Part shown: piece by piece, positions 1 to 40,257 of the stretch
How the letters are laid out: each line of letters starts with the position of its first letter
How positions within the stretch are numbered: position 1 is the stretch's first letter
DNA from: Candidatus Altiarchaeota archaeon
GTDB lineage: Archaea; SpSt-1190
Assembly: GCA_018220955.1 (NCBI GenBank)
Contig: JAAOXV010000013.1
Span: 1-40,257, forward strand
Reading direction: 5' to 3'
Length of the DNA: 40,257 nt
Notes under the pieces: generated by a model
Seen by the model: only the letters and a program-made list of their open reading frames with translations
Databases searched by the model: none
Told to the model about the DNA's origin: nothing
Translations under genes and position numbers: made by a program

Positions 1-408
1 ATTGAGGCAAGAAAAGCTGGCATAGACTGTCAGGTTATACATGCACCCTCGGTCATAAACGTTATCTCACGAACTGGGCTTTCTTCTTACAAGTTTGGTC
101 GGATAGTTACACTCTCAAAACCATTTGAGTCTGATAAAAAGAAAATCGAATCAAATCTCAAGACTGACCTGCACACACTTGTCCTGCTAGACCCTGTTAT
201 TGATATGCAAATGGGTCTAGCTATCCTCAGTCAATTCAATATCAAATCCAAACTAATTGCATGTGCAAGACTTGGAACCAAAACAGAAATGATAAAATAT
301 GCATTAGCAGCAGAGCTGGAAAAAATAGATTTTGGGGACCGCCCGCATTGTTTGATTATTCCGGCAAAGCTTCAATTCTTTGAGCAAGAATTTCTCGAGC
401 TATTTTAG
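1..408 (+). CDS. dph5: Diphthine synthase, C-terminal part (5' truncated by window)
   Basis: Frame 1 is open from base 1: IEARKAGIDCQVIHAPSVINVISRTGLSSYKFGRIVTL...NLKTDLHTLVLLD...ARLG...DFGDRPHCLIIPAKL. The GLSSYKFGR, HTLVLLD and PHCLIIP motifs match Dph5. Confidence 0.93.
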   Translation: MEARKAGIDCQVIHAPSVINVISRTGLSSYKFGRIVTLSKPFESDKKKIESNLKTDLHTLVLLDPVIDMQMGLAILSQFNIKSKLIACARLGTKTEMIKYALAAELEKIDFGDRPHCLIIPAKLQFFEQEFLELF

Positions 409-1043
409 CACTCGCCTGTTTCAGTAATTTGTCTGACCCAAACATCTTGTTCTTGATAGACAGCGGTCCCATTGAATATTCTATAATTTGTTTGGTCGAT
501 ACATCTTTCATCGACTAGCTCATCCACACTGTCAATCAGACCTTCTAATTCAGACCAATCTAGCTCAGGTAGAAGAAGGCTAAAATTGAATTTAGCTGAG
601 ATATGGTGTTCGCTTGTGATTTCTCTTGAAATAGTGAGTATGTTTTCATTAAGTGCAAGATTGACCCTCCAAGCACCAGAATAACGACCTAATTCATTGA
701 TTGCAATCTGGTGAACAAAAAAAGCTGTTGTATAATCGTCATCCTGTTCTTCACAAGGGATACCGATAAAATCCCGCTCGCCGATAGAGATTAAGCCACA
801 ACCGCCAAGACCGCCACGTCTAAGAATATTCTTGGCTGCCTCTTGTGCCCAACTTTCCTGACTTAGCTCAGCATATCTTTGAGCGTTCCTGCCCATATAC
901 ATTAGGTCGACCAAGTTCATATCATCAGCGCTTGTTTCAAGTATTCGGGTTTCTTCTGACATATAAACAATATACAGGGCTCCAACTACACCTAACAACG
1001 CACCAGCGAGTATTGCCACCATCTGAGCTCCAATACCTTTCAT
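405..1043 (-). CDS. Pilin-like protein with class III signal peptide (last gene of T4P operon)
   Basis: MKG|IGAQMVAILAGALLGVVGALYIVYM; 4 Cys; ATGA overlap with the upstream gene. Confidence 0.7.
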   Translation of the reverse strand: MKGIGAQMVAILAGALLGVVGALYIVYMSEETRILETSADDMNLVDLMYMGRNAQRYAELSQESWAQEAAKNILRRGGLGGCGLISIGERDFIGIPCEEQDDDYTTAFFVHQIAINELGRYSGAWRVNLALNENILTISREITSEHHISAKFNFSLLLPELDWSELEGLIDSVDELVDERCIDQTNYRIFNGTAVYQEQDVWVRQITETGEC

Positions 1044-1462
1044 TCAACCACTTCCTCCAGACCTGAGTAGATTATTAGTGAACCTCCGGGTGGTATGGCG
1101 TGAATCGCCATTGCTCTACCGCCATCACCAGTCGAGCTGATTATGCTTCCTGACTGATTGAGCAACACAAAATTCTCACCATAGCTCATTAGCTCGATTG
1201 TTATGTTTCCTTTGCTAGTTAGCTCACTGTTGATTTTGACTGCCTCACTTAGCTGGTTAAAGAACGGCTCGCCACCACTTGTTCTCATAGTGATTGCTTG
1301 TAGATACGGATAACCAGGTTCAAGTCCTTGTCTTAGCTGGAACTCGGTTATTGACCTGAAATTATAGCTGATGGCTAGGATGATTCCTAGCGCAAGCGAA
1401 AATCCCATCATAAACATTGATGCAACATTTACTCCGGTTTTTGCTCCTGCTATACTTGCCAT
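1040..1462 (-). CDS. Pilin-like/T4P accessory protein with N-terminal hydrophobic helix
   Basis: Start moved to ATG 1462 (TAATG overlap with the upstream stop, GGAGG upstream): MASIAGAKTGVNVASMFMMGFSLALGIILAISY. Confidence 0.65.
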   Translation of the reverse strand: MASIAGAKTGVNVASMFMMGFSLALGIILAISYNFRSITEFQLRQGLEPGYPYLQAITMRTSGGEPFFNQLSEAVKINSELTSKGNITIELMSYGENFVLLNQSGSIISSTGDGGRAMAIHAIPPGGSLIIYSGLEEVVE

Positions 1463-2238
1463 TAGACTTCGCCTCCATACCAATCAGCTTGCCCAACTAG
1501 CTCGCGCATCCAGCCAGCTGTCTGTAACCACTTGTTTTCTGGGTCACATCCAGGTTTGACAGCTATTCCAAGATAACCTAGGTGATTTGAGCCACTGGAT
1601 TCTATTGTGACTGGCAGGATATAGTATGCCATAGTGGTTGGTTGACATGTGCTGATAGCCCCGATACCACGGTCATTCTCAGCCTGTTTTGTGATATCGC
1701 TTATAAAATCGCAATAACCTGCCTGCAAGTCCCGATAACCTTCGCAAATCCCGGTTGCATCCATCATAGTCTCGCCACCGCTTCTGAACGGAAATCCCCC
1801 ATCTAAATCATCAACATAGCTGTGAATTAAGCTAGTCATTTCTCCAAGTATACAGCTGTCGATCAAAGGAGCAAGAAGGTCAACCTGAGAATTAATTTCA
1901 GCTGAAAATTCTTTTGAACCATCTTTCCAACCATCTGGGGTTGAGTAACCAACAAGACATGTGGCCATATCAGCTGTCTGAATTTCACTCCACACCATTT
2001 CATCTGTGTTATGGTTATACAATACTCCGACCAGCTGATATGTTGGAATGACTGGCAGTTCTAACCCAGTGTTCACAATTCCATCCCCTGCCATCCAATG
2101 AGCTGAAAAAAACGCGATTCGAACAACAGCCCACTTTTGAATAGTTGATATTGTAATTGTGGAAAACATGGCTGCAATGCTGATAGACAATAAAGCGATA
2201 ACAATGATGCCAGCAAACCAACCGGTTGAACCTTTCAC
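1462..2238 (-). CDS. Pilin-like protein with class III signal peptide
   Basis: MKG|STGWFAGIIVIALLSISIAAMF; 6 Cys in the extracellular part. Confidence 0.72.
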   Translation of the reverse strand: MKGSTGWFAGIIVIALLSISIAAMFSTITISTIQKWAVVRIAFFSAHWMAGDGIVNTGLELPVIPTYQLVGVLYNHNTDEMVWSEIQTADMATCLVGYSTPDGWKDGSKEFSAEINSQVDLLAPLIDSCILGEMTSLIHSYVDDLDGGFPFRSGGETMMDATGICEGYRDLQAGYCDFISDITKQAENDRGIGAISTCQPTTMAYYILPVTIESSGSNHLGYLGIAVKPGCDPENKWLQTAGWMRELVGQADWYGGEV

Positions 2239-2645
2239 TCTATTACCTCCTGGTCAATTCCCTGTTCACCTGCACCACTCCAAAAAACGAACCGTTCATA
2301 ACCATCACCACTAAAGACAGAGTCGATTTGACCTGGATATGTGGCCCAGGCAAACTGATAGCTCTCGCCGTTTTGGCTTGGGGTGATGATTCCTGTTGCT
2401 GAGCTGTCGGGTGAGCTGATACGATATACTGATTTGATTGAGTCAAGAATAAGCTGAGAGTCGGAATGCATTCCAGATATGGTGGCACAGCTGGCATACT
2501 TACCAGTGTAAATTCCGAGATTGGTGACAAGCGTGGACCGCGCCATTAGTGATGACATGGCCGCAACAGCTATGAGTAGTGTACCAAATAAAAACAGGTT
2601 TTTGTAAAGGTCTGTTGATACTGCAACGCTCTCGTCCACTCCCAC
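2235..2645 (-). CDS. Pilin-like/T4P accessory protein, single N-terminal TM helix
   Basis: LFLFGTLLIAVAAMSSLM hydrophobic segment; fits the operon packing; GTG start uncertain. Confidence 0.6.
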   Translation of the reverse strand: MGVDESVAVSTDLYKNLFLFGTLLIAVAAMSSLMARSTLVTNLGIYTGKYASCATISGMHSDSQLILDSIKSVYRISSPDSSATGIITPSQNGESYQFAWATYPGQIDSVFSGDGYERFVFWSGAGEQGIDQEVIE

Positions 2646-2678
2646 ATAGCCAGAACCCTGCCAGGATATTTATCTGTT

Positions 2679-3134
2679 TCAATAGCCTGTAAGCGAAATG
2701 GTTTCATCATTCAAATTGATTTTGGCTGTTCGCGTGAATCCAATTGGTGCCAGGAAAACTGTTTGATCTGGCTTAGTTGTTGCAAGTGCAGTACATCCAG
2801 ACAAGGCAGTGGTGAATCTTGGAATCATTACACACACAACTCCGTGTGAGCCAAAACATAGTTCGTTTATTTTTTCTTTGATGTCTTGTGGCACTTCCCA
2901 TCCATCATTTGCAGTATAGCTGATACCACTACAAGGCCCAATCAACACATAATAGTTGCCTGGAATAGTTACAAAAGCTTCATTTTGAATCTGGTCTCGC
3001 ATTTTTCTTGCAGTCAAGTCAAGTCGAGTGTTCTCGCCAGTCAGCAATCCAATAATCTGCTCAAGTTGAGCCGAAGAAATAAGAGCTACAAGCCCTAAAA
3101 TCAAGATAATGAATAGAGGGGTTATCCCTCGCAT
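2679..3134 (-). CDS. Pilin-like protein with class III signal peptide
   Basis: MRG|ITPLFIILILGLVALISSA; 4 Cys. Confidence 0.75.
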   Translation of the reverse strand: MRGITPLFIILILGLVALISSAQLEQIIGLLTGENTRLDLTARKMRDQIQNEAFVTIPGNYYVLIGPCSGISYTANDGWEVPQDIKEKINELCFGSHGVVCVMIPRFTTALSGCTALATTKPDQTVFLAPIGFTRTAKINLNDETISLTGY

Positions 3135-3135
3135 T

Positions 3136-3573
3136 TCACCACATCCCGCTTGCTTCCATTATATCATTGGTAGCAGTATGGCATCTGTCTGGATCAAAGT
3201 ATTGATTCAGCTGAACTTCAGAGACAAATCCCTTTTTCCAGAGATACACAGCGCAATCACACGGATTAAGAACTTCACCTTCTTCAAATTCTTCGCGTGT
3301 GAAATACTTGGTGGTCAATGCTGCTGCAGAGACACTTGCTTTTGCCAGATTGGTTTCATCAATTGTGGATTCCACAAAACCATTGGTTTCCCAAGTCCTG
3401 CAAAAAGTTGTTAGATAATTTTCCGCGTTTCCTATCTCTATTTCACCTAGCCAATCATCAAAGGTCTGGGTTGCCTGGGTTTTTGAAAGCAGTTGATACA
3501 TTGTGATTCCAACTACCAATGCCAGTAAAAGTGTGATAATAATCCAAATCGGTTGTGATGCTTGACCTCTCAT
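3136..3573 (-). CDS. Type IV pilin-like protein (RG|QxS class III signal)
   Basis: MRG|QASQPIWIIITLLLALVVGITMY resembles the archaeal RGQxS signal; AGGTGA RBS upstream; 4 Cys. Confidence 0.8.
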   Translation of the reverse strand: MRGQASQPIWIIITLLLALVVGITMYQLLSKTQATQTFDDWLGEIEIGNAENYLTTFCRTWETNGFVESTIDETNLAKASVSAAALTTKYFTREEFEEGEVLNPCDCAVYLWKKGFVSEVQLNQYFDPDRCHTATNDIMEASGMW

Positions 3574-3581
3574 TTTGTCAC

Positions 3582-4430
3582 CTAGCTAAGTTTAAACGGA
3601 TTTGATATTAATGCATATGCATCCTCTGAATTCTTGAGTGCTGCGGTGATTTTGTTTTGTTGATCGATAACATCTTTACACATATAGGCTAGTGCCTCAC
3701 CACAACTGTTGTCAAAAAAGCCCTCAACAAGACCTATTACATAGTCTTCATCTTCAAGAGAACTCATGTCTATTTCTACAATATAATTATTAACACAATC
3801 CATACAAATAATCAGGTTTGGACATAATGAATCTGGACACCAGCTTGCTAGGATGACCGCCTTTTTTTCTATATTAGCCAAGGACTTTACTACACCTAAT
3901 GGAGAAATTGTTGAGATTCTCCGAATCGGGTCATCTTCTGGAACATCATTCTTTAGCTGTTGTAAAAAGGCTAGGTACTCATTTTCAATCGCGCTGATTA
4001 TGGTTGTGCTTGGTGAAAAGCCCTGACCAGGCGCAGATGTTTGCCCCCATGTTGAACATTTTAGAACAAGACTGGTAAATACAGTTTGTTGGTCAGAAAT
4101 CACCGATGCTTCAATACCTTCAATCGTATTTACCAGCTTGTTATCAATCAACCCACCTCCTGATGATAGAGCACACTCAAGCGGACTATCACATTTTAGT
4201 TTGTGTTCAAAATAGAGTGCCAAATAAGAGCGCTCTTGTTGGGTGATTTGTGCTGACCCCATGGTCACTGAGCTGAGTATCTTGGTTTCCATTGATGCGA
4301 AGCCAAGCTTTGATTGAAGCGGGTTAGAGATTCCAACACCAAAATTAAAAATAAAGATTAAGACATTTATGATTATGATTGCAGTGACGACCCCTACTGC
4401 TAACCGAATGGTTGAATTTACTTCAGTCAT
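3582..4430 (-). CDS. Cys-rich membrane-anchored pilin-like/adhesin protein
   Basis: N-terminal helix AVGVVTAIIIINVLIFIFNF; 9 Cys; ATGA overlap with the upstream gene. Confidence 0.65.
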   Translation of the reverse strand: MTEVNSTIRLAVGVVTAIIIINVLIFIFNFGVGISNPLQSKLGFASMETKILSSVTMGSAQITQQERSYLALYFEHKLKCDSPLECALSSGGGLIDNKLVNTIEGIEASVISDQQTVFTSLVLKCSTWGQTSAPGQGFSPSTTIISAIENEYLAFLQQLKNDVPEDDPIRRISTISPLGVVKSLANIEKKAVILASWCPDSLCPNLIICMDCVNNYIVEIDMSSLEDEDYVIGLVEGFFDNSCGEALAYMCKDVIDQQNKITAALKNSEDAYALISNPFKLS

Positions 4431-4915
4431 ATAACTCCTCCTGGTGACCCGCTCATTATGTCGCGAGCTATACTCATGATTATCTGGTCTTTCTCAAGCT
4501 CATCTAGCTCGCCATCAACCGGCGGCAGTGATAATCTTATTCCAATTAGCTCTTCTATTTCACCAGCTCTAGTGTCTCTGTCCTGCCCTGCATCTATGAG
4601 CTCAAGGTAAATCGCACAACCGAGCTTGCATTTTGTATAATCAGTACCACAATTCAAACTAGTGCTTCCGTATGTGGAATACAGCTTTAGGTCAGACTTG
4701 TATGTTTCCCAAGCAGCCCTTGTGAAATAACCACTGTAAAACTCACCGCATGCAGTTTCAAGTGCGTTTGAATCACCTGTTCTAAAATACCAACCTGTTT
4801 CAATGTCTATACCCATCTTGACTTTTCCGAGTGCTTGAAAACTCACACCCGACATTACAAGTGCTATCAAAATACCTACAATCAATCCGACATGGATGGT
4901 TTCAATACCTTTCAA
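4427..4915 (-). CDS. Pilin-like protein with class III signal peptide
   Basis: TTG start with GAGGTGA upstream; MKG|IETIHVGLIVGILIALVMSG; 4 Cys. Confidence 0.72.
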   Translation of the reverse strand: MKGIETIHVGLIVGILIALVMSGVSFQALGKVKMGIDIETGWYFRTGDSNALETACGEFYSGYFTRAAWETYKSDLKLYSTYGSTSLNCGTDYTKCKLGCAIYLELIDAGQDRDTRAGEIEELIGIRLSLPPVDGELDELEKDQIIMSIARDIMSGSPGGVI

Positions 4916-4919
4916 ACCA

Positions 4920-5477
4920 TCACCTCAGGAGCTTGCCTGAGCATGCAGATTCAATCATGTTTGAGTCAACCGCGTTTGGTTTACATGGACTGCTGATGAC
5001 TTGAATCATACCTTCAAAACACTGAATTTCGTCATCTGGACAGCTTGCATGACAGAGCTCATATGTCCTGATTATGTTTGAGCAAGCGTTTATGCATACT
5101 GAAATCTCATCTGATTGGATGTATCCATCGCCAGCACAGTGTCTGGTCTCCTCACCAGAATAACATTCAGTTGCATATTCTTCTATTATCTCACCGCAAC
5201 AGCGCCGCAGGTCTTCATATGGTTTCATCATATCATGAATCTTGAAAGTTTCCAAAATCTCTTTTGCATTGTATTTTTGTGAGCCGGCTGATAACCAGTC
5301 TGAACAGATAGTTTGCATATCAATTGGGTTCATTCGATTGCTCTGTGACTCACCTATCTTCCAAATATTTTCTATTCCCAGGCTGCTCTGACCGATTATT
5401 TTAAACCCGAGTATAAGTAAGGTGCCTGCGATGATTATGCCCATAACAACTGGAATGATTTGACCTATATCTGACAT
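4920..5477 (-). CDS. Very Cys-rich pilin-like protein
   Basis: MSDIGQIIPVVMGIIIAGTLLILGF followed by a domain with 12 Cys. Confidence 0.68.
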   Translation of the reverse strand: MSDIGQIIPVVMGIIIAGTLLILGFKIIGQSSLGIENIWKIGESQSNRMNPIDMQTICSDWLSAGSQKYNAKEILETFKIHDMMKPYEDLRRCCGEIIEEYATECYSGEETRHCAGDGYIQSDEISVCINACSNIIRTYELCHASCPDDEIQCFEGMIQVISSPCKPNAVDSNMIESACSGKLLR

Positions 5478-5510
5478 TATTTTGAATGAGCTCTGCCGGT
5501 ATTTATTGAT

Positions 5511-5666
5511 TTATGTGGGTAAAAAACTCAATAATGGCTCGAGCATTCGTTTCAAAATCGGTGCAAGGAACTTTATTGTGATTAATATCCCGATAAGCAC
5601 AAGAACAATCAGGATTACGAATCTGAGCCCGCCCTCAGACATCTGGCCTTTTATTCCATCTGCCAT
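5511..5666 (-). CDS. 51-aa pilin-like microprotein with KG|Q class III signal (not in ORF track)
   Basis: Hand translation: MADGIKG|QMSEGGLRFVILIVLVLIGILITIKFLAPILKRMLEPLLSFLPT*. Alternative start ATG 5642. Confidence 0.7.
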   Translation of the reverse strand: MADGIKGQMSEGGLRFVILIVLVLIGILITIKFLAPILKRMLEPLLSFLPT

Positions 5667-6016
5667 GTATGAACTATTGTGCCCTGATAGTAAAGGTTTA
5701 TTCTTTCAGCGACAGAGAACTGTTCTATCGGAATTTCTATGACAGTCATGCTTCCTGCTGGCATATTGTTTGGAATATCTATCAGAGCTTCACCAGTGTT
5801 TGTCACCACCATAATCTCAAGCTCGCCACCAGCAACAGGCATATCGGGTATGATTTTCAGAAGATTGCCGGAAAGCCGATAATAGAATTGACTGTCACCA
5901 ACAGACAGGACCTCGATATCCCTTGCCTGAAGCATGAATACGATTGACAGGCTGGCTATTATCAAAATCACTATAACCACCATGCCAGCAATCCGCTTGA
6001 ATCCTTGTTCACTCAT
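5651..6016 (-). CDS. Membrane-anchored pilin-like/T4P accessory protein
   Basis: ATGA overlap at 6013-6016 gives MSEQGFKRIAGMVVIVILIIASLSIVFML followed by a beta-rich-looking domain. Confidence 0.62.
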   Translation of the reverse strand: MSEQGFKRIAGMVVIVILIIASLSIVFMLQARDIEVLSVGDSQFYYRLSGNLLKIIPDMPVAGGELEIMVVTNTGEALIDIPNNMPAGSMTVIEIPIEQFSVAERINLYYQGTIVHTWQME

Positions 6017-6348
6017 CTTTTCCACCCTATATCAGTGACCTGAACACAGACCGAGCTGTCTTGTTTCCAGGCTTCTATCTTGTATTGCTTGCCGACAGTG
6101 AGTTCAAATTCTCCTTGAAAATCAAGTGGTGACTCGCCGCATCTCGCATAGCTGGCCTGAAAGAGATCGAGTAAATCCATTTTGGTCTTGGGCACAAATA
6201 TCCCGGTTGATTCGCCTGAGCTATTGGCATCTTCAATCAGACTCTGAATTGAGATTTCACCTGTGTCAGAATGTGTATTGATATAGCTAACAAGAAAAAC
6301 AAAGAAAACTAGTGCTAGTATAATGGTCACGATTGCATCGAGTTCCAT
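6013..6348 (-). CDS. Pilin-like protein without basic leader
   Basis: MELDAIVTIILALVFFVFLVSYI; TAATG overlap, GGAGG upstream; 2 Cys. Confidence 0.68.
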   Translation of the reverse strand: MELDAIVTIILALVFFVFLVSYINTHSDTGEISIQSLIEDANSSGESTGIFVPKTKMDLLDLFQASYARCGESPLDFQGEFELTVGKQYKIEAWKQDSSVCVQVTDIGWKR

Positions 6349-6458
6349 TATATCCCTCCAAGTGCACTAGAGATTTTTCCAAATATCTTTAGTCCAAAAG
6401 TCAGAAACAGCAGTAACAATACAACTGCGCCAACCATCCAGATTGCTTTTTCCTCCAT
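6348..6458 (-). CDS. 36-aa pilin-like microprotein (not in ORF track)
   Basis: Hand translation: MEEKA|IWMVGAVVLLLLFLTFGLKIFGKISSALGGI*. Strong GGAGGTG RBS; its stop overlaps the next ATG. Confidence 0.72.
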   Translation of the reverse strand: MEEKAIWMVGAVVLLLLFLTFGLKIFGKISSALGGI

Positions 6459-6469
6459 TTTTACACCTC

Positions 6470-6664
6470 CTATATTCTAGCTCCTATCATTTCACCAACA
6501 CTTGATGCCATTGCAGTTACTTTTGTTTTTAGCTGAGTAGCGGCCAAGCTTGCGAGCCCAGACATAAATCCAGACCCCAGTGACCTAAATATAACAATGA
6601 TGGTGGCAAAAGCGATTAACAATCGTAAAAGTGCCATTATCGGAATTTCTGTTTTTTCACTCAT
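6470..6664 (-). CDS. Small hydrophobic pilin-like protein (64 aa)
   Basis: MSEKTEIPIMALLRLLIAFATIIVIFRSLGSG...; abuts the upstream stop. Confidence 0.62.
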   Translation of the reverse strand: MSEKTEIPIMALLRLLIAFATIIVIFRSLGSGFMSGLASLAATQLKTKVTAMASSVGEMIGARI

Positions 6665-6859
6665 TCAACCGACCCCCAGTCCTAGAAAACCTTTGCTGAT
6701 TCCAGATAATCCAGCTGATAGAAACTGACCTGACCCAGCTATCTGGAGAAAGAACCATCCGCCAGCCATGAATAAAGAGACGATTGCACCTATTTTGACA
6801 AGCGATATTGCAGATTCCAGCAGAAACGGGACTGTGTTCAAATAGTCTTCCAAGCTCAT
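6665..6859 (-). CDS. Small hydrophobic pilin-like protein (64 aa)
   Basis: Start at ATG 6859 (AGGTG upstream, 1 nt after the previous stop): MSLEDYLNTVPFLLESAISLVKIGAIVSLFMAGGWFFL... Confidence 0.6.
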   Translation of the reverse strand: MSLEDYLNTVPFLLESAISLVKIGAIVSLFMAGGWFFLQIAGSGQFLSAGLSGISKGFLGLGVG

Positions 6860-6860
6860 A

Positions 6861-7010
6861 TTATGCACCTATTGTATCAGATATCACCAGCATACTCTTA
6901 TAGATAATTGACTTGCCTTGGTTCAAAAAGAAAGTAGAGCCAGGACCAATCATTATCCAAAGCACCAATGCTATCACGACTATCATGATTATGAGTTGCC
7001 ATCCTTGCAT
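6861..7010 (-). CDS. 49-aa pilin-like microprotein (not in ORF track)
   Basis: Hand translation: MQGWQLIIMIVVIALVLWIMIGPGSTFFLNQGKSIIYKSMLVISDTIGA*. Its ATG directly follows the upstream TAA. Confidence 0.7.
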   Translation of the reverse strand: MQGWQLIIMIVVIALVLWIMIGPGSTFFLNQGKSIIYKSMLVISDTIGA

Positions 7011-7208
7011 TTAACCACCTAGGAAATATCTTATCGGAGTTTTGCCGATTGTGTTCAATAGAGCCACTATTGGTGTGGTTGCCACCCAAGCTATCTGCAT
7101 CACTCCTTTTACGACGCCGGGCGGCACACCGAGTAATACAAATATAACTATTGATAACAAAATCAGCGCCGGAATTGCCTGAATCATCCAGTTTGTCGGC
7201 TGCTCCAT
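7011..7208 (-). CDS. Small hydrophobic pilin-like protein (65 aa)
   Basis: Likely start ATG 7208 (TGATG overlap with the TadC stop): MEQPTNWMIQAIPALILLSIVIFVLLGVPPG... Confidence 0.68.
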   Translation of the reverse strand: MEQPTNWMIQAIPALILLSIVIFVLLGVPPGVVKGVMQIAWVATTPIVALLNTIGKTPIRYFLGG

Positions 7209-9133
7209 CACCACACCACCGAGGATGCCATGCCTCCGAATATCATGGCTACACACACGGTTGTGATAGCATAAACCACCACACCGACTGTTAACATGTT
7301 TCCTATATTTGCGTATATTGTCATTTTGTCCCATCCGTCCAGGAGTCCACCAACGAATGTGCCGAGTATTGTCATTGTAAGTAGTATGTATATTCCAATA
7401 ATAAGCTGTAGGAATGAGGGTTGGATGATGCCTTCTACATTGATAAACTGAGAAACATAGCTATAGCCAACCATCTCTCCGCCGACAAGTGAGCTGACCT
7501 GGCGGACAATCTGCATTAGGATATTGCTGGTTATCTCACCAAGCCCAACAATCGTGCCGGTGACGAGTGGAATCAAAAACATTCCCTGAAATTTCAGACC
7601 ACTCACTGAGTCAGACATCATATCAGTTATTTTGTCTTTTACATCCTGCATGTTTTTCAGATAACGAGATACATTAATGGCGGTCGAACTAGCGCTGTAA
7701 GGACCTTTTTCAGCACTCTTTAACAGAATCAACATAATATTTTTTATTAAGTTAGATGGGAAGCTCAACATTGCACCATGCTGTTCATCAAAAAGCGATT
7801 TTTCAAGTGGCCAGCCAAGTCGACGGACCCTGGTGGATGCAGCATGAAAAAACAGTTCGACCTCAGTTCCTTTCATCCTACCAGCTACGTCTTCAATTGC
7901 CTCTTCGATAGGGACTCCTTCTGACATAACGCTACCGAGCTGATAAAGTCCAGATGCAAATTCCTTTTCCAGTACCTCCACCCGCTTCTTTGTCTCTATA
8001 TTTTCCTGCGCCCAGCTAAGTAGATAAAGTCCAATCGGAAGGCCAATCGCAATTATGCCAGGCAAGGTGGAGACAGCTGGCGATGTATCTGAATGTACCA
8101 TTGGTATAATGATGTATGGATCACTCATAAACCACAATAATTGGATGGCTCCGAACAACAAGGCACTGAGCAGCATGAGCGGCCAGACATTATAGCTCTT
8201 GCCGAATAACCGGAGTCTGTATTTGGTTTTGCTATAAGTAATTTCAGAAAGATTGCTGGGCCGTTTGCCGAGAATATAGACGACTGTGAGCGCAAGTACG
8301 AGCGGAAGCACGAAATCATAAATAATAAACATTGGCGGGCCAAAGTTACCACTTGAAGCAAATATACTGATGATTGGTGCCATGACCAGCAACAAGACAG
8401 GTAGCATCACACCGAACGCGTTTGCTATCATGACTGGTGTGCCGAGTCCTCGTGCAAATCCCTCCATTACGCCCTTGGTTCCATCAAGCACGACTGACAC
8501 TGATTTCTCAAGTGTTCTCCTTTTCTTGTCCCCTGTTTCTCTCATTGAGCTGGCCACAAGATAAATGGCCTCTGAGAAATGCGAAGACCATTCCTTTGCT
8601 TCAAGTGAATAGTCTGAAAGTGCTTCTTGCATATCTGGTTTGTTTCTGGTTTCAACCTCCCACAGCAGCCGCTTGAATACCCTGCCCAGCGGGTCAGGTA
8701 AATTTGCAGCAGTGAATGCTACACTACTTTCTAGATTGGGCGTCACCTCCATTGCGATTACCAGATACATAATCGCCAAAGGCGATTGGCCGAGCAGCTG
8801 CATTCGTCTGATTCTTGCCAAATATTTTGGATAATACACAAAGCTGGCAAACACAAAGAGCGGCAGCAGAAATGCGAAAAAGCTGGTTATGTCAGAACCA
8901 GAAAGCAGGAAGATGACCGAAATCGGAAGAGAAAAGACAGCTGCAATCACGCCAAGTGAGACCGCGCATTCAAAGCTGGTTTGAATCTCTGCCATTCTTA
9001 ACTCCTTGTCAAAGTCTTCATATTTCCAATTGATGTTTAGAACTTCGTGTGCCTTTTTTGCAGCTCGCTCATATCTACCCAGATCCAGTTCCTGGTCTTT
9101 TAGGAAAGTCTCATAATAATGGCTTTTTTCCAC
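7208..9133 (-). CDS. T4P membrane platform protein, TadC/ArlJ-like with two T2SSF-type repeats
   Basis: Multi-TM; two cytoplasmic repeats (PNLESSVAF...PLGRVF and EFASGLYQLGSVMSEGVPIEEAI); directly downstream of a secretion ATPase. Confidence 0.85.
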   Translation of the reverse strand: MEKSHYYETFLKDQELDLGRYERAAKKAHEVLNINWKYEDFDKELRMAEIQTSFECAVSLGVIAAVFSLPISVIFLLSGSDITSFFAFLLPLFVFASFVYYPKYLARIRRMQLLGQSPLAIMYLVIAMEVTPNLESSVAFTAANLPDPLGRVFKRLLWEVETRNKPDMQEALSDYSLEAKEWSSHFSEAIYLVASSMRETGDKKRRTLEKSVSVVLDGTKGVMEGFARGLGTPVMIANAFGVMLPVLLLVMAPIISIFASSGNFGPPMFIIYDFVLPLVLALTVVYILGKRPSNLSEITYSKTKYRLRLFGKSYNVWPLMLLSALLFGAIQLLWFMSDPYIIIPMVHSDTSPAVSTLPGIIAIGLPIGLYLLSWAQENIETKKRVEVLEKEFASGLYQLGSVMSEGVPIEEAIEDVAGRMKGTEVELFFHAASTRVRRLGWPLEKSLFDEQHGAMLSFPSNLIKNIMLILLKSAEKGPYSASSTAINVSRYLKNMQDVKDKITDMMSDSVSGLKFQGMFLIPLVTGTIVGLGEITSNILMQIVRQVSSLVGGEMVGYSYVSQFINVEGIIQPSFLQLIIGIYILLTMTILGTFVGGLLDGWDKMTIYANIGNMLTVGVVVYAITTVCVAMIFGGMASSVVW

Positions 9134-9166
9134 ATTTTCAAGTAAATGCCCAAGTATTTATCTCTT

Positions 9167-11386
9167 CTAGATGTTCTTACCAAGCCATCTTTCCCAACGG
9201 ACATAGACTTCTTTTGCATCAGCAGCGCCAAGCTCTTGTGAAACCGAGTCACTTATCATATGAAATATGTCATTTGATTGAACAACAAAACCTGCCTCGA
9301 GCAGCTCTGGTTTACCAGTCGAGTCAGCTACCTCGACCAACCTTTGTTTAATTTTGGCCCTGAGTTCGATATTATCCCAAACTTCATCAAAGTTACCGAC
9401 CCAAGCTCTAACTCGGCCAGCGATTGAGTTGATTACCTCGCTTTCTCCATCAAGCAAAACCTTGGTCGGCTCAATCCGGTCTGTCTTTGCATTATACTTC
9501 ATAAGGTCAACAAATCCGTGTTCCCTTAATGGATCATCTTCCCAGTGTTTGCGAACCTCGGTTATCTGAACCAGCCGACGAGCCTTATGCAGGCCGTCAG
9601 CAGTTTTGATTGGGTTCGCGACCAGTATTATGTCTGTTGCTTTAAAGCTGGTTCTTGGTATACCAAGGTCATTCACGACTCGGTCGAACACCCCATATGG
9701 TGAGTCGCCGTGTATGGTTCCAGCTACTACATTGGCCAGTGCACCCACTCGCATGGCCTCATATAATGCAATCGCTTCCTTGCTTCTAACCTCACCAATT
9801 ATGAGTGCACTGTCACCCAGACGCAAGCTAGTCCTGATGCCAGCAGCCGCATCCAGCTCGCTCTCCACACCTACAATCGGGCTCCTTACCTTCATTGGTT
9901 GGATATTATATCCCAACTCCATGAAATGTCTGACTGGTAGCTCAAGTGTGTCTTCGATTGTGATAATCCTATATCGCCTCATTATCTCTGTCATCAAGCT
10001 TTGTAGAACCGAAGTTTTCCCAGCTCCTCTTGTACCTGCGACCAGCATGGTTCTTGAACCATCAACAAAAAAGCTAATCAATCCGGCTGCGAGAGGTGAC
10101 ATCATTCCATGTTTGATGAATAAGGGTAAGGTCCAGGGTTTGGCACGATGTCTCCTAATTGCAAAGCTTAGCCCAAATGGACTCAGACTCTTGGTGATGG
10201 CTGCCACTCTGGCTCGAACCTGACCAAACTCGATATGAGTGTCTAAGACTGGATTGCTTTCATCGAGTGGTCTACCTGACTGTAATCTGAGTCTGGCCGC
10301 CCAGCTCTGAGTTTCCTCATAGGTTGGAAATATGTTAGTTTCACAGTCTTCTGCATCAGCATGATACACAAACACCGGATTTACTAGTGGTGCGTTTATG
10401 GTGATGTCCTGAATATGTGCATCCATTAACAAGAGCTCAAGCACACCAAAACCTACTGTTTCTCTAGTAATGATGTCTGCCAGCTTTTTCTTGTCAAGCT
10501 TGATTCGTCTATTATGTGCCTCTTCCTCAATCATATCTGCAGCTATGTTGTAGATTGCATCTCGTATGGCCTGCGGGTCCACCATTTCATCAGTTTTTGG
10601 TTTATACGCAATCAGACCTTCTTTGATTTTTTCAATTATGCTATATTCAATCTCGCTTAGCTTGAACTCAGGCGGGAGAATATGATAAAACAGTCTAACT
10701 CCTTCTGGTTTTCTAATTATGGTTACATCGGCCTCGCCGACCTTGTATGAATCTATTTCCTCACCGGCCGGATATTGGGCCATCAGCTTGGTGAATGTGA
10801 AATTAGGTCTAACACTTGGTCGGAATATTCGTCTATAGACTGTTCGATCACCTATTTTGTATCCTTCAAGCAGGGGCTGAACAAGCTTGATTAGCTGAAG
10901 TGATTCAAATGTTTCAATCAAGCCAGTCAGAATCTTTACATAATGAAATCGCCATTTTCGATAATTGGAATATACTTCTCGACCTGCCTCAATTTCCTGC
11001 CATCTTTTTTCTCTTTTTAGCTCAACATATGCACCAATTGGGTCTCTAATTGCAGTTCTTGAAATCATTTGCGCAAACTCAACCCACTCTTCCCCAATCG
11101 TGCAACCAGATGGTCTGACTTCTTCTGCACTCAGCTTCAAGCTATCAATCGAGTTTGCCAGCTCGACCAACATTCCAGTCTGCCTTTCATCATACTCACG
11201 TATTCGTCGCTCAATCAACACAAGTAAGTCCAGCTTCCTGAGCTTGCGAATAGCGAGTATGACTTGTTCCATACAGGCCTCGCTTTCCTCTATGGCTGGT
11301 GGAAACGGTTTTCCTGTCAGGTTCATCTCTAGAACTTTTTTATCCCCTACTTGCCTTGTTCGATAATCCACTAAAGTCTCTGACAA
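9167..11386 (-). CDS. Type II/IV secretion (VirB11/TadA/ArlI family) assembly ATPase
   Basis: Walker A GTRGAGKT, Asp box TIEDTLEL, Walker B LIIGEVR, His box GTIHG; long N-terminal extension. Confidence 0.93.
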   Translation of the reverse strand: MSETLVDYRTRQVGDKKVLEMNLTGKPFPPAIEESEACMEQVILAIRKLRKLDLLVLIERRIREYDERQTGMLVELANSIDSLKLSAEEVRPSGCTIGEEWVEFAQMISRTAIRDPIGAYVELKREKRWQEIEAGREVYSNYRKWRFHYVKILTGLIETFESLQLIKLVQPLLEGYKIGDRTVYRRIFRPSVRPNFTFTKLMAQYPAGEEIDSYKVGEADVTIIRKPEGVRLFYHILPPEFKLSEIEYSIIEKIKEGLIAYKPKTDEMVDPQAIRDAIYNIAADMIEEEAHNRRIKLDKKKLADIITRETVGFGVLELLLMDAHIQDITINAPLVNPVFVYHADAEDCETNIFPTYEETQSWAARLRLQSGRPLDESNPVLDTHIEFGQVRARVAAITKSLSPFGLSFAIRRHRAKPWTLPLFIKHGMMSPLAAGLISFFVDGSRTMLVAGTRGAGKTSVLQSLMTEIMRRYRIITIEDTLELPVRHFMELGYNIQPMKVRSPIVGVESELDAAAGIRTSLRLGDSALIIGEVRSKEAIALYEAMRVGALANVVAGTIHGDSPYGVFDRVVNDLGIPRTSFKATDIILVANPIKTADGLHKARRLVQITEVRKHWEDDPLREHGFVDLMKYNAKTDRIEPTKVLLDGESEVINSIAGRVRAWVGNFDEVWDNIELRAKIKQRLVEVADSTGKPELLEAGFVVQSNDIFHMISDSVSQELGAADAKEVYVRWERWLGKNI

Positions 11387-11471
11387 AGCTGGATATAAAT
11401 CTGTTCATCACTCAAATCTGGTTACAATCATAAAATGACAAGCTTTAAGTATGACTCTGACTAAATCTTGC

Positions 11472-11900
11472 ATGACCAAAAAAGCAAAAATCATGATGGA
11501 AACTGTTGAGACCACAAACAAGAGACAATACCATTTGTATCTCATTGATACAGGTTCTTATGAGGCGCCAACAGAAGAATCCCATAAAAACATAGTTGCT
11601 TTGATTGATACTGCTGATCCGTTGGAGTCGATTGATACTGCCAACTATCTTGCCATTGATGTTCCAACAGCGACCCCTGACAACCTAAGAGGATTGATAG
11701 GGACTAGACTTAATAAATTAAAATACAAAACAGATACAGGTTCAGATCGTATTACTAGACATACACCTATTGATATGCAGTTGGTGGATTTCAAAGAAAA
11801 ACAGATGATTGTGTTGTATACTGAAAGGATTGATGTTGCTGCAAAACTTGAAGCCATTAAACAAGGCTTTGAAAAAGACCTGCATTATTACTCTAGTTGA
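11472..11900 (+). CDS. Hypothetical protein, divergent from the T4P operon
   Basis: Open frame; TTTAAG about 25 nt before ATG 11472 suggests a leaderless start (the track uses 11451). No family recognised. Confidence 0.55.
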   Translation: MTKKAKIMMETVETTNKRQYHLYLIDTGSYEAPTEESHKNIVALIDTADPLESIDTANYLAIDVPTATPDNLRGLIGTRLNKLKYKTDTGSDRITRHTPIDMQLVDFKEKQMIVLYTERIDVAAKLEAIKQGFEKDLHYYSS

Positions 11901-11914
11901 AATCTGGATTTATT

Positions 11915-11982
11915 GGCATACCAGCACGACCCCACCGCAGTGGGTTCAGTCAAAAAGCCTGTCATCGGCATACCAGCACGAC
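11915..11982. repeat. Two copies of a 16-bp direct repeat with a 36-bp spacer
   Basis: GGCATACCAGCACGAC at 11915-11930 and 11967-11982. Confidence 0.85.
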
Positions 11983-12033
11983 TGTAGTTGGGTCTATCTA
12001 GCCACCAATGCTCTACTAGTTTTGGTGCCCTAT

Positions 12034-12183
12034 ATGGGTGAGGTGAAGTGTCCTAACTGTAAGAGACAGTGGCCAGATGACGGGGGTGCGGGTTTGGTCA
12101 GATACTATCAATGTCCAATCTGCGGAACAGTGTTTGCAATAAACCAAGAGTTAAATCAATTAACTCTTAAAATATTCAGTTAG
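12034..12183 (+). CDS. 49-aa Zn-ribbon microprotein
   Basis: MGEVKCPNCKRQWPDDGGAGLVRYYQCPICGTVFAIN...; CPNC and CPICG knuckles. Confidence 0.65.
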   Translation: MGEVKCPNCKRQWPDDGGAGLVRYYQCPICGTVFAINQELNQLTLKIFS

Positions 12184-12397
12184 GACGGCTCCTTCCCTTT
12201 TCCTGAAAATAGGTGTTTTTTCCATAAAGTGAATAAATGACATGATTATTATGAACATCGACATTTTAAACAACAATTATTTTTCACATAAAATGCTTTG
12301 ATGAGCACATTTTTCAAAGGTGTGAATAAGTGGTTATTTGGATAGTTTCACATGGTTAGGAGCACTCAATCATAGTAACAAGACCCCTAAGGGTTTG

Positions 12398-12527
12398 GGT
12401 TTGTTTAAAAGCAAACCGCCAAAGTCTTTTATACCAGAGTCCGACTAAGGGTTCTACAGGGGTGACTACAGTTACCCTTGTCGAAAAGTAGTTCGGCGAA
12501 AGCAGGACTACAAAAAGGTGAACGAAC
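12398..12527 (+). promoter_or_regulatory. S-layer promoter and structured 5' leader
   Basis: Imperfect palindrome 12398-12417; TATA-like TTTTATA 12427-12433; hairpins 12458-12479 and 12488-12511 (GAAA loop); RBS AGGTGA 12516-12521. Confidence 0.6.
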
Positions 12528-14759
12528 ATGCAAGAAATAAAAGGAAAAATTAAGGTAGTTGCAGCAGCTTTGGCTGGGGGCCTCATGATAGGGGCAACAA
12601 TGGCTGGAGCAGTAGCAGCAAACCTTGGAGACCTACCAGCTCCGTTCGTAGAGAACAGTCAGCTGAACTCGCAGATCGTCATTGGTGCAAATGCAGCAGT
12701 AGCAGATGTTATTGCAGCAGCTCAGGTTTCGGCCGCACTCGGTGAATATATGATCAGCGCAGTATCAACTGGTGGAGCAACAACAGTCAGTGGCGGAACA
12801 CAAGACGAAGACGTTCTTGGAGCAGCGGTATACATCGGCTTAGGCAAGTATACTTTCAAGGATAACGACATTCCGAAACTACAGGACACTGAAATTAGTT
12901 TCAGTGATGACACATTTGATATCCACGAGGAAGTTATATTGGGTCAAACAAACCTGAAACTGGTTACTGGTGTAGGTACATCGGACATGTCTGGTATCAA
13001 TGATGCAGACACTTATGGCAGCGACGTAGCTTCCAAGACCTATATGAAGGTCACAGAGGACGACATCACATACAAGTATGTATTTGACGACAACGTGCCT
13101 GTTGGAGACATCGACACTACTCATCTATTGAAGATAAACTTCTTGGGTAGCCAACTCGAAATTTCAGCAGCAACCGAGTCTAACAATGCAACTTCAGGTG
13201 TGGACGAGGTTACCGTATCAATCGGTACTGAGTACGTTCTCGCACAAGGAGCAACAGCTGTTGTTGACGCTAAGACTGTTACAGTTGACACAATAGGCGA
13301 CTCTTCAGTAGCACTTTCGATTTCAGGAAGCGGCTGCTCTGATACAGACTTTGTAAGCTCAGGATCTACCTGGGAAACAAGCTGTGGAGTTGACGTGAAA
13401 GTCGAGAGTATATTGTATGTTGACGCAGGTCACGCTGACAACAAGGTAAAGGTTAGTATTGGTACAGATATTACCAAGACCTACAAGCACGGAGAAGCAT
13501 ATATCGGATATGAAGACGAAGACACTCCAACATGGGTATGGGACATCCTAATAGGTGTAGACGACAAGATTGATTCAATCGGTGTTGCATACAACTTGGA
13601 TATAACCAGCCTTGACGACTCGCCGATTTCGGTGGGTGGAGAGCTAGCTCTTCCAGGAGATTTCGTAGTGCTCAGGCTTGTAGACTACAATACTGATACC
13701 TATGGTCAGTTTGATGTCAAAATAGACAGCTCTGAAAAAATCTATGACGCAGCTGGAACAAACTTGTACGTGAGCAACCTACCAGTGCTTATATTTGATG
13801 GACCAGAAGACGATTCATTCGCAGGTGGAAGTTGGGAATCTGAAAAGATTGCTATACACTTAAACGCCACGGGTGCATATATCGGATACTGGGACACTGA
13901 TAAGAGCAAGTGGTTGTACCATGGCAAGAACGAGACCAACACTATTGGTGGTGGACTTAACTTCACTGCAAACTGGGATACTGCAGTTAACATCGTGCAG
14001 GATGACTCAATAATTGATGTCTACCTGAGAAACGCAGGATACCCAACCAGTGTCGATGCAGAGGCATACTTAGATGTCAGCGGTCACGCAGACACTCTAA
14101 TAATTGACCCAGCAGACGACCTGAGCTCATTGGGAGCAACAGCAAACCAGGCTGAATCTGGCGAAGTTACTCTTGGTGGTATTGATATCAGTACCTACAA
14201 GACCGATGTCAGAAGCAACTATGGTATAGTATTGTTAAACCCAGACAGCAACGGTGACACCGATAAGGTGAAGTTCCAAGTACCAGATGAACAGGTTAAA
14301 GTTAACGTATATCTAGGTGACCCAACTGGTGGAGCAACCGCTTCAGCAGCAGACATTACCTACACATACGCACCGATAACCACCGAAGTAGCAGTTATGG
14401 ATAGCGAGGCAAGTACCACACAACCGATGATCGTCATTGGTGGACCAGGTATCAACAGCCTAGCACAACAGCTATTAGGAAGCAGGGAAACTAGCTTTGA
14501 GGAATGGAAGACATTCTTCGGATACGATGACGCAACTGCCACAGGCAAAGGTGTTATCAAAGTCTATGACGCTGCAGACACACCTTGGACACAGCCCGCA
14601 GTACTAATTGCAGGTTGGGAAGCAAAAGATACCAGAGCAGCTGGTTACATATTTGCTAAATATCTCAGCCAAGAAGCAGTTAGCGAGTGGGACAGTAAGA
14701 CTAAGGTCGTAATTTCTGGTGAAACAGTCACTGGATCTACAGTCTCGTCAACCGAATAG
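12528..14759 (+). CDS. S-layer protein (S_layer_N/S_layer_C type)
   Basis: Signal peptide, then LGDLPAPFV...IVIGANAAVADVIAAAQVSAAL; C-terminal IVIGGPGINSL and LIAGWEAKDTRAA; acidic and Thr/Gly-rich with N-x-S/T sequons. Confidence 0.88.
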   Translation: MQEIKGKIKVVAAALAGGLMIGATMAGAVAANLGDLPAPFVENSQLNSQIVIGANAAVADVIAAAQVSAALGEYMISAVSTGGATTVSGGTQDEDVLGAAVYIGLGKYTFKDNDIPKLQDTEISFSDDTFDIHEEVILGQTNLKLVTGVGTSDMSGINDADTYGSDVASKTYMKVTEDDITYKYVFDDNVPVGDIDTTHLLKINFLGSQLEISAATESNNATSGVDEVTVSIGTEYVLAQGATAVVDAKTVTVDTIGDSSVALSISGSGCSDTDFVSSGSTWETSCGVDVKVESILYVDAGHADNKVKVSIGTDITKTYKHGEAYIGYEDEDTPTWVWDILIGVDDKIDSIGVAYNLDITSLDDSPISVGGELALPGDFVVLRLVDYNTDTYGQFDVKIDSSEKIYDAAGTNLYVSNLPVLIFDGPEDDSFAGGSWESEKIAIHLNATGAYIGYWDTDKSKWLYHGKNETNTIGGGLNFTANWDTAVNIVQDDSIIDVYLRNAGYPTSVDAEAYLDVSGHADTLIIDPADDLSSLGATANQAESGEVTLGGIDISTYKTDVRSNYGIVLLNPDSNGDTDKVKFQVPDEQVKVNVYLGDPTGGATASAADITYTYAPITTEVAVMDSEASTTQPMIVIGGPGINSLAQQLLGSRETSFEEWKTFFGYDDATATGKGVIKVYDAADTPWTQPAVLIAGWEAKDTRAAGYIFAKYLSQEAVSEWDSKTKVVISGETVTGSTVSSTE

Positions 14760-14790
14760 GGTCTTAGACCCTTTCTTTTTTATTTTTTTA
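14758..14790 (+). terminator. Hairpin plus oligo-T terminator after the S-layer gene
   Basis: AGGGTC-TTA-GACCCT followed by a long T-rich tract. Confidence 0.75.
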
Positions 14791-14846
14791 TATCTGGGCG
14801 TCAGCCCTATCAAAATAGTTTTAAACCCAGACCAAGCTCTTGAGAT

Positions 14847-15389
14847 ATGGGACTCAGACCTGGTTGGTGTTACCGAAAGCCGAAAAGACCGGCCTATACG
14901 CGTATCGCTAACAAAAAGATGAAAAAAGCATTTATTAGAGGTGTACCAGGCATAAGAATCCCTTTGTTTGATATGGGCAATAAGTCCAAGCGACAATGGA
15001 AATATGAGATAGACTTGATATCCAAGGATGAGATGCAGCTCAGGCATAACCAGCTAGAGGCGGCCAGGCAGACGATAAACAAAGAGCTTGTTAATATCTA
15101 TAGTAAACAGGGATTTTTTATGCGTCTTAGAACTTATCCACATCATGTAATGAGGGAGAATCCAATTGCGACAGGTGCAGGGGCTGACCGATTCCAGCGT
15201 GGGATGAAAAAATCGTTTGGCAAACCGATTGGCCGAGCTGCTCGAGTCAAGCCTGGCAGTATCATTTTTTCAATTTGGGTGGACAATATCGATAAGATTG
15301 ACATAATAAAGGCTGCAATGAGACGTGCAGCCCAGAAGATGTCTGGTCAATATACTATCAAGATAGACAAGTATGACGGCACGCTTTAA
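14847..15389 (+). CDS. rpl10e: 50S ribosomal protein L10e (uL16)
   Basis: MGLRPGWCYR, QLEAAR, YPHHVMREN, GADRFQRGMKKSFGKP. Confidence 0.97.
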   Translation: MGLRPGWCYRKPKRPAYTRIANKKMKKAFIRGVPGIRIPLFDMGNKSKRQWKYEIDLISKDEMQLRHNQLEAARQTINKELVNIYSKQGFFMRLRTYPHHVMRENPIATGAGADRFQRGMKKSFGKPIGRAARVKPGSIIFSIWVDNIDKIDIIKAAMRRAAQKMSGQYTIKIDKYDGTL

Positions 15390-15426
15390 TCATAGCGTTT
15401 ATTAAAGAGTCAGCTAAACTATTATT

Positions 15427-15831
15427 GTGCTTTCATCGATATTACGAGCCTTTGGAGTAAAGAATGAACAGCCAAAGGACTTGGATGGAAAAATGGACGC
15501 GGTCCTGTCAATAGTTGGTGAGGTCAGGGATGAACTCAAACCGCTTGGACCTGATGGTTCAAGAGTAAGTCGACTTGAGATGATGTTGTCTACCATATCT
15601 CAGCTAGCTCCTGGTGACAGGGACATAGTCAGACAAGAGCTTGACTCACTTGAGGTTGATGAACAAATACTTGAGTTTTCAGACAAGCCAAAAAATATCG
15701 AAGAGATAGCAAAAAAAATAGGCAGAAGCTATGGATATACAGCCAACCGGCTTAGGAAGTTAATGAGGTTGGGGCGAGTTATGAGAAAACGGGATGCAGT
15801 TACGAGAAAATATGTTTATATGAGGCTTTGA
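15427..15831 (+). CDS. Protein with C-terminal winged-helix HTH, probable regulator
   Basis: KNIEEIAKKIGRSYGYTANRLRKLMRLGRV plus wing. Confidence 0.7.
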   Translation: MLSSILRAFGVKNEQPKDLDGKMDAVLSIVGEVRDELKPLGPDGSRVSRLEMMLSTISQLAPGDRDIVRQELDSLEVDEQILEFSDKPKNIEEIAKKIGRSYGYTANRLRKLMRLGRVMRKRDAVTRKYVYMRL

Positions 15832-16754
15832 TCAAGTCGCCATTTTTGTTCAAACCAAGCTTTTTCAGGCGAGATTGCTTTGTCTTTGTGAACCAGTCCT
15901 GACCAGGCAATCATTGCACCATTATCTCCAGCTAGCTCAGCTGGGACCACGAACGACTTGGCCCCTCTTTCTTTACACATGATATCCATCATCTCCTGCA
16001 ACCGTTTGTTCTGAGCCACTCCACCAACTAACAAGAGATTTTTTTTATCCAAGTGCGCCATTGCACGCTCGCTTATCTCTGTTAGCATAGCAAAACAGTG
16101 TTCCTGAAATGAATAAGCTATGTCTGCTTGGCTTTCTTGTTCAATAAGATTGGCTGCATGAGTGACTAGGCCAGAATAGCTTAGGTCCATTCCTTTGACT
16201 ATATATGGCATCTCGATAAATTTTTTTCCAGTTTTTGCCAGCTTTTCTATTTTTGGTCCACCAGGATGACTCAAGCCGAATTTTCTGGCCAACTTGTCGA
16301 CCGCATTGCCTAGCGAAATATCTTGGGTTTCCCCAAAGACCCGCCATCCTTGGTTGTCTGCGATTATCTGAGTATTCCCGCCACTCACATAGACCACCAG
16401 TGGGTCGGTCACACCAGTCGATTTTAACCCTATTTCTATATGTGCCTCTGCGTGATTGACTGGTACAAGCTTTGTTTTGTATTTGACAGCTAGATATTTG
16501 GCGATTATCATTCCGACCTTTAAGCAATGACCTATCCCTGGCCCGGCCGAGTATGCGATTAGTTCTGGTGGTTCTATCATCCCAGCTTTGATAACACTGG
16601 CCGCATTCCTTGCCAGAAAATCTGCTGACTCGCTTGGATGAATTCCACCAGAATCTGGCTCAAACATCCTAACAACATTGCTAGCTATCTTGTTGTCTAT
16701 CACCATCCCGACCCCAAAGCTATGTGCGGTCGACTCTATGCCAAGCACTTTCAC
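15816..16754 (-). CDS. kae1: tRNA N6-threonylcarbamoyltransferase Kae1 (no Bud32 fusion)
   Basis: LGIESTAH, AGPG, VNHAEAHIE, VSGGNT, DNGAMIA. Confidence 0.96.
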   Translation of the reverse strand: MKVLGIESTAHSFGVGMVIDNKIASNVVRMFEPDSGGIHPSESADFLARNAASVIKAGMIEPPELIAYSAGPGIGHCLKVGMIIAKYLAVKYKTKLVPVNHAEAHIEIGLKSTGVTDPLVVYVSGGNTQIIADNQGWRVFGETQDISLGNAVDKLARKFGLSHPGGPKIEKLAKTGKKFIEMPYIVKGMDLSYSGLVTHAANLIEQESQADIAYSFQEHCFAMLTEISERAMAHLDKKNLLLVGGVAQNKRLQEMMDIMCKERGAKSFVVPAELAGDNGAMIAWSGLVHKDKAISPEKAWFEQKWRLDQSLI

Positions 16755-16807
16755 TTGGCAAATCTGCTCAAAAGTTTAAAAGAACATTCTTTTAATCCAT
16801 CAAACGC

Positions 16808-18034
16808 TTGGTAGTTGTGGAAATCTGGAATCTTTTGTTATTAGGCATAATCTATGTGACATTGTTTTTCGGGCTTTTCTGGATTTTGATTTATTTGAAT
16901 GGCCAGCCAGTTCAGAGAAAGAGCAAGAGAAAACCATTTGTTAGTATACTTGTTCCAGCACACAATGAGGAAAAAGTGATAGCTGAGTCAGTGAAAAATC
17001 TGAAACAGCTAAAGTATCCAAGATTTGAAATAATTGTAATAGATGACGAGTCTAGCGACAGGACAGCTGAGCTGGCAAAAAAGGCTGGCGCAAGAGTGAT
17101 TAGTCCAAAACGATCAGGCAAGGCAGGTGCATTGAACCAAGGCCTGAAGATTGCTAAAGGCGAGATAATCGCTGTGGTGGATGCAGATACCTTAGTCGCA
17201 AAAGACGCGCTTGAGAATGCAGTAAAATATATGACAGATGATATTGCGGCCGTGATTGCGAGAATTTGTGTGGAAAATGATGAAACCGCGCTTGGCTCGG
17301 TTCAACGGCTTGAATACAATATCAGCAATTTTGGACGTATGATGGCTTCTTGGATAGGTTGTTTGAACATATTGCCGGGTGCGCTTTCATTGATAAGGCG
17401 GGATGTTTTGGATTCAGTGGGTCCGTTCGACACAGATAGTATCACCGAGGATTATGAGATGGGAATGAGGATAGTCTCACAAGGACACAAGATTGCTTAT
17501 GCGCAAGAATCGCTTGCATATACACATGTGCCGGCAAACATATCGAGCTGGTTTCGTCAAAGAATCAGGTGGTTCAGAGGTAGGGTGGAGACCCTGTGGA
17601 AATACAAGCATATGCTGTTCAATAAAAAATATTACCCGCAATCACATTATCTGGCGGTCGAGCTCTTATCATTTTTCGTGATTTTCATGACGACATTGAT
17701 TACTATCAGATATGCCTATACTTTTTCAAAAAAGATTTATTTGTTTGTTGTGTCTAAATTCATTTCACAGATGTTGCCTGTTTTTGGAGGCAGTATTCCT
17801 ATTATGAACATCAAAAACAGAATACTTTTCAGTAATTGGACAGTCAACCTGTTTTTGTTTGTATCTGGCTATTTGTTTTTGTTCCAGATTGGTGAGCTAT
17901 ACAAGAACTGGAATCAGGACAAAGAAAAACCCATGAATTTTTTAATATTCTTTTTAATATATACTCGCGTGCTTGCATTTGCATGGCTAAAAGGGGGATG
18001 GAATGTGATAACCGGGGCTGAGAAAAAATGGTGA
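16808..18034 (+). CDS. Processive GT2 glycosyltransferase (PgaC/cellulose-synthase-like)
   Basis: VPAHNEE, DDESSD, GKAGALN, DAD, TED, QRIRW; N- and C-terminal TMs. Confidence 0.9.
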   Translation: MVVVEIWNLLLLGIIYVTLFFGLFWILIYLNGQPVQRKSKRKPFVSILVPAHNEEKVIAESVKNLKQLKYPRFEIIVIDDESSDRTAELAKKAGARVISPKRSGKAGALNQGLKIAKGEIIAVVDADTLVAKDALENAVKYMTDDIAAVIARICVENDETALGSVQRLEYNISNFGRMMASWIGCLNILPGALSLIRRDVLDSVGPFDTDSITEDYEMGMRIVSQGHKIAYAQESLAYTHVPANISSWFRQRIRWFRGRVETLWKYKHMLFNKKYYPQSHYLAVELLSFFVIFMTTLITIRYAYTFSKKIYLFVVSKFISQMLPVFGGSIPIMNIKNRILFSNWTVNLFLFVSGYLFLFQIGELYKNWNQDKEKPMNFLIFFLIYTRVLAFAWLKGGWNVITGAEKKW

Positions 18035-18687
18035 AAAAATTTATTAGAATGGCATTATTACTCTCGACCATAATCTTCTTGTCTGGTATTTTCCTTGGAG
18101 TCAATATAGACAAGCTTCAGCAAGACCATGTTGTCGAGATTCTTAAAACAGAGTGGGATGAGCTTGAGACTGTCCAGTTGTTGTTGTTGATGACGTCTGT
18201 AAACACAACCTGCCCAGAGAGCCCTAGAGAAGTACTTTATCCAATTTACAAAAAGCTAGAGGATGCCAGACAAACCTTTGAGATTTTTTCAGATGGGCGA
18301 TTCATGCTTGATCAAGAGAGATATGATGCGATTTCCGGTGATTATCTTCATTTGAATATCCGAGCTTGGTTGATGTCCGAAGAGCTTAGGGCGAGATGTG
18401 GAGAATTTCATACAGTCGCATTCTTCTTTGTTCCTTCTGAACCAAACTGTATGGCAGAGCGAGATGTGCTTGAGGGTTTGAAAGATGAGTATGGAGACCA
18501 GTTTATGTTATTCCATATTGATATGACCCAAGAAAACCCTGCGCTCGAGAGCCTAAAAGCACTTTACGACATTCCTGGTGCGCCAGCAATCATTGTTGAT
18601 GGACAACACTTGTTCCGCGGCTTTGTTGGTAAGACTACCATAAGTGCAGTGTTTAATGATGATGAATATGAAAGCCCTGTCACTTAA
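18028..18687 (+). CDS. Membrane-anchored protein with C-terminal thioredoxin-like fold
   Basis: N-terminal TM; VAFFF..SEPNC..., YDIPGAPAIIVDG...FRGF; no intact CxxC. Confidence 0.6.
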   Translation: MVKKFIRMALLLSTIIFLSGIFLGVNIDKLQQDHVVEILKTEWDELETVQLLLLMTSVNTTCPESPREVLYPIYKKLEDARQTFEIFSDGRFMLDQERYDAISGDYLHLNIRAWLMSEELRARCGEFHTVAFFFVPSEPNCMAERDVLEGLKDEYGDQFMLFHIDMTQENPALESLKALYDIPGAPAIIVDGQHLFRGFVGKTTISAVFNDDEYESPVT

Positions 18688-19045
18688 ACAGCCTTGGGCT
18701 GAGCTGATAGTTTCTGGAAAAAAAACAATCGAGACCCGGACCTGGAACACGAAGTTCAGAGGAAAGTTTCTTGTGCATGCATCCAAAACTCTGGATAGAC
18801 TGGCTTGTCAGCGCTTTGGGTTTGATACTCATGAGCTTGAACAAGGCGCAATAATTGGTCAGGCCGAGCTGGTTGATACAAAAGAGTATATGACTCAACA
18901 GGACTATTTGGATGATTCAGAAAAGCATCTGGCTGCCCATTGGGAGTTCAAGAGACCAAAGTTTGGTTTTGTTTTGGTTGATGTTACAAGACTTAAGCCA
19001 ATCAAGTATAAGGGCGCGCTTGGATTTTTTGAAACACAAATCTAA
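18668..19045 (+). CDS. ASCH domain protein
   Basis: MKALSLKQPWAELIVSGKKTIETR...KGALGFF. Confidence 0.92.
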   Translation: MKALSLKQPWAELIVSGKKTIETRTWNTKFRGKFLVHASKTLDRLACQRFGFDTHELEQGAIIGQAELVDTKEYMTQQDYLDDSEKHLAAHWEFKRPKFGFVLVDVTRLKPIKYKGALGFFETQI

Positions 19046-19785
19046 TCCACATCAATTCTAGGTGCCAACACATATACAAGCTGAACATTATCATCCTTAA
19101 ACTCCAGCCTGAGTGGATAATCTGTTTTGAATTCTATGCTTGCAAGTGAACCGATTTTTGTTCCTTTCATCATTTTTGATAGGTACTCCAGACTGTACTT
19201 GGCCCTTGCACCGCCTTTGACATCAATCGACTCAAGACCCTTGTCCTTTTTTAGAATGGTTTCTGTTTCACCCAAGTCACCTTGGGCAATCAAGTGCATA
19301 GTATCATGTTTTGCTACAAAAACGACCGCATCGCTGACCACAGATGCATCATCCACTGACTCCTTTAACAGGTTAGACTCCATTATTAGCTCTGCAGTAA
19401 ATTGCAGGTTCGGTTCTTGTTTTGGTCCACCCTCTAAAGCGAGCAGCGGTATTGAAAACTTTCTGGTTGCCCTACCAGCAAACTCTAGCTCAAGCTTGCC
19501 AGCCGATATGCTTAGATTCATTGTGTCAGTTCTACCAACCCTTCGCAGAACCTGATACAACTTATCCATATTGATACCAATACTGGTTTCTTCATCGATT
19601 TCATATGACTCAAAAGCTGATTTATCTATAGTGATGCCAATCATTGCAACATTTGCAGGGTCAGTCGCCCTCAACAGCATTCCGGTTTTTGAGAACTGGA
19701 TTATCACATCGTCCTTGACTAGCTCATAGGCTGCCTTAATCAGATTGACTAACAAGCTCGGATCGTTCAGTCTTGCTCCAAACAT
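19042..19785 (-). CDS. pcn: DNA sliding clamp PCNA
   Basis: Start MFGARL with GGAGGT RBS; ATDPANVAM, YSLEYL, DYPLRLEF, LAPRI. Confidence 0.96.
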   Translation of the reverse strand: MFGARLNDPSLLVNLIKAAYELVKDDVIIQFSKTGMLLRATDPANVAMIGITIDKSAFESYEIDEETSIGINMDKLYQVLRRVGRTDTMNLSISAGKLELEFAGRATRKFSIPLLALEGGPKQEPNLQFTAELIMESNLLKESVDDASVVSDAVVFVAKHDTMHLIAQGDLGETETILKKDKGLESIDVKGGARAKYSLEYLSKMMKGTKIGSLASIEFKTDYPLRLEFKDDNVQLVYVLAPRIDVD

Positions 19786-20095
19786 TTTTCCATACCTCCA
19801 ATATATTTTTGTAATTCTCAGGTTCAAATCCTTTGACTCTTCTTAAGATTTCCCCATCTATCCCAGATTCGCCGGCCCAGCCAATAACTGTAACCTGCAC
19901 GCCTGGCTTATAGCTTTCTAGTCGTTCTATCATCTCAATAGAGTTGAAAAACACGCTCTTTGAGCCAGACCCATCATCAATGATTATTTTTCCATTATCT
20001 TGCTCAACCGAAACCACAGTGCCATAAACTCGGACTCGCTTGTCAGCTGGTTTTGTCTCATTCAGAACTTTTAGAACAGCTGGCCAGCGTCTCAT
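19736..20095 (-). CDS. Single OB-fold protein, RPA3/RPA14-like
   Basis: RRWPA, RVRVYGTVV, IIDDGSG, VTVIG; upstream of pcn. Confidence 0.75.
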   Translation of the reverse strand: MRRWPAVLKVLNETKPADKRVRVYGTVVSVEQDNGKIIIDDGSGSKSVFFNSIEMIERLESYKPGVQVTVIGWAGESGIDGEILRRVKGFEPENYKNILEVWKNVWSKTERSELVSQSD

Positions 20096-20143
20096 TCTAA
20101 ACGCTCACTGCATAGTTTATAAATCTGCCAGACTGAATTTTTA

Positions 20144-20704
20144 GTGAACAAGCTTTTGGCATTTTTGCTGGCGGTTTCAACTGTTTTTGCAGGAGTCGAG
20201 ATTTCTCCGAATCTTGTTCAAATGTATGTCAATGAGACCATAGTCTTTAGTATAACCGCGATTGGTGAGGGTTCAATTGGGCAGCTGTATGTGACCGGGC
20301 CTGGACTTAGCTTTTCAAAAGAGATGTGGGCCGGGCCGTATGGGACTGAGACAGATATAGATTATACTGCTGAGCAAACAGGCGAATTTGAGATTGTTGC
20401 CTTTTTTGATGATAGTAATGCAAGCGCAAGTGTGACAGTTCTAGCTGCTGTTGGACCCGATAGTTTTCTGCAAGAGCTTGATGAGCTTAGACAGACTGTA
20501 TCAGATGAACAAAAGTTGAGTGAGCTTGATGCGATTCAGGAGATGTATGAACAAGGCAAACATGATCTTGCAAGAATTCAGCTTGATAACTTTGATAGCC
20601 AACAAAGCCAAGAGGAAACCGTAGTTTCCAGACTTCCAAGAATTTTGTTAATACCAATAATTGTCGTCCTAGTTGCTGTTTTAGTGCTTTATTTCGTGCA
20701 ATGA
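20144..20704 (+). CDS. Hypothetical surface protein (signal peptide, beta-rich domain, C-terminal TM)
   Basis: MNKLLAFLLAVSTVFA signal; C-terminal ILLIPIIVVLVAVLVLYF. Confidence 0.7.
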   Translation: MNKLLAFLLAVSTVFAGVEISPNLVQMYVNETIVFSITAIGEGSIGQLYVTGPGLSFSKEMWAGPYGTETDIDYTAEQTGEFEIVAFFDDSNASASVTVLAAVGPDSFLQELDELRQTVSDEQKLSELDAIQEMYEQGKHDLARIQLDNFDSQQSQEETVVSRLPRILLIPIIVVLVAVLVLYFVQ

Positions 20705-20738
20705 TTTATATTCTCAAGTTCTAAACCCATTTTGGGGT

Positions 20739-20954
20739 ATGGGTATGAATATATTCAATCTATGGACCGATGGGCTTGGAAGGCTCGGAGCATCACTTGT
20801 AAATTCAGTAGATGATGTAATGTCGTTTTTCCAATCTAGAGAGGTCCTTCGTGAGCTTCCCAAGACAAAACAAGGTTTTAATAGAAAGAAATTAAAGAAA
20901 ATGGTGAGGTCTTTAAAGAGGCGGGGAATGCTTGAGACGGTGTTCCTGTTATGA
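20739..20954 (+). CDS. Small hypothetical protein
   Basis: 71 aa with basic C-terminus; ATGA overlap with rimK. Confidence 0.55.
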   Translation: MGMNIFNLWTDGLGRLGASLVNSVDDVMSFFQSREVLRELPKTKQGFNRKKLKKMVRSLKRRGMLETVFLL

Positions 20955-21820
20955 AAATCGCCATATTAGGCAAAAACCCTAAAGCGTCGCCATCGAATTT
21001 AAAGATTTTTGAAAGTATGAAAAAAACCATGCCATGCACATTGTATGCCGACATACAGAAACTAAATCTCTTTGTTGGAGATGAGTGTAAAGTCTTGTAC
21101 AAAGGAAAGGACCTGGCAGAGTTTGATTTGATTTATCCAAGAATCAATCCAAGCTTGGCTGATTTTGGATACATAACTGTTAGAATGTTTGAAGATAGTG
21201 TTTATACACCCATCAGCTCAGATGCGATAAGAGCCTCACATGATAAATTTCTGACTCTTGAAGTTCTTGCGCGCGCCGGCCTACCTATTCCAAAGACTAT
21301 TCTCACAATTGGTAGAGAGAAAATGAATAAAGTGTTTGAGCAGATTGGTTTTCCAATGGTGCTTAAGCTTTTGTCAGCCTCTGGTGGGAAAGGTGTTCTG
21401 ATGGCATCTGATATTAAGGAGGCAAAGGGCATAGCAGACACACTTCATTGGTTTAAGCAACCAGTGTTTGTAGAAGAGTTTATAGAAAATCCGGGTGAAG
21501 ATATCAGACTCTTTGTTATTGGTGATGAGGTAGCAGGGGCCATGAAACGGGTGGCGAGCAAAAGCGACTTTCGGTCCAACATTCATGCTGGTGGAAAAGG
21601 TGAGAGATATGTGGCAACCCCAGAAGAAAAAGAGTTGGCAATAAAGGCCTCACAGGCAATTGGTGCAGATATAGCAGGTGTAGATATTCTTCATAGTCAG
21701 AACGGGCCGTTCATAATCGAGACTAACATATTTCCTGGACTCAAAGGAATAATGGAAGCTACCAAAAAAGATATACCAAAACTGATTGCTGGATTCTTGC
21801 ATGACAAAATCAAAGCTTGA
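20951..21820 (+). CDS. rimK: RimK-family ATP-grasp ligase
   Basis: HDKFLT, IPKT, GGKGV, EDIRLFVIG, FRSNIHAGG, AGVDIL, ETN. Confidence 0.9.
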   Translation: MKIAILGKNPKASPSNLKIFESMKKTMPCTLYADIQKLNLFVGDECKVLYKGKDLAEFDLIYPRINPSLADFGYITVRMFEDSVYTPISSDAIRASHDKFLTLEVLARAGLPIPKTILTIGREKMNKVFEQIGFPMVLKLLSASGGKGVLMASDIKEAKGIADTLHWFKQPVFVEEFIENPGEDIRLFVIGDEVAGAMKRVASKSDFRSNIHAGGKGERYVATPEEKELAIKASQAIGADIAGVDILHSQNGPFIIETNIFPGLKGIMEATKKDIPKLIAGFLHDKIKA

Positions 21821-21931
21821 TATCTCCGGTTCGTTCAACTATAGTAGCGAGCAGGCCATAATATAGCGGTGACAAAAGCAACAGTGTCGCGATACCTGCA
21901 AGACTCATAGGCGGTCAGTGCACTTGTCCTA

Positions 21932-23968
21932 TTAAACTGTTTTGGTGTATGGTGAGTTTAACACCTGCCGAATCTTCTCAGCCTTCTTAGCCCCTACTCC
22001 TTCCACTGACTTAAGCTCATCTATGCTGGCTGCAAACACAGAGGCCGGACTGCCGAACTTATCGAACAATCGCCTGACCAGAGTCAGGTTTATTCCTGGC
22101 AGGGAGGCAACAAGTCTTTCCTGCATTTTGTCGAGTGTGGCTGCTTTGGCCATCTTGATACTTGGTTTTCTAGCTTCACCATGCTCACGCTTTGACAAAG
22201 CTTCCAAAAATCTAGCTGTGTCTTCTGGACTAGCTGTGAAAACAACCGGTATCTCCCAGTTGGATATCAAGCTAGCTAGTGCGCCGCGAATTGCGTTTGG
22301 ATGAACGGCCCGATGGCCGAACAGATTGTAACCTTCTATCAAGATGACTGGCTTATCATATGCCTCCTTTAGCTCAGCCAGCTGTTGGAACAAGCGTCCA
22401 TCAACAATACTATTTACAAAGTCAGCAGCCGTCTTTCGCTCCACCACCATCCTATCGCTTATTACAAAATCACCAATCGTGATTCGTTTTATCTTGACAG
22501 ACTTCAGCAACCTGGCGACTTCGAGCTCTCTATCATCAGCTATTATGAATGGACCTTTGTCACTAAAAGAACCTAATGTGATTTGAGATTTTGCTGATGG
22601 CTTGACCCCAGCTATCGCGGATGCCATTCGCTTTTCTTTGGCCCTAGTAGCATAGAAGAGCGCATCTTCCCTTGTTCCGATTGTGGCTAGTATCAGGACT
22701 TTTCCGCCTTTCCTGAGCCTACCCTTTCTTTGAATATGCCGAATTGCACTGGGAACAGGTTCGTAAAAAACAACTCGGTCGACCGACGGAATATCAATTC
22801 CTTCTTCTGCTACTGATGTGGCTATAAGCACAGAGAACTCATGATTTCTGAAAGCTTCTATAGTTTGTTTTTGCTTTTTCTGTGTCATTCCACCCTTTTG
22901 TCCACCAAATCGTTTTGCACTTATGCCGGCCTGGTCTAGTAGCTCAATCAGCTCTTCCACTTGGTCTCTATAATGTGCAAACAGGATGGCCTGTTTAATG
23001 CCAGTCAGGTATTTGACCACCAGTTTTGTTTTTGGGTGCGCCAACTTAATCGGGGTTGGCAATCTACCAGCAAGCTCCCTGCCTGCCCGGGTTTTGTCCT
23101 TGCGCATCCGGTCGATAAACCGACCATATGCCTGCATACTTTGTGTTCCCAACAGCTCGAGCGCGTGCAGACCCTTGATACTACCAGCCAGCGCGCTCAT
23201 GGCATTCGGGTCGTCTGTTACTTTGTCCTGTAGGCCAAGCAAGGTCTTTTTTCTAATCTTGGATAGGTCTGCACTTTTCAGATAACCTGTTTTTTTCAAA
23301 AATCGTAAGTATTCTCCAACTACCTTTTTAGCGTTTGAAATAACAAGCTTGTACTCAGCTGGTAAGCTTGTCTTTATCCATTGAATCTGTTTTTCCTTTA
23401 CATAAGGTCTAACATCTGAGTCATTCTCTGATCGGGTCTCGATTTGCTTGATATAAAGATTGTCGACTATCTCTTGTATCCCAGCTGTGTCAGTGCCAGG
23501 TGATGCTGTCAATGCCAAAATCAGTGGTGATTTTGATTGTTCAGTAAATTTTCTAGCAAGATAAACATAAGCATAGTTACCTGTTGCCCTGTGGGCCTCG
23601 TCAAAAACAATTAGTGAAAAATTATTTAGCTTGACTGAATCCCTCAACAAATCACTCTGCACGCTCTGAGGTGTGGCAACAAACCAGTTGCTGTTTTTCC
23701 ACAATCCCTTTCTATGTTCAGGTGAGGTTGTCCCAAGTATGGTGACTGGCTCAATTCCTGTCTGCGCTTTGATGGTTTTTGCATGTTGCTCGACCAGCGG
23801 CTTGGTTGGTGCGAGAATCAAAATCTTCCCAGTTTTTTGTCGAATCAACCCGAGCATCACTGCTATGAGGGTCTTCCCTAGTCCGGTCGGCAAAACCACC
23901 AGTGTGTTAGCCCTTACGCATTCTGCAAGAATTTTTTCTTGATAAAGTCGAGGTTTTGTGCTAATCAC
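21932..23968 (-). CDS. hef: Hef: DEAH helicase fused to ERCC4 nuclease and HhH
   Basis: LPTGLGKT, DEAH, TASPG, ATSVAEEGIDIP, ERKTAADF, C-terminal HhH. Confidence 0.95.
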   Translation of the reverse strand: MISTKPRLYQEKILAECVRANTLVVLPTGLGKTLIAVMLGLIRQKTGKILILAPTKPLVEQHAKTIKAQTGIEPVTILGTTSPEHRKGLWKNSNWFVATPQSVQSDLLRDSVKLNNFSLIVFDEAHRATGNYAYVYLARKFTEQSKSPLILALTASPGTDTAGIQEIVDNLYIKQIETRSENDSDVRPYVKEKQIQWIKTSLPAEYKLVISNAKKVVGEYLRFLKKTGYLKSADLSKIRKKTLLGLQDKVTDDPNAMSALAGSIKGLHALELLGTQSMQAYGRFIDRMRKDKTRAGRELAGRLPTPIKLAHPKTKLVVKYLTGIKQAILFAHYRDQVEELIELLDQAGISAKRFGGQKGGMTQKKQKQTIEAFRNHEFSVLIATSVAEEGIDIPSVDRVVFYEPVPSAIRHIQRKGRLRKGGKVLILATIGTREDALFYATRAKEKRMASAIAGVKPSAKSQITLGSFSDKGPFIIADDRELEVARLLKSVKIKRITIGDFVISDRMVVERKTAADFVNSIVDGRLFQQLAELKEAYDKPVILIEGYNLFGHRAVHPNAIRGALASLISNWEIPVVFTASPEDTARFLEALSKREHGEARKPSIKMAKAATLDKMQERLVASLPGINLTLVRRLFDKFGSPASVFAASIDELKSVEGVGAKKAEKIRQVLNSPYTKTV

Positions 23969-24033
23969 AGCTAAAATTGCTTTCAGAGTTTAAAACCAGT
24001 AGGGATAAATACAAAGTATGCCGCTGTTCATTT

Positions 24034-24672
24034 ATGGCATTAGATTTGAGCGTATTTCAATTATATGCCACAGATGTCGTATGGACCTTTGCAGAGGCTT
24101 TAGTGCTTTTGCTAGCAGGTATCATCGCAGGAAAAATATTAGGGAGAATAGTAGAAACAACTCTTAAGAAAATAAAGTTCAGAGAGACGCTAGAAAGTCT
24201 GAAAATGGAGCCAACTTTTATTGGACTTGATATAGTTGGTCTAGCCAAACTCTTTGTTCAGTGGTATACCTATCTATTCTTTATATTGGCAGCATTCCAA
24301 CTGCTCGATATACCAGCTCTTGAGCTCTTTATTCAAGAGATTCAGGCATTCCTACCCCCGATAATTGAAGCAATCTTGATTGCATATATCGGTATACAGG
24401 TTGCTGGGTATGTTAAAAGCGGTTTGGTTAAAGCAACAATGCCACAAAAGAAGTTGATAGCAACAATAACCTATTACTTCATGATATACCTGACAATGGT
24501 ACTTTCGTTGACAGCAATTTACCCAAGCGGCGCAGAACTTCTGAATTATCTGTTCATGGTGCTAATCGCATCAGCAGGATTTGGACTCTCGTTGGGAATG
24601 GGAATCGCAGTCGGACTAGGTACAAAGGACATTGTGGCTGGTAGTGTCAAGAAATATGTGAAAGCAAAATGA
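24034..24672 (+). CDS. CmpX-like membrane protein (mechanosensitive-channel-associated TM helices)
   Basis: Multi-TM; FLPPIIEAILI, GIAVGLGTKDIV; start moved to ATG 24034. Confidence 0.75.
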   Translation: MALDLSVFQLYATDVVWTFAEALVLLLAGIIAGKILGRIVETTLKKIKFRETLESLKMEPTFIGLDIVGLAKLFVQWYTYLFFILAAFQLLDIPALELFIQEIQAFLPPIIEAILIAYIGIQVAGYVKSGLVKATMPQKKLIATITYYFMIYLTMVLSLTAIYPSGAELLNYLFMVLIASAGFGLSLGMGIAVGLGTKDIVAGSVKKYVKAK

Positions 24673-25418
24673 GACTTGAATTCCTTGGAACTGGAGGTGG
24701 GAGGTATACAACCTTTACTCAGCTCCGGGCCACTGGGGGATTCAGAATAGTCAGTGACACGACAGTTCACATTGACCCTGGACCTGGGGCGATAAGGAAC
24801 TACAAAGAGTTCCGATTCCCCCTTAATTTTTCTTTTATTTTCATAAGTCATAAGCATCTTGATCATATCAATGACATACATGTACTAATCGAGGCGATGA
24901 CACAGGGATGCAAGAGAAAGCACGGAACCGTTTTTGGTCCAAAGACTGCTATTGATTTTATTGCAGATTACTATGATGATTGGATTGAGAAACAAACAGT
25001 CAAGACAGGCGACAAGCTTAAGCTAGACAAAATGACAGCGGAATTCACTTCAACCAAACACAACGATTCTTCTGCACTTGGAGCTATCTTTTCTGATGCT
25101 CGCACAAGCGTCTGGTATAGCTCTGACACCAAGCTAATCGAGCCGCACTATAAGCTAAGGCCAGACGCAGCTATAGTGAATACTCAGCTGCCACACGGTT
25201 ATAGACCTGAGGACAGAATGAGCATAGATGGGTTGATAGACTGGGCGCAGGAAACAAAGCCAAAGCTGATTATAATGCAACATTTTGGCATGAATTTGTT
25301 GAAGCAAGGACCTGAAAAAGAAGCGCTGCGTGTTCAGGATAAGACCGGTATCAGGACCATCGCTGCCAAGGACGGACAGGTGGTTGAGCTAGAAAAAGAG
25401 ATAGAAAAGGTTATTTGA
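24669..25418 (+). CDS. Metallo-beta-lactamase-fold hydrolase
   Basis: FLGTGGGR, IDPGPG, SHKHLDH, YSSDT, QHFG. Confidence 0.9.
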   Translation: MRLEFLGTGGGRYTTFTQLRATGGFRIVSDTTVHIDPGPGAIRNYKEFRFPLNFSFIFISHKHLDHINDIHVLIEAMTQGCKRKHGTVFGPKTAIDFIADYYDDWIEKQTVKTGDKLKLDKMTAEFTSTKHNDSSALGAIFSDARTSVWYSSDTKLIEPHYKLRPDAAIVNTQLPHGYRPEDRMSIDGLIDWAQETKPKLIIMQHFGMNLLKQGPEKEALRVQDKTGIRTIAAKDGQVVELEKEIEKVI

Positions 25419-25438
25419 GTCAAGATAGATAACTTGGA

Positions 25439-26581
25439 ATGAGAGCTCTGATGGTTTTTGCGCTTATAGTCATTTCAGGATTTTGCTTAGATTCGTATAA
25501 AATAGGTGCGGCAGAAATGCAATATACCGCCAACTTTTTTGTACAAGGCGATAGTGGCACCATCACGGTTTTGGAGTATCCAATAACAACCGCTCGCCAG
25601 ACTGTAAGCTGTTCATCAGACCAGCTCAAGTTTCCGCCCTATGAACTGAACATGGTCTGTAATGTGTCAACAAATCCGATTCAGAGCTTTTCTTTTGAAT
25701 CATATGAACAAATCAGCTTTACTGATTCATCAGCTGAAATGATTGAGCTGGCTCAGTCACTCAGCGCGAACTCAAGCTTTCAGACAGCTATAAACATAGC
25801 TAGTTGGATTAGAAATAACCTAGAGTATGACTCTGCCTATGGCGAGCTTGTAAGAACAGCCAGTCAGACATTTGATACCAGAAAAGGAACATGTGATGAA
25901 TGGACACATCTGTTTTTGGCCTTGATAAAATCAGTTGGATACGAAGCTAGATATGTAGCTGGTTATGCGCTTGGCTCGGCGGGTTGGGAGCCGCATGCCT
26001 GGGCAGAAGTATGGACTAGATATGGCTGGCAGGGATTTGACCTGACTTTTGGACAGTATGGTTATGTGGATGGCACTCATATAGCGTTTGCGAAAACAGC
26101 AGGCGGAACCAAGAGCTATTACAATGTTTCTTATCTTGGCTCACTCGATATAGAGGATGATATACATGTTGAGATTCTTGATTACACGGAGATTGAGCTA
26201 GTTGGAGAACTTCGGGTCGGAAACCTGACCGGCAATCAGACTACTGTGATGACACTTGATGTGAACAACCTGTTTGATTGGAAGATTGGGTTTGAAGCTT
26301 TGTATGGCCTTCCGAACAACCTGGATATCAGCTTGTTGGACGCACCACAGATAATCGTGCTTGAACCTGGAAATAACACCATTAAATGGATACTAAGAAC
26401 ACCTGAAATCGAGCAAGGCCATAGCTATGTTGTACCAATTTCTGTTGGACTCGGAAATTTTCAATTTTCCACAAGCTTTGGACTTTCACCTGAAGCTCGG
26501 TCTTTGTCTTTACCATCACAGTCTTGGTTAAGCCAGCTCTTGGAAAAACTTATTAGCTTGTTTGACCGATTTTTTGTGTGA
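25439..26581 (+). CDS. Secreted transglutaminase-like cysteine protease
   Basis: Signal peptide; Cys-His-Asp triad in GTCDE, PHAWAE and FDLT. Confidence 0.88.
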   Translation: MRALMVFALIVISGFCLDSYKIGAAEMQYTANFFVQGDSGTITVLEYPITTARQTVSCSSDQLKFPPYELNMVCNVSTNPIQSFSFESYEQISFTDSSAEMIELAQSLSANSSFQTAINIASWIRNNLEYDSAYGELVRTASQTFDTRKGTCDEWTHLFLALIKSVGYEARYVAGYALGSAGWEPHAWAEVWTRYGWQGFDLTFGQYGYVDGTHIAFAKTAGGTKSYYNVSYLGSLDIEDDIHVEILDYTEIELVGELRVGNLTGNQTTVMTLDVNNLFDWKIGFEALYGLPNNLDISLLDAPQIIVLEPGNNTIKWILRTPEIEQGHSYVVPISVGLGNFQFSTSFGLSPEARSLSLPSQSWLSQLLEKLISLFDRFFV

Positions 26582-27450
26582 TAAATTTCCTAGCACTGGC
26601 TGGTCTTGCTTTGTTCTTATGGCCCTATCTAGGAGTGATTGGATATTCACTTGTTGTTTCAGTTATTCTCTATGAAATATATAAAAAACGGCCTGGAAGA
26701 CCAACAGCCATTTTATTGTCTGCTCTAACCACTATTCTGTTTATCCTATTATTTTATTTTCTATTCAATTATGCGGCCGCCCAGATTTCATCTCTGACTG
26801 AAATCTATAATAGCATTGATCCACAGGATACCCTGAACTTAACAGATATCCAGGCAGGTCCACTCAGAAACTTTATCACAAGCATATTATTCTCGATTCC
26901 AGGTATCTCTGCAAGAATTGTACTTTTTATATTTTTGATTTACTATTTTCTTTTGGATGGCCCGATTCTGGCCGGGTATCTGTTTGATATGATGCCAAAA
27001 CAAGGCAGGGAAAAGCTAAAAAAACTTCTTTGGCATAACCTTAGAACCATTATACTCGGAGTTTACCTAAGCCTGTTTTTGTTTATGAGCTACAGCTTTT
27101 TCATATTGTTTTTCTTTAAGATTCCTAATTCAATTTTTCTTACATTGGTAATAGGTTTGTTTGGAGTCTTGCCTCTTTTTGGTGGTTGGCTTGTTTATCT
27201 TTATGCGATTTATATCAAACTGATGGCTGGTGAGATTGTATCAGCGGTTGTAATTGGATTGCTTTTGCTTGCCTGGCAGCCAGTCGATTTCTGGCTTCGC
27301 CTCAAGTTCAGAGGTAAGATACATCCAGCTGTTTTCCTTATCTCACTGACAGCTGGTCTTTCTGTTTTTGGCTTTTCAGGAGTGGTGTTAGGCCCAATAA
27401 TCGTAAGTTTCTTGATGACGATTGCATCTATGAAAGAACAATCCGTTTAG
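26578..27450 (+). CDS. AI-2E (PerM) family transporter
   Basis: YYFLLDG, LPLFG, IHPAVFLISLTAGLSVFGFSGVVLGP. Confidence 0.85.
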   Translation: MINFLALAGLALFLWPYLGVIGYSLVVSVILYEIYKKRPGRPTAILLSALTTILFILLFYFLFNYAAAQISSLTEIYNSIDPQDTLNLTDIQAGPLRNFITSILFSIPGISARIVLFIFLIYYFLLDGPILAGYLFDMMPKQGREKLKKLLWHNLRTIILGVYLSLFLFMSYSFFILFFFKIPNSIFLTLVIGLFGVLPLFGGWLVYLYAIYIKLMAGEIVSAVVIGLLLLAWQPVDFWLRLKFRGKIHPAVFLISLTAGLSVFGFSGVVLGPIIVSFLMTIASMKEQSV

Positions 27451-27502
27451 GATTAATATGACTTCTTACTACTCTTGTTTTGTGGACCCTTTGAAATTAG
27501 CT

Positions 27503-28069
27503 ATGACTGATCTTTGGTATATGGAGCCACAGCTGGTTAGGATTATTGAATCAGGTGAAATGGATCCCTGGAATCTTGATTTAAAAGAGATTAGTCAATC
27601 ATATATTAAACAGTTCAAGAAAAAACAAGACTTACGGGTTTCTGGTAATGCGCTGATAATACTGGCGCTTTTGCTAAAAATGAAAAGCGATGTGTTTGAA
27701 GAAAAACAGGAAAAGCCAGAAGAGCATATGGAGCTTAAGCTTGAAGCTCCAGATATCGAAATTATCCCGCTGTCCCGAAGGGTTGAAAGAAAAGTGACAG
27801 TCTTTGAGCTACTGGATGCGTTGCGGGACGCGTTCGAGCTAGAGAAAAGAAAGATAGAGTCAAAGACTCATAGCTTTGAGCTCAAGTTTTGCATGATAGA
27901 TTTGTCCAAGATAATAGAACGACTTCTAAAAAACTTACATGGTGAAATGATAGTTGATGGGATTGGTTCCCTAAGCTTTCTCGCACTGTTACATTTGGCA
28001 ATGAAAGGGGTGATTGATATTGAGCAGCAGAGCTGGAATGGACCGCTCGTTGTTAAAAGACTGGCTTGA
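27503..28069 (+). CDS. scpA: Kleisin ScpA
   Basis: MDPWNLDL, SGNAL..LLKMKS, RKVTVFELLDAL, FLALLHLA; start may be 27458. Confidence 0.88.
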   Translation: MTDLWYMEPQLVRIIESGEMDPWNLDLKEISQSYIKQFKKKQDLRVSGNALIILALLLKMKSDVFEEKQEKPEEHMELKLEAPDIEIIPLSRRVERKVTVFELLDALRDAFELEKRKIESKTHSFELKFCMIDLSKIIERLLKNLHGEMIVDGIGSLSFLALLHLAMKGVIDIEQQSWNGPLVVKRLA

Positions 28070-28568
28070 GGCAGCGCTCTTTATTTCAGGTCGGACCATG
28101 AGCATAGATGAGCTTGTCAAACTGTCAGGGGCAGGTAGATACGACGTTATAGAAGAGCTGGATCATCTATCAGAAAAGCATCAAGGGCCGATTGTACTGG
28201 TTAGAACAGACACAACTGCTAAAATGACGCTGCAGGACAAGTATCAGAAAGAGCTTTGGATGCTTGGTCACCCTGAACTTGGTAAGGGCGAGCTGAGAAC
28301 CTTGACAGTCGTAGCTTATTATGAGCCCATAAAACAGAGTGATGTAGTTAGGATGAGAGGGAATAAAACCTATGAACAAGTGGCATCACTTGAGTCAAAC
28401 GGATTTGTGCGTAGCCAGAAATTTGGTAGGACAAAGGTTTTAAGACTTGGACACAAATTTTTTGAGTATTTCGGTGATGAAGTTGCTGAACGGATTAGAA
28501 ATTCGGGTGCTTCTGCCCAAGTTGAATCTCAAGGGCAGGAAGATGGGCAAGATTTGGAGGGCCTATGA
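28038..28568 (+). CDS. scpB: ScpB
   Basis: LEAALFISG, TLTVVAYYEPIKQS, RGNK, GRTK, FFEYFG. Confidence 0.9.
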   Translation: MDRSLLKDWLEAALFISGRTMSIDELVKLSGAGRYDVIEELDHLSEKHQGPIVLVRTDTTAKMTLQDKYQKELWMLGHPELGKGELRTLTVVAYYEPIKQSDVVRMRGNKTYEQVASLESNGFVRSQKFGRTKVLRLGHKFFEYFGDEVAERIRNSGASAQVESQGQEDGQDLEGL

Positions 28569-29319
28569 TAGCTTTGTCTTTGAAGTTTCAGGCGAAAAAC
28601 GATACTTAATTGCCAGACCAGGCGGTTTTTATCTGGCAGACTATGCGCCAAAAGGCAAGGCAGGAAATTTTTCACTTTTTCTGAGACGCCGATTGAATGG
28701 TAGAAAAATAGAACAAGCTGAGCAGCTTGGGCTTGATAGGATTGTGATTTTGAGAACTGCGGATAGTCAGCTTATTCTTGAGCTATTTGGCAAGCTTAAC
28801 ATAATTTTGACTGATTTATCAGGCACAATAATACATGCGTTGTCTGAACGCGATTGGAGTAAACGGTCAATCAGACCAGGTAAAACCTATGTTCCACCAG
28901 AATCATTTGATTTTTTATCAATCGGTAAGCAGGCCTTTGTTGAGCTAGTGACAGACAAGAACAAGTCAGAGCTCGCCAAGCTGCTTGGAATAGGGCGGAT
29001 GATAGATGATGTATGGGGGGTGCCAGAGGAATTATGGGACCATCTCAACCAAATTGATGTTGACCCAGACTTGATTGAGGCGAAGTTCAAACAACTTGAC
29101 CTTGAAAAAGGAAGATCAGAAAAAAGTTCTAAAACAAAAAAGCTTGAAAAAAGCATAGCCAAACAGAAAAAAACGATTGAGCAATATGAAGAAAGGGCGA
29201 CAGAACTTAGGAACACAGCTGAACAGATGTTTTCAAGATTGGTTGAGTTTGATGACCGACTTTCAAATGCTAGGAAAACTAAGCAGAAAAGGTTAAAAAT
29301 TACCCTTCCTCTTGTTTGA
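28477..29319 (+). CDS. NFACT/RqcH (FbpA)-like protein, N-terminal domain and short coiled coil only
   Basis: FSLFLRRRLNG, QLGLDRIV, LILELFGKLNIILTD, RSIRPGKTYVPP; start 28477 or 28483. Confidence 0.82.
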   Translation: MKLLNGLEIRVLLPKLNLKGRKMGKIWRAYDSFVFEVSGEKRYLIARPGGFYLADYAPKGKAGNFSLFLRRRLNGRKIEQAEQLGLDRIVILRTADSQLILELFGKLNIILTDLSGTIIHALSERDWSKRSIRPGKTYVPPESFDFLSIGKQAFVELVTDKNKSELAKLLGIGRMIDDVWGVPEELWDHLNQIDVDPDLIEAKFKQLDLEKGRSEKSSKTKKLEKSIAKQKKTIEQYEERATELRNTAEQMFSRLVEFDDRLSNARKTKQKRLKITLPLV

Positions 29320-30501
29320 GTGGAATCAGACTATCTCGACTTTCTGCTGGTAATTTTCTGGACATTTATTGCAGTCGTGTCTACTAAATTTTCAGACCTA
29401 CTTAGTATGGAACACAGTCTATTGATAACCCTGCAATTTTATTTACTGTTTCTGTATGTGATTGCGTCTGTGTTTTTCCGCTCAATGAGAAAGGCCTTAA
29501 TAACTGCGTTGCCGGCAATCTACACGGTCCTTGTGCTCAGTTTCGTTCATTTGATGATGTTTCCTGAATATGATGCAATCGCGCCAATGTCATATTTTGT
29601 CACATTACTCTTTGGATTTTTGATTACTTTATTTTTTGGATATATCCATTATACCAAGAAAAAACCACTCTACCGGATTTATAGACAGTATAAACTGATA
29701 ATTGCGCTAGTATTTTTGCTCTTGGTGGTTTTGTTTTCTGGCCTAGCTACTCAAGCACTGATGTTTCAATTTGGCGTGCTTTCTATAATTGGCATCTCGC
29801 TCGCATACTTGATTTTTCTATTTTTCTTCCCGCCTTTGTTGAGGATAGAAAAGGCAATCACTTTAGCAGAGCAGCTGACTGATGATGAAAGAAAGCTGAA
29901 GCGGTATGCGGAAAATTATGGTAAAGACAAACAAGTCTATCCGTTCTATGCTGCCTGGCTCGGCGTGGCGGTCAGAGACATAGAGCAGTTTATTGACCGA
30001 CTTGAAGCCAAGGGCTATATGGGACACAACTTTTTCTCAATGCATAATGGAGTATTCTGGTTTCTTGCAATTTTCTCATTTGTGCTCGGGATAACATCTT
30101 CTTCACTTGACCCTAGTTTAGTACTTTATTTGCCGGCCATATTTTTTTACTTGATTGGCATTGCATCGCTTGGTCCACAAATGGTGGGCAATAGAAGCTT
30201 CCGTCGAATGCTTGGGCTTGTGTTTTTGTTAGCTGGCCTATCTATCTTTAGAATGATTAGCCTGACTGTGTTCAAGTTTGCGGCAGTTGGAGCCTTGATT
30301 GCGCTTGTTGCCATTTATTTTGCATACAAGGACGATGAGTTTATCTCAATCCTGTTTGTTGCATTCTTTGTTGGCCTATTATACTTGGTCGGTTGGTCGA
30401 TTTACAAGCCATATATACTTGCTAGCCGAACCGTGCCATTCTTTATAACTTTCGTAGTTTTTGCCATGCTTGCGCTTGAGCTCGTATTCAAAACTTATTA
30501 A
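29320..30501 (+). CDS. Polytopic membrane protein with an RND/MMPL-like TM block and a central HTH-like segment
   Basis: FFRSMRKALITALP...FGVLSIIGISLAYLIFLFFFPPLL; soluble AAWLGVAVRDIEQFIDRLEAKGY; further TMs after it. Confidence 0.6.
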   Translation: MESDYLDFLLVIFWTFIAVVSTKFSDLLSMEHSLLITLQFYLLFLYVIASVFFRSMRKALITALPAIYTVLVLSFVHLMMFPEYDAIAPMSYFVTLLFGFLITLFFGYIHYTKKKPLYRIYRQYKLIIALVFLLLVVLFSGLATQALMFQFGVLSIIGISLAYLIFLFFFPPLLRIEKAITLAEQLTDDERKLKRYAENYGKDKQVYPFYAAWLGVAVRDIEQFIDRLEAKGYMGHNFFSMHNGVFWFLAIFSFVLGITSSSLDPSLVLYLPAIFFYLIGIASLGPQMVGNRSFRRMLGLVFLLAGLSIFRMISLTVFKFAAVGALIALVAIYFAYKDDEFISILFVAFFVGLLYLVGWSIYKPYILASRTVPFFITFVVFAMLALELVFKTY

Positions 30502-30523
30502 AACAGCTCGGCAAGCTCAGTGA

Positions 30524-31138
30524 ATGAAGCTTGGAGACTTTGTAAAGGTTGAGTATACTGGCAAGCTTGAGGATGGAACAGTGTTTGATTCAACTGACCC
30601 GACTCAGATGGAGAATGCGACCGGGCCTATAATAGTGGTACTTGGTGCAGGGCATCTTATTCCTGGATTAGACAAAGAGCTACTTAATATGAAGCTTAAA
30701 CAGGAAAAAGAGGTTTTGATTGAACCAAAGGACGGTTTTGGTAATAGAGACTCAAAGAAAATAAAAATTTACAAGGCTTCTGCATTCAAAAAAGATGATA
30801 TGCGGCCTATGCCAGGGGCAAGAGTGTTGATAGATAATAAACTGGCGACCATACTGTCGGTTTCAGCTGGTCGAGTGGTGGTGGACTTCAATCATCCGCT
30901 TTCTAGCAGAAAGCTTGTTTACAAGCTTAAATTGATTGAACAAGTCAAGGATTTGGAAAAACAGGTGGCTGGTCTACTCAAATTTCATCTTGGCGGCTCG
31001 CCGAAATTCAAGCTTGACACAGAATTGAATCAGCTTAGTATTGAAGATGTGTCTGAGCCGATTCAGCAGGGCCTGGAACAGGAGGTCAAGCGATACACAT
31101 CTTTTAAAAAGGTCCTGTTCATAAGTAACAAAGGTTAG
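30524..31138 (+). CDS. slyD: FKBP-type PPIase (SlyD-like)
   Basis: GDFVKVEYTGKLEDGTVFDST, LIPGLD, VDFNHPL. Confidence 0.93.
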   Translation: MKLGDFVKVEYTGKLEDGTVFDSTDPTQMENATGPIIVVLGAGHLIPGLDKELLNMKLKQEKEVLIEPKDGFGNRDSKKIKIYKASAFKKDDMRPMPGARVLIDNKLATILSVSAGRVVVDFNHPLSSRKLVYKLKLIEQVKDLEKQVAGLLKFHLGGSPKFKLDTELNQLSIEDVSEPIQQGLEQEVKRYTSFKKVLFISNKG

Positions 31139-31146
31139 GTGATTAA

Positions 31147-32247
31147 ATGAAGAGTCTCGTAAAGTCTGCAAAAACAAGAGCAAAAAAGACAAAGGATACT
31201 GAATTCGAGGAGTTTCTTGCTTCTCATGTTCCGGCCATAACAGTGGTCGGTGTTGGTGGAGCTGGGGGTAATACAATAACCCGGCTTATTGAAATGGGTG
31301 TTGAGGGGCCGAACCTGATAGCTGTGAACACAGATGCTCAGGATTTGACCAAAATTAAAGCACACTCAAAAATTTTGATTGGTCGAGAGATTACTCGCGG
31401 CCTTGGAGCTGGCTCTGATGTATCTGTTGGTGAGCAGGCAGCCAGAGAGGATGAGTCTAATCTGAAAAAGGCAATAGCTGACTCAGATTTGATATTTGTT
31501 ACCTGTGGTCTTGGTGGAGGAACTGGGTCGGGAGCGGCTCCTGTCGCAGCTGAGATAGCAAAGAAGTCTGGCGCGCTCACGATTGGCGTGGTGACATTAC
31601 CATTCGAGAACGAAGGGATGTTGAGATGGGAAAACGCACGTTACGGACTCGACCGACTACAAAAGCATGTGGATGCCTTGATTATTATACCAAACCAGAA
31701 GCTGTTGGACATAGTTCCAGATTTGCCGCTCGTGACAGCATTCAGAGTGGCGGATGAGGTATTATCAAATGCAGTTCGGTCAATCACCCGAGCTGTTACG
31801 AGTCAAGGACTGGTAAATGTGGATTTTGCTGACCTTCGAGCTATTATGAAGGATGCTGGTGCTGCACTGATTGGTGTTGGTGAAAGCGACTCAGAAAAGA
31901 GAGCAGATGAGGCAGTAATGCGGGCAATAAACAATCCATTACTTGATATAGACATAACTGGTTCAAAGGGCGCGCTCATATATATTGAGGGTGGAAAAGA
32001 CCTGAAGCTGGAAGAGGCATATCACATAATCGACCTTATCTCAGAGCATTTGAGCAAGGATGCCAAGCTTATCTGGGGAGTCGGATTGCCAGATGAAACA
32101 CTCGGTAACACACTTAGGATACTCGTAATTGTGACAGGTGCAAATGTCAAGGAATTTTATTACCCAGATAAAGAGATAATTGAGAAGCGTGAGAAAGACA
32201 GTATGCAAGACAAGTTTGGGATAGAATTCATTGAGGTAGAAGAGTAA
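31147..32247 (+). CDS. ftsZ: Cell division protein FtsZ
   Basis: VGVGGAGGN, NTDAQ, GLGGGTGSG, NVDFAD. Confidence 0.98.
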   Translation: MKSLVKSAKTRAKKTKDTEFEEFLASHVPAITVVGVGGAGGNTITRLIEMGVEGPNLIAVNTDAQDLTKIKAHSKILIGREITRGLGAGSDVSVGEQAAREDESNLKKAIADSDLIFVTCGLGGGTGSGAAPVAAEIAKKSGALTIGVVTLPFENEGMLRWENARYGLDRLQKHVDALIIIPNQKLLDIVPDLPLVTAFRVADEVLSNAVRSITRAVTSQGLVNVDFADLRAIMKDAGAALIGVGESDSEKRADEAVMRAINNPLLDIDITGSKGALIYIEGGKDLKLEEAYHIIDLISEHLSKDAKLIWGVGLPDETLGNTLRILVIVTGANVKEFYYPDKEIIEKREKDSMQDKFGIEFIEVEE

Positions 32248-32399
32248 TGCTAAAGGATTATAGGCGGGTTATGAAGACAGCCAAGAGGCCGAGTTGGGAG
32301 GAGTTCAAACAAGCTTCGAAGATAACCGGACTAGCAATGCTTATAATCGGGTTTCTGGGTTTGATGATATCTATGGTATTCCAATGGATGGGTGTGTAA
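32247..32399 (+). CDS. secE: SecE/Sec61-gamma (50 aa, not in ORF track)
   Basis: Hand translation: MLKDYRRVMKTAKRPSWEEFKQASKITGLAMLIIGFLGLMISMVFQWMGV*; conserved ftsZ-secE-spt5 order. Confidence 0.95.
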   Translation: MLKDYRRVMKTAKRPSWEEFKQASKITGLAMLIIGFLGLMISMVFQWMGV

Positions 32400-32846
32400 A
32401 TGCCGATATGGGCTGTAAGAACAACATTAGGTAGGGAGGCAAGCGTGATGGAAGGGATAGCCCAAGCAGCGCGCAAGTTTAGCCATCCTATCTTTTCGCT
32501 TTTGTTACCAAAGGAAGTAAAAGGTTATGTGTTGATTGAAGCTGAGTCAATGGGTACTATCAGAGCAGCTATACGGGGCGTTAACCATGCTAGAGGGATA
32601 GTAGAAAAGCCGGTCGGTATGAAAGAGGTCGAGCATTTTCTAGAGGCAAAGCCGGCAGAGATAAAAATGAAGAAAGGGGATACGGTTGAGATGGTATCAG
32701 ACCCATTCCGTGGTGAGAAAGCCAAGATAATCAGGGTAGACCCAACCAAGCGAGAAGTGACAGTTGAGATGGCCGAAGCAGCCATACCCATACCAATGAC
32801 TGTGCCAATTGAAGCGGTCAGACTAATAAAATCAAGTGATGAATAA
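32400..32846 (+). CDS. spt5: Transcription elongation factor Spt5/NusG
   Basis: AVRTTLGRE, KGYVLIEA, KOW domain GDTVE...PFRGE. Confidence 0.96.
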   Translation: MPIWAVRTTLGREASVMEGIAQAARKFSHPIFSLLLPKEVKGYVLIEAESMGTIRAAIRGVNHARGIVEKPVGMKEVEHFLEAKPAEIKMKKGDTVEMVSDPFRGEKAKIIRVDPTKREVTVEMAEAAIPIPMTVPIEAVRLIKSSDE

Positions 32847-33307
32847 TGACAATGCAAAAAATAAGTGTGATGATAGATGCAGGAAAAGCATCGGCTGGGC
32901 CGCCACTTGGCCAGGCACTCGGTCCGCTCGGTGTATCAGTCCAAAATATTGTGGCTGAGATAAACAAGAAAACAGCCGAGTTTCAGGGCATGCAGGTACC
33001 AGTCACGATTAAGATAAATCCGACTACAAAGGCATTTGAGATAGAAGTAGGAACACCACCAATAACTGCGATAATCAAAAAGGAAATAGGAATAGAAAAA
33101 GGAACAAGCGATGGCTCGATTGTGGGTGACATATCATTGGAGGCACTTGTTAAGATTGCAAAATCAAAACAATCTAAGATGAATGCAGCCAGTTTGAAAG
33201 CAGCTGTGAAAGAAGCGGTTGGGACATGCGTGTCGCTTGGCGTGACGGTTGATGGCAAGCATCCGAAAAAGATGATAAAGGAAATAGATGGGATGGATAT
33301 CAAATAA
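32846..33307 (+). CDS. rpl11: 50S ribosomal protein L11 (uL11)
   Basis: GKASAGPPLGQALGPLG, EVGTPP, GTCVSLG. Confidence 0.97.
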   Translation: MTMQKISVMIDAGKASAGPPLGQALGPLGVSVQNIVAEINKKTAEFQGMQVPVTIKINPTTKAFEIEVGTPPITAIIKKEIGIEKGTSDGSIVGDISLEALVKIAKSKQSKMNAASLKAAVKEAVGTCVSLGVTVDGKHPKKMIKEIDGMDIK

Positions 33308-33357
33308 TTTTTGTTCTCTTAACTTAAAGTATATAAAATCACAGTTTAACGTTTAAA

Positions 33358-34683
33358 GTGGTAAAAACCAAAACTGAGGGGCAAGAGCATAAAGCCAGTT
33401 CAAAAAAAACATCTAAAGATAAGGCAATTGCTCAAAAAGAAAAGAACGATTTGAAAAGCAATGTGGAACTTGGAAGAGAATTGGACTTATACATAACAAG
33501 CGAGCTTGTAGGACAGGGATTGCCATTACTCACTTCTAAAGGAGCTACCTTCAAAAGAGAAATTGAACGTTTTGTAATGGATGAAGAGATAGCAAGAGGG
33601 CATTTGCACACATCAACACCTATCATGGCGAAAAGTGATTTGTACAAAATATCAGGTCATTGGGCTCACTATAAGGACTCTATGTTCTGTGTGAAAATGA
33701 ATGATGAAACCTATGCCCTTAGACCTATGGCGTGTCCTTTTCATTTTTTGTTATATAAAAGAAAACCTAGAACATACAAGGAACTTCCATTAAAATACGC
33801 CGAAATAGCAACTCTTTTTAGAAATGAAAAATCAGGAGAACTTCGAGGTCTGGATAGGGTAAGACAATTTAATCTGGCTGATGCACATATCATCTGCAGA
33901 CCAGACCAGCTAGAAGAAGAGTTCAAGGAAGTTCTAAATTTAATTAATTATATTATGGAAACATTAAACATCACTGATATTTGGTACCGATTTTCCAAAT
34001 GGGATCCGAAAGACAAGGAAAAGTACATAGATGATCCTGCGGCCTGGGACGAATCACAAAAAATGATGAAATCAATTTTGGATAACTTAAAAATAAAATA
34101 TATTGAGGCTGATGGAGAAGCCGCGTTTTATGGACCTAAATTGGATATCCAATATAGGGATATTTATGAAAGAGAAAATACTTTGATAACAGTTCAGATT
34201 GATTTTGCTCTTCCATCTAGGTTTAACTTAACTTATGTAGATAAATCTGGAGATGAAAAAATACCTGTAGTGATTCACAGGTCATCTTCTGGCGCTACTG
34301 AAAGAGTTATGGCATATTTGTTGGAAAAAACTCAGGGGAAACTGCCTACATGGTTATCTCCAATACAAGCAATTGTTTTGCCAATTAGTGAGAAGAACGA
34401 AGCTTATTCAACAAAAGTTTTCCAAGAACTAAAAAAACGCAAGATCAGAGCTGAATTAGACTTTAGCCAAGAAACTATCGGTAAAAAAATAAGAAATGCT
34501 CAGCTAAACAAAATTAATTATATGATTATACTTGGTGATAAAGAACAAGAACAAGAACTTATTTCTGTTAGACGTAGAGATGGAAAAATTTACCAAGCTG
34601 TCAAGTTGAATGATTTTATCACAAGAGTTAGTGAAGAAATAAAAGAAAGAAAGGCAGAGCTTCATTACTCGCAACCGTTATAG
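33358..34683 (+). CDS. thrS: Threonyl-tRNA synthetase, bacterial-like catalytic and anticodon domains, no editing domain
   Basis: SGHW, LRPMACP, FRNEKSGEL.GL.RVR, DAH, AFYGPK, QIDF, IHR, LPTWLSPIQ. Confidence 0.93.
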   Translation: MVKTKTEGQEHKASSKKTSKDKAIAQKEKNDLKSNVELGRELDLYITSELVGQGLPLLTSKGATFKREIERFVMDEEIARGHLHTSTPIMAKSDLYKISGHWAHYKDSMFCVKMNDETYALRPMACPFHFLLYKRKPRTYKELPLKYAEIATLFRNEKSGELRGLDRVRQFNLADAHIICRPDQLEEEFKEVLNLINYIMETLNITDIWYRFSKWDPKDKEKYIDDPAAWDESQKMMKSILDNLKIKYIEADGEAAFYGPKLDIQYRDIYERENTLITVQIDFALPSRFNLTYVDKSGDEKIPVVIHRSSSGATERVMAYLLEKTQGKLPTWLSPIQAIVLPISEKNEAYSTKVFQELKKRKIRAELDFSQETIGKKIRNAQLNKINYMIILGDKEQEQELISVRRRDGKIYQAVKLNDFITRVSEEIKERKAELHYSQPL

Positions 34684-34733
34684 AACTTAAAAGCTTCAGG
34701 AAACCTTAATTATCAACCACAGCATTTTGTTTT

Positions 34734-34940
34734 ATGGAGCTAGCTTTGTCGATAGACGAGATAAAGAAGATTGAGAAAGAGAAAGGAATAAAGCTAAAAC
34801 GAATCAGAAAAGAGGACGTCAAGTTTCTTGAAAAACCGAGCTGGGCAGAGAAAAAACAGGACGGACTAGCTATAGAAGTGCCGGCCGAGCTGGGCTATGA
34901 GTTGTTCAAAACATACAAGGTAAAAATAATACGGAAATAG
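34734..34940 (+). CDS. Small Lys/Glu-rich hypothetical protein
   Basis: 68-aa ORF filling the gap on the same strand as its neighbours. Confidence 0.6.
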   Translation: MELALSIDEIKKIEKEKGIKLKRIRKEDVKFLEKPSWAEKKQDGLAIEVPAELGYELFKTYKVKIIRK

Positions 34941-34955
34941 TTAGAACCTCAATGA

Positions 34956-36062
34956 ATGAAAGAGTTTTATAGCCAGTCATTTAATGATGATGTGAGTCAG
35001 CTTAAGGCAATTGGACTAGTGGTTTCTAATCTTGTTGGTATCGGACTTATACTTCTACCATACCTGTTCCAACAGTCAGGACTTTTCCCGGCCTTACTTA
35101 TTATGTCGGCGGTTGCGATATTGCTCAATATTTTTAGCTATGTGTTGCTTGATTTGATAGACACAAAAGGAATGTTGGCTAATATAGAAGCAAAGCTCAA
35201 GTACAAACAGCTCGTACCGCTTTCACTCTTGCTTGTCTCAGTCGGTGCAATGGCCTCATACATTTTTGCATCTGGACAACAACTCTTTGCTTGGTTGAAT
35301 ATCGATCCGCATTATGGTAGCGCCCTGTTTTTTGTTTTGGCGGCTCTGTTGATACTCTGGGATTTCGGGCTTTCAGTTGAGATGTCGATGAATTTGGGAC
35401 TTTTACTGATGTTGGCACTGCTTGTGTCGATGGGAGTCAGCACCGGGCTTTCAGTGTGTCAGAACTGCATCTTTGGCACAGAGTTCAACCCAATCCTACT
35501 TATTTCTGTGTCTGCATTTGCATTATTTGGGCACTTTGCAATGCCACAAGTCATCAAGCTAGCCGGTAGTAAGGAAGCGGCAAAACAGGCCTTCTTTTCT
35601 GGATTTTTCCTAGCATTCATATTTTATGTTCTTTATGGTACACTTATCAGTACGGTTGCAATAGTGGAACCAGTCAGCACAGCCAGTCTTGCACTTATTT
35701 TCCCGCCAGCACTTGCTGCACTGATATCTTTGACAGCCTTGCTGGCATTTTATACTTCATTTATCGGTATTGGTGTCTCGACCGTCCACTTAATCAGAGA
35801 TGAAATGAAAATGCCGAAAAAAGCATCAGTCATACTTGTCTTGCTATTGCCAGCATTGCTCTATATATCTGTTAGAGAATATGCGCTCTTATCAATTATT
35901 GAACTGGTTGGAAAGTTCGGTGGCGGCGGGGTTTTGTTGTTTTCTGCCTTGGTCTGTTATGCACATTCAAAATCAGATACAGAAAAAAGCATTCCAAGTA
36001 TTGTTTCAAAAACTTTGTTCTTTTTGTTTTTAACTGCAGCTCTATGTGCGTTCATATTTTGA
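34956..36062 (+). CDS. Amino acid permease (Trp/Tyr permease or AAAP-like)
   Basis: About 11 TMs; NLVGIGLILLPY, FALFGH..MP, YTSFIGIG. Confidence 0.82.
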   Translation: MKEFYSQSFNDDVSQLKAIGLVVSNLVGIGLILLPYLFQQSGLFPALLIMSAVAILLNIFSYVLLDLIDTKGMLANIEAKLKYKQLVPLSLLLVSVGAMASYIFASGQQLFAWLNIDPHYGSALFFVLAALLILWDFGLSVEMSMNLGLLLMLALLVSMGVSTGLSVCQNCIFGTEFNPILLISVSAFALFGHFAMPQVIKLAGSKEAAKQAFFSGFFLAFIFYVLYGTLISTVAIVEPVSTASLALIFPPALAALISLTALLAFYTSFIGIGVSTVHLIRDEMKMPKKASVILVLLLPALLYISVREYALLSIIELVGKFGGGGVLLFSALVCYAHSKSDTEKSIPSIVSKTLFFLFLTAALCAFIF

Positions 36063-36792
36063 TGACCTCTATTCCCACAAGTTCAGCTAGCTTAAGCACT
36101 TTTTGTCTATCTTGACTTTTCAGTCCTTTCCATTCGATTGCGAGCTTTTCTGGTCTTGGGACTGTCCGGTCAATCGCCTGTTCTAACATAGCTTGGTCAA
36201 ACGAGCCTATCCGATAGTCTGGGCACAGGTGTCCATAATGCATACCAGCTAAGACTTGTTTAGTGAATTTTGGTGCATAATGTGGACCGCCCACACCGAT
36301 AAGAGATTCTCCAACTAGCTCGGTGTCAAGCAAATGAACTATGGTGTCAGCGGCAGCTTTTAGTGCTCGCTGGTCCTTCCACTGTTTTTCTGTTGAACCA
36401 ACTTCAATAAACACGATTGGTAGTTCAAAACTAGGACCATGATGCGTTACCTCTAGACTAACCTCATAGCTTAGGGATTGACTTGTTTGTATTTTACTGA
36501 ATTTTCTGATAGCTTCGCTTACATACAAAGCAGGCGAGATGCTTAGTGTTTTGTCATTTCCACCAAAATCCGCAGTCCCCCAGTTTCCTGGTGAGTGGGC
36601 TGTTAAGCTTGGTCGTTCAGAAACACTCTTATGTGAGCTGGCCACCAGTATCAAATCCGCAGTTTCTTTTTCAAGCTCGGTCAAATCAACTATGCTTGAT
36701 TCAAACATTTTGACCTTTGTTCTCCCGGCCAGCTCTTGCTCAATTCCTTGACTTGCAAGGTTTCCTGAACTCCCTACCACTAATTTTTTCAC
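36052..36792 (-). CDS. dtdA: D-aminoacyl-tRNA deacylase (archaeal DTD2)
   Basis: HKS, LTAHSPGN, EVTHHGP, FIEVGS, GGPHYAP. Confidence 0.93.
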   Translation of the reverse strand: MKKLVVGSSGNLASQGIEQELAGRTKVKMFESSIVDLTELEKETADLILVASSHKSVSERPSLTAHSPGNWGTADFGGNDKTLSISPALYVSEAIRKFSKIQTSQSLSYEVSLEVTHHGPSFELPIVFIEVGSTEKQWKDQRALKAAADTIVHLLDTELVGESLIGVGGPHYAPKFTKQVLAGMHYGHLCPDYRIGSFDQAMLEQAIDRTVPRPEKLAIEWKGLKSQDRQKVLKLAELVGIEVIKI

Positions 36793-36840
36793 AGAATAGT
36801 CTGTGTAAAAGTTTTATTAAGTTCTCGCTTTTCTGTAGAT

Positions 36841-38238
36841 GTGAAAATTAGTTCTGTTTCGCCGTTTGTCTGGGAGATTCAACCAGAGCAATCTATGCAT
36901 GTGCCAGTTAGAGTATATGCAAATAAGTCTCAGCTTGAGCAAATGAAATTAGACCGAACCTTCAAACAAGCCATGAACACTGCTTCGCTTGAGTCTGTAG
37001 AAAGTCCTGTGTTGGTTATGCCTGATGGGCATGAAGGATATGGATTTCCGATAGGCGGAGTTGCTGCGTTTCCACAAGACAATGGTTTGGTAAGTCCTGG
37101 TGGAATCGGGTATGATATTAACTGCGGCGTTCGACTCTTATTGACTGAGCTGACTCTTGATCAGATAAAGCCAGAGATTAGTAAGCTGACAGACCAGATG
37201 TTTTTAGCTGTTCCAAGTGGGCTTGGCTCAAAATCTCGGCTTAGGTTAAAAAAAGAGGAGCTGACTGAAATAGCAGCATCAGGTATCAAATGGGCGATAA
37301 ACAAAGGTTATGCTAGTAAACAGGATGCACAAAGAACAGAAGAGTTTGGCTCGATGAAGGCAGACCCTGGATACTTGAGTGAACGGGCAGTCCAGCGTGG
37401 ACTTGGTCAGATTGGTACACTTGGTGCTGGTAACCACTTTCTTGAGATACAACTAGTGGAAAAGCTGTTTGACATAAAAATTGCAGATGCTTTTGGACTT
37501 GAACAAGGAAAAATCGTGATTATGGTTCACACTGGTTCAAGAGGATTTGGTCATCAGATTGCTAGTGATTATATCAAAACCATGATAGCTGCATCAAAAA
37601 AACAAGGGATAAGATTAGCTAGCAAGGAGTTGGCTGCGGCCAGACTTGACACAGATGAGGCGCACAGATATCTTGAATCCATGAAATGCGCAGTAAACTT
37701 TGCGTTTGTCAATAGACAGATGATTTCCTATCGGATTGGCGAGCTGTTCAACAAATTCTTTGGAACCAAGCTGAGCTTGTTGTATGATGTGGCTCACAAT
37801 ATTGGAAAGTTCGAGAAACACCAGGGCAAGAAGCTGTTTGTTCATAGAAAAGGAGCCACACGAGCATTTGGTCCTGGGAGAACAGAGTTGCCCTTTGAGT
37901 TTAGCAAGACCGGTCAGCCAGTGATAATTCCAGGTTCAATGGGGACCGCGAGCTATGTGATGGCAGGCTGTGGTGCGAGCCAGACTTTTGAGTCAAGCTG
38001 TCATGGAGCTGGTCGAGTTCTGAGTAGATCGGCTGCTAGGAAAAAATTAGCTGGAATCAATATCATGAAACAGCTTGGTCAGAAAGGCATTTTGGTCAGG
38101 TCAAAGTCAATGAAGGTTCTGGCAGAAGAAGCACCTATGGCATACAAGGACATTGATGCAGTGATTGATGTAATAGACAAGACAGGCATTTCTTCAACAG
38201 TCTCTAGAAACACTCCTATAAGCGTAGTTAAGGGGTAG
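36841..38238 (+). CDS. rtcB: RNA ligase RtcB
   Basis: MPDGHEGYGFPIG, DINCG, GNHFLE, HTGSRG, HRKGAT, PGSMG, HGAGR. Confidence 0.97.
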   Translation: MKISSVSPFVWEIQPEQSMHVPVRVYANKSQLEQMKLDRTFKQAMNTASLESVESPVLVMPDGHEGYGFPIGGVAAFPQDNGLVSPGGIGYDINCGVRLLLTELTLDQIKPEISKLTDQMFLAVPSGLGSKSRLRLKKEELTEIAASGIKWAINKGYASKQDAQRTEEFGSMKADPGYLSERAVQRGLGQIGTLGAGNHFLEIQLVEKLFDIKIADAFGLEQGKIVIMVHTGSRGFGHQIASDYIKTMIAASKKQGIRLASKELAAARLDTDEAHRYLESMKCAVNFAFVNRQMISYRIGELFNKFFGTKLSLLYDVAHNIGKFEKHQGKKLFVHRKGATRAFGPGRTELPFEFSKTGQPVIIPGSMGTASYVMAGCGASQTFESSCHGAGRVLSRSAARKKLAGINIMKQLGQKGILVRSKSMKVLAEEAPMAYKDIDAVIDVIDKTGISSTVSRNTPISVVKG

Positions 38239-38268
38239 ATATTTAATACTAAAAAATCGAAGATTAAC

Positions 38269-38400
38269 ATGGTTAAGCCAACTGATTTTGTGGCCAGCTA
38301 TTCAAATATGGCTTTTTATTCAATTTTTGTCATGATTGGTGGAGTGTTCCTTACCGGTCTTTGGTTGGCGATTTTGTTTGTTTCAATATTTACAGGCTAG
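38269..38400 (+). CDS. 43-aa single-TM microprotein (not in ORF track)
   Basis: MVKPTDFVASYSNMAFYSIFVMIGGVFLTGLWLAILFVSIFTG*; TTTAATA about 25 nt upstream. Confidence 0.55.
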   Translation: MVKPTDFVASYSNMAFYSIFVMIGGVFLTGLWLAILFVSIFTG

Positions 38401-38437
38401 TTCGAAACTTACTTTAATAGTGATTTTTTATGTTTTT

Positions 38438-40257
38438 GTGAAAAGATATGAGAGGCAGACAGGTTTGATAGACCAGAAAAAGTTGGCTGGCTCAAAAATA
38501 GTTATAGCTGGGCTTGGCGGACTTGGCTCGCCAGCTGCACTTTATTTGGCAGCTGCTGGTATTGGCGAGCTAGTTTTAATCGACCATGATAAACTGGAAG
38601 AGTCAAACTTGAACCGTCAGATTTTGTATTCAGAAAATCAAATTGGCGAGAAAAAGGTTAAGCTAGCTAAGCAAAGATTATTAGACCTTAATTCAAGCAT
38701 CAAGATAACTATACTTGACAAGATACCGGCAAAAATTGACGCAGATGTATTTCTTGATTGTCTTGATAATTGGACAGCCAGAAAGAAATTTTGGAAGCTT
38801 GCGCTTGAGTCAGGTGTCCTTGTTCACGGTGCTGTCGAACACGACAAAGGCGAGCTGGCGGTTATTATAGACAAAAAAAGTGCAGAACTGATTCTTAAAA
38901 AACAGAAGTCGGGCTGTCAGCGTATCCTTGGACCTGCAGTAGGTACAATCGGTTCAATGATGGCACTCAAGACACTTGAAATTCTTAAGAAAAAGCCGGC
39001 CAGCTCATATTTTCTTAGCTTTGATGGAAACGAGATTTCCAGATATCCAATCAATACTAGCTTAACCGTGCCAGACTGGGATATGATAATAGTCAGGTAT
39101 TCTGAAATCTGGACTAAGAGTGATATGACCAAGAGAAAAATGGAGCTAAAGCTTATCGACAATCTCAGAAAGGCAGTGCCAGATGCTAAAATCACACGAT
39201 TGCATGGTAGAATCTTGATTGAACCATATTCAGAAAACTTGCTTAAGTCAGCTGCCCAGGTCTTTGGTGTAAAATCTGTTAGTCCAGTCATCAAGCTTGG
39301 ACACGCAGAGTTTGAATCAGAGCTAACCAGACTTATTCCTATATTGGTTCCTGTCAATACCAGCTTTCGCATCACAGCCAATCGAGCTTGGAAGCAGTAT
39401 GCCACAAGCTCAACCGAGCTCAATAAACGATTTGGCCAACTTGTGCTTGAGCTTGTTGAGGGTGTAAGAGTTGATTTGACTTCAGCTCAGTTGAATTTGG
39501 AAATAGAGGTCAACAAGAACTCGGTTTTTGTTTTTACTGATAGGCGTGATGGACCGGGTGGACTTCCGCTTGGTGTTGGTGGTAAGCTACTTTTGCTCTT
39601 TTCTGGCGGACTTGATTCTCCGGTAGCTGCATACTTACTTGCAAAACGCGGAGTTGAGTCAGACCTACTGTTTTTGAATCCTCTTAGTGATGTGTTAGAA
39701 TCCAAGGTTTCTAATGTATATCATTCAATGAAATCCTGGTTGCCAGAAGCTCAGATGTTTGTGATAGACACAGCTAGCGCGGTTGACCAGATAAAACAAA
39801 AAGTGAACGAAGGCGAAAGACAAACTGTTCTGAAGAGACTATTATACCGAATAGCTGAAAGAGTTGCACTTGAACAAGGATATGACGCAATCGCTACAGG
39901 CGAGAGCCTTGGTCAAGCATCTTCACAAACACTTCAAAGCTTGGCAGTTATTCAACAAGCAATCAGCACAACTGTTATCAGACCTTTGATTGGGTTTAAC
40001 AAAAATGAGACTATTAGATTGGCAAAACAGATTGGAACCTATGATGTTAGCTCAGCTATTGAGGAGTTCTGCTCACTGGAATCCCACTCGAACGCATCAC
40101 CTGAAATAGCAGAGACGCTTAGACAGGAGACTAAGCTAGAGTTTGATATCGAACAACTTAGTGGGTCAATAAGAAAAGCAAAAAATGCCCCGGTCCCTGA
40201 CCTTAAGCCTGAAAGTATGACTGGACTTGAGCTTGTGAGGTTATGGGAAGGAATGCC
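38438..40257 (+). CDS. thiI: Fusion of ThiF/MoeB/UbaA E1-like domain and ThiI tRNA 4-thiouridine synthase (3' truncated by window)
   Basis: Hand-translated with no stop over 606 codons. E1 motifs: RYERQ, GLGGLGS, SNLNRQ, DCLDN. ThiI motifs: IIVRYSEIWTKS, VFGV, GPGGLPLG, SGGLDS, TGESLGQASSQT, RPLIG, IGTY, EEFC. Confidence 0.92.
   Translation, partial: MKRYERQTGLIDQKKLAGSKIVIAGLGGLGSPAALYLAAAGIGELVLIDHDKLEESNLNRQILYSENQIGEKKVKLAKQRLLDLNSSIKITILDKIPAKIDADVFLDCLDNWTARKKFWKLALESGVLVHGAVEHDKGELAVIIDKKSAELILKKQKSGCQRILGPAVGTIGSMMALKTLEILKKKPASSYFLSFDGNEISRYPINTSLTVPDWDMIIVRYSEIWTKSDMTKRKMELKLIDNLRKAVPDAKITRLHGRILIEPYSENLLKSAAQVFGVKSVSPVIKLGHAEFESELTRLIPILVPVNTSFRITANRAWKQYATSSTELNKRFGQLVLELVEGVRVDLTSAQLNLEIEVNKNSVFVFTDRRDGPGGLPLGVGGKLLLLFSGGLDSPVAAYLLAKRGVESDLLFLNPLSDVLESKVSNVYHSMKSWLPEAQMFVIDTASAVDQIKQKVNEGERQTVLKRLLYRIAERVALEQGYDAIATGESLGQASSQTLQSLAVIQQAISTTVIRPLIGFNKNETIRLAKQIGTYDVSSAIEEFCSLESHSNASPEIAETLRQETKLEFDIEQLSGSIRKAKNAPVPDLKPESMTGLELVRLWEGM

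What the first reader, a model, noticed from the sequence alone, without database searches (positions are those of the whole stretch)
38438..40257. In-frame E1-like (ThiF/UbaA)-ThiI fusion: candidate single-chain tRNA thiolation relay
Seen: the ORF track omits it because it runs off the window. From GTG 38438 I find no stop; codons ~1-205 are a ThiF/MoeB adenylation domain, a short linker (PINTSLTVPDW) leads to ThiI (ferredoxin-like, THUMP, PP-loop SGGLDS) from about 39083, and the frame continues past the usual ThiI end. Known: E1-like enzymes activate ubiquitin-like sulfur carriers (ThiS, MoaD, SAMP, Urm1) for thiamine, Moco and 2-thiouridine; ThiI makes s4U8 through persulfide/rhodanese or Fe-S chemistry, not classically through E1/Ubl. 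Inference: the fusion suggests s4U synthesis coupled to Ubl thiocarboxylate chemistry, or one hub serving both s4U and s2U pathways. I do not know this architecture as described, but could not search for it.
Basis: partly seen in the sequence, partly recalled or inferred. Interest (0 to 1): 0.85.

Follow-up and report, generated by a model that had tools for sequence, protein, structure and literature searches.

The report
ThiF–ThiI–rhodanese fusion for tRNA thiolation
A tiny archaeal genome joins an E1-like activating enzyme, the tRNA 4-thiouridine synthetase ThiI and a shortened rhodanese into one protein, most likely a single sulfur hub for two tRNA thiolation pathways; it is a new arrangement of well-known parts.

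Summary
From GTG 38438 the frame is open for 606 codons to the contig end. It reads ThiF (residues 9-201), ThiI ferredoxin-like, THUMP and PP-loop domains. The fusion is not an assembly artefact: uninterrupted 644-670 aa orthologues occur in five other genomes of the same family, whose named records are Candidatus Undinarchaeota, and 11 protein clusters share the architecture. These continue about 45-55 aa past the window's end into a shortened rhodanese domain with a conserved Cys loop. The architecture is therefore E1 + classical ThiI-rhodanese.

In this genome the fused E1 is the only ThiF-family hit over cut-off and there is a single ThiS-type Ubl. That Ubl lies beside an NcsA-like 2-thiolase at the start of contig C77. 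In relatives the gene order is fusion, Ubl, NcsA. One relative keeps ThiF joined directly to the mini-rhodanese, with ThiI excised.

Best reading: one rhodanese serves both the E1 (Ubl thiocarboxylate for s2U) and ThiI (s4U8). This is a new variant of a known kind. All function is inferred.

The parts
38438..40257 (+). Fused ORF ThiF-ThiI-(rhodanese), 606 codons, cut at its 3' end by the contig end; relatives are 629-670 aa
38462..39040 (+). ThiF/MoeB-type E1 adenylation domain (residues 9-201). GLGGLG, NLNRQ and DCLDN motifs are kept; both CxxC zinc motifs are absent
   Evidence: Pfam PF00899 E 2.5e-40; alignment to E. coli ThiF 1zud and MoeB 1jw9; invariant columns; the only ThiF hit over cut-off in the genome
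39041..39082 (+). Linker between the E1 and ThiI modules (residues 202-215), variable in length and sequence among relatives
   Evidence: alignment A1, columns 201-222
39083..39283 (+). ThiI N-terminal ferredoxin-like domain (residues 216-282)
   Evidence: PF22025 E 1.9e-12
39350..39541 (+). THUMP RNA-binding domain (residues 305-368)
   Evidence: PF02926 E 1.1e-07, 32.6 bits against cut-off 20.6
39572..40141 (+). ThiI PP-loop ATP pyrophosphatase domain (residues 379-568), with the SGGLDS motif at 39602-39619
   Evidence: PF02568 E 2.2e-48; invariant S389 G390 G391 D393 S394
40070..40072 (+). Cys545, the only Cys of the ThiI module. It is invariant in all 12 fused proteins and aligns with the Cys conserved in Bacillus and Pyrobaculum ThiI (the E. 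coli Cys344 position, by my recall)
40223..40255 (+). First strand (LELVRLWEGM) of the shortened rhodanese domain; the rest, with the conserved Cys loop, lies beyond the contig end
   Evidence: alignments A1, A2 and A3

Best explanation
The gene encodes a three-module sulfur hub for tRNA thiolation: an E1-like adenylyltransferase (ThiF/MoeB type), a complete classical ThiI (ferredoxin-like, THUMP, PP-loop, one catalytic Cys) and, beyond the contig end, a shortened rhodanese with an active-site Cys.

Inferred mechanism: a cysteine desulfurase (two candidates in the genome) loads a persulfide on the rhodanese Cys. That persulfide is then used in two ways. (a) As in E. coli ThiI, it passes with Cys545 to U8 adenylated by the PP-loop domain, giving s4U8. 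(b) As in Uba4/MOCS3/MoeZ, it attacks the acyl-adenylate that the E1 domain forms on the C-terminal Gly-Gly of the genome's single ThiS/SAMP2-like Ubl. This gives a thiocarboxylate that feeds the adjacent NcsA-like Fe-S PP-loop enzyme for 2-thiouridine.

In the genus that also has MoaE and MoeA, the same E1 probably also serves molybdopterin synthase.

Shown here: the architecture, conservation of motifs, gene order and gene inventory. Inferred: every catalytic step.
For: - **Fusion conserved.** 11 other clusters of 629-660 aa, 43-48% identical over 93-100% of the query, carry ThiF + ThiI Pfam domains.
- **Distribution in the family (10 genomes, own included).** Whole fused ORFs occur in 6 (own, G008, G009, G011, G013, G014). 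Contig-cut pieces occur in 2 (G010, G016). G012 has a ThiF-mini-rhodanese form, and nothing was found in G015.
- **E1 motifs.** GxGGLG, NLNRQ and DCLDN are invariant. A model of the G012 orthologue matches E. coli ThiF 1zud (Z 26.7, rmsd 2.4, 210 aligned) and MoeB 1jw9 (Z 26.7, rmsd 2.1, 208 aligned).
- **ThiI part.** TIGR00342 scores over its cut-off. PDB matches are 2c5s (E 2.6e-53) and 4kr6. Cys545 is invariant.
- **Tail is a rhodanese.** It aligns to the PF00581-bearing C-terminus of Pyrobaculum ThiI minus about 22 residues, Cys on Cys. Pfam Rhodanese gives E 0.0066, 17.3 bits, below the cut-off of 22.2. A profile against the PDB puts two named rhodaneses on top, at E 0.013-0.015. The fold search is led by rhodanese homologue 1wv9 (Z 5.4, rmsd 3.1, 58 aligned, 36% id).
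- **Own gene inventory (90% complete).** One ThiF over cut-off, one ThiS-family Ubl, no MoaE, no separate rhodanese, two class-V aminotransferases.
- **Position of the Ubl.** The Ubl (ending WSGG) and an NcsA-like gene open contig C77.
- **Gene order in relatives.** The order fusion, Ubl, NcsA on one strand is seen in G008, G013 and G016, and in G014 where NcsA lies on the next contig.
- **Natural deletion form.** G012 has ThiF joined directly to the mini-rhodanese, followed by Ubl and NcsA, at the same locus after the same permease gene. A second such protein is P0152. In a quick tree the two sit among the fused E1 domains.
- **Complex model.** The E1 domain of the G008 orthologue with its neighbouring Ubl scores 0.64 against a best control of 0.00. 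That mark was reached by 58 of 80 solved complexes and 2 of 110 mismatched pairs. The runs agree in at least 98% of contacts and the partner's pLDDT is at least 87. The Ubl tail 62-68 touches the GxGGLG and DCLDN residues. ThiF-ThiS and MoeB-MoaD complexes are solved, so this pass may only reflect likeness.
Against: - No activity is shown for any module.
- The window lacks the rhodanese tail, and it was not found elsewhere in the assembly.
- The tail's rhodanese assignment rests on marginal statistics: Pfam below cut-off, Z about 5, and Foldseek nothing at E <= 0.001.
- The E1 domain lacks both CxxC zinc motifs of E. coli ThiF/MoeB.
- The fusion is not next to Ubl-NcsA in G009, G010 and G011. 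In G010/G011 and L109 it abuts MoeA instead.
- G015 keeps Ubl-NcsA with no E1 or ThiI found (87% complete). NcsA may therefore not need the E1, or the gene lies in unassembled sequence.
- thiF-thiI tandems occur in archaea whose ThiI lacks a rhodanese. The E1-ThiI link therefore cannot be explained by a shared rhodanese everywhere.
Confidence: 0.6

Rival explanations
1. E1-dependent s4U. The E1 domain thiocarboxylates the Ubl, and that thiocarboxylate is the sulfur donor for ThiI itself, as TtuB-COSH is for TtuA. The fusion would then couple activation and use in one chain, with NcsA as a second client.
For: E1 and ThiI genes are linked well beyond this family. thiF and thiI abut or overlap on one strand in 6 genome loci titled Methanothrix, Methanosaeta or Methanotrichaceae, in 1 uncultured archaeon and in 6 metagenome loci (one of these repeats a genome locus). 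They are convergent neighbours in a Woesearchaeota MAG and divergent neighbours in G006/G007. In the two tandem loci read in full, ThiI has a CxxC motif and no rhodanese. Makarova and Koonin 2010 note E1-ThiI neighbourhood links (passages of PMC2948915). The ThiI module here has a single Cys and so needs an outside sulfur donor.
Against: The fused ThiI keeps exactly the two elements of the persulfide route: the conserved Cys, and a rhodanese with a Cys loop (mechanism from PMC5372739 passages). ThiI-mini-rhodanese proteins without any E1 exist in other archaea, for example P0126. G012 keeps E1-rhodanese after losing ThiI, so the E1 has a client other than ThiI. The loci were ranked with a query that contains ThiF, so the neighbour counts are biased upward.
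Confidence: 0.15
2. The E1 domain serves mainly other Ubl pathways, either molybdopterin synthase (a MoeB role) or protein conjugation (SAMPylation). On this reading its fusion to ThiI only reflects co-expression in a shrinking genome.
For: In G010, G011 and metagenome locus L109 the fusion is followed at once by a three-domain MoeA gene. G010 and G011 also have MoaE. NCBIfam's best E1 matches are ThiF and MoeB models, all below their cut-offs.
Against: The window's own genome has no MoaE and no MoeA hit. Only one Ubl was found, and it lies beside NcsA. No Prok-JAB deconjugase was found in 0 of 10 family genomes; PF01398 was not searched. No conserved Cys exists in the E1 domain for a thioester.
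Confidence: 0.1
3. The E1 domain is catalytically dead and serves as a dimerisation or scaffold module for ThiI.
For: Both zinc-binding CxxC pairs of E. coli ThiF/MoeB are missing and the crossover region is shortened.
Against: The nucleotide-binding and catalytic motifs are invariant across 12 proteins at 43-48% identity. The fold is complete. G012 keeps the E1 without ThiI.
Confidence: 0.05
4. The fusion is an assembly or gene-calling artefact: two genes joined by an error.
For: The window is a metagenome-type contig, and the junction could not be covered by reads.
Against: The same uninterrupted ORF occurs in five other species' genomes. Metagenome contigs add two further distinct full ORFs (L109, L111), a 3'-cut one (L112) and a near-identical copy of the G008 locus (L110), all at 43-48% identity.
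Confidence: 0.01

Closest known systems
E. coli-type ThiI (NFLD-THUMP-PP-loop-rhodanese), tRNA s4U8 synthetase
   Same: It has the same four modules in the same order, the PP-loop SGGxDS motif, the conserved catalytic Cys and a C-terminal rhodanese Cys loop. The persulfide mechanism is as described in PMC5372739 (passages). By my recall, E. coli ThiI's rhodanese also supplies sulfur to ThiS adenylated by ThiF, so the two enzymes already cooperate there as separate proteins.
   Different: Here an E1 domain is fused to the N-terminus. The rhodanese is about 22 residues shorter and scores below Pfam's cut-off. No thiazole-synthesis partner is evident: the only ThiG hit is a 59-residue partial match at 24.7 bits.
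Uba4 / MOCS3 / MoeZ: E1 adenylyltransferase with C-terminal rhodanese
   Same: An E1 and a rhodanese lie in one chain and are presumed to make a Ubl thiocarboxylate for a Ncs6/NcsA-type 2-thiolase. The G012 and P0152 forms (ThiF + mini-rhodanese, 272-292 aa) have just this layout. Uba4 6yub aligns to the E1 part (Z 23.5, rmsd 2.3, 208 aligned).
   Different: A whole ThiI (about 380 aa) lies between the E1 and the rhodanese. The rhodanese is shortened. The two domains of Uba4 were not co-aligned in the fold search.
TtuC-TtuB-TtuA(-TtuD) of Thermus thermophilus and UbaA-SAMP2-NcsA of Haloferax
   Same: These systems combine an E1, a Ubl ending in Gly-Gly and a PP-loop Fe-S 2-thiolase. Here the Ubl matches Pfam ThiS over cut-off and SAMP2 just below it. 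The thiolase matches NCBIfam NcsA best (193 bits) and then TtuA (138 bits), both below their cut-offs. One E1 serving several carriers is known for TtuC (my recall; pathway outline in PMC5372739).
   Different: In those systems the E1, the rhodanese and ThiI are separate proteins.
Unfused thiF-thiI tandem genes of Methanothrix and other archaea
   Same: The gene order is the same, E1 then ThiI, and the genes abut or overlap. In one Methanothrix locus they are followed by cysteine desulfurase and IscU genes.
   Different: They are two genes. The E1 has both CxxC pairs. The ThiI has a CxxC motif (the methanogen Fe-S type, per PMC5372739 passages) and no rhodanese.

Membership tests
ThiF/MoeB-type E1-like adenylyltransferase (PF00899) | Rossmann-type nucleotide fold with a GxGxxG loop | tested here: met
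   PF00899 E 2.5e-40; GLGGLG invariant; the orthologue model matches ThiF and MoeB at Z 26.7
ThiF/MoeB-type E1-like adenylyltransferase (PF00899) | Arg-finger motif NLxRQ and catalytic Asp motif DxxDN (the roles of these residues are my recall) | tested here: met
   N57 L58 N59 R60 Q61, D107 and D110 are invariant and align to the same motifs of E. coli ThiF and MoeB
ThiF/MoeB-type E1-like adenylyltransferase (PF00899) | Two CxxC pairs binding zinc (present in E. coli ThiF/MoeB; not universal in the family, by my recall) | tested here: not met
   There is no CxxC in the E1 part. The whole 606-aa product has three Cys
ThiF/MoeB-type E1-like adenylyltransferase (PF00899) | A Ubl substrate ending in Gly-Gly | tested here: met
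   There is one ThiS-family ORF in the genome, ending WSGG. Complex model: 0.64 against a best control of 0.00; the mark was reached by 58 of 80 solved and 2 of 110 mismatched pairs; the runs agree in at least 98% of contacts; partner pLDDT is at least 87; the pass may reflect likeness to solved complexes
ThiF/MoeB-type E1-like adenylyltransferase (PF00899) | ATP-dependent adenylation of the Ubl | not testable with these tools
   This needs an enzyme assay
ThiI, tRNA uracil 4-sulfurtransferase (TIGR00342) | Ferredoxin-like + THUMP + PP-loop domains with SGGxDS | tested here: met
   Pfam hits; TIGR00342 266.2 bits against cut-off 264.5; 2c5s E 2.6e-53
ThiI, tRNA uracil 4-sulfurtransferase (TIGR00342) | Conserved catalytic Cys after the PP-loop domain (E. 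coli Cys344) | tested here: met
   C545 is invariant in 12 of 12 fused proteins. The column is invariant across fused, Pyrobaculum and Bacillus ThiI. The equivalence to Cys344 is by recall
ThiI, tRNA uracil 4-sulfurtransferase (TIGR00342) | C-terminal rhodanese with a persulfide-carrying Cys (E. coli-type only) | tested here: inconclusive
   In the window only the first strand is present, because the contig ends. In relatives the tail aligns to the rhodanese of Pyrobaculum ThiI, but Pfam scores 17.3 bits (cut-off 22.2) and the fold Z is 5.4
Fe-S type archaeal ThiI (methanogen type) | CxxC plus a third Cys in the PP-loop domain, binding an Fe-S cluster | tested here: not met
   The ThiI module has one Cys. 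The position of CxxC reads TVLK (compare CLVC and CLIC)
Uba4/MOCS3/MoeZ-type E1-rhodanese | E1 and rhodanese in one polypeptide, with an active-site Cys loop | tested here: met
   All complete orthologues end in the Cys-loop tail. G012 and P0152 have E1 + tail only
Uba4/MOCS3/MoeZ-type E1-rhodanese | Rhodanese directly following the E1, and of full size | tested here: not met
   ThiI (about 380 aa) intervenes. The tail lacks about 22 residues

The most novel reading that the evidence does not exclude
In these archaea, and in the lineages with thiF-thiI tandem genes, the Ubl thiocarboxylate made by the E1 is the physiological sulfur donor for ThiI. That would be a third, E1/Ubl-dependent route to s4U8 beside the persulfide and Fe-S/sulfide routes, and the fusion would be its Rosetta stone.
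Probability: 0.15. Interest if true: 0.8.

Novelty: new variant of a known kind. Interest (0 to 1): 0.5.

Why it matters
How sulfur reaches tRNA in archaea is only partly known, and ThiI and the E1/Ubl relay are treated as separate routes. A conserved single chain holding E1, ThiI and the family's only rhodanese-like module argues that one persulfide carrier feeds both.

Nature has also supplied controls in close relatives: a form with ThiI excised, a locus with the whole gene absent, and unfused tandems elsewhere. This makes the question 'does s4U ever depend on an E1?' directly testable with one recombinant protein and four point or deletion mutants.

It also shows how a 0.65-Mb symbiont-sized genome compacts three sulfur-transfer functions into one gene.

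Tried and rejected
**Read support for the junction.** One run (marine sediment metagenome, share 0.07) was found. Its only laid contig covers 38358-38612, so the junction and the 3' end remain untested by reads.

**Missing C-terminus.** It was not found in the assembly: a search of the genome with P0005 found only the C45 copy. There is no sequence overlap between the end of C45 and the start of C77.

**Fold of the tail.** Foldseek on the tail model gave no match at E <= 0.001. In the VIA-align search the best Z was 5.4, under the tool's own caution line of 8. By their titles, 7 of the top 15 rows are rhodaneses or sulfurtransferases.

**Uba4 comparison.** The fold search of the G012 ThiF-mini-rhodanese model aligned only the E1 part (model residues 18-229) to Uba4, so a Uba4-like domain arrangement was not shown.

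**TcdA-like reading.** I considered an E1 acting directly on tRNA, as TcdA does. I rejected it as the weaker match: TcdA E 4e-9 against ThiF 9e-26.

**Fe-S ThiI.** Rejected, because the ThiI module has a single Cys.

**Thiamine role.** The only ThiG hit in the genome is a 59-residue partial match at 24.7 bits in a 218-aa frame, which I do not take for ThiG.

**Tree of E1 domains.** Only the quick tree finished, with SH-aLRT support and a midpoint root distorted by the long P0124 branch. I use it only as 'consistent with' a secondary loss of ThiI in G012/P0152. The rows left out were duplicate loci of the same contigs: L084-L088, L100-L102, L106, L110 and L166.

Full report
**1. What is in the sequence**

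Translation of 38438-40257 gives 606 residues with no stop. The frame is open from TTG 38336 to the last base. The window is an entire contig (C45) of a 644,673-base, 77-contig assembly rated 90.4% complete and 0.6% contaminated. The gene is therefore cut by the contig end.

Domain hits:
- Pfam: ThiF 9-201 (E 2.5e-40), ThiI_fer 216-282, THUMP 305-368, ThiI PP-loop 379-568 (E 2.2e-48).
- NCBIfam: the ThiI model TIGR00342 scores over its cut-off (266.2 against 264.5). The ThiF, MoeB and UbaA models match the N-terminus, all below their cut-offs.
- Solved structures: ThiI of B. anthracis (2c5s, E 2.6e-53) and T. maritima (4kr6) match the C-terminal two thirds. E. coli ThiF (1zud, E 9e-26) and MoeB (1jw9) match the first third. 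TcdA is far weaker, at 4e-9.

**2. The fusion is real and conserved**

A search of 5.8 billion proteins returned 11 further clusters of 629-660 aa, 43-48% identical over 93-100% of the query. All carry ThiF and ThiI Pfam domains. The next hits cover only one half, being ThiI alone or ThiF-rhodanese.

A search of 1.84 billion 50%-identity representatives found three clusters of this fused type. It also found one very divergent ThiF-ThiI fusion without a tail (P0124, 573 aa, 34% identity).

Named genome records with the full fused gene are three 'Candidatus Undinarchaeota' MAGs.

Among the 17 species genomes of the window's phylum, the fusion is confined to the window's family of 10 genomes:

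| State | Genomes |
|---|---|
| Whole fused ORF (644-670 aa; the window's own copy is 3'-cut) | own, G008, G009, G011, G013, G014 |
| Pieces cut by contig ends | G010, G016 |
| E1 + tail without ThiI | G012 |
| No E1 or ThiI found | G015 (87% complete) |

The seven genomes of the other three families have separate ThiI and ThiF genes. Metagenome contigs add two distinct full ORFs (L109, L111), a 3'-cut one (L112) and a near-identical copy of the G008 locus (L110).

**3. What lies beyond the contig end**

All complete orthologues run on for about 45-55 residues after the window's last residue. The consensus is 'VVRLWEG.P.L.KGKKY.FVCK.G...EEA.KAR..G.EAYAL'. This tail has an invariant Cys. The evidence that it is a shortened rhodanese:
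- It aligns to the C-terminal rhodanese of Pyrobaculum aerophilum ThiI and two other ThiI proteins that carry PF00581. The Cys falls on the active-loop Cys, and one gap of 22 columns accounts for the shortening.
- Pfam Rhodanese hits it at E 0.0066, 17.3 bits, below the 22.2 cut-off.
- A profile of eight tails puts two named rhodaneses on top of the PDB at E 0.013-0.015.
- An AlphaFold model (pLDDT 79.5) has a strand-strand-helix-strand-helix layout. Its best structural neighbours are rhodanese homologue TT1651 (1wv9: Z 5.4, rmsd 3.1, 58 aligned, 36% identity), 3gk5, GlpE, TSTD1 and PspE.
- Foldseek alone found nothing at E <= 0.001.

I read the tail as a shortened rhodanese, with the statistics marginal. 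The architecture is then E1 + classical (E. coli-type) ThiI-rhodanese. Other archaea have ThiI with the same short tail and no E1, for example P0126.

**4. State of the catalytic residues**

In the E1 part, GLGGLG, NLNRQ and DCLDN are invariant and align to the same motifs of E. coli ThiF and MoeB. Both CxxC pairs are missing. The window's Cys160, which aligns to the Cys in ThiF's '...NCRTAGV' (Cys184, by recall), is not conserved in the family. A model of the G012 orthologue (pLDDT 83) matches ThiF and MoeB over 208-210 residues at Z 26.7.

In the ThiI part the PP-loop SGGLDS is invariant. The module has one Cys (C545), invariant in all fused proteins and in the compared Bacillus and Pyrobaculum ThiI. 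There is no CxxC, so the methanogen-type Fe-S mechanism is excluded. The two-Cys persulfide mechanism is possible (passages of PMC5372739).

**5. Partners and context**

The own genome has:
- one ThiF hit over cut-off, which is this gene;
- one ThiS-family ORF;
- no MoaE, no MoeA and no separate rhodanese;
- two class-V aminotransferases that could be cysteine desulfurases.

The single Ubl (ending KVWSGG) is cut by the start of contig C77 and overlaps the start of a 310-aa NcsA-like PP-loop gene with CxxC motifs. NCBIfam ranks NcsA (193 bits) above TtuA (138 bits), both below their cut-offs.

In relatives:
- The order fusion, Ubl, NcsA lies on one strand in G008 (with a DUF123 gene between), G013 and G016. 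In G014 the NcsA gene is on the next contig.
- G012 has the same order with its E1-tail gene.
- The end of C45 and the start of C77 fit that order.
- The fusion is elsewhere in G009, G010 and G011.
- In G010, G011 and L109 a MoeA gene follows at once, and G010 and G011 also have MoaE.

The Ubl-NcsA pair itself is adjacent on one contig in 15 of 17 genomes of the phylum. In G014 it is split by contig ends, and in G003 the Ubl was not found with this query. No Prok-JAB hit occurs in 0 of 10 family genomes. In 8 of those 10 genomes nothing matches Pfam Rhodanese at E <= 0.01. One of the two hits is the fusion's own tail in G014, and the other is a separate 78-aa frame at a contig start in G012.

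A complex model of the E1 domain of the G008 orthologue with its neighbouring Ubl scored 0.64 against a best control of 0.00. That mark was reached by 58 of 80 solved complexes and 2 of 110 mismatched pairs. The runs agree in at least 98% of contacts and the partner's pLDDT is at least 87. The Ubl's last seven residues lie against the GxGGLG and DCLDN residues. ThiF-ThiS and MoeB-MoaD complexes are solved, so this shows likeness and does not prove binding.

**6. Natural variants**

G012 (87% complete) has, after the same permease gene and before Ubl-NcsA, a 292-aa gene in which the E1 domain runs directly into the tail. The roughly 380-residue ThiI module is missing, and no ThiI was found elsewhere in that genome. 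P0152 (272 aa) is a second such protein. In a quick tree of E1 domains these two sit among the fused sequences, which is consistent with a secondary in-frame loss of ThiI.

G015 has permease, Ubl, NcsA with nothing between, and no ThiI or ThiF over cut-off. It does have MoaE, so an E1 may lie in unassembled sequence.

Outside the family, thiF and thiI abut or overlap as two genes in six genome loci titled Methanothrix, Methanosaeta or Methanotrichaceae, in one uncultured archaeon and in six metagenome loci, one of which repeats a genome locus. The two I read in full have ThiI with CxxC and no rhodanese, and one is followed by cysteine desulfurase and IscU. A Woesearchaeota MAG has ThiI-short-tail and ThiF as convergent neighbours, and its ThiF is the closest unfused relative in the quick tree. 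These counts are biased, because the query contained ThiF.

**7. Reading**

The most economical account is a shared-rhodanese hub. The E1-rhodanese pair works like Uba4/MOCS3/MoeZ on the neighbouring Ubl for NcsA, and the ThiI-rhodanese pair works like E. coli ThiI on U8.

G012 shows that E1 + tail is kept as a unit without ThiI. ThiI + tail proteins elsewhere show the converse. In the genus with MoaE and MoeA the same E1 probably also acts as MoeB. I give this reading 0.6.

It is kept alive by the widespread thiF-thiI tandems (0.15). All catalytic steps are inferred.

**8. Known or new**

Makarova and Koonin 2010 mention gene-neighbourhood links between archaeal E1 genes and ThiI, and rhodanese-ThiI fusions (passages of PMC2948915). 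Iyer et al. 2006 mention ThiI only in passing (passage of PMC1779556).

Five full-text searches found no description of a ThiF-ThiI fusion, and none that pairs Undinarchaeota with ThiI. Supplements and InterPro could not be seen.

The proteins are in public databases. The only name shown by the search tool for a fused cluster is 'thiamine biosynthesis protein ThiI'.

I rate this a new variant of a known kind, of moderate interest.

Noticed in passing
L095:1438-2316 (G012:C33): A 292-aa gene in which the ThiF domain is joined directly to the mini-rhodanese tail, with the ThiI module excised in frame. It is followed by Ubl and NcsA. No ThiI was found in that genome (87% complete).
   Followed up: yes
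L099:497-2838 (G015:C10): The same locus (FtsX-like permease, Ubl, NcsA) with no E1/ThiI gene at all. The genome still has MoaE but no ThiF over cut-off, so this is either a real loss or an assembly gap.
   Followed up: partly
L002:2290-3561, L109:5986-7239, G010:C29:1092-: In one genus and one metagenome contig the fusion overlaps by 4 bases with a three-domain MoeA gene. Those genomes also have MoaE, so the E1 may double as MoeB there.
   Followed up: partly
L068:5977-9431 (Methanothrix chromosome record): A cluster of thiF (242 aa, two CxxC pairs), an overlapping thiI (379 aa, CLVC), a cysteine desulfurase and IscU. Similar thiF-thiI tandems occur in 5 other Methanotrichaceae-type loci and in several metagenome contigs.
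   Followed up: partly
P0122 (499 aa): A protein like P0008 but lacking the ferredoxin-like/THUMP part of ThiI: the E1 runs into the PP-loop domain and tail. It is a single sequence and may be an assembly artefact.
   Followed up: no
P0124 (573 aa): A very divergent second ThiF-ThiI fusion (34% identity) without the rhodanese tail.
   Followed up: partly
L004:7901-8326 (-): A DUF123 gene sits on the opposite strand between the fusion and the Ubl in G008.
   Followed up: no
window 38413-38419: A TTTAATA stretch lies about 20 bases before GTG 38438. It could be an archaeal TATA box for a leaderless or near-leaderless transcript. This comes from reading the sequence only; no tool test was made.
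   Followed up: no
window 36841-38238 (+), 36052-36792 (-), 33358-34683 (+), 31147-32247 (+), 21932-23968 (-): The neighbours are ordinary archaeal housekeeping genes: RtcB tRNA ligase, D-aminoacyl-tRNA deacylase, a class II aminoacyl-tRNA synthetase, FtsZ and a Hef-type helicase-ERCC4 nuclease. ARAGORN found no tRNA gene in the window.
   Followed up: partly
G012:C19:45-209: A separate Rhodanese hit (30.5 bits) in a 78-aa frame at a contig start, in the genome whose E1 gene lost ThiI. Not examined.
   Followed up: no
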